Positions 1 to 64,000 of a stretch of DNA of 64,000 nt are shown here, piece by piece. Position 1 is the stretch's first letter. The number at the start of each line of letters is the position of its first letter. A program made the position numbers and the translations under genes. The notes beneath the pieces were generated by a model. It was given only the letters and a program-made list of their open reading frames with translations, was not told the DNA's origin and ran no database searches. This stretch comes from Octopus sinensis (Eukaryota): positions 78,988,001-79,052,000 of the forward strand of contig NC_043005.1 in NCBI RefSeq assembly GCF_006345805.1, in the 5' to 3' direction.

Positions 1-111
1 AGCTATTAGCGGCAGAAGCAACCTTTATAATGATGTGACAGAGCCTCGCTAATTTTCACGGATGGTTTCTAGCATTATAAATAGAGTAAAAATGCGATCG
101 AAAACCGTGTA

Positions 112-333
112 AAATATTCTTTTCTACTCTAGGCACAAGGTCCGAAGTTTTAGGGAAGGGGAACAGTCGATTATATCGACCCCAGTGCGTAACTGGTACT
201 TATTTAATCGACCTCGAAAGGATGAAAGGCAAAGTCGACCTTGGCAGAATTTGAACTCAGAACGTAGCGGCCGACGAAATACTGCTAAGCATTTCGCCCG
301 GTGTGCTAACGTTTCTGCCAGCTTGCTGCCTTA
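112..333 (-). mobile_element. tRNA-derived SINE, family A (Meta-like central domain), tail type 1
   Basis: Reverse complement reads ggcagcaagctggcagaaacgttagc...gttctgagttcaaattc (A/B-box-like head), gcctttcatcctttcgaggtcgattaaataagtaccag (central domain), tail ...ccttgtgcctagagtagaaaagaat. Many related copies in the window. Confidence 0.85.
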
Positions 334-347
334 GCCATGTAATATAC

Positions 348-582
348 TTATTTATGTGTTGCCCATAAGGGGCTAAACATAGAGGGGACAAGCAAGAACA
401 CACAAAGGGATTACGTCGATTACATCGACACCCAGTGCGTAACTGTTACTTATTTAATCGACTCCGAAAGAATGAAAGGCAAAGTCGACCTCGGCAGAAT
501 TTAAACTCAGAACGCAACGGCAGACGAAATACTGCTAAGTATTGCGCCCGGCGGGCTAAAGATTCTACCTGCTCGCTGCCCT
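348..582 (-). mobile_element. SINE family A, tail type 2, directly upstream (element sense) of the 112-333 copy
   Basis: Same head and central domain; tail ...tttgtgtgttcttgcttgtcccctctatgtttagccccttatgggcaac. Confidence 0.85.
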
Positions 583-605
583 AGCTATGTAAAACATTGA
601 CGACA

Positions 606-890
606 TTCTGCGATTACGGGTGACGATCATATTGAGGTGTGGTGCCTGAAAATGTTCGTTTCAATATCCATCAAATTCTTAAAGAATCAGGCGTCTTTAA
701 AATTTCATTCCACATGATTTTCAATGATAAAAACAAAACAAGAAATAAAAAACAACAAAAAATAAAAAAAAACAACAAAAACAAAGCAAGAAATAAAAAA
801 ACAACAAAAATCAAAACAAACAAAAAAAAACAACAAAAAGAACTGGGGATTCATTATGTTGCTGCAAAATTTATTAACAAGGTGAGTACC
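606..890 (+). mobile_element. possible mariner transposase remnant interrupted by an A-rich tract
   Basis: Translation IHQILKE...ELGIHYVAAKF resembles the mariner segment xILxEDLGMRxVxAKFVP seen more clearly at 41840-42180. Confidence 0.35.
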
Positions 891-2018
891 TGTCACGCAT
901 AGTCAGGACATGTCGAATTCTGATAAATTCGCCGAATTCTGATAAAATGAAAACTGGGAAAAATCAAATAGATAATCAAACATAGATATATGTGGCTGCG
1001 ATGTCGAATGAGAAAGTATATCGCCGCGATTAGAATAAAAACATAACTGTCTTAAACCTTAACGCGATGCAAGATGTGAGTTTTGAATGGAAGGGCGTTG
1101 AACTTCGTGTATTTGATCCACGTTCTCAGACCTTCAATAAAGAAATTTAGCTTGATACACTGAGGTGATTGGGAGAGAAATTCCGCAGGAAAGGGCGAGA
1201 GTTTTAGTCAAAACAAATCTAGATGCAGTACCATGACCATTCTTATGCAGTAAAAGATTCTTCATTCACAGCCATCCTTCTTTACCCAAAGGAATTGGCG
1301 CCGCAGTCTTTGTTATTTATGCTTTGCTCCTAAAGTTGAAATCCATAACTTTTACGCCTTGTTACATTTATTTTGCTAGCACTCTTCTGTTAGAACAATT
1401 ATAAGCAAGTCGTCTATAAAGACGTTCTATAACACAGTCATATTACAGATAAATCATATACAAACAGTGTAACATCGTGTGAAAAAACAGTAATAAATAC
1501 GTAACGTTGAAAGAGATAGAAGGCTAAAAAATGCAAATGGATTGTAGGATGAGGTAACGAAAATTAAATATAATCTTTCTTTTTCTTGCTGATACTGTTG
1601 TTCTTTTATCTGTCCTAAAAGTCCTTCTGTCTCTTTCAACGTCACATATACAATGCTCCAAGCAAACTTATAACCTTTTGTTACGAATAAATCTATCCTG
1701 TTGAACATTATAGTAACGAAATGACACATTGTTGCGCAATCTATCAGGAGAGAAATAGTGTTACATATCCAAATTGGTTTATCCAGTTTACTCTTGAGCC
1801 GCTAATATTAGTGGATTTATAGCCAATGTATCCATGGATATGAGAAGATACAAAGGTAGCATTGACCCATCCTATGTCACGTTGAATCTCACAGGAAACT
1901 ACGTTAAGGGTACGTATGTCTTTGGAGATGTATGTATGTATGTATGTATGTATGTATGTATGTATGTATGTATGTATGTATATATGTATGTATGTATGCA
2001 TGTATGTATGTATGTATG

Positions 2019-2229
2019 CCTCTTCTATTTCTTTAATTATTATCAATTTTCCACTGAGGAGGGAGCCGGTTTCCAACAAAGATACAAAGTTCCATCTTTG
2101 GAATGTAGATATCACAGACAATTTCACATTTCGAACATCAGGAAAGTCTTGCATATTTTACTGTTACGCTCACAGATTGCACAAATTAGCCTGTTTATTT
2201 CTCTTTTTGAAAATCCCAGTTTATCCAGA
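2019..2229 (-). mobile_element. 5'-truncated 3' end of an R4/Dong-like RLE retrotransposon embedded in (TACA)n
   Basis: Minus-strand LDKLGFSKREINRL...SKICKTFLMFEM* matches the C-termini at 16255 and 52950, followed by a ~125-bp 3'UTR; (TATG)n on both sides. Confidence 0.75.
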
Positions 2230-2279
2230 GTATGTATGTATGTATGTATGTATGTATGTATGTATGTATGTATGTATGT

Positions 2280-2470
2280 CAGGTCACTTTCGAGTGCCAC
2301 TGGTAACATGTAACCCAGTACAACCTGTTGCATGGTCGGGCCGTCGGCGACTAAACCGGCAACCACACGAAGCATGCTTGGTGAGGAGAGTGTTTATTGG
2401 ACACCCTACGGGATGAAAAACAAAACCCGTCAAAGGGCGGAGAAACTCTTGAGAGTCAACCGCCATCCAA
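2280..2470 (+). repeat. interspersed repeat, RTE 5'-UTR-like; diverged second copy at 52255-52420 in opposite orientation
   Basis: gccactggtaacatgtaacccagt...ggtgaggagagtgtttattggacacc...gccatccaataaatg aligns by eye with the reverse complement of 52255-52420. RTE assignment is recalled. Confidence 0.5.
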
Positions 2471-2544
2471 TAAATGTGTAATTTTTTTTCTTAAGGCTGT
2501 ATCATGGGCGGGGACATAGAAATAATCAGACTGAATAGCCGATC

Positions 2545-2720
2545 GCGCGGTTAAACCATTGGGAGTGAAGGACTCCTAGCCTTTGTTAGGGCATCCTTCT
2601 AGGAGAAGGTAACTCAGGTAACTGGGATAACTCCGACATAAAACCTGCGGCTCAGTGGTTACCGATGATGTTGACTTGTTCTTCTTTTCGGATTATGGCT
2701 GCTGTTGCTTAGTGAGTGGG
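2545..2720 (+). repeat. RTE 5'-UTR-like fragment
   Basis: Motif agggcatccttctaggagaaggtaactc...aaaacct resembles the ctaggagaaggaaaactctg...aaacc motif I recall from RTE 5' UTRs. Confidence 0.3.
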
Positions 2721-3589
2721 ATTGACTCAGTGCACAACCTTTCCTCGCTTAAAAAAATGTTCTTGCACAGGCATTGCACGATAACAACATTGTTCATGAT
2801 TGTTGATGGTGCTGTGAGCCTCAACTGAATGGCTGGCTGTCGCCTTAAAAAGCAAATAAAAGTCACGTTCGATCACAGCACTAATAACAGTTAAGCTTTG
2901 TGCAATGACCATACTCGATAACGAGGGGGTAGCCATCATGTATGTATGTATGTATGTATGTATGTATGTATGTATGTATGTATGTATGTATGTATGTATG
3001 TACGTACGTATGCATGCATGCATTTATCTATGAATATATTACTTTAATTTATTTTATCCATGGGGCTGAAGTAGTACTGGAGAACCCAAACATGGCTGTA
3101 TTTAGGATTTAGTACTAGCTGGCTCTGTGCCGACAAAAATGTCTGCTAATTGTAGCATTTTATACATAAATAAGGTACAAAATAATCACAGATACAAATA
3201 TTCAAATACTTCCCTTGTACAGCACACACATTCACAGATTTGAAGCGACGTTTGATTTGTCTTTTCGACGTTGAAAACCCATTTACATTGCACACACAAA
3301 CGCACATACACGCACAAACATTCACATGACTTCTTTTACATAGACCCATATACTCACGCAGAGTTGAAACGCTATTTGATTTTTCTTTTAACCATAGAAC
3401 TTCTATCATCCCAATACCAAGTTTGCTATCACCACTTCCTTTCTCATTCATATGTTGTAGGGGAGAAAGACACAAGATGATTATTACAGTAGATAATAAT
3501 TATAATGTTAAAGATGATGATGATGCTGATGATGACGACGACAGCAACAACAACAACAATAATAATAATGATAATGATAATCCTTTCTA

Positions 3590-5135
3590 CTTGCAGGTGA
3601 GGCCCAGTTAGAATATTCTTCTGGTCGAGTAGCCCATCCCTCCAAAAAAGTCCCGGAATAAGGGTTGTTTAAGGATGTTGAACGAACCACCCATGTTTCC
3701 AAATGTGAATTATCCAAACCGCTAAGAGTTCCTGTCAACACATGGCTATGATGCTCCCCCACTACTTCTGCTTATGATCAGAGTTGCACATATCGTCGGC
3801 CACTAAGGGACATGCTCAACTGGTTAGGGTCAAACAACTGACAAGCAAATCTGTGGTATGGAGCAGAATATTTGCTGTAGCCCATCTTTTATACCAAGAC
3901 AAAACAATGTACATGATAACAATTCTAATCAGTTACGATCAGAAGCCATGAGAGCCACTGCCTGGTACTGCATCACTTATTACTATTATTATTTTTATTA
4001 TTATTATTATTGAGTGAGAGAGCAGTTCATGCTATCAAAGTGACACTGGGGTAAAATATACGAAGACCAATATACCCATCATGACTACCCGTCTGATAAG
4101 GGTACACCAGGCACATGCATTACAACCATATGTGTGCGACATGGTGATCTCATATCAAAATAAACCGCACATGACCTTGCAGGTGGGGCCCAGTTAGAAA
4201 TTTCTTCAGGTTGAGTAGCCCATCCCGCTCAAAAGGTTCATGAATAAGGGTTGTTTAAGGATGTTGAAAGAACCACCCATGTTTCCAGAGGTGAATTATT
4301 CAAACCCCAAAGAATCCCTCTCAACACATGGCTATGATGCTCCCCCGCTACTTCTGCTCGTGATCAGAGATGCACATATCGTCAGCTACTAAGGGACATG
4401 CTCAACTGGTTAAGGTCAAACAACTGACAAGCAAATCTGTGGTATTGAGCAGAATATTTGCTGTAGCCCATCTTTTATACCAAGACAAAACAATGTACAT
4501 GATAACACTTCCAATCAGTTAAGATCAGAAGCCATGAGAGCCACTGCTTGGTACTGCATCAGGGCAATTATTATTATTATTGAGTGAGAGAGCAGTTCAT
4601 GCCATTAAAGTGACACTGAGGTAAAATATACGAAGCCCAATATACCCATCATGACTACCCGTCTGATAAGGGTACACCAGGCACATGCATCACAACCATA
4701 TGTGCGCGACATGGTGATCTCATATCAAGATAAACAGCACATGACCTTGCAGGTGGGGCCCAGTTAGAATTTTCTTCAGGTTGAGTAACCCATCACACTC
4801 AAAAGTTCCCTGAATAAGGGTGGTTTAAGGATGTTGAAAGAACCACCCATGTTTCCAGAGGTGAATTATTCAAACCCCAAAGAATCCCTCTCAACACATG
4901 GCTATGATGCTCCCCCACTACTTCTGCTCGTGATCAGAGATGTACATATTGTCAGCCACTCGGGGACATGCTCAACTGGTTAAGGTCAAACAATTGACAA
5001 GCAAATCTGTGGTATTGAGCAGAATATTTGCTGTAGCCCATCTTTTATACCAAGACAAAACAATGTACATGATAACACTTCCAGTCAGTTAATATCAGGA
5101 GCCATGAGAGCCACTGCCTGGTACTGCATCAGGGC
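3590..5135 (-). repeat. three tandem copies of a ~556-bp element separated by short (ATT)n spacers
   Basis: Units 3590-3975 (partial), 4011-4566 and 4581-5135; units 2 and 3 are ~95% identical by eye; (ATT)n continues 5136-5255. Strand inferred from the (TAA)n orientation. Confidence 0.9.
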
Positions 5136-5196
<61 letters not shown>

Positions 5197-5197
5197 C

Positions 5198-5257
<60 letters not shown>

Positions 5258-5898
5258 TATTGCTTTAAATGGATAACCGTTGTATCGCTCCATGTGTTGC
5301 TGGATAGAACCACAAAACGTGATAGAAAAACAAAACAAAGAAATTAAAGACACTTTTGAAACCAGCTCAGTTACATTATCCAATATGTTATAGGAATTTG
5401 CGAAAATGGATTGAAAATGTTTCATATATGTGTGATTTGTACACAATATTAACTTATGTGCACAGTAGAAAGTTTGTAAGTAGATTATTTAGATAAATAA
5501 GGAAAAAATAACGTCCTCATATCCTTCCCATTCAATTTCTTTATACCCGCACAAACGCACAAACACTACCACATTATTCACGTGTGTGTATATACATACA
5601 TATACATAGATATAAATAGACGTGTGTGCGTGTATATACATACATATATATGTATATATAAATATATATGCATCTATATAGCGATATATACATATATATG
5701 TATATACATATGTGTATGTGTGTATGTACCTATATATTTCATTAATTCACAAATATGTGATTTCATACATGTATATGTATATATGATATCAATATATATG
5801 TATAATGCATACATACATACATACATACATACATACATGTATGTATGTATGTATGTATGTATGTATGTGTATGTATGTATGTATGTATGTATGTATAT

Positions 5899-5929
<31 letters not shown>

Positions 5930-7160
5930 TTGTATATATATATATATGTGCATATATATATATATATTATATATATATGTGCATATATATATATATACAT
6001 ATATATATACACATAAAATATGTAGATATATGTATATATTATATGTATATAATAAATATATAATAGGTGTAAATATGTATTGATATACAAAGAAAGGTAG
6101 AACAGAAGCAGTGTAAAATGGAAGAAAACTGGGAATTATCACGAATGTATGATACCTTTTGTTTCGGTGACAATTGTTGCCGTCTCAGAATATCTTCAGG
6201 GCATATGGATAAATTGTGTATTTTATCCAGTGCAAGTTTGCGATAAAATAGAGGAAAATAGATAGAAAATTTTTTTTTTTAAATAGCACAATAGTTTACA
6301 TGTATGTTGTGAAATACTAAATGTAAAAAGAAAGAAGAAAAGTAAAGAAAAGAATATAGAAAGAGAAAAATAAAGAAAAACCTGTTGGCCCTTCGGGGAA
6401 AAAAACTTGAATACTCTTTCTGATTTTATTATTTCATTCTGTGAAGAGTTATCGAAAAATATATTCTGTGATATATACCTCTCATTTTTTTCACATTGTG
6501 TTCTGCGTTCCATTACATATTGTTGCTGCTGTTTGGTAGGAAGAAACGAAATATCTAACCCTTGGTAAAAGAAGGTTTATTCAATGTAGTTATTTCTTTA
6601 GATATATTCACCAAAATAATTAATTAGCTCCAAGCGAAAGAGATGACAAACAATGACGGATAATGTGTTTCTAGTATTATTCTTATTTTTATCACTTTTA
6701 TTATTAATATTACATTTTCTTTTTGGCATTTTCCTTTCTATCGCAAACGAAAACGAAAAAAAAAACGTTTCTTTTTGTATTCTTTTCATTTATTTTTTTC
6801 AAAAAAAAGCTGTAATAAAAAAATGTTTTTCTTGTCAGAAGAAGAAATAACTTACAATGTATTAGTGGAATTAAGTTTATTAAGCTTCGTGAACATTAAA
6901 TTATCCGATGTTTATCGTACGATTTCTTTAAAAAAACACAGTAGTGTAAGTAACAGAGTTACTAATGTAGAATATAATACTATAATACTATACATAACAA
7001 TTATGCTACGTCAAATAATTACTAACACAGAACAAAGGAAAGCAGAAATGGCAATACATACAAATACATACAAACATCCATATGTGTGTGTATATATATA
7101 TATATATTATATATATATATTAATATATATATATTATCTATACATATATTATATATATAT

Positions 7161-7192
<32 letters not shown>

Positions 7193-7246
7193 ATATACAT
7201 ATATATATGTATATATATATACATATTATATACATATCTGTATTTG

Positions 7247-7277
<31 letters not shown>

Positions 7278-7398
7278 GTACATATCTGCGTATACATAGA
7301 CACTCACACATGTATATATGTATATGTATATATGTATATATAATATATATATATAGAATATATTAATATTATATATATTACACATACATACATACATA

Positions 7399-7452
<54 letters not shown>

Positions 7453-7507
7453 GTATGTATGTATGTGTCTATGTCTCGGTTTGTCTAACTATCTATCTGT
7501 CTGTCTA

Positions 7508-7538
<31 letters not shown>

Positions 7539-7937
7539 ATATATATATACACATAGATTTACATAGGTTATACTAATCTAGTAGCGAAGAAATGACGACC
7601 CAGTACATATCAACGTAGAAAATAAAAATTATTTATTCAAGACATTTATACTATTCCTTGGCTGAGAGTTCCCTTGTTTCTATAAGTTTTGAAAAATAAT
7701 TTGTGGCAAATTCCGCTAAATTAACGCAGTAAGTGGAGTAATTGCAGAATACATATTCCCCTAATGAAATGGTTTCGTCAATCATATATCCTAGTTTTTA
7801 GCTTAATGGAGCTCTGCAGTATACTCCTCTGCATTAGATTGTGGTCTAATAGCCGAGTTTGCCAGTGGAGCTTTCTGTGATAGCCACGAGATATTATACT
7901 ACAAATGTATACATGCATACATACCTACATACATACG

Positions 7938-10558
7938 ACACAGCATCAACAACAGCGCAGTCGAGGAACAGCAGGAAAACAACAGCTCAACAGGTAAACA
8001 AATTCTTTCTAACTTTAGTTATATAAGAAACCGTTATTACAAAACTCGTTTCTCTTGGAGTTATGAATTGAATACTGATCTATTTAAGTGCTACAATGAA
8101 GCGAAACAAAACACCGCTGTTGGCTATATGAATCGATTGAAATCATATTGGGACGATCTGCATCCAGAATTAAATAATTTTACAGCGAACCAACTACACC
8201 AACAAGGAACATTTGTAGAACATAAGAAGAAGGTTAAGAACTGTAACTTTGCTAAAAAATCGAAAATTAACCTTCTTCCCAACTCTATAAAAAAGCGAAG
8301 CCCATCACGTGGTTTCGTAGCTAGCCGACATCCCAGTAGATTCTATAGCACCTGCCAGCCAAACTACATTACTGGCTCAAGTACCTGACAACTATCCCCC
8401 AACAACAATTATGGTAAGTAGCAGGCACACCTGCAACTACTGAGGTAGCAGTAGTGGCAGTCAGGATTATATGCCGGTGAAATGTGGTTTTACTAAAATT
8501 TTCTGATAAACTATTATTTTGGCTTTGAAGTGCTCATTCGAAGAGAGAGTATTCTCTGCCAAAGTAAGGAAAAAACATTAGATACGGTATTTAAAACTGT
8601 TAACGAAATTGGTGATGAGTATCTACAGCAGTGTGATGAACCCACATGCTGGCAGATTAACGCCTGTCTATATGCTCTGGCTACTATTGTAAAACAGTAC
8701 ATGAATGGCATTCAAAAAGTAAACGAAATCGAAACAACAAAAAAAGTACCATCATGGGTTTTGAAGACAGAGAAAAAGATAACTGGTTTATGGAAGACCA
8801 TCAGTCGTGTAATGATGCTTCCTGAGTGCAAGCAAGCAAATCAATATAGGTCCCTCCAATAGAAAGTGAAGGAGATAGAAATGATGTTTAGAGACTGCAA
8901 CAAGAGGACACGTACTTGCTAACAGATTATCCTCAAGCAGGAGTTAAAAGCTGTCAGTGAAAAACTCTGACATCAGAAGAGATTAACCAAGAGAAGAACA
9001 ACAACCAGAAACCAGGCAGCAGTAAAAAGTACACAGAGTCATGAGAGGAGGAAAGTCTGGAGTGAATAGGAGATTAACCAAGATACTATGTGGCTAGAAG
9101 AAAACCGAAGAAGGTATTGCTCCTGCATTCACCCAAGACATACAACATTGATGGTGAAACTCTTGCAGCTGTGATCCAGAAAATCTAGGATGGAAAATCA
9201 CCTGGAAAAGACTTGATTGTTGTATATTGGTACAAGAAGCTAACTTTCTACCGACTATGTCTTATCAATTTGTACCAGCAAGCTCTTAATAGGAACAGTA
9301 GCATAGAACACTAGAGTAGTTCTAGCAGAGACAATAGTGATCCCCAAATTCAGAACCATGCACATGGCAAAAACTACTGGCCAATTACATGCTAGAACTT
9401 AATGCTTAAACGTGTTCCGCCAGAACCATTGTGAAACCAATAACAACATCATAGCAGAACTAACGTCCGCGAAGAAGGGAGTCTGGGGATGTGCCGAGCA
9501 ATAGTTAATCAACGAAAGTGAGATGTCAAAGGTGCGAGAGCATAAGAGGAACTTATTTTCAATGTGGCTAGACTACAAAAAAGCCTTTGACTCTGTTACC
9601 CACTCATGGGTGCTAACGGCCCTTCAACTTGCTAAAGTTCCAGTGTGCATAGTCAAAGCCATAGCTAACTTGATTTCATCGTGGGCCACCACCTTGAAAT
9701 TAAATAAAAGTGTGACTGTATTATCACTGATAAAATACAGTACCGCAAGGACCTATTCCAAGGGGATAGCCTCTGTTTATGCTTTCTGTAAACCCCTAGT
9801 CATTTATGTTAAGGAAGTCTGAAGAATATCTGTCTGGTTCACAAGGGAGTAGAAATATCAAAATTACATACTGTTTCTTTGTGGATGAGTTGAAACTTTA
9901 TGCAAAGGATATACATGAGATGCAAAGGATATACATGAGATGGAGTTTGGTCAGGATAAATGTTGCTATATAATTGTGAAAAGGGGGAAAACTGTAAACC
10001 AGACTAGCAACATCTCCATTAATGCATTGACTGTTTCTCCTATATCTGACGAGGAATGATACAGGTATCTAGGGGTGGATGAAAATATATCTGACGATAG
10101 TACATATAGCAATACATCTGTCACTGAAGAATGTTACAGCCGAAAAAAGAACATTTGGACCTCAGAACTCTCCGTATTCAATAAAACAGAGACCCACAAT
10201 GTGTTTGCAGTGCCAGGACTCATAGCAACATTTGGGCTGCTGGCTGTACGCTTGATGAGATCCGAGTCATTGATCGAAAAACCCGAAAAATACTAACATG
10301 CATACATAATTTCCATATAAACAGTGACGTAGACCAACTCTGCCTAAAACGATAAGAAGGCGGTAGAGGTTTAACATCGATCCAAAATGCCTTTGAATGT
10401 CGCATCATATCCCTTCGGCAACATCTTTTAACTACCAAGTGTCGAAGTGCATCCCTTGACCAACTTTGCATACATGAGGCTGATAACATCATAAGACTTG
10501 GAAGGCAGCTCCTTGGGCAACATTCTTTGTCAGATAACCTAAAATACATGCCCCAAGC
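7938..10558 (+). mobile_element. decayed R4/Dong-like non-LTR retrotransposon (N-terminal domain and RT), 3' part missing
   Basis: N-terminal RFSWSYELNTDLFKCYNEA...GYMNRLKSYWDDLHP; RT motifs NLFSMWLDYKKAFDSVTHSW (9523 ORF), FQGDSL (~9757), FVDELKLYAK (~9878), MEFGQDKC, YRYLGVDE; many stops and frameshifts. Confidence 0.9.
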
Positions 10559-11346
10559 AGTCTAGTATATTCTTTTAATTTAACTCATTAATAAAATATA
10601 TCACTACTAACTAACTATGAATCTATATAAATAGAAATTGATATATATATATATATATTTATAGAAATACAAAATGATTTCTATATTTTCTATCCCTATA
10701 TAAGATTAGAATCCTTTGGAAAAAAACTATCTGAGGGATATTTATGTAAAATTCGCAAAGAGAATTATGGCTCTTAAATGGTAAAGAACATTAGAAATAT
10801 TTAGAGCATTAGTAGTCTCTATTCTCCCTACCCCACTAGCTTCAGCCTACTAACTTTAGCTAAAATACATTCAAATATGCCTGAGGTAAATTCCTCAAAA
10901 TGGGGATGGATTTATGACTTTGACTACCCCTTCTTCTTTCTATAAATAGAAAAAGTTCTTGTTTGTCTCCATTGAACCAAATAAAGAAACCCCCTCCCCA
11001 TTGATAAATCTAAATAACAAAGTGAACTCAGTGATAAAAAATCTACAGATGGAGAAGGACTTTCTACTACCATGTGCTTAAATATAACATTAACCCCTCT
11101 GTCTATATATCTACCCTCTTTATAATATTGACAAATGAAATATGTATAAAAATGTACATTATCCATTTAATAAAAAAAATTTTATATGTGGCTGAAGATT
11201 GCTTTACATTTTAAAACTGATGTAATACTTACATTGTTAAATAAAATGAAGTAGCATGAAACGATTGTACTATACTACCTTGGATATCCTTGTTGCTTAT
11301 TTTGATATATACATACATACATACATACATATATACATATGTATAT

Positions 11347-11444
11347 GAAGGTTCATGGCTCAGTGGTTAGAGCGTCGGGCTCACAAACATGAGGCAATGA
11401 GCTCAACTTCCGAACCGGACTGTTTGTTGTGTTCTTGAGTAAGG
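11347..11444 (+). mobile_element. 5' head of SINE family C (tRNA-like), ending at a T9 run
   Basis: catggctcagtggttagagcg (A box-like)...gagctcaacttccgaaccggactgtttgttgtgttcttgagtaagg; matches the head region of the family C copy at 16535-16850. Confidence 0.75.
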
Positions 11445-11453
11445 TTTTTTTTT

Positions 11454-13225
11454 ATGGCTCCCTCACAGACAGTCCAACTATGATCAGTGAGATGCTGAAT
11501 GACCAGTTCAAAAGTGTCTTTACCACCCCGTTGGAACACAGACAAGTGAACGAACCAGTGGACTTCTTTGCCGCCTCACCTATAACCAGCGAGGCGGTTA
11601 CAATAGAATGTATTGACATTAGTGAAAAAGATATCCTACTAGCCATAGATGAAGTGGACACAAACTCAGCTGCTGGTCCAGACAGTTTCCCAGCCATCCT
11701 CCTCGAAGCGTGTAAGCATGCCCTGGCAAAACCCCTCAAGATTCTCTTCCAGAGCTTTCTTGCGAATGGCAAACTGCCAAGCAAGCTGAAGGAGAGAATA
11801 ATATGCCCAACACATAAAGGGGGAATTAGAGCAGATGCCAAAAACTATAGGCCTATCTCTCTGACTTCACACATCAGCAAAGTCATGGAACGAATAGTTT
11901 CCGACCAGGTAGGAGCTCTTACAGCATTATGACTGGGTGTTGAGGCAGTTACTCAACAAATCAAATGTGGACGTAATCTACCTTGATTTTGCAAAAGCTT
12001 TTGACAAGGTGGATCATCGTATGATATGCCACAAACTACGTGACCTCGGCATAGCTGGAAAACTTGGAGTGTGGTTGCATGACTTCCTGAAAGATAGGAG
12101 TCAGGCAGTGGTGGTTAATGGAGCCACCTCTATGAAGACACAAATAGTGAGCGGTGTTCCACAGCGCACTGTCTTGGGACCACTGCTTTTTATAGTGGCC
12201 CTCTTAGATATGCCTTCAAGTGCCCGGATAGCCACTCTGGCCAGCTATGCAGACGATACGAAAGTCTCGCAGAAAATACAGAACCCCAGCGATGTTGCAC
12301 ACTTGCAGCAGAATTTGGACTCAATCAACAGATGGGCTGAGGATAATAATATGCAGTTTAATGCTGAAAAATTCCAGGACCTGCGCTACCAGCATCCAAA
12401 ACTGAATATTAAACTTACAGGATACACCGGTCCACAGGGAATTTCAAGTGCACATTACCAGGATGGCGACAAAATGCAGACGACTGGCTGGGTGGATCCT
12501 AAGTGCACATTACCAGGATGGCGACAAAATGCAGACGACTGGCTGGGTGGATCCTAAGAACATTCAGAACCAGAGATAAGGAAACCATGATGGTCCTCTG
12601 GTGGACATTCGTCCTCAGTCGCCTGGATTACTGCTCACAGCTATGGTCACCCACCAGTGTAAAATTAACAGCGGACCTTGAATCAATCCAGAGAAGATTC
12701 ACAAAGAAGATCATCTCTTTGCAACAGCTCAGCTACTGGGAAAGGTTGAAACAGCTAAGACTCTACTCCCGTGAGAGAAGACGGGAGAGGTATGCAGTAA
12801 TATATGTCTGGAAGATCCTGGAAGGAATTGTGCCAAATTTTGGCATTGTAAGCTACACTAATGCTAGAACGGGACGACACTGCATAGTGCCAAAGATCCC
12901 AGCAATGCCATCACGCTTCAGGATCAGCTTCTGCAACAGCCTGGGTTTCAAGGGCCCACAGCTTTTTAATATTCTCCCAAAGAGTCTGAAGAACTTGCAC
13001 AAAGTGGATGTAGCGGTTTTTAAATCAAAACTGGACATCCTCCTGTCAAGAGTCCCAGATGAACCTACCTCACGGCAGGAGGTGCAAATGAGAGTAGCTA
13101 TATCAAACTCCATTTTTCACCAAGTGCCACATATTAGACGAGGTTCGTCGTAATAAAAGTGTAGCACAAGACGGCGGTGCATCAGCATGGCCGCAGCTCT
13201 GAGCTGAAACTAGGAAAAAAAAAAA
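11454..13225 (+). mobile_element. 5'-truncated CR1/L2-group LINE (RT and C-terminus, 3'UTR, A11 tail)
   Basis: NYRPISLTSHISKVMERIV, IYLDFAKAFDKVDH, GVPQRTVLGPLLF, YADD, LSYWERLKQLRLYS, GPQLFNILP; internal deletions and a 55-bp duplication; A run at 13215-13225. Confidence 0.93.
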
Positions 13226-13976
13226 TATATATATATTTATAAATTGAATCAAGCAGTACTCAGAGTAAGAATACTATATGCCAATAAGATGTCCTGAGGA
13301 GTAGTTTCTGTTCATTATTGACCATACCATTATATGCGTAACTATAAAAAGATAAACGACTGTACAATGTATTAAATTAGTATGCGAATTATAATGAATG
13401 ACAATGACGTTACTGAGTATGGTTTATGAAACAGCCGCAATTATAAGTTACAAATATTATTCACCGCTCACTTCTTAATTATGCATACATACATACATAC
13501 ATACATACATACATACATACATGCATACATACATACATACATACATACATACATACATACATGCATACGTATATGTGTGTGTATACTCAAATTTCTGAGT
13601 GTGAATTTGGGAGTTTGTACAGCCTACTACATGTATGAAAAAAATTCTATATGTATACATGTATTTCATGTATGACGTGACATGGTTATGTATCTATGCA
13701 CTTTAGTTCATCCTATGATGTATATGTATGTGCATCTACGTATGTAATACATAAATACGTACATATGTATACATATATATATATATATATGCATGTATCT
13801 TCAAAAGCGAGGCGCTACCATTATGCTCCTGCCTACCGAGATAATACCTAACACCCGAAACCATGTGTCTGCGATTTCAACCCCTCAATCAAATAGCCAC
13901 ACACACACAACACACGCACACACACCATACATGCATGCATACATACATAAAGAAGCATTTACATATATGTATACGT

Positions 13977-14025
<49 letters not shown>

Positions 14026-14346
14026 AATTATCATATATATTTATATGAACTTGTCACCTATGTACATATGATTATATGGGAGTGTTTGATTGCCACATAT
14101 TAGCGCCTATTATTGCAAATCCAGAATAAAAAAAATTAGAACAAGTGAAAGGGAGAGAGAAAAAGTCACCGACTGAGTTTCAATTTCCGTTTTAACACAT
14201 ATCATTTCCGGTTCAACAGACATCCTTTACATCACTGATGGAGTAAGAATAGGCATCGTTGTCACATGTTTCAGACATTTGTGTTTCAAACGTTACGCAG
14301 CATTTGTAGATAAATTAATACATACATACATACATACATACATACA

Positions 14347-14382
<36 letters not shown>

Positions 14383-15056
14383 TGTATATATATATGTATA
14401 TTATATATATATGTATAGATGGATAGGTAGATAGATAGATATAGATACATATGCATATATATATGTAAATATATTTATGTACACACACACACACACATAT
14501 ATATTATATATATAAATATATTTACAGACAAACAAAATATATATATATACATTATATACATATATAGGTATACATCTTTGTGTAATAATATATAATATAT
14601 ATATATATTATATATATATATATACGCTCACATACACACACTCACACACATACATATATGTATATACATACATATGCATACAAACATATGTTTGCAAGCA
14701 TATACACATACATTCATACATGCATATCTACGAGTATGTATGTTTGTATGGATGTAAACGTGTGTACGAAGCTATATATGAAAATACCATTTCGATGATC
14801 CGAGATCATGTCACTAGTTCCAGCGTTTCATGATAACAAACTTTATAAATGACATTTAAATGTTCTAGAGTATGTGGTTAACGAACATGTTGGATGTAAA
14901 AACATGTTGAAACAATATTCATATGCAGCTAATGGGTGCAGATACTTCTTAGAACATGCACCTCAACGCTGATATCAATTAAACATGGCTGTTCTCTAAG
15001 TAAAAGTTTATATAATTTTGATGGTTATTGTGTATGTACTTCTTTTATTGTAGATA

Positions 15057-15621
15057 TTGGGTTGTCCGGAAAGTTCGTGCCGATTTTTAAAAGAAAGATA
15101 AACGTCAATAAATATTTGCCATTACATTTTTAATCAACCAAATATCAACCATTTTGTTGCACACTGCGTCTCCATCTTTCCCTTAACTTGAAAATACCCT
15201 CTTCCCAGAATTGAGGTGGTTTTATGGCAAAGAATTCATCAAAGTGTCTTTTTACGTCATCCAAGGAATTTAAAGTTTTAATTTTTACCATTAACACTAT
15301 TCTACAGAGACCTGAATAAGAGTAAATCTGAAGGAGCAATATCTGGTGAATATGGAGGGTGGGGTAACACATCCCAGCCGAGCTACAGGAATTTTTGTCT
15401 GCTTCCCAAATCATCAAGTGCCAAAAATGAACTTTCTTATCTTCCATTTTAAAGGGTTACAGAATTAACACAGTTTATAGGAACATAAACCTTCTTTCAT
15501 AGATTAAACTGTGCTCTAAATGGAAGTGTAGTCAAATCCTATTTTATGGACTCAACCATGTTCTAAAATAAGTCGAAACGTAAGCTACTATAAATCTGCA
15601 CGAACTTTCCGGACAACCCAA
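15057..15621 (-). mobile_element. internally deleted mariner element with intact 30-bp TIRs and TA target duplication
   Basis: TIR ttgggttgtccggaaagttcgtgc(c/a)gattt at both ends, TA at 15055-56 and 15622-23; minus strand joins N-terminal MEDKKVHFWHLM to LGWDVLPHPPYSPDIAPSD and GIFKLRERWRRSVQQNG. Confidence 0.93.
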
Positions 15622-15729
15622 TACATTTCTACTCTCCTTAATTTTTAGATAGTGGAGAAGTAAAGAGTACGAAAGCTTATAATACTAATACTAGTAATAA
15701 TATATCGTTTAATAATTATAATCAGGAAA

Positions 15730-15910
15730 AGTGCGGCGCGCTGGTTGAATTGTTAGGTGGCCGGCTAAAATACTTAACGGTGTTTACGTTCTGAGTTGAA
15801 ATTCATTCTTTCGGCATCGATAAACTAAGTACCAGATAAGTATTGGGGTTGATGTATTTTACGTGTCTCCCGCCATCAAAATTGCTGGCCTCATGCTAAT
15901 ATTTGAGACC
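15730..15910 (+). mobile_element. degenerate SINE family A
   Basis: gttctgagttgaaattcattctttcggcatcgataaactaagtaccag...gctggcctcatgct...ttgagacc. Confidence 0.6.
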
Positions 15911-16183
15911 AATAATCATAATCTCAAATTATTTCGTCATTAACGAGAATATGCACATCAGTGATAATCCAATGTATATATGTCATTATTCAGTTTATTT
16001 CAAGATTTCTTGCCAATAGAAAAAGAACCGGTTCCTAATATAGATCCAAGGCTCCTTCAATAGAATTTCAACATCAACAACAGGGTATTTCTCTTTGTTT
16101 GTATGTAGTATGTATGTATGTATGTATGTATGTATGTATTTGTATGTATGTATGTATGCATGTATGTATGTATGTATGTATAT

Positions 16184-16405
16184 GTGCAGATTTGTATGTT
16201 TTAAGTATGTATTCTCATGCATATAATTGCATATCTAGACATGCTCATATATATTTAAATGCTAAACTTCTGCAAAGGCTTACAGATTTTTACAGTACGG
16301 GTGATGGATCGGATTTGTAGTCTTCGAATTAACTTTCTCCTTTCTGATTTTGAGAAGCCAAATTTCTGAAGATTGCAGTTTAGACACCGTGTTACATATC
16401 CAAAG
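16184..16405 (-). mobile_element. 5'-truncated 3' end of the (TACA)n-associated R4/Dong-like family
   Basis: GYVTRCLNCNLQKFGFSKSERRKLIRRLQIRSITRTVKICKPLQKFSI*; 3'UTR aligns with 52835-52950; ends in the (TATG)n tract 16098-16183. Confidence 0.85.
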
Positions 16406-16430
16406 TGTATGCATATGTGTATGTGTGTGT

Positions 16431-16472
<42 letters not shown>

Positions 16473-16534
16473 GTGTGTGTGTGCTTATATAGATATACAT
16501 GTGTAAATATCTGTCTGTCTGTCTATGTAAAAGT

Positions 16535-16850
16535 GGAAAAGGTAAAAACCCTCTTTGGTCGTGAATGACCATAGGATGGTACTTGGAAAGTTCGCCTCCG
16601 AGTCACAAGCCTGGGCAAGGTTGTTTATATAGGAGACCAGCAGTCGCGCATGCCTATCAGTCTTCCCTCTCCTCACCAACAATGTTATCAAAAAGAAAGG
16701 CAAAGGCTGATACAGCTTGTCTCCAGTAACGTCTCAAGTCATTTCTACAACTGACTGAACTGGAGCAACGTGAAGTAAAGTGCCTTGCTCAAGAACTCAA
16801 CACACAGCCCGGACCGCGAATCGAGCTCACTACCTCACAATTATGAGCCC
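16535..16850 (-). mobile_element. SINE family C (CORE-like domain) with tail type iii
   Basis: Reverse complement: gtgaggtagtgagctcgattc...ttcttgagcaaggcactttacttcacgttgctccagttcagtcag...aacaaccttgcccaggcttgtgactcggaggcgaactttcc...ggtcattcacgacc. Confidence 0.8.
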
Positions 16851-18777
16851 CACGAATATATATATATAGTGAATTAAAAATTACAGTTAAGGCGACTATT
16901 ATAGGCTTCATTTTGAGGCAACCTAGTGTCAAGAGAAAATACACTTGCTCAAGAAATAACGCAGTGTGACCGAAATGGGAACCTAAAGTGGCGAAGTAAG
17001 CTCGTGCAAAGCTTGGTCATGTCTGCATTATATAAGAATGTACTATCCGATAAATTTATACACACATATATACATATGCATATCTATCTATCTATCTATC
17101 TATCTATCATTCTATCTATTCTATCTATCCACCTACCTATTTATATATTATATATATAGTAATATATATATTAATATATATAATATATATATATATATAT
17201 AAATACACACACACACACATGTACATATTACATATATACTATATATACAAATACATATGTATATATAATATATATATATAATATACATATACATGTATAT
17301 CTGTGTGTCTGCGCGCATGTGTGTTTATGATTATGTATGTATATGTATAAGGGTACACACATCACACACACATACATATACATACATATATATTCACACA
17401 GGCATGAATATGTGTGAACGTATGGGAATATATATATATGTGTGTGTGTGTGCGTGTGTGTATACACATACACATACATACATATGAATATACACATATA
17501 TGCTAAAAATCACACGAGCGCACGCACCTGCACACTCACCCATACACACTAACATATACACACACATACACGTGTACATATGTGCGTGTGAATGTCGGTT
17601 TTACGTCAGGGCTGTTCATTTCTTTAATCATTCAGGGATAGTAAATATAACTGATAACATTGGCATCTACTGTAAAGATATTTCGCTCCGTGTTTCCTCC
17701 ACCATTGTCGATTTTATATACATTTTCTATGTAACTTCTTCTTTTTAATACAGTTAAACGTCTTTGTATGTGGACAGAAGCCGGTAATGAAATCCTTTGC
17801 TAAAATCGTCTTTAAATTGCGAATAGAGTCTTTAGAATGGCCCAATATATCTCCTTTAGCAGAGCTTATCATGCTGTGCCTCTATCTAAGATGACACAAT
17901 GGAAACCAATTTCACTTTAGAAGTTTTGGGTGTACACATCTTTAGGCAATCCATTAATGGATGATTTTTGATAACTGTTTCATCTAAGTCGGAAGAATTT
18001 AAGGTATATTGATAATTATCGTCCGCTAAGGTCTTCTTATGACCCACCTATCCTGAAATCAATAATCCCAAAGTATCCTCACTCTTTCTCTTTCACTATC
18101 ACTATTTCTGCTCTCTCTCCCTCTCTCTGCTCTGCTTTACTCTCTTCCTTTCTCTCTCTCTCTTCTCTCTCTCTCTCTATCCATCTATCTATCTTATTGC
18201 GTTACTCATTCTGTCTCTTTCTATCTCATTACTTCTCTATCTTTCACTTCGTTTTTGCTTTCTCTCGTATGCCCTTACATCTACATCCATATATCTACCC
18301 ACACACATCAGTCACTGAAGATGTACATACGCACACGCACACGCACATATATATAATATATATATATATATACATACATATATATATATTATATAGGCTT
18401 ATATATAATTATACATTTATATACATATACATATATATATATATACATATATATATATACACATATATATAATATATATATACATACATAAATATATTAT
18501 ATATATATATATATATATACATATAATATATATACATACATATATAATATATATATACATACATATATAATATATATAAAATACATACATAAATATATAT
18601 ACATATATACATATATTATATATATATATAATATATGTATATACAAACCTACATATATATATATATATTATATGTATATACAAACCTACATATATATATA
18701 TTATATATATTATATATTAATGTATATACAAACCTACATATATATATAATATATATTATATATCTATATATATATAT

Positions 18778-18827
<50 letters not shown>

Positions 18828-18983
18828 GGACACACTGATAGTATTAATTGTTTGTCCATTTCTTTTGCTTGCTTTCTTCTTCGTATCCTTTCACCCGCAA
18901 CCATCTGCACTCTTCTAAATTGTGAGCAGTGCGATCAAAATCTACTGGCGAATTTTCTGCGTCTACTCACCACCACCACCACC

Positions 18984-19017
<34 letters not shown>

Positions 19018-19275
19018 ATACTACTACCCCCATTATATACATACATATATACTAGTAGTAGTTGTAGCGATAGTAGTAGTAGCGTTAGTGGTAGTAGTAA
19101 TGGTGGTAGTAGCAGTAGTAGTAGCAGCAAAAGCAGTGGTAATAGTAATGATATTAGTGGTAGTAAAGGTGGTGGGCGTAGCAGTAGTAGTAGCAGCTAA
19201 AGCAGTATTAGTAGTTGTAGCAGCAGTAGCAGCAGCATTAGTAGTAGCAGCAAGAGCAGCAGCGGTAGTAGTAAT

Positions 19276-19317
<42 letters not shown>

Positions 19318-19564
19318 GTAGTAGTAGTAGTAGTGTGGTGGTGAGTGTATTGTAACAGCAATTCGCCGCATCAACCACTTGTTGGTGATTCCCTATCCCT
19401 AGCGGATGACACGTTTGCACCCTTCAGGCGACAATCATCGAGCCCATGGGCCTGCTTGGATATCCGTTGCCAACGAGGGTTTTACGAAGGCGGAGTACAA
19501 ATCCTATCTCAACTTCTTACGGTAGTCGCCATTTACGGCACACATAATGCTTCTCCTGCTGCCG

Positions 19565-19637
<73 letters not shown>

Positions 19638-19714
19638 ACTACTACTACTACTACTATTACTACTACTACTACACGTGATTTAAGAATTATAAGAATAAAT
19701 AACCACAGCAACAA

Positions 19715-19935
19715 GAATTAAAGTCTTTCCTGTTACAGGCACAATGTCTGATATTTTGGGGTAGGGTGTAGGATGTTTACATCGACCCCTGTGTAAAAGT
19801 GGAACTTATTTTATCGACCGTTGACAGGTCGAAAGGCAAAATTGACCTCAGCGGAATTAGAACCCAAAACGTGGTGAAAGGAATGCCACCGAGCATTCTG
19901 TCCGGAGTGCTAACCATTCTGCCAGCTCACCACCT
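19715..19935 (-). mobile_element. diverged SINE family A
   Basis: ttattttatcgaccg...gaaaggcaaaattgacctcagcggaattagaacc...gctaaccattctgccagctcacc. Confidence 0.7.
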
Positions 19936-19958
19936 CATTAATAATAATAATAATAATA

Positions 19959-19999
<41 letters not shown>

Positions 20000-20030
20000 G
20001 TAATAATAATAATAATGATAATGGTAATAA

Positions 20031-20855
20031 TCGGATGTTAAAACTTGTCTCAAAACATGAAAACAAGAAAGCATCATACTCAGTAACAAAACAAGCAAAG
20101 AAATATCTAAGTGAATTCCGAATACAACAAATTCCAGAATCAGACATACTAGAAACAGGCACAGAAAAAGCTAAGCGTATGAAAACCCGTGCTAAAACTG
20201 CTGCCTAAGATATTCTTACTGATAAATAGCAAGAAAAACCTCTCAATGGCAAATACCCCATGAGAACTAATAATGTTGATATTGACAAAGGCATTACCCA
20301 TGAATGGTTTGTGGCTTCTGGGTTAAAATCAGAAACAGAAGGGTTTATCGTAACAGTCCAAGATCAATGCCTACCTACAAGAACGGCAGCTGTCCAACAT
20401 ATTTCTGCCGACAACAAAATAAAACCTTTGATCATGTTGTCTCTATATGTAGTCTTCTTGCGCCTACAGAGCATCTCAACAGGTATGATAGAGCAGCGCA
20501 GTATATTCACTGGGTAATTTGCAAAAACTTGAACTTGCTCCATGATAAAAACTGGTGGGAACACAAATGATAGCAAAAGGGGTTGATTGCTACCTAGCTC
20601 AGATACCAGGAAACCCCAAAATGGCAGAAATTCAAAAGATAGTGCTCATAGGAACTGCCATATCCTACGTAAAATTTTTAAACGAACTCATAATTTTCTT
20701 GTTTTCTTAAAATTTTACTAGAACAATACTATGCACAAAACTAAATATACGACATCCTAGGCATAACACCAACATGGACTTCTAACTTGGTGTCTCTTGA
20801 GGTCTCTGGGTAAGACTTGGAGTCAACTTGTGCAAATACAAAGCAAAAGTCAAGC

Positions 20856-20858
<3 letters not shown>
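20031..20858 (+). mobile_element. 5'-truncated Dong-type (R4 clade) element inside (TAA)n
   Basis: GLKSETEGFIVTVQDQCLPT, zinc knuckle CRQQNKTFDHVVSIC, C-terminal EIQKIVLIGTA, 3'UTR; (TAA)n at 19938-20030 and 20858-20915. Confidence 0.9.
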
Positions 20859-20916
<58 letters not shown>

Positions 20917-21515
20917 GGTTTCAAATCTGGGCACGAGTACCGTAATTTTGGAAGGACGTGGGTACTTAATTATATCGAGCTCTGTAGTGACTGCTATATT
21001 ATTTTAAACTATGACAAACAATGTGCAGTTCAGCGTAATTTGAACTGACATCGCAAAGTTAGTATACATACTGCTCCGCTTGTAAGTCGCCGTGCCTGTG
21101 ATTCTACGAAATATTAATAAATTCAAAATTTAGTAGAGACTACATATTCTAAGGTAAGCGAGGCAACCCTTTCGATGAAACCCTAAGTATATAACTAGTA
21201 CTGCTGCTACCGACTACAAGCAAAAGAAAATGAGAGACAAAAAGAATTTTAAAAAGGTATGAAATTGTAATGACTTCAGGGTAAATACAAATAAACGTCA
21301 TCAAAGCACGTTGAGCCCGCGTTGCGAATTACTCTCACTTAAATTGTACTAATATTAATGATAAAAGTGATGAAAATGGAGATTCGCTCCTATTGATAAT
21401 AAAGAGTATATGTGTATACAAAGAATACATACTGCCATATACATAGATACGAAGATACATACATACATACATACACATACCCATGAAATGAATAATGGAC
21501 GTAATACAACTGCTG

Positions 21516-21546
<31 letters not shown>

Positions 21547-21572
21547 GACCTGTATATATATATATATATATA

Positions 21573-21806
21573 CTTTATTTAAAGCAGCAGAAAATTCAAC
21601 AAAACCTGTTACTCTGAGTTTCCCGTTGCCGTTCATCGGAAGTTGCTAGTTTTTGCTAGCAAAAACTGTCCGATGAACGGCAACGGGAAACCCAGAGTAA
21701 CAGGTTTTGTTGAATTTTCTGCTGCTTTAAATAAAGCATATTACTCTACCACCGGTATTTGAGTACTCTTTTTTCCACCTTGTTTCACATTTATGTGTTT
21801 ACTCCG
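21573..21806 (+). mobile_element. probable Penelope-like terminal-repeat fragment with inverted partial duplication (68-bp arms)
   Basis: Arms 21573-21640 and 21669-21736 differ at one base; a single-copy extension runs to 21806; hammerhead-like motif at 21666-21703. Confidence 0.55.
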
Positions 21807-21818
21807 CTATATATATAG

Positions 21819-21973
21819 CGTTACTTAGCGGTTCGGCAAAAGAGACCGATAGAATAAGTACTGGGCTTACAAAAGAATAAGTCCCGGGGTCGATTTGCTC
21901 GACTAAAGGCGGTGCTCCAGCATGGCCGCAGTCAAATGACTGAAACAAGTAAAAGAGTAAAAGAGTAAAAGAG
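21819..21973 (+). mobile_element. SINE family B, 3' half
   Basis: cttagcggttcggcaaaagagaccgatagaataag...ggcggtgctccagcatggccgcagtcaaatgactgaaacaagtaaaagagtaaaagag. Confidence 0.9.
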
Positions 21974-22409
21974 ATATATTTACACATACACATAGTTATA
22001 CGATTATACATACACACATATATGATTATATACAGGCAAATATATATGTGTGTATATATAATTATGCGCATATGAATAAAAAAAATGTTGCCTATATGCA
22101 AGTATGTGTCATCTAAATAAAGTTTCGTGTATATTTACATATTTATATGTTTGTGGCGGTGTGACGGTTTATGAATGTGTCTATAGGCATATATATCTGT
22201 GTGAGCAAAATGTCAGTGTGTATTTATGTACGCAAATGTGAATACATACATGCATACATAGATACATATATATATATACACATATAAATATATATGTGTG
22301 TGTATTATCTATATCTTTCTTTCTCTTTCTATATATATTTATTTATACATATACTTATATATATTATACATACACGCACATATACATATACATACGTACA
22401 CACCACACT

Positions 22410-22486
<77 letters not shown>

Positions 22487-23301
22487 TTGGTGAGTGCCGT
22501 ATCAAAGGGACATTGTGATATTCCCTTTTAAATAACAATTTTTTTTCATATGATAATAGAAAAAGAGAATTGCTTTTAGAACGACACCTCTGAATACACA
22601 CATACACACACACACACACATACATACATACATACATACATACATACATACATACATTCATACATGCATATATATATATATATATATACATGTATACATA
22701 CAAACATACATATATATATATACATATATATATATACATGTATACATACATACAAACATACATATATATGTACATACATCTGTACACCTGATTTGGAAAA
22801 TATATTATTGAGATATATCCGCCCTCCCACCTGGAAATATAATGTTATTACTTTTAAGACCATAGGTAATACATATTATATTGAATCGTAAAACGACTGC
22901 TGAGAATTGGTAAGATTTAAGAGAATAAAAATCTTCTTGTTTCTGTTTTTTTAAAGCCTTTTGCGATAGAAAACGAATACTCTTTGTTGTTTTGCTAAAG
23001 TTACTTTTTATGAAACGATATCAAAAGCTTCTTTTCGTTTCCTAAACTGCCTTGTGTTCCTATTTCTTCGTTTTGATTGCACTCTCCACACATACAGAGC
23101 CGTACATATGAAACATACAAGCAGAAGTGTTCTCACATGCGCACAGATGTAGTCGCATCGCATACACTTTTTATGTATACACGTAAAAACAAACTGACGC
23201 GCACCTCCGCACACTCCCACGTACACGAAGAAATACATGAACACTGTCATAAACATCTCTATCTGTCTCCCCGTATACCTATATACATACACATGCACAC
23301 A

Positions 23302-23373
<72 letters not shown>

Positions 23374-24249
23374 CATACATACTTATATAAAGCTGTCTCT
23401 CAATGTATGTATGTATATATATATATTATATATATATATATATACTTGTATAAAACTCTCTTTCTCTCTCATATATATATATATATAGATATAGATATAT
23501 ACATATGCATGCATCTGTCAATACATTTGCTTATGTTTATGCATATATGCATATATGTATAAATGTTTATGTATATGCATATATATACTTAATATATATA
23601 CATACATATTCATATATACATATATATGTGTGTATATATATATAAATAAATAAATAAATATATATATATCAACATATATCTACACCTATCACTCTTTTTC
23701 TTTCCTTCTATCTCTCACTCTGTCTCTGTCTATCTAATCTGTGTGTATATGTGTGTGTATAAACTCACCGCTATTTAAACATTAATATCTAAGTATTTTT
23801 GGATACACCATAGCTGCCTCGCTATCATACACGCATTGCAATCAAGAGTATTCGGGATCGATCTTATCTGAGGTATCTTGAGCAAGTGTCTTTTAACAGG
23901 AATTTTGTCCCAAACTTTGTAAATGAATGTAAATTGTGAATGTAACGTCAAATTAAACGACGATTTGCGTTAAGGATACAGTTCTGTGTGTTATGTGCAG
24001 CCAGTTGCCCACAATTTCAATATCGGAGCAATCAGATCGCTTGATTGAAGAAATCCAACGTACAATAAAAATACAAGAAATCTACCTATGAATCAATCAA
24101 TCAATCAATCAGTCAGTCTGTGTATGTATCTATCTACAGACAACACGCACACGCACGAACACACACACACACACAGAGGCATGTATATAGATATATATAA
24201 AAAATATTATAAAATATGTATAGTATATATATATATATATATATATTAA

Positions 24250-24662
24250 TAGTTATCGCCATACTAATATGGTAGTCTATAAATATAAGACTAAAGCTGT
24301 CGCTGATTAGCTCCAAGAGGCCATCGCCTCTAGCTAGCTATTTGACACAACGAACCTGCGTCCATTACAAACCTTCGAACAAGGAGGTCAGCCGCTTCAC
24401 CTTGCTAGTCAGACATCTGCAGACATGTTTCAGGGTTGTTGCCCTTTATCAATGCAGCGTAGTCAGACCCGCAGGTTACGCTACTGACCGTCTGAAACAT
24501 GTCTGCAGATGTCTGACTAGCATGGTGAAGCGGCTTACCTCCCCTGTTCGAAGGTTTGTAATGGACGCAGGTTCGTGTGTCAAATAGCTAGCCTCTTGGA
24601 GCTAATCAGCGATAGCTTTAGTCTTATATTTATAGACTACCATATTAGTATGGCGATAACTA
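24250..24662. mobile_element. non-autonomous foldback DNA element, ~180-bp TIRs, TAG...CTA termini, TTAA on both flanks
   Basis: Left arm to 24433 and right arm from 24492 are reverse complements with a handful of differences and one ~13-bp indel; TTAA at 24246-49 and 24663-66. Confidence 0.85.
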
Positions 24663-24722
24663 TTAATATCCAGTAACGCTGCCGTAATCTCCTTTAGAGA
24701 GACTTAGTAATTTTAATATTTC

Positions 24723-24767
<45 letters not shown>

Positions 24768-24964
24768 AATATTTAGAATAATTAATTCGTAGATCTCATT
24801 CGACTTTATGTTGCACCTTTATATTCTTTCGGAGTACGTGAAATTTGTAACATTTATACACATATATATATGTGAGGACAGATATGTATATAAAGAACTA
24901 ATATATGATAACTTTACTTATCAAAAAATGCCATGTAGATAAAATTGCACGCCCTGTTGTACAA

Positions 24965-25650
24965 TGTTATTCAGAGCTAACTCTAACACCTTGTGGAAAG
25001 AAGTATCGAGGCATCACACGTCATTCATTACTGACAACCGCTAAAACCATGACAGTTGCAGGAAATTTTGTATGCATAACACTTGGAACTTCAGAAGGGT
25101 CTGCACATAAACATCTCTTATTTCTTCTGTTAACTTTTTGACGTTGGTCGAAGTTTTTCTCGTTTGAGAAAAACCAATCAAATCTTGCTTCTGCTGAGTT
25201 TTTCAGTTTGTTTAAGAGCCTTTTAGATTTGATGTACTGATTTTCTTTTTCTTTTTCTGACAAATAGTCCTTTCCTTATAAGATTTATATCTGATGTCTT
25301 CGTGTAAAACATTTCTGGCTGTTCCTTCTGACACATTGAGATCTTTTGCAATTCACCTCGTGGAATTTCTGGGATTGTAATCAATGATCTGGTGGACTTG
25401 CTGGATATATTCAGGTATTCTTATGATTTCAGTGCGTTTAGAATGATTTTCATGCTTTGGTACTAGTGATACATTTCCATCTTCAATCTCTAGCACTTTA
25501 AAAACTTTGTAGACAAAAGATCTGACAACTTTTAAAAATCGAGATATTTCTAAATCACTATGCTCAGCCTTTAAAACCACAATAACAGTATGCATCTTCA
25601 TTTTTTGAGTAAGGTGCGGGTCTGCCATTATTATTTTCTGAAACAAAGTT
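24965..25650 (-). mobile_element. decayed IS630-Tc1-mariner transposase, maT/DD37D-like
   Basis: HTVIVVLKAEHSDLEISRFLKV...; WFFSNEKNFDQRQKVNRRNKRCLCADPSEVPSVMHTKFPATVMVLAVVSNE*RVMPRYFFPQG. Subfamily assignment recalled. Confidence 0.8.
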
Positions 25651-26079
25651 TATACAGAGTTAGCAAAAAATGCAGCAATGACTCAAAAGGAGTATATACT
25701 CCGCCCTTAAACTTTTATCTCCTCTTCTCTTAATATCCTATCTTATTACTATGTCACTCTTACTCCCTCACTCCTCTTCCCTTGCACAAGTGATTCTCAC
25801 GTGACCATTGACCATCTTTCTTTCTACTCCTAACTTGTGTTTCTTTCTCTCCGTTATAGCTGGACCACGGAAGACGTCTTGTCTGTCACCTGTTCAAGCT
25901 TGATTTACGCGTTCGACACCACAACCTCGTTTAGGCTTAGCAACCCTTCCTGTTTGTTTTGAATATCCTGTTTGTGTTACCAATTTTAACCCTGCGCAAA
26001 ATCCCAAATTCTTTTTACTTTGCTTTGCAGGAGCAACTGTTTTATCGAAAGCGTATATTGTTAAATGCTCGAAATACGA

Positions 26080-26240
26080 GAGTAGAGAAACAGACAACAA
26101 CTGATGAAGGGTCGTTCTTTATGTTGTTTGTCTTGTTTTCCATTTGTGTCTTTCGTTGTTCGAAAAAATAGTCCATATTCCATGTACTCGTACTTCGTAT
26201 TTTTTGTTGTACACATTTCGTGACGTCGTGTGCCCATATA
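26080..26240 (+). repeat. unclassified interspersed repeat, second copy at 50245-50405
   Basis: Shared agacaac...aactgatgaagggtc...(c/t)gtgacgtc, each adjacent to a (CA)n tract. Confidence 0.55.
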
Positions 26241-26241
26241 T

Positions 26242-26282
<41 letters not shown>

Positions 26283-26297
26283 ACACACACACACACA

Positions 26298-26338
<41 letters not shown>

Positions 26339-26589
26339 CTCTCTCTATATATATATATACGTATAGATATAAGTATGTACATATACGTATGCATATATGC
26401 ATATATATATTATTTATATTATTATATGATTGAAGGCCTCGCATCCTCTTCCAAGTAAGTTTCTTCTCTCTCTTTATATATATATATATATATAATATAT
26501 TATATATATATATATATATATAATATACATACATACATAAAGGCGGTGCTCCAGTATGGCCGCAGTCAAATGGCAACCAAGTTATAGAG

Positions 26590-26632
<43 letters not shown>

Positions 26633-26656
26633 ATACATAGCTACATAGATTGATGC

Positions 26657-26689
<33 letters not shown>

Positions 26690-27720
26690 GAGAGATAAAT
26701 AGACAGACAAACAGATAAATATATAGATATGTATATGTATATCGATAGCTATGTCTATCTATCTATCTATCTATCTTTATATATATATATATGTATATAT
26801 ATACATACATGTATATGTATGTATTTATGTATATATATATACATATATATATATATAAACATATATATATGTATATATCTCTCTCTATCTATATCTATAT
26901 CAATCTATCTATCTCTATGTATGTATATATCTATATGTATATATGTATCTTTGTGTGTGTGTATGTTTGCATGTATGTATGTATGCGCGTATGCATGTAT
27001 GTATGCGTGAATGTATACAGACATGTATGTATCCATATAGATTTTCATATGCACGAATACACATGCATATCAATTCCTACATACAATACGCTAAAAATAT
27101 CGTAACAGATAAGCACGATGTTGCTTAATAGAACCAATTTATTTTATGTACTTTTAGCATTTATTTTATGCAGCCCATCTATCAATGTTTGGTAACCATA
27201 CTTTAAAGAGAAACCTGCTCTAGGCAACTGTTCCCTATAATACCCTATTAGTGTTTTCACTGTCTCTACTATTTACTACAGCTCATGTTAAAATTACGTG
27301 ATATTTAGGCTTCTCCTACTAAAACAATAATAGCTATTTACTTTCACTGACGAACAACAGACTGAGTAAACATGGCGGAAAATACTGTCTTAATTCTTTA
27401 CTTTCTGCTGTTTTTGTTTTCGTTCCTTTTGTTCGCTTAGGTTTTCTTTTGTTTTGTGAGTTTTATGCTGTGTTCTTTCGATATATATATATATATGGTG
27501 GCTGGAGAAAAATCACAACTGTCTCTTCCCATGCTACTGTTATATCACTGTGTGTAGTTGTGTGATTTGTCTGTTGTGAGTGTCTACAAGCATAGGGACT
27601 CATAAAAGTGCGTATATCCTTGTGTGTGTGAGGATTTGATTATAAGTGCTTGAGATTGTGAGCTTAAGTGTGTAAATTATATATATATACATATGCGCAT
27701 ATCAATATATAAATACATGT

Positions 27721-27751
<31 letters not shown>

Positions 27752-27873
27752 CCTACACATGCATATGTATATACGTATGCGTATGAATATGTGTACATCA
27801 GGCTATGTATGTGCCTATGAATCGTCTATTCAAACTAAATATAGATGCACCTTTATGTCAAAATATATATAGC

Positions 27874-27926
<53 letters not shown>

Positions 27927-28200
27927 ATATAGCTATATATACATGCATATATTTGTTTAAAGATATGTGTGTACGTATCTTTACACTGTATATAAAAACA
28001 TATACATACTTACATATATATATATATATATGTGAGTGTATATATATACATATATATATAAGTATATATAAGCATATGTGCATGTATATGTATGCACGTA
28101 TGTGATTATATATATACATGTCTATGAATCTTTTTCTCTCTATTTCTCTCACACTATCTCTCTCTCTCTTTCTCTGCCTCTCTCTTTTTCTGTCTGTCTG

Positions 28201-28233
<33 letters not shown>

Positions 28234-28684
28234 CTATGTATATATATATATCATGAGCGTTCTCAGCCTTGTATTCTACTACGAATTAATATCAATATTC
28301 CACTAGCTACGGGGATTTTGTCTTTAATTGAATTATATACACTTAATATTACGCTAATAATTTTCAATTACCATTATAACTATGAATTTATTTGTCTACT
28401 CTGCTGTCTCTCTGCACCCTTATCTCTCCTTCTTTATCTTCGTTATCTCCGTCCTGGTCTGTTTCTTCCCGACCTACCCCCCAATCCTCTTTATCTGCCC
28501 TTCGTGTCCCCTAAAGCGATCATAATTTTCTTCTTTACCCGAGTCTGTTCCACAGACAATTTTTTGTACATTTATATTTCCCATGTGCAGTATTAAAAAT
28601 ATATGTGCATATTTTAAAAGGTTATTTTTCTGCAAACATATATAAATACATACTTACACACACACACACACACACACACATACA

Positions 28685-28726
<42 letters not shown>

Positions 28727-28946
28727 TTATATATAGCCATGTGTATATGTATGTATATTTATGTATGTATATGCATATATCCATACACACATGCATACAT
28801 GCATATGTATATATATTTACAGCTAGGTATATTTACATATTTTGAGATATAATTACACAAATATACTCGCACATAGACTCTCACGGGCATATATTTATAT
28901 AGGTAAATATATAGATATTAATATACATATTTGCATTTGCCAAAGG

Positions 28947-28979
<33 letters not shown>

Positions 28980-29050
28980 TACATGCATAAATGTATGTAT
29001 GTATTTATGCATGCATGTATCTCTCTCTCTCTCTCTCTGTCTCTCTCTCC

Positions 29051-29109
<59 letters not shown>

Positions 29110-29269
29110 TGGATAGATAGATACATATGTACATACATATCTATGTATGAATTCATAGAAAGAATGAATATGATTTTTCCAGCAGCCCATAGAACAAGTA
29201 ATCTGATTATACTGCTATATTTTAACTGCTTAACGATGGTCATTTCTTATGTATATATATATATATATT

Positions 29270-29750
29270 TCGTTTTGGGATTTGGTTTGCAAACTTCTTT
29301 ATGTGAGTTCGTGTGTTGGGGAATTACAACCGTGTTTCGTGGTCTGCTACCACAACAGCTCCTTCATAGGATCCAGTTAGCTCAAGACATCATCAGGAGG
29401 AACCACGTCCGGCTTCGGCCCCTACTCCTCAACCATTTTGACGTGGCGCCCCCCCCCTTTCGGAGGTTTCTTCAGCTCTGGTGTTGGGCGCATGTCTTAT
29501 TTCTTCTTCTTTCTTCTGTTCCCTGGCCTCTTCGATGTATCGTCAGCGAGTGTCAGCCGGTGACTGACTGTCTTGTCATATTTTCCCTTTAAATACCTGC
29601 TGCAAGGCTCCAGCAGGCAGCCCAGCAAGTTGTCACGTGACACTGTCTCACCTTAACTGACTAGTGAAGGCGCGTAGTTTTAGCCTGCGCTGTTTCTAAA
29701 CGACCGTCACCTGTCAGCCAGCTTGTCTCACCTAATGATGTTATGGTCAT
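29270..29750 (-). repeat. GC-richer unclassified element, LTR-like or Penelope pLTR-like
   Basis: Non-coding, GC-rich relative to flanks; palindrome tgtcacgtgaca, tatttaaa motif, degenerate hammerhead-like fold at 29319-29362. Confidence 0.3.
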
Positions 29751-29753
29751 ATT

Positions 29754-30024
29754 CTGTTGCGTCTGGGGAGAGTCATACTCCTTTAACGCGTTATAATTCA
29801 ACACACGCACCGGTAAAATTTCCACTCATTTCCTTCTTCATTTTCCTAAAATTTTCATTGCATCTGTCAACCTTTCCTATAGTTATTGACTCTCAACTAT
29901 TGAAAATGTTGCAAGACGCAACGAAATTTTAGAAAAATTAAGAACGAAATGAGTGGAATCTTGACAGGTGAGTGTGTTAAATTATAAGGCTCTAAAAGAG
30001 AATGACTCTCCCCAGACACAACAG
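29754..30024. mobile_element. 271-bp palindromic MITE, Tc1/mariner-type ends
   Basis: ctgttg(c/t)gtctggggagagtcat... at both ends; arms extend to a ~10-nt centre; TA at the right flank, TT at the left. Confidence 0.8.
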
Positions 30025-30073
30025 TACGTGTATGTATTTGTGTGTGCTTGTATACATATACATACATATATTT

Positions 30074-30120
<47 letters not shown>

Positions 30121-31499
30121 CATATACATAAATATATATACACATATGCACGTATGTATGTGTCTGATTAATCGATTGATTGATTGACTGGTCGATCGAT
30201 TGATCTCCTTCTGGTATGGTTATAAGTATTGAAATATTTTATCAACTTATCTACCGGAACGTTAAAATGGAAGGGAACTGGCTGCACATACCACACAGAA
30301 ATATATTCTTAATATAATACACAAGTGAAATAAGGTTTGACACCATGCCACAAGGATTTTCTGCTTAATTTACGGGTATAACAAAAGAATAGTTATCTTT
30401 GCGGTTTACTTCAACTCAGTTTCATTCGCAAAATTTCGAATGATCAAAGTTGAGGTTAAAAGCCATTTGCTCAGTATATCGATACAACTTGTAAGTAAAA
30501 AGGTATAATCACATGATTTTGTACACTGTGTTATTGCTATATTTTTAATAGATTTAAATGTTGATGTCTCGGAAACAAATCTCTTTAATATCGCACAATG
30601 TTTCACTCAAACTATTCCATTGCAACGTTTATATCTATTGTATTAGAATGAAGGGCGTAACAAAGTCCTCGCTGTATTTACTAAGGCCTTCTGCCATCCC
30701 AGTCATACAATTATTTAATAGAAACTTTCGTTTAGCCCTGTACTAAACACTTAGCTCTGTCTCACCTTTCTCCTATTCTGTGTTTCTCAATCTTTCTGCT
30801 CCACATACTACATAAGTTGCAAGCCTGGAATTTCGCATCCTGTCTATTACAAAATTAAACTGATTTCTTTTATTTATTTCATATTAAACTGATCTTCCAT
30901 CATTCTTTTAAAATAATCACACACGCTTTCTCATATCCAATGTCTAACTTCCTGTTCTCAACTACATAAGGAAAAGAACCATTCCATTTTCCAAACCAGG
31001 TTTAAAATTCACATATGGTTTCATGCAAATTCATTATGCTGGATTTCGTGTTATCCCCTGAATTATTCCTCACGTTCTCTTTTTTTGTGCCAATCTGTAA
31101 TAGCTTTTATTTTCATTTTTTATTTTTATTATCTCATACTTTCTAAAAATTCTTAGAATTGCATTTTTCTTCTTCACCAAAGTTAGCCAAATAATTTCTA
31201 AAACTTTTTCGAATTTCTTTCTCCATGTGTTATATGTCTTCAGGTACATTTTTTTTTCTTATAAAACGAAAATTTCTTACCCTAGGTAACGACATCTAAA
31301 TCTGTAGGAAGATAAAAAAAAAGGACAAAGCGTGAAGAACGTTGAAAAAAATATGAAAAAGCAGAAGAAAATTTAATGTTAGAACGGTAAACAAGAACCA
31401 AATTCGAGCAGAGAAATGAAACAACAACAACAATAGTTAGTGATTCTGTGTCCTTTACGTTCAAATTAATACGTTTCTTTCTTTTTTTTCCTTGAGCCT

Positions 31500-31541
31500 T
31501 ATAAATACTTTCATTATTTGGTCCAACAAAAAACATGGCGG
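31500..31541 (+). promoter_or_regulatory. candidate core promoter: TATAAATA followed by a YY1-type AACATGGCGG
   Basis: TATAAATA 31500-07, AACATGGCGG 31532-41, X-box-like CTTACC-CTA-GGTAAC 31276-90. Motif evidence only. Confidence 0.3.
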
Positions 31542-32237
31542 AAGCTGTTGTTTTGAGGCGTAATGTAAATTATCGTGTTGTCAATTGTGATATTTTTCAA
31601 ATCGGAGTTATATTTCTTGCCATTATGAATTCTATTTAGTTAAGGGAGGGATGCTAACAAATGTTAAAGCAATCTTTAAGGAGCTCTTTAATGTCTTGCG
31701 TCATATTTGGCTTCGGGGTTGGCAAACTGGTTGTCATTATTACTAACAATATGGTTATTAATAATATTACGATTTAGTATCATTAGTGTGAAGTTGTACA
31801 AGATCCGTAGAAGGGGCGTCCAAAATTCTTTGTGGTGTTCAGTAATGTTCCTTTACGTTTTGGGATCAAATCTCGCTGAGACTGATTTTAATTATAATCC
31901 TTCACTACCAGCATTTACGTTATCGAGTGTTCGTTTTCTCTAAATTCACGTGAGAAATAATACTTTTCTTATAAGAAAGAGGTGGTGATCTGAGAGTCAT
32001 TGGTAGGCAGAATCATTTGGAAGGCCGACTGATTGCCCTACCGTGTGAGGTCTGTCTCTTACATGATAATAATGATGGTGATGATGGTGATAACAATAAT
32101 AATAATTCTGATTTTAATCACAACAAAATCATCATCAACAGCAACAACAACAACTAAAACAAGATAACAATATTTCAAGTATTGTAAAAATTATGTCAGA
32201 TATTTATGTGTTTATATAATATATATATATATATATA

Positions 32238-32469
32238 TACTCTTTTTTTATGCTCTTTTTTACTTGTTTCAGTCATTTGACTGCGTCAAATCTGGAGCAC
32301 CGCCTTTAGTCGAGCAAATCGACCCAAAGACTTATTCTTTATTCTTTGTAAGCCTAGTGCTTATTCTATCGGTCTCTTTACCGAATCGCTAATTTACGGG
32401 GATGTAAACACACCACCGTCGGTTGTCAAGCGATGTTGGGTGACAAACACAGACACAAACACACACACA

Positions 32470-32524
<55 letters not shown>

Positions 32525-32679
32525 CATATATACGACGGGCTTTTTTTCAGTTTCCGTCTACCAAATCCACTCACAAGGCTTTGGTCGGTCCGAGGCTATA
32601 ATAGAAGACACTTGCTAATGGTGCCACATTGGGACTGAAACCGAAAACATGTGTTTGGTAAGCAAGCTACTCACCACAT
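32238..32679 (-). mobile_element. SINE family B, near full length, internal (CA)n/(TA)n
   Basis: Tail, internal microsatellite and tRNA-like head (gtggtgagtagcttgcttaccaaacacatg...) all present. Confidence 0.9.
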
Positions 32680-32685
32680 ATATAG

Positions 32686-33489
32686 ACAAATATTATATAA
32701 TTATAAATATAATCATAATTAGGGGTCAGCTAATTGATTCACCTCATACTGAATTTAGAAATAGGAGTTAAAAATTCCTCTTCTTCTACCGTAAGAATCT
32801 CCCAGACAGTAACACGTTTTTATGTAGGCAAAAAATTTATATTCGGAATACTGGATGGAAGCACTCCTTCGGTTACAACGATGAGGGTTCCGGTTGATCC
32901 GAATCAACGGAACAGCCTGCTCGTGAAAGTAACGTGTAACTGGCTGAGCACTCCATAGACACGTGCACCCTTAACGTAGTTCTCGGGGATATTCAGCGTG
33001 ACACAGAGAGTAACAAGGCCGGCCCCTTGAAATACAGGTACAACAGAAACAGGAAGTAAGAGTGAGAGAAAGTTGTGTGAAAGAGTACAGCAGGGATCAC
33101 CACCATCCCCTGCCGGAGCCCCGTGGAGCTTTTAGGTGTTTTCGCTCAATAAACACTCACAACGCCCGGTCTGGGAATCGAAACTGCGATCCTATGACCG
33201 CGAGTCCGCTGCCCTAACCACTGGGTCATTGCGCCTCCACTGTTCGGAATACTACACTGATGATGAGAAGTAAATAAACATACTTTAATCTCAAATCGCG
33301 TATGCGGCTAATCGGAATCGTGTGGATTCCTTATTTTTCTTTTTGCCTTCGTAAAAAGTGTGTTACTGTCTGGGAGATTCTTACGTTAGTAGAAAAGGAA
33401 TTTTTAACTCCTATTTCTAAATTCGGTATGTGGTGAAGCAATTAGCTAACCCCTAATTATAATTATGTTTATAATTATAAAATATTTGT
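32686..33489. mobile_element. MITE with ~155-bp TIRs, interrupted by a SINE
   Basis: 32686-32840 is the reverse complement of ~33330-33489 (ataattagggg...gaatttagaaataggagttaaaaattcc...gtaagaatctcccagacagtaacac). Confidence 0.85.
32853..33242 (-). mobile_element. SINE family D (tRNA-derived, RTE-like tail) with 11-bp TSD
   Basis: Head ggaggcgcaatgacccagtggttagggcagcggactcgcggtc...ggtttcgattccc; TSD ttcggaatact at 32842-52 and 33243-53. Confidence 0.9.
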
Positions 33490-33624
33490 AAAATTTTACC
33501 TATAAAGGTTATTTTAACCTACCGATCTACTTGGTAAAATTATCAATTGATTTATTGATTAATTAATTAATTTTACACTTTTATTATTATTATTATCATT
33601 ATTATTATTATTATTATTCTTATT

Positions 33625-33694
<70 letters not shown>

Positions 33695-33695
<1 letters not shown>

Positions 33696-34180
33696 TCCCT
33701 CCAGCTTCGCCGTGAGCGGTACATCATTTGTACGATGTGAAGAATATACCGCCAACTTTGCCCAAACGACCTTAACATTAGCTTCAAGGTTCATCCAAGA
33801 CTGGGACCACGGGCCATACGTCCCCAGCCCAATTCAAGATCACAACATACATGTACACTGCAACATAATTTCTTTTCCTCAACAGGCCCTGCCCTATTTA
33901 ACATTGTCCCGAGGGAGATCAAAGAGGAAAAGGATCCCATCAACTTTAAACGGAGTCTGGATAGATTCCTTCAAAGAATACCAGATAAGCCACCCATAAT
34001 TGGATACAACTCATCCAACAAGAACTCACTACTTGAACAAAACTTGATACAACTCACCCAACAAGAACTCACTACTTGAACAATACTTGACTTAAACATG
34101 ATTCGAATAATCCTATCAGGTGGTGCTATTAAGTTAGACATGGTCTGGACCAATCTTTGGTCGAAACATATCTAAGTTTA
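33695..34180 (+). mobile_element. 3' end of a second CR1/L2-group LINE subfamily
   Basis: Frameshift-corrected LQLRRERYIICT...HPRLGPRA...STGPALFNIVPREIK...FKRSLDRFLQRIPDKP parallels the C-terminus at 12503-13153; 43-bp tandem duplication 34003-34088; hairpin tail 34119-34167. Confidence 0.85.
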
Positions 34181-34590
34181 TATTGTGCAAACGTACACGT
34201 GTCTGCATTTAACCTAGGAAGCAACTTTTCTTTAAAGCTCCTTATGTTAAAGAGGCCGCTTTGTTTGTGTTTGATCATCTTTCTGTATTGTAAACGTTTT
34301 TCTTCTCAGTATCAGCTATGCTACATTTGCATTAAAAGCGTTCCTAAATCATTAAAGTCAATGTCTTGAACCTCCACAGTTAAAACATTAGAATTTACTG
34401 ATGCTAGTAATGGTGGCCATTCGCACGCTTTCCTGTATTCCACAAAGTGACATAGGAATAACTGACACAACAAATAAAATCGGATATAGAAAATATAAGA
34501 ATGCAAGTCCTGTTCGACTTTGTGATTTGCAACACTCAATACAATCTATATTCTAATGCTGCTTAGGATTTCACGACTATTAAAACATCC

Positions 34591-34623
<33 letters not shown>

Positions 34624-35099
34624 TGTATGTGAGTGTGTGTATGTATGTATGTATGTATGTATGTATGTATGTATGTATGTATGTACGTACGTATATATGT
34701 ATGTATTTATGTGTGTATTTATGTGTAAATCAATAAGGAACAAACTCATATAGTACATGAATCGATCCAAATGCTTTCGTATGCAAGGTGAAGTAATGCT
34801 TAACACCTCAGATAGGAAATATTTGTCGTAAAATCCTTTCGTAGATTAATTTTTCCTACTCTAAACAAGCCATAAGAAAGGAAATCCTGTGCGCGAAGCG
34901 AACCTAAATGCTAATTACTACATTAGTAAATCAGCTCATAGAATAATACAAGAACAAATGGACCTACGATGGTACAACAAATTCAACAACAGCCAAAATT
35001 GCACAGATACTTACGCATACAATGTATATCACACATGAATGCATGTATCTAAAGAGACAAAATATGACCAATTTCTCTCCATGGAGGGCTGTATAGCTT

Positions 35100-35378
35100 T
35101 GTTAAGCCATACATATAAATAATCAGGAACAAGAGTGTGTCAGTGTATTGTTTATTTCTCTTGAACCAGCTACACTGTGAGGGCGAGTACGATCGGCCAT
35201 TTAGGTCCTCAAACTCTCTCCTGCCTAACCGGAAGTAGTCCCTTCTCTGCGGACCAGCTCGCTAGCTAATTCACAGTGAAGGTCCCTATCTAAAGTTCTT
35301 CTGTCATGAGTCCATGGGCTGTGCCCTACAATAACAAATCATTTACATGAGAAATTACATATTCACGTCCTTATTACA
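35100..35378 (-). mobile_element. possible solo LTR
   Basis: Minus strand begins tgtaa and ends ttaaca, with aataaa about 45 nt before the end; no matching TSD found. Confidence 0.3.
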
Positions 35379-36703
35379 TGGAGAATTATCTTTACATCTG
35401 TTTCGAAGTTTCGGTTGGTGCTATAATGCATATACACGACGGGCTTGCCTACGTTTTCCACTAACTAAGTTTTACTCACAACGTATTTGTCGATCCAAGA
35501 GTTTAGTAGAAGACATTTAGCTCAACATGTCATGCCATCGACCAAGCCCGAATCTATATGCTTGAGAAGCGAATTTCAAAATCACTTAAGATGACACAAA
35601 TGCTAAGGTGTGCCGACCCAAGTCAGCGTCCATTTCTTTCGCTATAAACTTCAATCACGTAGTAATGGGATACTTGCTCGCATGGGCAACTGCCAAACTT
35701 CAACAAAGAATCATGCCAGTCCTGTGCAGATGCAAGCTCAATCCTGACCTACAAGACCCATAACCAATTATACTTTAAATAATGTTTTGTAATGTTGTTT
35801 GACCTTAGGGTGGTGGATTAACAAAGTCGTGAGAATGTAGAATAAAATATCTTGTAATATTTGTTCCAAATCTTTACTTTATGTATTCAAGTTCCACTGA
35901 GATTATCTTTGTCTTTGTCGTGGAGTCGATTACATAAAGTACCAGTGAAGTACGAGGATCAGCTGCATGCCCTTGCTCTTCAAAGTTGCTTATCTTCTGC
36001 TTATATTAAATTACGTTATTGTAGTGCCCTAGATAAGTTCCGATTGTGCAAGTGCGTTGGCATAACTACACAAGCGAGCTCCACCGCATTTGAATTTCCT
36101 CATAATTTGAAGAAAAATTGAGATTTCTGAATGAAATTGTTTATAAACACGCTTCACATGTAGATTCCTTATTACAACGGAATTTAATATGAAAATAAAA
36201 AATAACAAATAGAAATTGTTGGGGCCGCAAACATGTATATACCTACGCAGAAAATCTTGAAATTTAGAAAAAAAATAATGTATGCTTGTATGTATGCTTG
36301 TATGTATGTATGTATGTATGTATGATGTATGTATGTATGTATGTATGTATGCATGGACGGATGCATGTATGTATGTATGCATGGATGGATGCATGTATGT
36401 ATGTACGTGTGCCAAACAGTTATATTTTTCAGCTTATTTTGCTGGAAGTTATGATGAAAGAAATTGGTCGGTGAAAAGGGTACACCTGTGTAGGAATGCC
36501 AATGTATTTCTCGGTGTTTCTCGTAGTGGTATCGCAACTATTATAAGAACTTTCTACTTTATTAAACCTAACTATATCACATTTCGTTTCTTCGTTCAGA
36601 AGAGAATATGAATGCAATTCTGGACATAATTTCCAGCAGTTCATCCTTATCCACAAAGATTCCGCTTTGCTATTACTGCAATACTAGTTGATAGTAAAGC
36701 ACT

Positions 36704-37497
36704 GAGTTAGCAGAATCGGTAGCAGGTCGGGCGAAATGCATAGCGGTATTTCGTCTGCCGTTACTTTCTGAGTTCAAATTCGGCCGAGGTCAACTTTGCC
36801 TTTCATCCTTTCGGGGGTCGATAATTTAAGTACCAGTTACGCACTGAGGTCGATATAATCGACTTAATCCGTTTGTCTGTCCTTGTTTGTTCCATCTGTG
36901 TTTAGCCCCTTGTGGGTAGTAAAGAAAGGTCTTTCGTCTTTCGTCTGTCGTTACGTTTTGACTTCAAATTCCGCAGAGGTCGACTTTGCCCTTCATCCTT
37001 TCGGAGGTCGATAACTTAATTACCAGTTGCATACTGGGGCGATCTAATCGACTGGCCTCCTCCCTCAAAATTTCGGGCCTTGTGCCTACAGTAGAAAAGA
37101 ATCGTTAGCAAACCTGGCAAAATGTTAGCAGCATTTCGTTCGTCTTTACGTTCTGAATTCAAATTTCTCCGAGACTTTACATTTAATATTTTCGGAGTCG
37201 ATAGATGTAATCGACTTAACCCTTCTTCCGAAACTGCTGGCCTTGTGCCAAAAATAGAAACCGCTACCAATTATTATTAAGGTGGCGAGCTGGCAGAATC
37301 TTTAGCACACTTGACAAAATTCTTAGTGGCATTTGGTCCGTGTTTGCGTTCTGAGTTCAAATTTCGCTGGAGTCGACTTTAGCTTTTATCGTTCGAGGTC
37401 GATAAAAACAAGTACCAGATGAGCATTGGGGGCTGTTGTAATCGATTTACACCCGCCTCCAAAACTCCTGGCCTTGTGCCAAAATTTGAAACCAATA
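36704..37497 (+). mobile_element. four tandem SINE family A monomers with three different tails
   Basis: Monomers ~36704-36928 (tail 2), 36929-37100 (headless, tail 1), 37100-37262 and 37278-37497 (tail 3, ctggccttgtgccaaaa...gaaacc). Confidence 0.9.
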
Positions 37498-37681
37498 TTA
37501 TGTGATAGAAGGGAGTAGGGTTATACCAAATGCGTAAAACGTTCTGTTGTCAAATACAAGCCTCCATCTTCAACTGTGCTGCATATGCACTTGGAAAATC
37601 TATAGGTCTGAATTAAGCAATATATTACTAATAAATTTGTATAGGCGGAAAGTATATACAATCCCGGCACGCAGATTGTAT

Positions 37682-38094
37682 CTCTATTTACTCTATTTTA
37701 CTTGTTTCAGTCTTTTGACTGTGGCCATGCTGGAGCACTGCCTTTAGTCGAGCAAATCGACCCCAGGACTTTTCAATACTTATTCTATCGGTGTCTTTTG
37801 CTGAACCGCTAAGTTACGGGGAAGTAAACGCACCAGCATCGGTTGTAAAGCAATATTGGGGGAGGGGTGACAAACACACACACACACACACACTCACACA
37901 CACACACATATATATATACATATATATACATACTACGGGCTTCTTTCAGTTTCCGCCTACCAAGTCCACTCACAAGGCTTTAATCGACCCGAGGCTATAG
38001 TAGAGGACGCTTGCCCAAGGTGCCACGCAGTGGGACTGAACCCGGAACCATGTGGTTGGTAAGCAAGCTACTTACCACACAGCCACTCCTACGC
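37682..38094 (-). mobile_element. full-length SINE family B
   Basis: Head ggcgtaggagtggctgtgtggtaagtagcttgcttaccaaccacatggttccgggttcagtccc, internal (TA)/(TG), hairpin tail. Confidence 0.93.
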
Positions 38095-38399
38095 CTATAT
38101 CTATGTGTGAAAACGTTACAGCCTTGTCACAGACTGTATTAGCGTAATTTTACCCGATAATTATTTTAAGCTTACATGCATCTACAGAATATTCGACCAC
38201 ATGCATGTTAATTCAGGATCAATTAATTCAGCTGATCGAGAAGTTAAATCCTCATCGTTCAACGACGGGGATCCATCATTAGCAGACAGTGCGGACGATT
38301 TCATTAATTTTTTTTTTTTGCACGCTGATTATGTTGTTGTAATGTTTAATGTTGGTGACAAAGACCACATCATTTTAACTATCGATTTCCTCTTGTCAG

Positions 38400-39420
38400 A
38401 GTAGTTCTGTTAATGATGATGATGATGATGATGACGATGATCGTGGTCTTAGTGGTGGTGGTTGTGGTGGTGGTGATGAGGAGAAGAAGGTGAAGGAGGA
38501 GGAGGGGTGAAATAGTAATAGAGCTGACGATGAGGGTGATGGTGGTGAGGAGAAGAAGGAGGTGGTGGCGGAGCAGAAGTAGGAGGAGGAGGGGGAAATG
38601 GTAATAGAGGTGATGATGATAACGATGAAGTTGGTAATGATGATTATGAAAACGATTATGATGACATGACGATAGCGAAAGGATGATGTTGTTCATATTG
38701 CTATTGTCTTCATGATATTCCCAGTAGTTTTTCCTGTATCTAATCTCTTTCTTAATCTCTTTCTTTTTCCTTTACTTTTCACTGTTCCTCATGCACAACG
38801 CTGTCCTCCGCCACCACACCCTCATACTTCACCTCCTCCTTCTTTCCTCTTCCTCTCCTTCTACATCTTCTGTTGTTGTTCTTCATCTGACTTCTTCCTT
38901 TCATCCTTCTTTTCTTTTCTCATCTTCTTCCTTTTCTTCACATCGTCTCCTTCTTCATCTATAGTTGTTATTCTTGTTCATAGCCTCATTCCACTTCTCT
39001 TCTTCTTCTTCTTCTTCTTCTTTCTCTTCTCCCCCACCTCCTTCTTCGTTTTTTGTTCTTCCTTTCCATGTCCCTCTCCACCTCATCCACCTCCTCTTCT
39101 CCCTTTTTTGTTCTTCCCCTCCATCTCGCCCTCCTCTTCTTCATACTATACCACACCCGTCTTCTGCCTCCTCCTTCTTCTCCCTTCTCCCAGCTCTTCC
39201 CCTTCCTCTCCACCTCCACCTCCTCCCCCACACCCCATTCATACCCATCTACTCCATACCTACGTCCCATCCCCCACCTCCCCTTCACCCTCCTCTTCCT
39301 CCTTCTGCTCCTTCTACCCCTCCTTATCCACTCCCCCGCTCCCTTCCCATCACCCTCACCCTCACCCTCACCGTCCCCCTCCTGCTCCTCTTCCTCCCTT
39401 TTCCTTGTTTTTCGTTTCCG
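38400..39420. repeat. low-complexity tract: purine-rich (GAT/GGT/GGA) then long pyrimidine-rich (CCT/CTT)
   Basis: Direct inspection; explains the Pro/Ser/Phe-rich ORFs here. Confidence 0.9.
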
Positions 39421-40341
39421 TCGCCATTGTTGCATTTGCCGTTATTGTCGTCAGCCATTATCCTTCACATAGATTCAAGTAAATTAGTTTTGAATTTATT
39501 GCTATCATAGTTAACCTGTTGAGTCTATTTTTCCCAGCCCCTCCTCATAATTACGCTTTTATTCCGTTTGTGTCCTGTGGTGTTTGAATATTATAAATCT
39601 TTTATATAGATTCGATGCAGTCTTTCTATATAACTAGTCAACGTAGGACAGAATCATTGATTTTGTAAGCAATGTTCACTTCGTTACAACGGTTAAGTTT
39701 ATGGATGGTCTCATCTGTTATTTGCGCTCCGCTCATCGATTATCTGTTCTTTGTACAGTTTCTCTATTATGTAATTGTTATGTCAAAGTTCATCTCCAAG
39801 TAACATTATTTTACAAGAATTGTTCTTTTATTCTAAAATGTTTCATTAGAAGCACATACTTAAAACAAGCTTTTTCTAAGTGTATTTTATAACTATGGGA
39901 TTATGAAACAACAATAAGTTTCTATTAACTACTAAGATAATAAGATTTGTTCATCATGGGGAGAAAATGTTCATTATATTTATTGTCTATCTGGATAATG
40001 ATATGGATGTACGCATGGATGCACGGGTGCTGCTATGTATGCTGGTATATATGTTTGTATGTATGTACGTCAGTCTGTATGTGTGAGTAATATATAGATG
40101 AATATATATGTATACACACACAAACATATATATATATAATATATATACATGAGCACACACACATACACACACATGTATGTAAGTATATATATATATATAT
40201 GTAATAAATATATACATACATGATATATATGCATATAAATATATATATACATACATATACATGTATATATATATACATATATGTATACCTGCCTCTGTGT
40301 GTGATAGTATGTATATTAAGCACATGCACATACTCTTGTAT

Positions 40342-40385
<44 letters not shown>

Positions 40386-40923
40386 AATACATACTTACGC
40401 ATATGCTTACAATAACGTATATCTGAGCATCTGTGCGTATATATGTATGCATGTGTGTGTATATGTGCGTATATATATATATATATACGTACGAATAGAA
40501 GCATACACATATATACATATGATTCTATGTGCACATCCATGTGTGTGTTTGTATTACCATACATACATAAACTCATACATACATACGTGCAAAAATACAT
40601 ACGTATACGTAGGTATCCTCGTGGATACATGCATACATGTATAGACGCATATATGCGTTTGCGTGCAAACATGTGTGTGCCCGCACGTATGTGTATGTGT
40701 GTGTCTGCATTAAATGAAAAAAGAAAGATTGGTTATTTTTCCAGTCTATTATAGAAATATACAAGCAGAAACCTCATCGATATATACGTACCAGACGTAC
40801 AGGCATAGGAACATTCTGCAAGTTAAACATAACACTCGCAAACTAATACACACATATATTATAAATATACACTTATAAATATATATATATGCATATATAT
40901 TATATATATATATTATATATATA

Positions 40924-40978
<55 letters not shown>

Positions 40979-41131
40979 ATATATTATGTATATATAAATC
41001 CTTAGTTAAATATATTCAATGAGAATATATACTGAATATATAGGTTGGGTGCTCTATTGTATCAAAGTATTAATACTATTGAAGTATTTATGTATTTAAT
41101 ACCAGCGATTATATATATTTTATAACATATA

Positions 41132-41169
<38 letters not shown>

Positions 41170-41292
41170 GCACATACATACATGCATACAAGTGTGTGAG
41201 CGTTTATGTGTGTGTATCTATGTAATTTATGTATTAATATGTATATAAATTTATGAACATAATGTATATTAATTAATAGCGCATTATAGAGT

Positions 41293-41780
41293 ATACTCTT
41301 TTACTCTTTTACTTGTTTCACTCATTTGACTGCGACCATGCTGACGCACCGCCTTTAGTCGAGCAAATCTACCCCAGGCCTTATTCTTTGTAAGCCTAGT
41401 ACTTATTATATCGGGTTCTTTGCGTGCTAAGTAGCTTGCTTGCGAACCACATGGTTCCTGCTTCAGTCCCACTGCATGGCACCGTGGGCAAGTGTCTTCT
41501 GCTATGGCGTCGGGCTGACAAAAGCCTTGTGAGTGGATTTGTTAGACGGAAACTAAAAGAAGCCCGTCGTATATATGTATATATATAAAGTATATATATA
41601 TATATATCGCTTCATAACCGATACTGGTGTGTTTATGTCCCCGTAGTTTAGCGATTCGGCAAAAGAGACCGATAGAATAAGTACTAGGCTTAGATAGAAT
41701 AAGTCCTGGGGTCGATTTGCTCGACTAAAGGCGGTGCTCCTGCATGGCCACAGTCAAATGACTGAAACAAGTAAAAGACT
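41293..41780. mobile_element. inverted SINE family B pair: minus-strand tail (41293-41414) and plus-strand full copy (41420-41780)
   Basis: Tail sequence occurs in both orientations around a head and (TA)n. Confidence 0.85.
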
Positions 41781-41839
41781 AAAACAACATATATATACAT
41801 ATACATACGTATGTGTATATGCATGAAATTCGTGTAATA

Positions 41840-42180
41840 CGAGGTCTGACCAAGAAGTATCCGGACTGTTGGCATAGTAACGAAGCTAAAGCACACAGAG
41901 CGAAGCCGTTTCGCATAGATTAATTTTGAACTCTGCTCTGCCTGCGCACTAAGTTTTAACGTTCTTGGAGACCCGCAATCAGCAGAACTGTGAGGAGAAA
42001 TCCTTGAATCACCATCTGTGAGTTATCAGAGGATGTGCAGATTAGTTACCGTTCAGTTCAGTCCATTCTCACTGAAGATTTGGGTATGAGACGCGTGTCT
42101 GTCAAGTTTGTGCCAAAACTGTTTTCAGCTGACTAAGAAGAAACTCGGATTTCATTTGCAAAACATCTCCTTGATTCTTT
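41840..42180 (+). mobile_element. 5' part of a mariner element, truncated at an RTE insertion
   Basis: TA|cgaggtctgaccaagaagtatccggac end; ITICELSEDVQISYRSVQSILTEDLGMRRVSVKFVPKL. Confidence 0.85.
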
Positions 42181-42184
42181 TACA

Positions 42185-42628
42185 CTAGGCATCCGTCGGT
42201 CTCGAGAGGCCATGGATCTGCGTTCGAAGAAATCGTTTGAGCTGCTGATGTTGATGCAGCGTTTGTTGCTGCCGCACAGGCCCACCGGGGAGTGGCAGTC
42301 GTGCATGTAATGAATGCATTTGAAGGCGCTCTCTGACGGTGCTACTGGTTTTTCCTTCCATCAAACGCGCTTTACTTTGGTGGCGGGTTCCTGTTTATTC
42401 TCTGCTAGCCTTCTCACGTAGTATTTGTCGCCAGCGTGGGCGATTATTTGCAACCGACTCCCATCTCTGGACGCCCAGATCAATCGACGTCATATCCTTC
42501 TTACGGATGTCCTTGAAAAGAAGATGAGGTCGTACTCGTGCTCTTGTGCCGGTGGCCAATTCCCCATGCAGAAGGTCTTTTGGAATCCTTCTGTCCGGAA
42601 TTGGATGTACAGGGCCGAGCCTGTGCCA
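42185..42628 (-). mobile_element. 3' end of an RTE (BovB-like) LINE
   Basis: Minus frame RRIPKDLLHGELATGTRARVRPHLLFKDIRKKDM...RWESVANNRPRWRQ, degenerate zinc finger FKCIHYMHDCHSPVGL, tail atccatggcctctcgagaccgacggatgcc. Confidence 0.9.
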
Positions 42629-43057
42629 TGTATATGTATATATATATATATATAGGCATGTGTGTATATATGTATATGCAAATATTTTTTATTTATTTTA
42701 TCTTTTACTTGTTTAGTCATTATACGGCGACCATGCTGGGGTATATATAGGTATAGTGCAAAGCAGAACAATAAGACTAATTTTACTATTTAGCAAGTGA
42801 GTTTCGTGCATTGTCACATATGAAATAAATACAAATGCACAAAAATCTCGGGCCTTGAACCAGTCTGTTGCTACTACTAAAGATATATACATATGTGTGT
42901 GTGTGTGTACATGTGTATGTGTGTGTCTGTATATGTGTGCGTATGAATGCCGGTATGTATGAAAATATATATGTATATACATACAAAATTATATGATATT
43001 TAGAGTAAATGATAGAAAGATAGATACATAGGAAGAGAGACAGACAGATATATGGAT

Positions 43058-43129
<72 letters not shown>

Positions 43130-43344
43130 GGATAGATGGATAGATAGAGAGTGAGAGAGAGAGAGAAAGAGAGAGATAGGAAGACACTTAGAAGTCAATA
43201 TAAAACGTGGTAATTATGGGACGAATGCTATAGGACAAAAGAAAACATATATGAGGGAACAAACGGCACTCGAACTTGATTAAGACGTGTCACCTTGGGA
43301 CCAACCAAAGCCTTGTGAGTAGATTTGGTAGACACAAACTTAAG

Positions 43345-43384
<40 letters not shown>

Positions 43385-43404
43385 ACATATGTAATAAATG
43401 AATA

Positions 43405-43652
43405 AAGGCGCCCTTTTAAAGCCTAGCTAGGCTCATGGGCCCAGGTTCCCGGTTTCTATGGAGTATGCGTTGGCCAGCTGGACGGAACGCCAGTCCATCG
43501 CAGCGTTACTCATTTTTGTCAGCTGAGTGGACTGGAGGAACGTGAAATGAAGTGTTTTGCTCAAGAACACAACGCGTGGCCCGGTCCAGAATTCGAAACC
43601 ACAATCTTACGATCATGATGCTGATACCCTAACCAGTAAGCCACGCGCCTCC
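43405..43652 (-). mobile_element. SINE family C with tail type i
   Basis: Head ggaggcgcgtggcttactggttaggg..., CORE-like ttcttgagcaaaacacttcatttcacgttcctccagtccactcagctg, then ctgcgatggactggcg...gaaaccgggaacc. Confidence 0.85.
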
Positions 43653-43763
43653 CACACACACACACACACACACGCATATACATTATATATATATATACAT
43701 ATATACATATATATATATATATACTTATATACTATTATATTATATCTATATATACTATATAGA

Positions 43764-43814
<51 letters not shown>

Positions 43815-43989
43815 ATATATCTATATAATACTATAATATATATCTATATATATACTATTATATTATATAAATTATTATATATTATATATATATTATATAT
43901 ATATATGCATACTACACACACACATATATACATGCACACAGGCATAATATATTTATGTGTGTATGTCTTTGTGTCTGTGTTTGACCCTA

Positions 43990-44185
43990 TCAACATGGCT
44001 TAACAACCGATGTTCGTTGATTTACATCCCTGTAACTTTACGTTTCGGTAAAAGACTCTGATAGAATAACTACTAGGCTTACAAAGAATAAGTCCTGGGA
44101 TCGATTTCTTCGCCTAAAAAACATCCATTGAAGCGGTGCTCCAGCATGGCGACAGTCAGATGACTGAAACAAGGAAACGAGTAGA
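43990..44185 (+). mobile_element. SINE family B, 3' half, variant tail
   Basis: ...gcggtgctccagcatggcgacagtcagatgactgaaacaag; the stem is kept and the loop changes to agat. Confidence 0.85.
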
Positions 44186-44712
44186 AAAATATAGTCACCC
44201 CCCATACATATATGTATATCAAACGATAAATGATACTGTAATCGTGAGTGTGTGTATGTGTGCGTGTGTTGATATGTAGCTGTTGCGAGTTCCTATATAC
44301 ATGCATCTTTCATTCCCAAATGCACTCTCTCTCTCTCTCACTTTCGCTCTGTTTAAACGTTTGCATATTTGTTTATATTTGTACTTGCATTGTAAGGGTA
44401 CAACAGATTAGTCTGAAGGACAACAGAAATGTTTGATTATCCAAAACATTACACCCATATCATCAGAAACAAACACCACATTTACTAAAATAATAAAAAT
44501 ATAATATTAAAAACTTGCTAAATGTTTAAAGTATAACCTTTATCTAAAGTATATTTTCACCGAGTTTATATGATATATATTATTCAAAACCAACTGCTTG
44601 ATGTGGTATTGAATATTCTGACGTATAAATAGATCGTGCATATACAAGAGAATGAGTGTGAAGAGTAAATTCACACAAACTCTTGTAATTTTTTTATAAG
44701 TGCCTTTTTCTT

Positions 44713-44747
<35 letters not shown>

Positions 44748-44942
44748 GTTTATGCTTCTACATGCACACATTCTGATAAGAATACTAGTACGTGTGTGCT
44801 TGGTGTGAAAATTTGTGTGTATGCGTTTGCATCCGATATTTCGCATTCAGGTTTTGCTACATGCGTCCACACAGTGAAGTATATGCCTATGTTAGCAGAC
44901 AATAAAAACGATATAGAAATACACCTACCTACATAAATACAC

Positions 44943-44984
<42 letters not shown>

Positions 44985-45598
44985 TTAAGCATCAGTTTGT
45001 GATTGTGTGTGTGTGCGCGTGTCTGCGTGTGTGATGATGATAGCAGCAGAGGTACCATTAATGATTCAAATTCCGGTAAACATCAAGAGCCGAGTTCCCG
45101 CCGCCCGATCACAGTTGTCTCCAGAAGGCAGCATCTATCGTACAAAACATCCATCTGTCATTTGTCACAACCTAACGATTAACCACAAGACATGCTTTCA
45201 TTTATTTTTGATTCGCTTCCATTTCATCATTCTTTTACTTTTTTTCACAGTTTTTTTACACACACACACACACACACGCACACGTCCCTGCTTCTTTCGA
45301 TGTAGTGTTCAGATTCATGTGTACGCTCTCGTATTAATCTATATTTTTTTTAATCGTTTGTGTTGCAACTTATTTAATTCTATTCCATTTATTTTTTGAT
45401 AATTTATAACACGTGCTATATGAGGTTTTATCGTAATGCTATTTAAGTTCTCTTTATCTCGCTTTCAATACCACCTCACTCTCTGTCCGTCAATCTATCT
45501 ATCTATCTACCTATCTATCTACCTATCTATCTATCTATCTATCTATCTACCTATCTATCTATCTATCTATCTACCTACCTATCTATCTATCTACCTAC

Positions 45599-45657
<59 letters not shown>

Positions 45658-45973
45658 CCTATCTATCTATCTATCTATCTACTTCTCTCTCTATATATAC
45701 ACCTGTATGTTATGACCTTTATACGTGTATATATATATGTATAAATGTATATATGTATATATGTATATCTATCTATCTATTTAATGGTGTGTGTGTGTGT
45801 ATGTGTATGCGAGAATATGCATGGATATGAATATATGAATATATGAACATATGAATTTATAGATGTATAAGCATATGTGTGCATGTGCGCGTGTGTGTAT
45901 GTGTGTGTGTAGTGGCCGATCGATGTACACATATGAGAATATACACACTATTTATATGTAAACATATAGACAT

Positions 45974-46008
<35 letters not shown>

Positions 46009-46830
46009 TATATATGTGTGTATGTATGTGTGTTTCTCTGTGTGTATGAATTATATGAATATATGCTTACGTAAACGTATGCGATTTCCTATCTATCTAC
46101 ATCTATATGAATATCTACACACACGCATCTATACACACATATGTGTGTGTGTACACACACACACACACACACACCCAACACACATATATATATATATATA
46201 TATAGATATATATATATATATATGTACATATATGTCCATTTATCTATCTACCTATCTATATATCTTTATCCCTTCATAATCATTTATATATTTTATATTT
46301 ATCTGTCAGCATGTATGCTTCTGACGAACATTTTTACTGCATACACCAACCAATTATTGCTGGGTTCCTTCGGGGCATTCTCAATAATTGATACCATAAA
46401 CATTATCTAATTTGTTGTAAAGCATCCTTATATACTTACACTGATAATTTTTTTTACATGTATATCGACACTAAAATGGTTTATACTTGCTATTTTTCTT
46501 GAATATATCCACCTTGTTTGTTTAGCAACTTTCTGAAGTATATATACATACATAACATACATATATATATAATATATATAGATATATATATATATATATA
46601 TTACTTTTCAACATGTCTTTTTTATTATCTCTTCTTTCTATCATCCTTTTTCCCTTTCTTCATCAAGTCTTTTTAGTTCTTCGTTAAGATATTTGCTATT
46701 TCGTTCCATTCCCAAAACGCTATTATATATTCTTTAATATTTTTATTAGTAAACGTTGATTCATGTATCCGTCTGTGATATATATATATATATATAGATA
46801 TATATATATATATATTTTTATAATACATAC

Positions 46831-46907
<77 letters not shown>

Positions 46908-47181
46908 TTATATACACACATATATATATATATATATATATGCATCCTTATTTGCTAATGAAGTTGGTTACTTGCAATTTATCTCCCCTTTTTAGTCACT
47001 ATTGAATTATTGTTTTTCATTTATTTCTTATTTATTCATGATGTTTCTCTTCATATATTTATTTGGTATCGTATTATGTTTTTTATTAAATATATTGTTA
47101 ACTATCCTTTCGGCGTAATATTGAGGCAAATTATTCCCCGGTTAACAACACATTAATGATGATGATATTAATAGTAATAAT

Positions 47182-47243
<62 letters not shown>

Positions 47244-48062
47244 TATAATAATAATAATTATAAGAATAATAATAATAATATGTATCTATCACTTTCTCTC
47301 TCTATATATATATGTACATATATATATACATATATATATATGTATTTGTATACATTCTTAGGTACATAATCACACATATGTGTATATATGTATGCATACA
47401 CACACATATATATACAGGGATATCTAATTATATAAATACTATATATGATACTACGCATGTATGCACGTGTATATATGTATTTAAGTATATATTTATATAC
47501 ATATATATATACTTCATAGATATATATATTTATACACATACAGACACACACACACATATATATGTATATGTATATGTATATATATATAAAAAAAATATAT
47601 ATATGTATAATTAGATGTATACTTATATAGCTATATGATGCTTTTATGGTTATGAATAAACCTAAAACTTTTAACATTATTGTTTGTTTTTGCTTATCCT
47701 GCTTTATTGTAGTTCTACTTCATTTTATATTATCCATCCATTTTCGTTTGAAAAATACTCCACCATTAACTTCCTAACGAGGAGAATATCAAGTGCAACT
47801 GAAGTCTTTATTTGTGTCCACATTTCTTATCAGAACAATTTGAATGATATATCTATGATAACTATACATCTTCATGCTTTCCTCAATAATGAGCCAATGA
47901 CCCATTCTTCTATGTGGCCCTTGTATTAGCTAGAAATAGCAGTTTAATTTCTATTGTCAAATATTTTAGGAGTAGCTGGGATATATCGACACTGAATTAA
48001 CTATTAAAAATAATAAGCACATACTTATCACATCGACGATGCTTTATCTCTACTAAATATCG

Positions 48063-48432
48063 TGGCACACCGTCGGTTACGACGACGTTGGTTTCAGTTG
48101 ACCCGAGCAATGGAACTGCATGTTCGTTAAATTAGCCTGCAACTGCCTGAGCACTCCATAGATAGGTGTACCCTTAACATAGTTCTCGGGGGGATTCAGC
48201 GTGACACAGCGTGACAAGGCCGGCCCTTTGAAATACAGGTTCAGCAGGAGAAAGAGTGAGAGAAAGTTGTGGTGAAAGTGTACAGCAGGTTTCGCCACCA
48301 CCCCTTGCCGGATCCTCGTTGAGCTCTAGGTGTTTTCGCTTAATAAACACTCACAACGCCCGGTCTGGGAATTGAAACCGCAATCCTACGACCGCGAGTC
48401 TGCTGCCCTAACCACTGGCCCATTGCACCTCC
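48063..48432 (-). mobile_element. SINE family D
   Basis: Homologous along its length to 32853-33242; tail cgtcgtcgtaaccgacggtgtgcc. Confidence 0.9.
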
Positions 48433-48542
48433 ACACTAAGTATACAAGTAGATGTGTTACGCAAGTTTAATTCTGAGGCTTGGCAATGAAAAAAAGGGGG
48501 AGAACACTTTTCGAACGTAAATAAAGTGGAAATATTCAAAAA

Positions 48543-48917
48543 TCTCTCTCTATATAAATGGCAGTTTGTCTGTGCGTGTTTCTGTGTGTCTGTTTGCTTG
48601 TACCTTCACCCTGACCACGGCTTTCAACCGATTCTGATGAAACTTGACACACACATAGCCCAATGTCATAATTCAAAACTAACGCAGCGAAAATTTTGAA
48701 AAGTTCCCCCAGTTCTGAAAAAAATCAATAAATTCGACATGGGGTCCAGAATCAGAAACACAAACTGTCTAGGGGACGCAACTCCACCTTTTTCAACTAA
48801 AAAAAAATTTACCATCATTTTTTTCCATTTTTTTGCTATGTTTTGGCTATAACTCTCTAAAAATGCTTTATAGTTATTTCCCTTACAAACCTGAGCAACG
48901 CCGGGCGATACTGCTAG
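48543..48917 (+). mobile_element. non-autonomous Helitron
   Basis: A|TC 5' end, subterminal hairpin cctgagcaacgccggg, CTAG|T 3' end. Confidence 0.85.
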
Positions 48918-48944
48918 TAAACAATATTTTCCATCTTACTGTTA

Positions 48945-49148
48945 CTCTCTTTACTCTTTTACTCTTTTACTTGTTTCAGTCATTTGACTGCGGCCATGCT
49001 GGAGCACCGCCTTTAGTCGAGCAAATCGACCCCGAGACTTATTCTTTGTAATCCCAGTACTTATTCTATCGGTCTCTTTTGCCGAACCGCTAAGTGACGG
49101 GGACGTAAACACACTAGCATCGGTTGTCAAGCAATGCTAGGGGGACAA

Positions 49149-49207
<59 letters not shown>

Positions 49208-49372
49208 CATATATACGACAGGCTTCTTTCAGTTTCCGTCTACCAAATCCACTCACAAGGCATTGGTCGGCCCGAGGCTATAGCAGAAGGCACTTGCCCA
49301 AGATGCCACGCAGTAGGACTGAACCCGGAACCATGTGGTTGGTTAGCAAGCTACTTACCACACAGCCACTCC
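48945..49372 (-). mobile_element. full-length SINE family B, close to the apparent consensus
   Basis: Intact head, (TA)n core and double-hairpin tail with (aaagagt)n end. Confidence 0.93.
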
Positions 49373-50158
49373 TAGTTATCTTTCATATTGAAAATAGAAA
49401 TTATTTCATGGTTTATTATTGTGAATTCTATATATGAGGGCACCAAAATATTTTAAGTGCTTAGGGCCTCTATGGATCTTATTTCGGCCCTGGATAATAT
49501 AGATACCTCTATGTATACCTCTAACAGCCTAATGATTCCCACTGATACTCCTATGATAACATGTCTGGTCAATTAAAAGGGATCGGTTTTGTGATAAACA
49601 AATCAGTGATTAATATATTTGTGTTCGATTCTGCCGGAAAGGATTAAGAATAAATATGTCAGTCAACATTCCAGTTATCGTAGTTGCCCTGTGCAAGTAA
49701 TTATTTATGTATGTATGTATGTATGTATGTAGGTATGTATGTATATATGTATGTATGTATGTATGTTTGTATGTATGTATGTATGTATGTATGTATGTTT
49801 GTATGTATGTGTGTGTGTATGTATGTAGGTAGGTAGGTATTTATGTGCGTGTGTATGTGTATGTATGTATGTATGAATGTATGTATGTATGTATGTATAT
49901 GTATATATATGTTTTTTTTTGCTGGAAATAGTTAGAAATCATGGTCTGGGAAATAATTGAGATGGTAAAGGTTTTTTAATTTTCAATCCTTTCGAGAATT
50001 TATCCTTAATTGGTGGTTTCTAGCACAAGGCTTTCCTAATTAGAAGCCTCTTGTTGTATTTCTATGTGAATTATATATAGTCAAATGACTAATTCGGTTT
50101 TTGTGCTAGGCCACAGGTAATAATGATTTCTTATTACCCTATTATATATATATATATG

Positions 50159-50221
<63 letters not shown>

Positions 50222-50443
50222 GCATGTATGTATATATCGAAAGGGGGAGTAGATAGACAACCGACAACTGATGAAGGGTCCTTTCTCAGTGTTAATTTGT
50301 CTCGTTCTCCAATTTTTTCTCCTTGGTAACGTATCTCATTCGTTTTTTCCTCGATTGTTTACGTATATCATATTTTTTGTACCGTTTGTGACGTCCTGTA
50401 CCCATAAATGTATATATGTATATACATATATAATATATTATTA

Positions 50444-50482
<39 letters not shown>

Positions 50483-50504
50483 TATATATATACTTTTGTT
50501 TTCT

Positions 50505-50895
50505 TCTTATTTATTTCAGTCATTTGGGTGCGGCCATACGGGAGCACCTCCTTTAGTTGAACAAGTCGACCCCAGGACTTATTCTTCGTAAGACTAGTAC
50601 TTGTTCTATTGCTTTTCTTTTGCAAATCGCTAAGTTATTGGGACGTAAACACACCGACATCGGTTGTCAAGCGATGGTGAGTGGGTGGGGCACAATCACA
50701 GACACACAAATATACGCACACAATACACACATATACATATATGTTTGTGTATATATATATATACGATGTGTTACTACCAAATCCACTCAAAAGGCTCTGG
50801 TCGACCTGAAGCTATAGTAGATGACACTTGCCCAAGGTGCCACGCATTGGGACTGAAACCGGAAACATTCGGTTAGAAAGCAAGCTTTTTTCACA
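50505..50895 (-). mobile_element. degenerate SINE family B
   Basis: tttcagtcatttgggtgcggccatacgggagcacc...cttgcccaaggtgccacgcattgggactgaaacc. Confidence 0.8.
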
Positions 50896-50989
50896 TATAT
50901 GCCATGCATTATTATAAATGTGTTTATACATATTACATAGATGTAGTTGGGTAGCTAGATGTAGACAGGTATACATGTAGCTGAAATTT

Positions 50990-51170
50990 AAAGAAAAGCA
51001 AAAGACGAAGACAGAAGACAGGTGTATTAGTTTAACGCTTGGGAAGGAGAGAAACTCTTTTAAGTTTCGAGTCTACGCTCTTCAACAGAAAGGAACACGA
51101 AGAAATAAAGAGAGAGTGAGAATAATATAAAAAGCAACTTTTGGAGATAGCGATCAATCATGGCGGCTGA
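50990..51170 (-). mobile_element. Penelope-like terminal-repeat fragment with minimal hammerhead-like motif
   Basis: Minus strand ctttctgttgaagagcgtagactcgaaacttaaaag at 51057-51093. Confidence 0.5.
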
Positions 51171-51229
51171 TACATACATACATACATACATACATACATA
51201 CATACATACATACACACATGTATATATAC

Positions 51230-51280
<51 letters not shown>

Positions 51281-52423
51281 TACATATATATATATATATG
51301 GCAAAAACGGTAAGATAACAGAAGAAAGAAAGATACCTCAATATTATGTAAATAGAGGAAATTTACCTATAACCGAAGAGATGGTGTTGTGGATTTCCAC
51401 TTCGGCATCTGAAACTCAGAGTTTTATCTTGACTATTGAGTAAATGTAACATATTATTTTAATATATATTATATATATAATATATATATATTATATATAT
51501 ATATATTATATATATATATATTAATAATGGGAGTAATGGGAATGGAGTGGGTAACACGTTTTATTGCATATGAAGATTGTTTCAAAGAGACCTTACAAGA
51601 AGAATTATCGCTGGAATATTATTATATCTGGCAGCTGATAGCCGTGGGCTCCGTTTTAAAATCAAATCACAAGGTTAATGCTCAGATTGAGTTGATATGA
51701 ATACGTAAAAACACACAGTCGCACACACACACAGACACACACACACACACACACACATAAGCTTGTGTGTGCGTGCGTTAGGAGAGTCATTATATCAAAA
51801 GTGATGACACACACTGGCTTAACATCACTTCGTTATAGTTAGTCGATTGGTTGAATATTTTACCAACTAACAAATCGATCGTTTGTTTAATGTGTTGTTT
51901 GTTCGTTAGTGAAAGACTTTTTGTCGATGTCGTGACCTTTCCATTGACTTCACTCTCTCTCCAAGGTCTGTTCATACACATTTAAGACTTGACCATCACT
52001 AATAGGTTAATTGTTAAGTGTCAGCTTTGCCCTTGTGAGGATCTTGAGTCTAGCGTCCTTTGCACAACACAACGACAACACTCACTAGCAATATTAAAAC
52101 ACGCAGAGATAAGTACAGTGCAAGACATCCGAGTTTTGTTGGGCTTCAGGTTTTACATACGAGTTAGACTTCTCTTAGAGAGATAGCTTCACAAACATCA
52201 GGGATCCCTCATTCCCAGTGGGTTTACTGCGCCCTTGGACACCTACCTCTGTATTTCTACGCCCCTGTGCATTCCTTTGGATGGCCAGTGACAGTCTTGA
52301 GTTCCGCTCTTTGAATGGTTATGCTTTTCGTCCTACCGGGTGTTCAATAAATCAACCTCCTCATCAAGTCAACTTGGTGGGGTTACTGTGTTATATGTTG
52401 CCAGTAGCGTATGGATGTAAAGT

Positions 52424-52667
52424 AACCTTCTCGAGTCATGCTGACTGATATGGGCCGCTCTTCCCGGTTTCAGTGGCGTATATATTCCCCACCTTTAGGG
52501 GAAACTGATCCATCGCAGGGTCATTTATTCTTGTCAGCTGAGTGGACTGGTGCAATGTGAAATGAAGTGTTTTGCTCAAGAGCATAACACGTTGCATAGT
52601 CCAGGAGTTGAAACCACAATCTTACGATCACGTGTCCAACACCCTGGCCACCAACCCACGCGCCTCC
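52424..52667 (-). mobile_element. SINE family C with tail type i
   Basis: Same head and CORE-like block as 43405-43652, then cctgcgatggatcag...gaaaccgggaagagcggccc. Confidence 0.8.
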
Positions 52668-52834
52668 ACTATGTATGTATGTATGTATGTATGTATGTAT
52701 GTATGTATGTATGTTTGTATGTATGTATGTTTGTACGTATGTATGTATGTATGTGTGTATGTTTGTTTGTTTGTATGTATGCATGTATGCATGTATGTAT
52801 GTATGTATGTATGCATGTATGTATGCATGTATAC

Positions 52835-54070
52835 GTGCAGATTTGTATGTTTTTTATGTATGTATTCTTATGCATATACTTCCATATCTAGACATTCTCA
52901 TATATACTAAAATGATAAACTTTGAAAAGTTTTGCAAAATTTTACAGTCTCAGTGATGGATAGGATCTATACTCTTCGAATCAGCTTTCTCTGGTTTTAA
53001 GAAGCCTAATTTCTCAAGATTACCATATACCAGGGCGCCAATAATTACAGATATAAACCTGAACTTGTAGTTTGGATAGTGTAACTTCAGATTTTTCAAT
53101 AGTTCAGCATTGGTGTTCTCTTTTCCACTGATCTTCAGCTTTATGTTAACATCCGCTGGGCAGCTGATTTCCACAACTGTACATAGTTTCTCTTCTCGAT
53201 CACAAATCCTTATATCAGGTCTATTGTGTTTACATTTTCTTGAGGTTTTCACTCGGACATTCCACCAATATTCCTTTTTATTATGAGTGGCTATGGCTTC
53301 GACCATACTTTAGCTTCTTATCTTTTGTCCTTGGGGTTGTCCTTTCGACCGTTCTCTTCATACAGTATCCTAGCTACAGCATCATATCTCATCGGTAGAT
53401 AATACTGTGATGATATTTTTGGACAACTGCTTATGATGCGGGTCATATATTCAGTTTTAACTCCACAAAGTCTGCTTCAGTTGTTACATTTTACAGATTT
53501 TCCAGCACATCTGTCCCTTTTTTTACTCAAGCTATTTGGTTGATATTTCCTGTTCTTGGATTGAAAATGCATACTTTTCACATTGGGAGGTTCTAATTTG
53601 GTTGTTGGTGCAAGAGATACCGCTTTTGTAATCGATGTTATTATAATCTCTGAGCTTTCTTATAACATATCCATGCATGGTCTTCTGTTCATATATGCTC
53701 ATCCTTTATCTGATTATACGTTGTGTTAGAGTCGTGCATTTTCTTTGGTGCATGTATTTAAGTTTATCAGACAAGGAATGCTGTTCAAGTAGCTCCCTTC
53801 TAATTCTTATGATGTCATCAGCCTCATGTATGCAAACTTCATAAAAGGATGCACTTCAACACTTGGTAGTTAACAGATGTTGCTGAAGGGATATGGTGTG
53901 ACATCCAAAGACATTTTGGATCGACGATAAGCCTCTGCAGTTTTGTTTTCATTTTAGGTAGAGTCGGTCTACGTCAGAGTTTATGTGGAATTTATATGTG
54001 CTTGTTAGTATTTTCTAGGTTTTCACATCAATGGTTCGGTTCTCATCAAGCGTCCAACAAAGCAGCCCAA
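52835..54070 (-). mobile_element. 3' part of an R4/Dong-like element: zinc knuckle, RLE endonuclease, 3'UTR, (TACA)n tail
   Basis: SRLCGVKTEYMTRIISSC (degenerate CCHC), HNRPDIRICDREEKLCTVVEISCP (PD..D/ExK-type RLE); 53740-54070 is ~78% identical by eye to 10235-10558. Confidence 0.9.
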
Positions 54071-54374
54071 ATGTACGTACGTATGGATGGATAGACGGAT
54101 GGATGGATTGATGAATAGATGGATGGATACCGTGAAAAGGCTTGAAGACACGTAGCGTTGGAGTTAGTATGTTGACATCATTATTGTTTTTTCATGAATT
54201 CGATTCCAGATTTGGTGAGGCAATGTGTACTTGATAATTCTTCTACATTGCAATTTTCAATCAGTTCAGCTGAAATTGTGTACAAACTCACTGATAGGAA
54301 TCTCTCTGCATCTGTTTGTCTGTCTTTCTGTCTCTCTCTTTACTCTCTCCAGATGCCACGTCCTCCCTGCTAAA

Positions 54375-54700
54375 TGAAGGCACGTTGCTAAGAGGATGGA
54401 ATATTGAGCTCAGGGTCATAAGGTCTTAGTTTTGTTTCCCAGTGGCGCATTGTTTCTTAGAGCAAGACGCTTTATTTTCACGTTGCACCAGCAAACTCAG
54501 CTGGCAAAAATGAGTTGTACCTGTATTTTAAAGGGCCAGCCTTGTCACATTCTATGCTATGCCGAATCACCTTGAGAACTATGTTAAAGGCACGCGTGGC
54601 TGTGGAACGCTCAGTCACTTACACGTTAATTTCCCGAGCACGCTGTTTTGTTGATCGGATCAAATGAAACCATTGCCATCGGAACCGATAGAGTGCTGGT
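54375..54700 (+). mobile_element. degenerate SINE family C carrying the family D (RTE-like) tail
   Basis: gagcaagacgctttattttcacgttgcaccagcaaactcagctggc then cctgtattttaaagggccagccttgtcac...gttgatcggatc...aaccgatagagtgc. Confidence 0.75.
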
Positions 54701-54914
54701 TTATCCTGCTATAAAGATCATGGTTTTAAATCCTGAAAATGTGTCTACATCTGCACACAGTTGCACAAATCCGTCGACGGGAATGGAGTATATGCTACCA
54801 GATCATGCTGACACGCGAGTGTTGGCTTTGAATTTTGTTAATATAAATATCAGATGTGTTAGTGATTTCGAAGTTATCGCCTCTACCTTTTCAAACAGTG
54901 ATAGAGGAACAGAT

Positions 54915-55226
54915 TATTCGTCATATATAGCATGCAACTGGTACTTAATTTATCGACCCCGAATGGATGAAATGTAAAGTCAACCCCGGAGGAATTTGAA
55001 CCCAGAACGTAAAGACAGACGAAATACCTATTTCTTTATTACCCACAGAAGGCTAAACATATGGGGGACAAACAAGGACAGACATAACTGGTACTTAATT
55101 TATCAACCCCGAAAGGATGAAAGGCAAAGTCGACCTCGGCGGAATTTGAACTCATAACGTAACGACAGACGAAATACGGCTACGCATTTCGCCCGGCGTG
55201 CTAACGATTCTGCCAGCTCGTTGCTT
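54915..55226 (-). mobile_element. dimeric SINE family A (full monomer with tail 2 plus headless monomer)
   Basis: The central domain occurs twice; junction gtaataaagaaataggtatttcgtctg. Confidence 0.85.
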
Positions 55227-55242
55227 AGAACAACTTATATAT

Positions 55243-55510
55243 AGGCGGTGGGGTGGCTGTGTGCTAATTTTCCAAGTGGTTCCGCAGCATTGCTCGGGAA
55301 TGTGTCTTCTACTGTAGCCTCGGACCAAGCAAAACCTTATCAATGGGTTTAGTAGACGGAAACTGTATAAGCCCGTCGTGTAAATGTATACACACACACG
55401 TGTGTTTTGCTGTCTGTGTTTGTCCCCTCCTCTGCGTGACAACGTGTGTCGGTGTGTTTATAGCCACACAGCTTAGCGGTCGGAATAAAAGATAGATAGA
55501 AAATAATAGT
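55243..55510 (+). mobile_element. degenerate SINE family B
   Basis: gtcttctactgtagcctcggacc...gtagacggaaactgtataagcccgtcg...cttagcggtcgg. Confidence 0.7.
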
Positions 55511-55566
55511 TAGAAAAAAGGCACTAAAAACAGAATACACATATATATATATATATATTATATATA

Positions 55567-55604
<38 letters not shown>

Positions 55605-55882
55605 GGGTGTGTGTGATTGTGTATAGAAGAATGTATTAATAAAAGGAATTCCAACCTTGTCTGATTTTCACGTTTTATTTACAATCTTATAATGATATAA
55701 TATAAGATAATATAATATAATAGAATAAAATAAAATAGTAGAATTTTAAATGTTCATTCTGATTAAACTAGTACTTTCATGCATTAAATTCTGCAATCTT
55801 CATGTTCATGTAGTAGTGGTGACAGTCATGCTTCACAGTTTTTATATATATATGTATGTATATATATATATATATTATATAT

Positions 55883-55930
<48 letters not shown>

Positions 55931-55939
55931 CATATACAT

Positions 55940-55982
<43 letters not shown>

Positions 55983-56129
55983 TATAGAAGGAGCTTCTAC
56001 AGGACGAGAACTGTTTCATTCGAGAGAAATCATCAGGAAGTGGTTAACCCCGAATCAACCCGGGACCTACATATATATATATATATTATATATATATATA
56101 TATATTCATATACATATACATATATTTAG

Positions 56130-56336
56130 CGGGTGGCGTGGCTATGTAGTAGGAAGCTTGCTTTTCAACCACATCATTCTGGGTTCAGTTCCATTGCGTG
56201 GCACTTCGGAGAGTGTTTTCTACTAAAGTCTCCGGCGGACCACGTTCTTATGAGTGGATTTGTTAAACAGAAACTGAAAGAAACCTGTTGTATATATACA
56301 TAGTTACATACACACACACACACACTTATGTGTGTG

Positions 56337-56373
<37 letters not shown>

Positions 56374-56550
56374 GTGTGTGTGTTTGAGTTTGTCCGCCCG
56401 TCATCACTTGACAACCGATGTTGGTGAGTTTACGTCCCCGAACCTTAGCGGATCGACAAAAGAATCGGATAGAATAATTACAAAGTATAAGTCCTATGGT
56501 CGATATCTGAGACTAAGTCGGGCTTCAGCTCAGCTGCAGTGAAATAACTG
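56130..56550 (+). mobile_element. degenerate full-length SINE family B
   Basis: Head, (CA)/(TA)/(TG) core and decayed tail recognisable. Confidence 0.75.
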
Positions 56551-57568
56551 AATCAAGTAAAATAATATATATTCTCCTATATATACATATATATGCAACA
56601 TATACTATAATTATATACAGACCAAATTTTAGCTATTTCTCCGAAGATTGAAAGAAATTAATCAATTTTCGAAACTTATTGGGTTCTCATCAGAGGTTTC
56701 ATTCTGACAATGTCCAGAGAAACATCAGCCAAACTGTTTATATACTCAACAAATACAGCAGTTACTCTATGAAGGAGTTCCTAATTTGTATACAGAAAGT
56801 GTGAAGTGTATCACACAAGGAAAAGGACTGGGAGCAGAAAACATTAATGTCAAATCCGAACTCCAAACTACAAGTTCCCCCCTTCGAAATGCTAATTTAC
56901 GATTCTAACACATTCTTCTCTGCAACGAATCCATGCTCCACTGGAAGGATTCTCCCGGAATTATAATACAATAGCGGCATCTAGCCGCAATTCAAAACCG
57001 AATAGAAAATCATTCACCGTCACTAAAATGTGCCAATAGGTGCAGGAAGCTCCAGCATTGCTAGAAATAAGAATGAAAGAATCTTTACCACAGAGGCATA
57101 TGTTCTCTTTACCAACAAAGAAGATAACGTCGCCACTGCAAGCTAATGGCAGAAAACTATACATAGCATGCCAATAAACCCTTCGTCACTTTTAGTGACT
57201 GAATTATTTCCTTTTTCGTTTTGAATTGCATTTAGCTACCTTAATTATTTTATAATTTTCACATTACCGTTTTGCGGAATCAGCCCCTGATTCCTATGGT
57301 AAAGTTTATATATACTGACAAGATAAATCAAGATAAATCAAGATTCACCACCCACAATGGAGTAAGACTTACTGTTGAGCATTAATTTCCATGCGAAATT
57401 GGCATGCCAATATAATGTTACTCGCTTGCGGTTCGAAGGTTATCTACCTTGTCAGTGAGCAGAACATATGCTCCTGTAGTTAAAGAGAGTTGGACTATTA
57501 TTTCTAGCAATGCTGTTGTCCACTGCACCCTTCGTCACTTTTTAGTGGCAGTGAATTTTATATATATA

Positions 57569-59227
57569 CTAGCAGTATCGCCCGGCGTTGCTCGGGTTTG
57601 TTTCGACCCGCTGGAATTGTAATTTTGAAAAGTAAAAATTTTGTGAACATTTTTCTGGTCGAAATACACCGAAAAGTGGCGACACAGCAGTGAAAAAATC
57701 GTAAAAAATAGGGATTTTCATAGAAAAAAGCGTCTTTTTGATGTAAATAATTTTTGGTGTTAACATGGTCCGATTTGAATTTTATGTTCTACGGAAGGAA
57801 GAGCAACCCTTCTTCTACCATACTCTCAATTTTGGTCAACTTGCGCCGCAGGGTCTGGAGGAGATAGTGTTAGTTGAAGGTTACCATTCTAGGTGCCTGA
57901 GTAACAACCTCGCGGATTTACAGATAAATGAATTAATTACTATTTTACAGAATAAAATTAAATAATTCTTGAAAATTAATTAATATTAATATTTTTTGAA
58001 CAAAGTAAATAATTTTTAAAACTTAAATAATATTTTTTTTACACAAACGCGAACGGGGAAAAGGGGGTGGCGAATTCGATTTACATACCTAATTTTTTTT
58101 TTTTTTCATGACATTGTAGCAAAATAGTAGTGAATTATATAAATACCAGCAGTACATTTTTTTTCTGGGGTATTTTTTTTCAACCTCGTCACATATTTGC
58201 CCCTTTCAATTTAAACAAAGTCTTAATTAAGCAATTACGGCAGCTTAGCAATGGTTTCAATACAGGCGTGACATCTGTATCTCAATTGTTCAAACCCTTC
58301 GAATTTTTTCGCGCGTGATGATATCATAGTGAAAACTTCCAATTACGCGCGCTTAGAAGTACGCTCGCAAATTAATACTACCAAAATTTTGAAGTTCGCG
58401 CTCCGCTTGTGTGTGTGGTGTGCGTGCTTTAGGTGTACGTAGGTATGTGTTTTTGTGTGTTGTGTGTCACTGAAGCCATACATACATATATACATACATA
58501 ACCTCTCTCTCTCTTTTCTCTCTGTCACTCACTACAAAAAGTGAATAAAAAAGTTCAGTTATTTCTGTCTTTCACTCTGTCTGTCTCTTTACACACACTA
58601 ACAAAAGCACTTCACTTACACACCACACTTTCTGTGTCGCACAACCCATCAAACACACACACACACACACACACACAACACTCACGCACGCACACATGTA
58701 CATCAATGCTTTCGGAGTGAAATGTTAAAATATTGAGTTTTCTCGAATTTTGTCTTAATTGGGGGTGAAATTGAAAGAAATATATTATGGCATGACCGAA
58801 TGGAGTACTTTGAAAAATCTTAGGTAAACTCTAATTGAAGAAATTGTGTGAGGAGTAAAACGTTATTATTTATTTGTTTCTGTTTGCTGTGTTTTTTTTA
58901 TTTTTGAGTAGTGGTTTAAATACTTTCAGTTTAGTCTTCCTCAAATCACTCTGTCGCTATTTACTTTCATTTTATCCGTTGCACACTGTGTGTGTGCGTG
59001 TGTGTGGTGTAAACCACATTAAGAAAAGCATTTGACATACACACCAGAATGTGAGTTTTCTGTAAATTTTGCTTAATTGGAGTTTAAATTTTAAAAACTG
59101 GACCTGGCATGACCCGATGCATTCTACTCTTAAAAATGGTAGGTAAATTGTAATTGAAGAAATCCTATATTGTAGATTTCTATAAGTTACAAAGGGAGGC
59201 AGATAAAATCTGCCTTTTATAATAAGA
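57569..59227 (-). mobile_element. composite non-autonomous Helitron, unit II
   Basis: 5' TC end at 59227 (tcttattataaaaggcagattttatctgcc); 3' hairpin cccgagcaacgccggg plus CTAG ending at 57569. That the interior is one element is inferred. Confidence 0.6.
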
Positions 59228-59619
59228 CTAGCAGTATCGCCCGGCGTTGCTCGGGTTGTAAGGGAAATAACTATATAAGCATTTTTAGAGAGTTATAGCC
59301 AAAAATAGCAAAAAAATGCATTAAAATTGAAAAAAAATTAAGGTAATTTTTTTAAAATCGTTGACACATCGTAGATATTTTTAGAGAGTTACTTCCCTTA
59401 TATAAAAGCGAAAAAAATGCATTAAAATGGAATAAATAGGATGGTAAATGTTTTTAAAATCGTAGACTCATCGTAGACGCGCGCTAATACCCAGAAGGGC
59501 TCGATATGAATCACGACTATAAGATACCCGCTTTTGGTTAAACTGCACCGCAAAATGTGGGAGTAATTACGAATGTAAATCGAAGGGGACAGACACACAA
59601 CTTCACTCTTATATAAAGA
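59228..59619 (-). mobile_element. non-autonomous Helitron (short family related to 48543-48917)
   Basis: A|TC start at 59619, hairpin plus CTAG at 59228; shares its 3' part with 48840-48917. Confidence 0.85.
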
Positions 59620-59984
59620 TGCTTTTTTTTTTCAGTCATAGAGTTAGATTTATGAAGGTCTTCAGTAGAAAATCCTTCGAATTCTGACTCGCTGCTTGAT
59701 ATAATAAAATTCGTATCCATTTTTTGTCAGAATTACAAATTTTGAAAACACAATAGGAACAAATTCGGAAAAAAATCTCCCATAATTCACGGAATTAAAA
59801 TTACACTTCGATTTTTGTACAAAACTGTATTTGAAGTGTTTACGAAGTATAATACGTGTTTTCACGAATGTACTAAAGAGATTTACTCTGATATTCTCAT
59901 TTAAATATGAATAGGTAAATTCGGGCGGTTTGGTAACGAAAGGGTTTATATAAGTGTCGTCTGTTTATACATAAACACTGTTTC

Positions 59985-60392
59985 ATAGTTTCAGTTTAGT
60001 CTCCTCAAATCACTGTCGCTAATTTACTCTCTTCCAAGAACATTTTCACTCACTGTTATCTGTTAGCTTCCCATACATTTTACTCATGTATCTATCAGCG
60101 TGATAGACAGAAACAAATATTACATTTACTTTCATTTTATTCGTGCCCACTGTGTGTGTGCGTTTGCGTGTGGTGTAAACCAGACTAAGAAAAGCATTTG
60201 ACACACACACCAGAATGTGAGTTTTCTGTAAATTTTGCTTAATTGGAGTTTAAATTTTAAAAACTGGACCTGGCATGACGCGATGCATTGTACTCTTAAA
60301 AATGGTAGGTAAATTGTAATTGAAGAAATCCTATATTGTAGATTTGTATAACTCCCAAAGGGAGGCAGATAAAATCTGCCTTTTATAATAAG
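59985..60392 (-). mobile_element. Helitron-like 5' module, second copy of 58925-59227
   Basis: About 280 bp closely matching 58950-59227, same ggcagattttatctgcc hairpin and TC end. Confidence 0.75.
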
Positions 60393-60866
60393 AATATATA
60401 TATATATACATATATATATACATACATATACATATATACATACAAACATACATACATTCATATATAGATACATGTAAATATATATGTGTGTGAGTCTTGC
60501 CTGCCTTATCTGGATGCAGACGGTGACCAACGAGCTTGCTCCTTGGGCACATACAACAGATAAGGTCGAAAGTAGAAGCATGCTGGGCGCATTCTGCGAT
60601 GACTGTAGCGGTTCATAGGAAAGATTGTCATCCTGAAACCTACCCATGGGAGAATGAACAATAGGGTTTCTTCCGTAATCTTGCCCCAAAGGTTTGGTGG
60701 GTTTTGAACGGAGCTGCAAATATTTGAATATTGGAAATGGAAGTTAAGATGTGGCCCGTTCATTTGCTTCCATAATGCAAGGGCAAATTATAGTGGATGT
60801 ATATTGATGATGATGATGATGATGATGAAAATAACGATAAAACTGCTGACGATGATGATAATGATA

Positions 60867-60901
<35 letters not shown>

Positions 60902-62097
60902 ATGAGGATAATCATCATCAACAAGATTATTAATATGACATGATGTTAAGAGTGACGACGACGAGGCGATGATGGCGATGATGATGATGTTTAAGACGAT
61001 AAATATGTTTATGAATGATAATGATATATTAAATATTTATTAATTATCACATATCGAGTGGAGTCTTTCTCAAAACCGATATAATATATATATGTATGTG
61101 TGTATATACATACAGAAATTTAAATAGATTTCCATAACAGGTAATGAATTTGTATTTAATACGATACCTACGTTATTAAGAAATCATAATTTTCATATAA
61201 GTATATAGTTGCCTTAATATTTATTAATTACGGTTTTTGAGTACTTTTGCAATTACGTGCGAAAAGGAAGGAGTGCAAATATATTTCAATTTAATACAAA
61301 TTATTAGCAATACTTAGGTGGAAATTCAATAAAGATTTGAAGAACACATGAGGAGAAATTTGAAATTATGGAAGTTTTCATAATGTCATGTTTAATAAAA
61401 TTCTGTTCATGTTTAGTAGTAATAAGTTATTGAACACTAGCGTGGATATTAGTCAGACTATATATGAACACACACACACACATATATATATATATAATAT
61501 ATATATATATACACATACATACATGTACGTATATATGTGAATATATAAGTATGTATATATGTGTATATTTATATATGAAAATAAGTGTATATATATATAT
61601 ATGGAGAGACATGTAAGTGTGTACATATAAACATTAAAATTAGAAAGAAATATAACATATTTAGTAGACATATACTAGTATGTTATATGTTTATATATAT
61701 ATATATGTATATCTATTATATATATATATATTGAACACTAGCGTGGATATTAGTCATATATACATATATGTGTGTGTTTATCTATATATATTGAATACAT
61801 ATATATATTTACATACATGAATATAGATATACATACATATACATACATGCATACACGCACATGCAGTTATTCTATATTGAGAGAGCTAGAGGAAATAGAT
61901 ATTTGTTTATAAATTCAATATATTTGAATATTAGATACGATCATAATTAGGAAACTTACTGGAAAATAAGAACTAAATTTACTGTATACAAATGCATCTT
62001 CCGATAAGTATCAGGGAAAAGCGAACGACAATTTGTGGGTTTTTTCCGTACCTCTTCAGCATTGTAATGATTTATCGTTATGTACAGCGTAATAAAC

Positions 62098-62520
62098 GTT
62101 TCAAATTTTGGTTTGAGGCCAGGATGTTTCTGAAAGAAGGTAAAGTCGATTACGTCGACACCAGTGGGCACCTGGTACATATATTATCAACCTCGAAAGG
62201 ATGAAAGATATAGTCGTCCTCGGTGGAATTTGAACTTGGATTATACAGACGGACAAAACGTTGCTAAACATTTTACCTGGCGTGAAACCGAGATCAAAAA
62301 CATCCCCCTTAAACATGAAAACGACCCGTTGCAGAGTTCAAATCAGCAATGTTTCAGAGGAGGAGACATTAACAGTACTCTGTGTACGGTACTTAATTTT
62401 GTCGACTCCGAATGAATGACAGGCAAATTTTACAAGGATGGGATTTGAACTCAGAACACAAAGAGCTGGAAGAAATGCGAAGGGCATTTTTCCCGAAGCA
62501 TTAACGATTCTACCAGCTTG
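62098..62520 (-). mobile_element. two diverged SINE family A copies
   Basis: Central domain (cgaaaggatgaaag; ggtacttaattttgtcgactccgaatg) and B-box-like atttgaactcagaac, twice. Confidence 0.7.
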
Positions 62521-62522
62521 TA

Positions 62523-62742
62523 CAGTAATCCCTCGTCATATCGCGGTTCACCTATCGCGGTTTATTATTTAAGCTTACGTCGATTCCTCCATGGTGTTAT
62601 TTTGCATTTGTAATAAAATAAATATATACAAATTATAAAAATGATAAAAAGAAATACAGTACAGTACTGTTTCTACTTCGCAGATTTTCCCCAATCGGAG
62701 GTCTTTTGGAACGTAGCACCCAGAATAGTCGAGGGGTTACTG
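62523..62742. mobile_element. pogo/Tigger-type MITE, short form
   Basis: TA|cagtaatccctcg...cgaggggttactg|TA. Confidence 0.85.
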
Positions 62743-62782
62743 TAATTGGCTAATTTCATTTTATTTTTTCGCCCTATGCTTA

Positions 62783-63247
62783 TACTAATTACTCGCCATA
62801 TAGCGGTTCACGTATCGCGTCCTAAGTACATCGCAGATTTTTCTGGCTGATATATGTAAATTCATCTCGCGGACTCCTCAGTATATCACGGGTTTCTGCG
62901 GCGGATAGGTATTTATGTTTTTTTATATTTTAATTCTTTTTCTCTGTGGTAAAATAACCATTTTCATGCCTAAAATTTAAATACGGTACAATATTGCACT
63001 GTATAACATATCAATTAAAATATATTAAAAAGAAAAATACGTAGTGCACCATCTATGAATAAACAAAGAACCGTACATACAGTATGAAAAACAAAACTCG
63101 GAAGGCGAGTGTGTGTTATTGTTTTGCATCTATAATAAAATAAATATATGCAAATTATAAAAATAATAATAATAAACATACAGTACAGTACACTTTCTAC
63201 TTGACGGAGTTTCACCTAACGGGGGTTTTTGGAACGAGGGAATACTG
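62783..63247. mobile_element. pogo/Tigger-type MITE, long form of the same family
   Basis: Shares tcgccatatagcggttcacgtatcgcg and aatacagtacagtac...tttctactt; ends cgagggaatactg|TA. Confidence 0.75.
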
Positions 63248-64000
63248 TATTTTTTCATAGGATATTTAATATTCATTGCTATAAATATGTTAATAATAAC
63301 TTAATAATTGAGATTCATTGTGTTTCCTCTCAACAGAATAATTTGGCGTTTAATCGAAGCCAGTTTGCTCAACAATGATGCCTATTTATAGACACACAGT
63401 TACGTTTTCTCCATTGTAAAAATGCGTAATTAATTCTATTAGCATTTTTGTTATATAGTTTATGTGAAGAAGGAATATAAAAATAAAGTTGGTCATATTA
63501 TAAAGAAGGCCTCAAGCAATCAGTACGTGGAAAGAGCTAAATGAACATAAAGAGGGATTTTGTTAAAAAGAGTGTTTCACTTGGAACCGTTTTCAGAAAA
63601 TTATGAAATTGTTTGAAATTTTTTTCTTTCCAACAACGAGAATTTTGACAAAAATTCTATCTGAAATCCTCTCTACACATTCCGTTCCGCGAATGTGTTG
63701 ATCGCTTGTAGCGGTTGATGCTTATAACTTTATATAATTCAATCATTCAATTGATAATGAACGAAAAATTACATCAAAAATGGTTAATATGCAACTGCAT
63801 TTTGAAGTGGTTTCTGTTCTGCTTTATCTCAAATGAATAGTTTTAATAATCACGTTCTTTCTTTAGATCTTTAGAGTGAATTAGTCATCAAGGACAGAAT
63901 GATACTGGAGAATTGCTTTCAATGTATAAATAAAGCAACAAACAACAGCATAGTTGTTTTAATCTCATTCATAGCAAGGATTGATGTTCGATTAAGTCAT

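What the first reader, a model, noticed from the sequence alone, without database searches (positions are those of the whole stretch)
52671..54090. R4/Dong-like RLE retrotransposon lineage that appears to target (TACA)n microsatellites
Seen: four related copies (2019-2229, 7938-10558, 16184-16405, 52835-54070) all abut (TACA)n on the element sense strand. All three 3' ends run directly into long (TACA)n tracts, and this copy retains the RLE core HNRPDIRICDREEKLCTVVEISCP. Established: R4-clade elements are sequence-specific, with R4 in 28S rDNA and Dong in (TAA)n. Inference: this is a lineage with a tetranucleotide target that may also lengthen the very abundant (TACA)n tracts of this genome. 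I know of no described (TACA)n-specific member but could not search.
Basis: partly seen in the sequence, partly recalled or inferred. Interest (0 to 1): 0.8.

Follow-up and report, generated by a model that had tools for sequence, protein, structure and literature searches.

The report
Retrotransposon lineage that targets (ACAT)n microsatellites
The window holds four decayed copies of a Dong-like jumping gene whose whole lineage, seen here and in many other animals' DNA, inserts in one orientation into (ACAT)n = (TACA)n simple repeats. This is a target I found in no paper for this group, but it is a variation on a known habit, not a new kind of element.

Summary
Four decayed copies from at least two families lie at 2019-2229, 7938-10558, 16184-16405 and 52835-54074. 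They belong to a non-LTR retrotransposon with a reverse transcriptase, a CCHC motif and a restriction-like endonuclease (RLE). All three preserved 3' ends run straight into 86-163 bp of (ACAT)n on the sense strand.

The repeat is a target, not only a tail. A 5'-truncated copy has 50 bp of (ACAT)n on its 5' side, and the near-full-length copy starts at ...ACATAC|G. That junction register recurs in three intact relatives.

Relatives fetched from metagenomes and genome assemblies, including the octopod Argonauta hians, carry (ACAT)n at both ends. A sister set carries (ACTT)n. More distant relatives, including one in the insect Diaphorina citri, carry (TAA)n at both ends, the classical Dong target. 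The tetranucleotide-flanked elements form a clade with 100% bootstrap support, and the window's copies fall inside it. A (TAA)n-flanked Dong-type fragment in the same window serves as an internal control.

No paper I could search describes this specificity; Repbase and Dfam could not be checked. The idea that insertions lengthen the tracts gets no support. I score it as a new target variant of a known kind, of moderate interest.

The parts
1928..2018 (-). (ACAT)n array, read on the minus strand, abutting the 3' end of copy 1
   Evidence: TRF period 4, 22.8 copies; sequence read
2019..2229 (-). Copy 1: a 5'-truncated remnant holding the last ~35 codons plus a ~100-nt 3' UTR, from a second family of the lineage
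   Evidence: The C-terminal peptide LDKLGFSKREINRL..SKICKTFLMF matches the extreme C-termini of family proteins: 38.8 bits against a shuffled maximum of 27.8
2230..2279 (-). (ACAT)n array on the 5' side of truncated copy 1. This is the key evidence within the window that the repeat is a target and not a tail
   Evidence: TRF 12.5 perfect copies; junction read
7905..7937 (+). Imperfect (ACAT)n directly upstream of the 5' end of copy 2; junction ...CATACATAC|GACAC
   Evidence: The same ACATAC|G register occurs in L003, L086 and L088
7938..10558 (+). Copy 2. It has a genuine 5' end, an N-terminal GYM.R..S.W domain, and the RT through the thumb (profile positions 6-871 of 1153). It carries many frameshifts and stops and is cut off at 10558 before the CCHC motif and the RLE
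   Evidence: Profile hits in three frames; tblastn to P0006 residues 11-764; Pfam RVT_1 below its cut-off; 5' UTR motif GCGCAGTCG shared with L003
16096..16183 (-). (ACAT)n array abutting the 3' end of copy 3
   Evidence: TRF period 4, 22.2 copies; sequence
16184..16405 (-). Copy 3: a 5'-truncated remnant with the last ~50 codons plus the 3' UTR, from the same family as copy 4. Its 5' side runs into degenerate TGTA/(TG)n
   Evidence: 80.9% identity to copy 4; profile positions 1100-1151, E = 1.4e-8
52670..52834 (-). (ACAT)n array of about 41 units abutting the 3' end of copy 4
   Evidence: TRF period 4, 40.8 copies, 88% matches; sequence
52835..54074 (-). Copy 4: 5'-truncated, running from profile position ~760 to the C-terminus plus a ~75-nt 3' UTR. 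It covers the thumb/linker, the CCHC motif and the RLE. Its 5' side is only a degenerate TACGTACGTACA
   Evidence: profile 1016-1106, E = 1e-31
53321..53476 (-). CCHC zinc-knuckle region of copy 4 (C..C...........H....C....Y...RYD), interrupted by one stop codon
   Evidence: Profile positions 960-1008, E = 1.2e-13; aligns to the CRhC...H..C motif of R2
53157..53228 (-). RLE core HNRPDIRICDREEKLCTVVEISCP (PD...E motif)
   Evidence: ORF 52950-53306; invariant P1038 and D1039 in family alignment A1; aligns to the R2 RLE kPDli...vvDvtv
19939..20915 (+). Internal control: a 5'-truncated classical Dong-type fragment (20032-20857) lying between (TAA)n arrays 19939-20031 and 20858-20915
   Evidence: tblastn best hit to the ORF of L013, from the (TAA)n-flanked group, E = 6e-16; sequence; TRF

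Best explanation
The four sequences are dead copies, from at least two families, of a single-ORF non-LTR retrotransposon. The ORF encodes an N-terminal Myb-like region, a reverse transcriptase, a CCHC knuckle and a C-terminal restriction-like endonuclease (RLE). The elements belong to a deep clade that is sister to classical (TAA)n-specific Dong elements.

Members of this clade integrate orientation-specifically into (ACAT)n·(ATGT)n microsatellites. Some sublineages use (ACTT)n instead.

Inferred mechanism, by analogy with R2 and Dong:
1. The protein recognises the repeat and the RLE nicks the (ATGT)n strand.
2. The freed 3' OH primes reverse transcription of the element RNA. The RNA's 3' end is a short 3' UTR followed by (ACAU)n, which can anneal to the nicked target.
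3. Many copies end up 5'-truncated.
4. The other strand is cut and joined in a preferred register, ...ACATAC|G.

Shown here: the anatomy of the copies, repeats on both flanks, a fixed orientation, the clade structure, and a covarying 3' UTR hairpin in intact relatives.

Inferred, not shown: which strand is nicked, whether the protein or RNA annealing sets the specificity, and whether any copy in this genome is active.
For: 1. Window anatomy. All three preserved 3' ends abut (ACAT)n. c1 has 50 bp of (ACAT)n on its 5' side, and c2 starts at ACATAC|G.

2. Relatives with repeats on both sides or on the observed side:
- L002: (TACA)4 at the 5' contig end and (ACAT)11 at the 3' end, around an intact 1149-aa ORF.
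- L003: at least 104 and 112 bp. L004: at least 76 and 70 bp.
- L083, Argonauta hians: 58 bp at the 5' side, ACAT followed by (AC)n at the 3' side.
- L086: (ACAT)41 at the 5' side. L088: 60 and 32 bp. L089: at least 72 bp at the 3' side.
- The flank always reads ACAT on the sense strand, never ATGT.

3. Repeated hits in one array. L088 carries a truncated copy from a different family followed by (ACAT)55, upstream of the full-length element. L084 carries three elements separated by (ACTT)n.

4. Phylogeny. A neighbour-joining tree on 694 columns with 100 bootstraps gives 100% support to the tetranucleotide clade. The window's stitched pseudo-protein lies inside it. Tips flanked by ACAT occur in all five subclades and tips flanked by ACTT in two.

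5. Link to Dong.
- 28 of the fetched distant relatives have (AAT)n next to them.
- The Diaphorina citri element has (AAT)n of 102 and 120 bp on its two sides.
- P0006 and that element share 33% identity over 941 aa, E = 4e-151.
- Dong targets (TAA)n in insects, molluscs and cnidarians (PMC7998251).

6. Internal control. A Dong-type fragment sits in (TAA)n at 19939-20915 of the same window.

7. The RT-CCHC-RLE region aligns with solved R2 proteins, E = 4e-52.

8. A 3' UTR hairpin (CTT, 6-bp stem, 5-nt loop, CGG) lies 40-65 nt before the tail in nine elements. All 54 cells pair and all 6 pairs show compensatory changes; controls with the partners slid by 1-3 columns pair at 39% or less.
Against: - Two of the four window copies (c3, c4) have only 12-20 bp of degenerate repeat on the 5' side.
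- Most relatives come from short contigs that end inside the repeats. Tract lengths and the DNA beyond the repeats are therefore unseen, and assemblers tend to break contigs at microsatellites, which favours seeing repeats at contig ends.
- No empty (pre-insertion) site was examined.
- L087 has no 3' repeat within 3 kb. L001 carries a 15-bp satellite where the (ACAT)n tail would be.
- No named R4, Dong, Rex6 or HERO reference sequence was available, so the clade assignment is indirect.
- The window pseudo-protein is a stitched chimera of c2 and c4 on a long branch. Its exact subclade has only 70% support.
- The hairpin segments were picked by eye. No such hairpin is evident in the decayed window copies.
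- No HDV-like ribozyme was detected.
Confidence: 0.85

Rival explanations
1. The (ACAT)n is only a templated or slippage-made 3' tail, like the microsatellite tails of CR1, L2 or I elements, and the element inserts without sequence preference.
For: In the window the 3' tracts (91, 86 and 163 bp) are always longer than the 5' tracts (50, ~33, under 20 and ~12 bp). Two of the four copies have no convincing 5' repeat.
Against: Truncated copy c1 has 50 bp of perfect (ACAT)n on its 5' side. Full-length relatives carry 58-164 bp of (ACAT)n directly upstream of their 5' ends, in a shared register. A tail cannot explain repeats upstream of 5'-truncated copies. The parallel pattern holds for (ACTT)n and (TAA)n relatives.
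Confidence: 0.04
2. Insertion is into (ACAT)n, but the protein does not read the sequence. The (ACAU)n at the RNA 3' end simply anneals to breaks or nicks that arise in (ATGT)n tracts, so the tail chooses the target and the target in turn re-templates the tail.
For: ACAT- and ACTT-flanked families are interleaved in the tree, which suggests easy switching. One element sits in a composite ACAT/ACTT/ACAT array (L087). The 3' junctions are in variable register.
Against: The RLE catalytic block is invariant across the clade. The 5' junction register ACATAC|G recurs in four elements. The orientation is strictly fixed. In R2, the nearest studied system, protein domains read the target. None of this excludes a mixed mechanism.
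Confidence: 0.1
3. The association is passive. Elements and tetranucleotide repeats both accumulate in the same AT-rich, repeat-dense DNA, or the microsatellites arose secondarily next to the elements.
For: The window is extremely rich in microsatellites: 159 TRF rows in 64 kb. An unrelated SINE-like repeat also abuts microsatellites.
Against: - The junctions are exact.
- The expected chance rate is about 1e-3 per end.
- The repeat type follows the phylogeny: ACAT, ACTT or TAA.
- The CR1-like LINE in the same window ends in an A-rich tail, not in (ACAT)n.
- Most (ACAT)n arrays in the window have no element beside them.
Confidence: 0.01
4. The targeting is real, but the clade is not R4/Dong in Repbase's sense. 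It would be filed under HERO, some of whose families are reported to be microsatellite-specific, or as a clade of its own.
For: Kojima and Jurka note that some HERO families target microsatellites, citing a Repbase Report on a leech (PMC4640811). I had no named reference sequences. The clade shares only about 30% identity with the (TAA)n group.
Against: - Homology with (TAA)n-flanked elements, insect ones included, is collinear over the full length: query residues ~15-1147.
- The N-terminus lacks zinc fingers and has a GYMKR..LW motif, as described for the R4/Dong Myb-like domain (PMC7998251).
- Cephalopod RLE-encoding LINEs are annotated mostly as Dong-R4 (PMC13282606, PMC8967140).
Confidence: 0.15

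Closest known systems
Dong (Bombyx mori) and Dong-like elements of the R4/Dong group
   Same: Both have a single ORF with a zinc-finger-free N-terminus, RT, CCHC motif and C-terminal RLE. Both insert in one orientation into a microsatellite, so the same repeat lies on both sides. Copies are often 5'-truncated. The proteins are collinear: 33% identity over 941 aa to a (TAA)n-flanked Diaphorina citri element.
   Different: The target is the tetranucleotide (ACAT)n, or (ACTT)n in sister families, instead of (TAA)n. The elements form a separate clade with 100% bootstrap support. The 5' HDV-like ribozyme shown experimentally for Dong (PMC3774820) was not detected here. The same scan also missed it in the five (TAA)n-group loci scanned (L011, L013, L016, L018, L023), so that result is uninformative.
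R4 (Ascaris and other nematodes; 28S rDNA-specific)
   Same: It belongs to the same group as Dong, has the same domain order, and is sequence-specific.
   Different: R4 targets one site in the 28S rRNA gene, not a simple repeat. No R4 sequence was available for comparison.
Waldo (WaldoAg1, WaldoAg2, WaldoFs1; R1 clade)
   Same: It targets (ACAY)n microsatellites, which include (ACAT)n (PMC3812793). The same class of target has therefore been adopted independently.
   Different: Waldo uses an N-terminal apurinic/apyrimidinic-type endonuclease and belongs to the unrelated R1 clade. The elements here use a C-terminal RLE.
R2 (28S rDNA; solved structures 9nl3, 9dou, 8gh6)
   Same: The RT, CCHC motif and RLE align over about 770 residues, E = 4e-52. 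R2 is the mechanistic model for target-primed reverse transcription with recognition of a 3' UTR RNA.
   Different: R2 has N-terminal zinc-finger and Myb domains and a single rDNA target. It is much more distant than the (TAA)n Dong group.
Togen (NeSL-related, (TG)n) and microsatellite-specific HERO families
   Same: These are RLE-encoding LINEs with microsatellite targets (PMC4640811).
   Different: They belong to other clades and use other repeats. The relationship to HERO could not be tested.

Membership tests
RLE-type non-LTR retrotransposon (R2 group in the broad sense) | Reverse transcriptase domain of the non-LTR type | tested here: met
   In intact relatives Pfam RVT_1 scores E = 1e-26. 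In window copy c2 it scores 20.9 bits, below the cut-off because of decay. Family profile hits run along c2 at up to E = 7e-28.
RLE-type non-LTR retrotransposon (R2 group in the broad sense) | CCHC motif and a PD-(D/E)xK restriction-like endonuclease C-terminal to the RT, with no N-terminal APE | tested here: met
   Invariant C959, C962, H971, C976 and P1038, D1039 in alignment A1. The region aligns to the CCHC motif and RLE of R2. Window c4 carries both, at 53321-53476 and 53157-53228. No APE match was found by Pfam.
R4/Dong group | Groups with named R4, Dong and Rex6 references in an RT phylogeny, apart from HERO, NeSL, CRE and R2 | not testable with these tools
   No Repbase or GenBank reference sequences could be fetched. 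Indirect support: the clade is sister to elements flanked by (TAA)n, including insect ones.
R4/Dong group | N-terminus without zinc fingers but with a diverged Myb/SANT-like domain (PMC7998251) | tested here: inconclusive
   A conserved N-terminal block F.WT.ELN.D....Y..A......GYMKR.K.LWD..HP is present in the clade and in window c2. There are no cysteine/histidine finger motifs and no Pfam hit. I could not run an HHpred-type search against Myb profiles.
R4/Dong group | HDV-like self-cleaving ribozyme at the 5' end (shown for R4 and Dong, PMC3774820) | tested here: inconclusive
   Rfam covariance models found none at E <= 1 in eight tetranucleotide-clade loci, or at gathering thresholds in the window. 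They also found none in the five (TAA)n-group loci scanned (L011, L013, L016, L018, L023). A conserved 5' motif GGACGTG was seen, but it was not tested for a ribozyme fold.
Microsatellite-specific (target-specific) LINE | The same repeat on both the 5' and 3' sides, including around 5'-truncated copies | tested here: met
   Window c1, and L002, L003, L004 and L088. L083 has the repeat on the 5' side and a degenerate version on the 3' side. The L084 fragment lies in (ACTT)n.
Microsatellite-specific (target-specific) LINE | Fixed orientation relative to the repeat strand | tested here: met
   Every flank reads ACAT (or ACTT, or AAT) on the element's sense strand.
Microsatellite-specific (target-specific) LINE | Empty target sites are uninterrupted repeat arrays; flanks are enriched over random positions genome-wide | not testable with these tools
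   The source genome and its alleles or orthologues are not available. Only a within-window estimate of chance could be made.
Waldo (R1 clade, ACAY-specific) | N-terminal APE endonuclease and an RT of the R1 clade | tested here: not met
   The endonuclease is a C-terminal RLE, and the closest solved relatives are R2 proteins.

The most novel reading that the evidence does not exclude
This is an undescribed, ancient and widespread clade of Dong-like elements. Its target has switched repeatedly between (ACAT)n and (ACTT)n, which differ by one base in the unit, while a covarying 3' UTR hairpin has been kept. If so, it is a natural series for working out how RLE-encoding LINEs read and re-assign their DNA targets. 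Through tail templating, the clade might also contribute materially to the abundance of these tetranucleotide repeats in some invertebrate genomes.
Probability: 0.3. Interest if true: 0.65.

Novelty: new variant of a known kind. Interest (0 to 1): 0.5.

Why it matters
Target-specific RLE-encoding LINEs, with R2 foremost, are now being engineered for site-directed gene insertion. How they change targets in nature is known from only a few cases.

A deep clade next to Dong that uses (ACAT)n, with sister families on (ACTT)n and outgroups on (TAA)n, offers many intact natural variants. They could be used to map which protein or RNA features set the target.

There is also a practical point for genome annotation. 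Such elements sit inside microsatellites. Short-read assemblies break there, and methods that call insertion polymorphisms are likely to miss them.

The finding does not change the picture of what these elements are.

Tried and rejected
- The first metagenome scan, with the single protein P0006, found no relative. The repeat with the 17-sequence alignment succeeded.
- Pfam has no model that recognises the RLE or the N-terminal domain.
- Rfam found no ribozyme or other RNA family. The only hits were microsatellite artefacts such as mir-297.
- I could not identify the host species. The best named hit for the Dong-like ORF is Argonauta hians at 38%. For the neighbouring CR1-like ORF it is a crab at 44%, and nothing nearly identical is in the protein collection. 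The loci showed no useful nucleotide similarity to the window.
- The family profile HMM did not detect copy 1. A short-query BLAST with a shuffle control did.
- Folding the 3' UTRs of the window copies gave nothing better than shuffles. The hairpin claim therefore rests on intact relatives only.
- I checked whether other (ACAT)n arrays in the window hide very short element ends, and found none.
- I checked whether the CR1-like LINE ends in the (CATA)n array at 13484. It does not; it ends near 13215 in an A-rich tail.
- I considered the idea that insertions lengthen the tracts and set it aside as unsupported.
- I considered writing my own structure-descriptor search for HDV-like ribozymes. I dropped it because I had no positive control to calibrate it.
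Full report
**What is in the window**

The window is AT-rich (34.7% GC) and packed with microsatellites: 159 rows from Tandem Repeats Finder in 64 kb. The finding's region holds a 163-bp (TATG)n array at 52670-52832. It is followed by about 1.24 kb of decayed coding sequence on the minus strand.

That sequence translates, across three frames and several stops, into three parts:
- the thumb/linker region;
- a CCHC knuckle;

**The four copies are related**

- Copy 4, 53745-54074, matches copy 2, 10556-10228, at 82.7% identity on opposite strands.
- Copy 4, 52840-53021, matches copy 3, 16189-16374, at 80.9% identity.
- Copy 1 (2019-2229) has no nucleotide similarity to the others. It encodes the last ~35 residues of the same kind of protein.
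  - Its peptide hits the extreme C-termini of family members at up to 38.8 bits, against a maximum of 27.8 for 200 shuffles.
  - 32 of those hits end within 15 aa of the subject's C-terminus.
  - It therefore represents a second family.
- A profile built from intact relatives lights up copy 2 from profile position 6 to 871 and copy 4 from about 760 to 1106.
  - Copy 2 is the 5' two-thirds of an element, cut off at 10558.
  - Copy 4 is the 3' third.

**Junctions**

All three preserved 3' ends run directly into (ACAT)n on the sense strand, for 91, 86 and 163 bp.

On the 5' side:
- truncated copy 1 has 50 bp of perfect (ACAT)n (2230-2279);
- copy 2 has about 33 bp of imperfect repeat, ending ...CATACATAC|GACAC;
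- copies 3 and 4 have only degenerate stretches of 12-20 bp.

The window has about 16 (ACAT)n arrays covering 1.4% of it. The chance of one end landing within 5 bp of the correct side of an array in the correct orientation is about 1.4e-3, or about 3e-9 for three ends.

Most (ACAT)n arrays in the window have no element beside them. The repeats therefore exist independently of the element.

**Relatives elsewhere**

A search with a stitched pseudo-protein found 439 relatives at up to about 40% identity. Many are intact ORFs of 1130-1200 aa. The only named close one comes from the octopod Argonauta hians.

I then looked at the DNA around these relatives.

| Locus | Flanks seen |
|---|---|
| L002 (4,040-bp contig, 1149-aa ORF) | begins with (TACA)4, ends with (ACAT)11 |
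| L003, L004 (closest of 80 metagenome loci) | (ACAT)n at both ends |
| L005-L008 | (ACTT)n |
| 28 more distant loci (mostly 28-33% identity) | (AAT)n = (TAA)n beside them, several on both sides |
| L083 (Argonauta hians, full ORF) | 58 bp (ACAT)n upstream; ACAT then (AC)n downstream |
| L086 | (ACAT)41 upstream |
| L088 | (ACAT)n on both sides |
| L089 | (ACAT)n downstream |
| L087 | composite ACAT/ACTT/ACAT array upstream |
| L084 | three elements in a row separated by (ACTT)n |

Three further points:
- L088 also carries a truncated copy from a different family, followed by (ACAT)55, upstream of the full-length element.
- The flanks always read ACAT, ACTT or AAT on the element's sense strand.
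- Four elements share the 5' junction register ACATAC|G: L003, L086, L088 and window copy 2. Copy 2 also shares the 5' UTR motif GCGCAGTCG with L003, so its 5' end is genuine.

**Phylogeny and classification**

A neighbour-joining tree (694 columns, 100 bootstraps) splits the family into two groups. One is flanked by (TAA)n. The other is a tetranucleotide clade with 100% support, and the window's pseudo-protein lies inside it. Its exact subclade has only 70% support. It sits on a long branch because the sequence is decayed and stitched from two copies.

With the later look-ups added, tips flanked by ACAT occur in all five subclades and tips flanked by ACTT in two. ACAT is therefore probably ancestral, and ACTT probably arose more than once.

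The (TAA)n group includes a Diaphorina citri element with (AAT)n of 102 and 120 bp on its two sides. That element is collinear with the ACAT-flanked P0006 at 33% identity over 941 aa. According to PMC7998251, (TAA)n is the Dong target in most insects, molluscs and cnidarians, so the nearest known relatives are Dong elements.

The family profile also aligns through the RT, CCHC motif and RLE to solved R2 proteins, at a much weaker E = 4e-52.

I could not obtain named R4, Dong, Rex6 or HERO sequences. The formal clade assignment therefore stays indirect. A HERO or separate-clade label cannot be excluded, because some HERO families are reported to be microsatellite-specific (PMC4640811).

**Internal control**

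The same window holds a 5'-truncated classical Dong-type fragment at 20032-20857. It lies exactly between (TAA)n arrays at 19939-20031 and 20858-20915. Two sister lineages thus sit side by side, each in its own repeat.

**Mechanism**

The anatomy fits target-primed reverse transcription as worked out for R2:
1. The (ATGT)n strand is nicked.
2. The nick primes reverse transcription on an RNA ending in a short 3' UTR plus (ACAU)n.
3. Copies are frequently 5'-truncated.
4. The 5' end is joined in a preferred register.

In intact relatives I found a conserved 3' UTR hairpin 40-65 nt before the tail: CTT, a 6-bp stem, a 5-nt loop, then CGG. It occurs in both ACAT and ACTT lineages. In nine sequences all 54 cells pair and all six pairs show compensatory changes. 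Controls with the partners slid by 1-3 columns pair at 39% or less. The segments were chosen by eye, which inflates this somewhat. A likely role is as the RNA handle for the reverse transcriptase, as in R2.

The data cannot separate a target set by the protein from a target set by annealing of the RNA tail. The interleaving of ACAT and ACTT families, and the composite array in L087, keep the annealing model alive.

No HDV-like ribozyme was detected. The same scan also missed one in the five (TAA)n-group loci scanned (L011, L013, L016, L018, L023), so this says nothing. The ribozyme has been shown experimentally for Bombyx Dong (PMC3774820).

**The lengthening idea**

Arrays next to copies (86-163 bp) are within the range of arrays without copies (40-197 bp). 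In relatives the 3' tract is not consistently the longer one. The idea remains untested.

**Novelty**

Six full-text literature searches, plus reading of the relevant papers, turned up no description of an (ACAT)n- or (ACTT)n-specific element of the RLE type. What is known:
- Dong on (TAA)n;
- Waldo, an unrelated APE-type R1-clade element, on (ACAY)n (PMC3812793);
- Togen on (TG)n, and some HERO families on microsatellites (PMC4640811);
- Dong-R4 elements as abundant and recently active in octopus genomes, with no target stated (PMC13282606, PMC9115989, PMC8967140).

Repbase Reports and Dfam could not be searched, and such a specificity may well be recorded there.

I rate this a new target variant of a known kind. 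It is solid and of real use to people who study target-specific LINEs, but it would not surprise them in principle.

Noticed in passing
window 19939-20915: A 5'-truncated, internally deleted classical Dong-type fragment (20032-20857, + strand) lies between two (TAA)n arrays. It shows a second, (TAA)n-specific sister lineage in the same genome.
   Followed up: yes
L005-L008; L084 2388-8896: A sister set of families is flanked by (ACTT)n on both sides. In L084 three elements lie in a row, separated by (ACTT)n arrays.
   Followed up: partly
L002 ~3935-3965; L003, L004, L083, L088, L005, L008, L084 (40-65 nt before the tail): A conserved 3' UTR hairpin: CTT, a 6-bp stem, a 5-nt loop, then CGG, with full covariation (54 of 54 cells paired, 6 of 6 pairs with compensatory changes). 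It is not recognisable in the decayed window copies.
   Followed up: partly
L001 1-11978: A 3.09-kb unit is repeated at least four times in tandem. The unit consists of (ACAT)7, a 5'-truncated element (aa 344-1146) and a 15-bp satellite (ATATTGTCTGGGTCT)n. A truncated copy has apparently been amplified as part of a larger satellite.
   Followed up: no
L087 2786-2959: The 5' flank of this element is a composite array: (ACAT)n, then (ACTT)14, then (ACAT)7. Both target repeats occur in one tract.
   Followed up: no
window 52480-52669 and 43494-43652: Two copies (81% identity) of a tRNA-like SINE-type repeat on the minus strand. In both, the head end directly abuts a microsatellite: the (ACAT)n array shared with copy 4, and a (TG)n array. 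A further SINE-like head with a box-A motif lies at 11345-11420, next to (ACAT)n at 11305-11339.
   Followed up: partly
window 11429-13220: An unrelated CR1/jockey-like LINE on the + strand, with long open ORF pieces. It ends in an A-rich/(AT) tail near 13215. Inside it is a perfect 55-bp x 2.1 tandem duplication at 12446-12558.
   Followed up: partly
window 9900-9942: A perfect 20-bp x 2.2 tandem duplication inside the RT region of copy 2. It is one of the frame-breaking lesions.
   Followed up: no
L018 84-167: A tRNA covariance-model hit (30.3 bits, just above the gathering score) at the 5' end of an element of the (TAA)n group, flanked by (AAAT)n on its 5' side and (AAT)n on its 3' side.
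   Followed up: no
L003, L004, L088, L005, L006: first 20-45 nt of the element: A shared 5' UTR motif, GGACGTG (GGATGTG in L006), close to the 5' junction. It might belong to a 5' processing structure such as the ribozyme known from Dong, but I did not test that.
   Followed up: no
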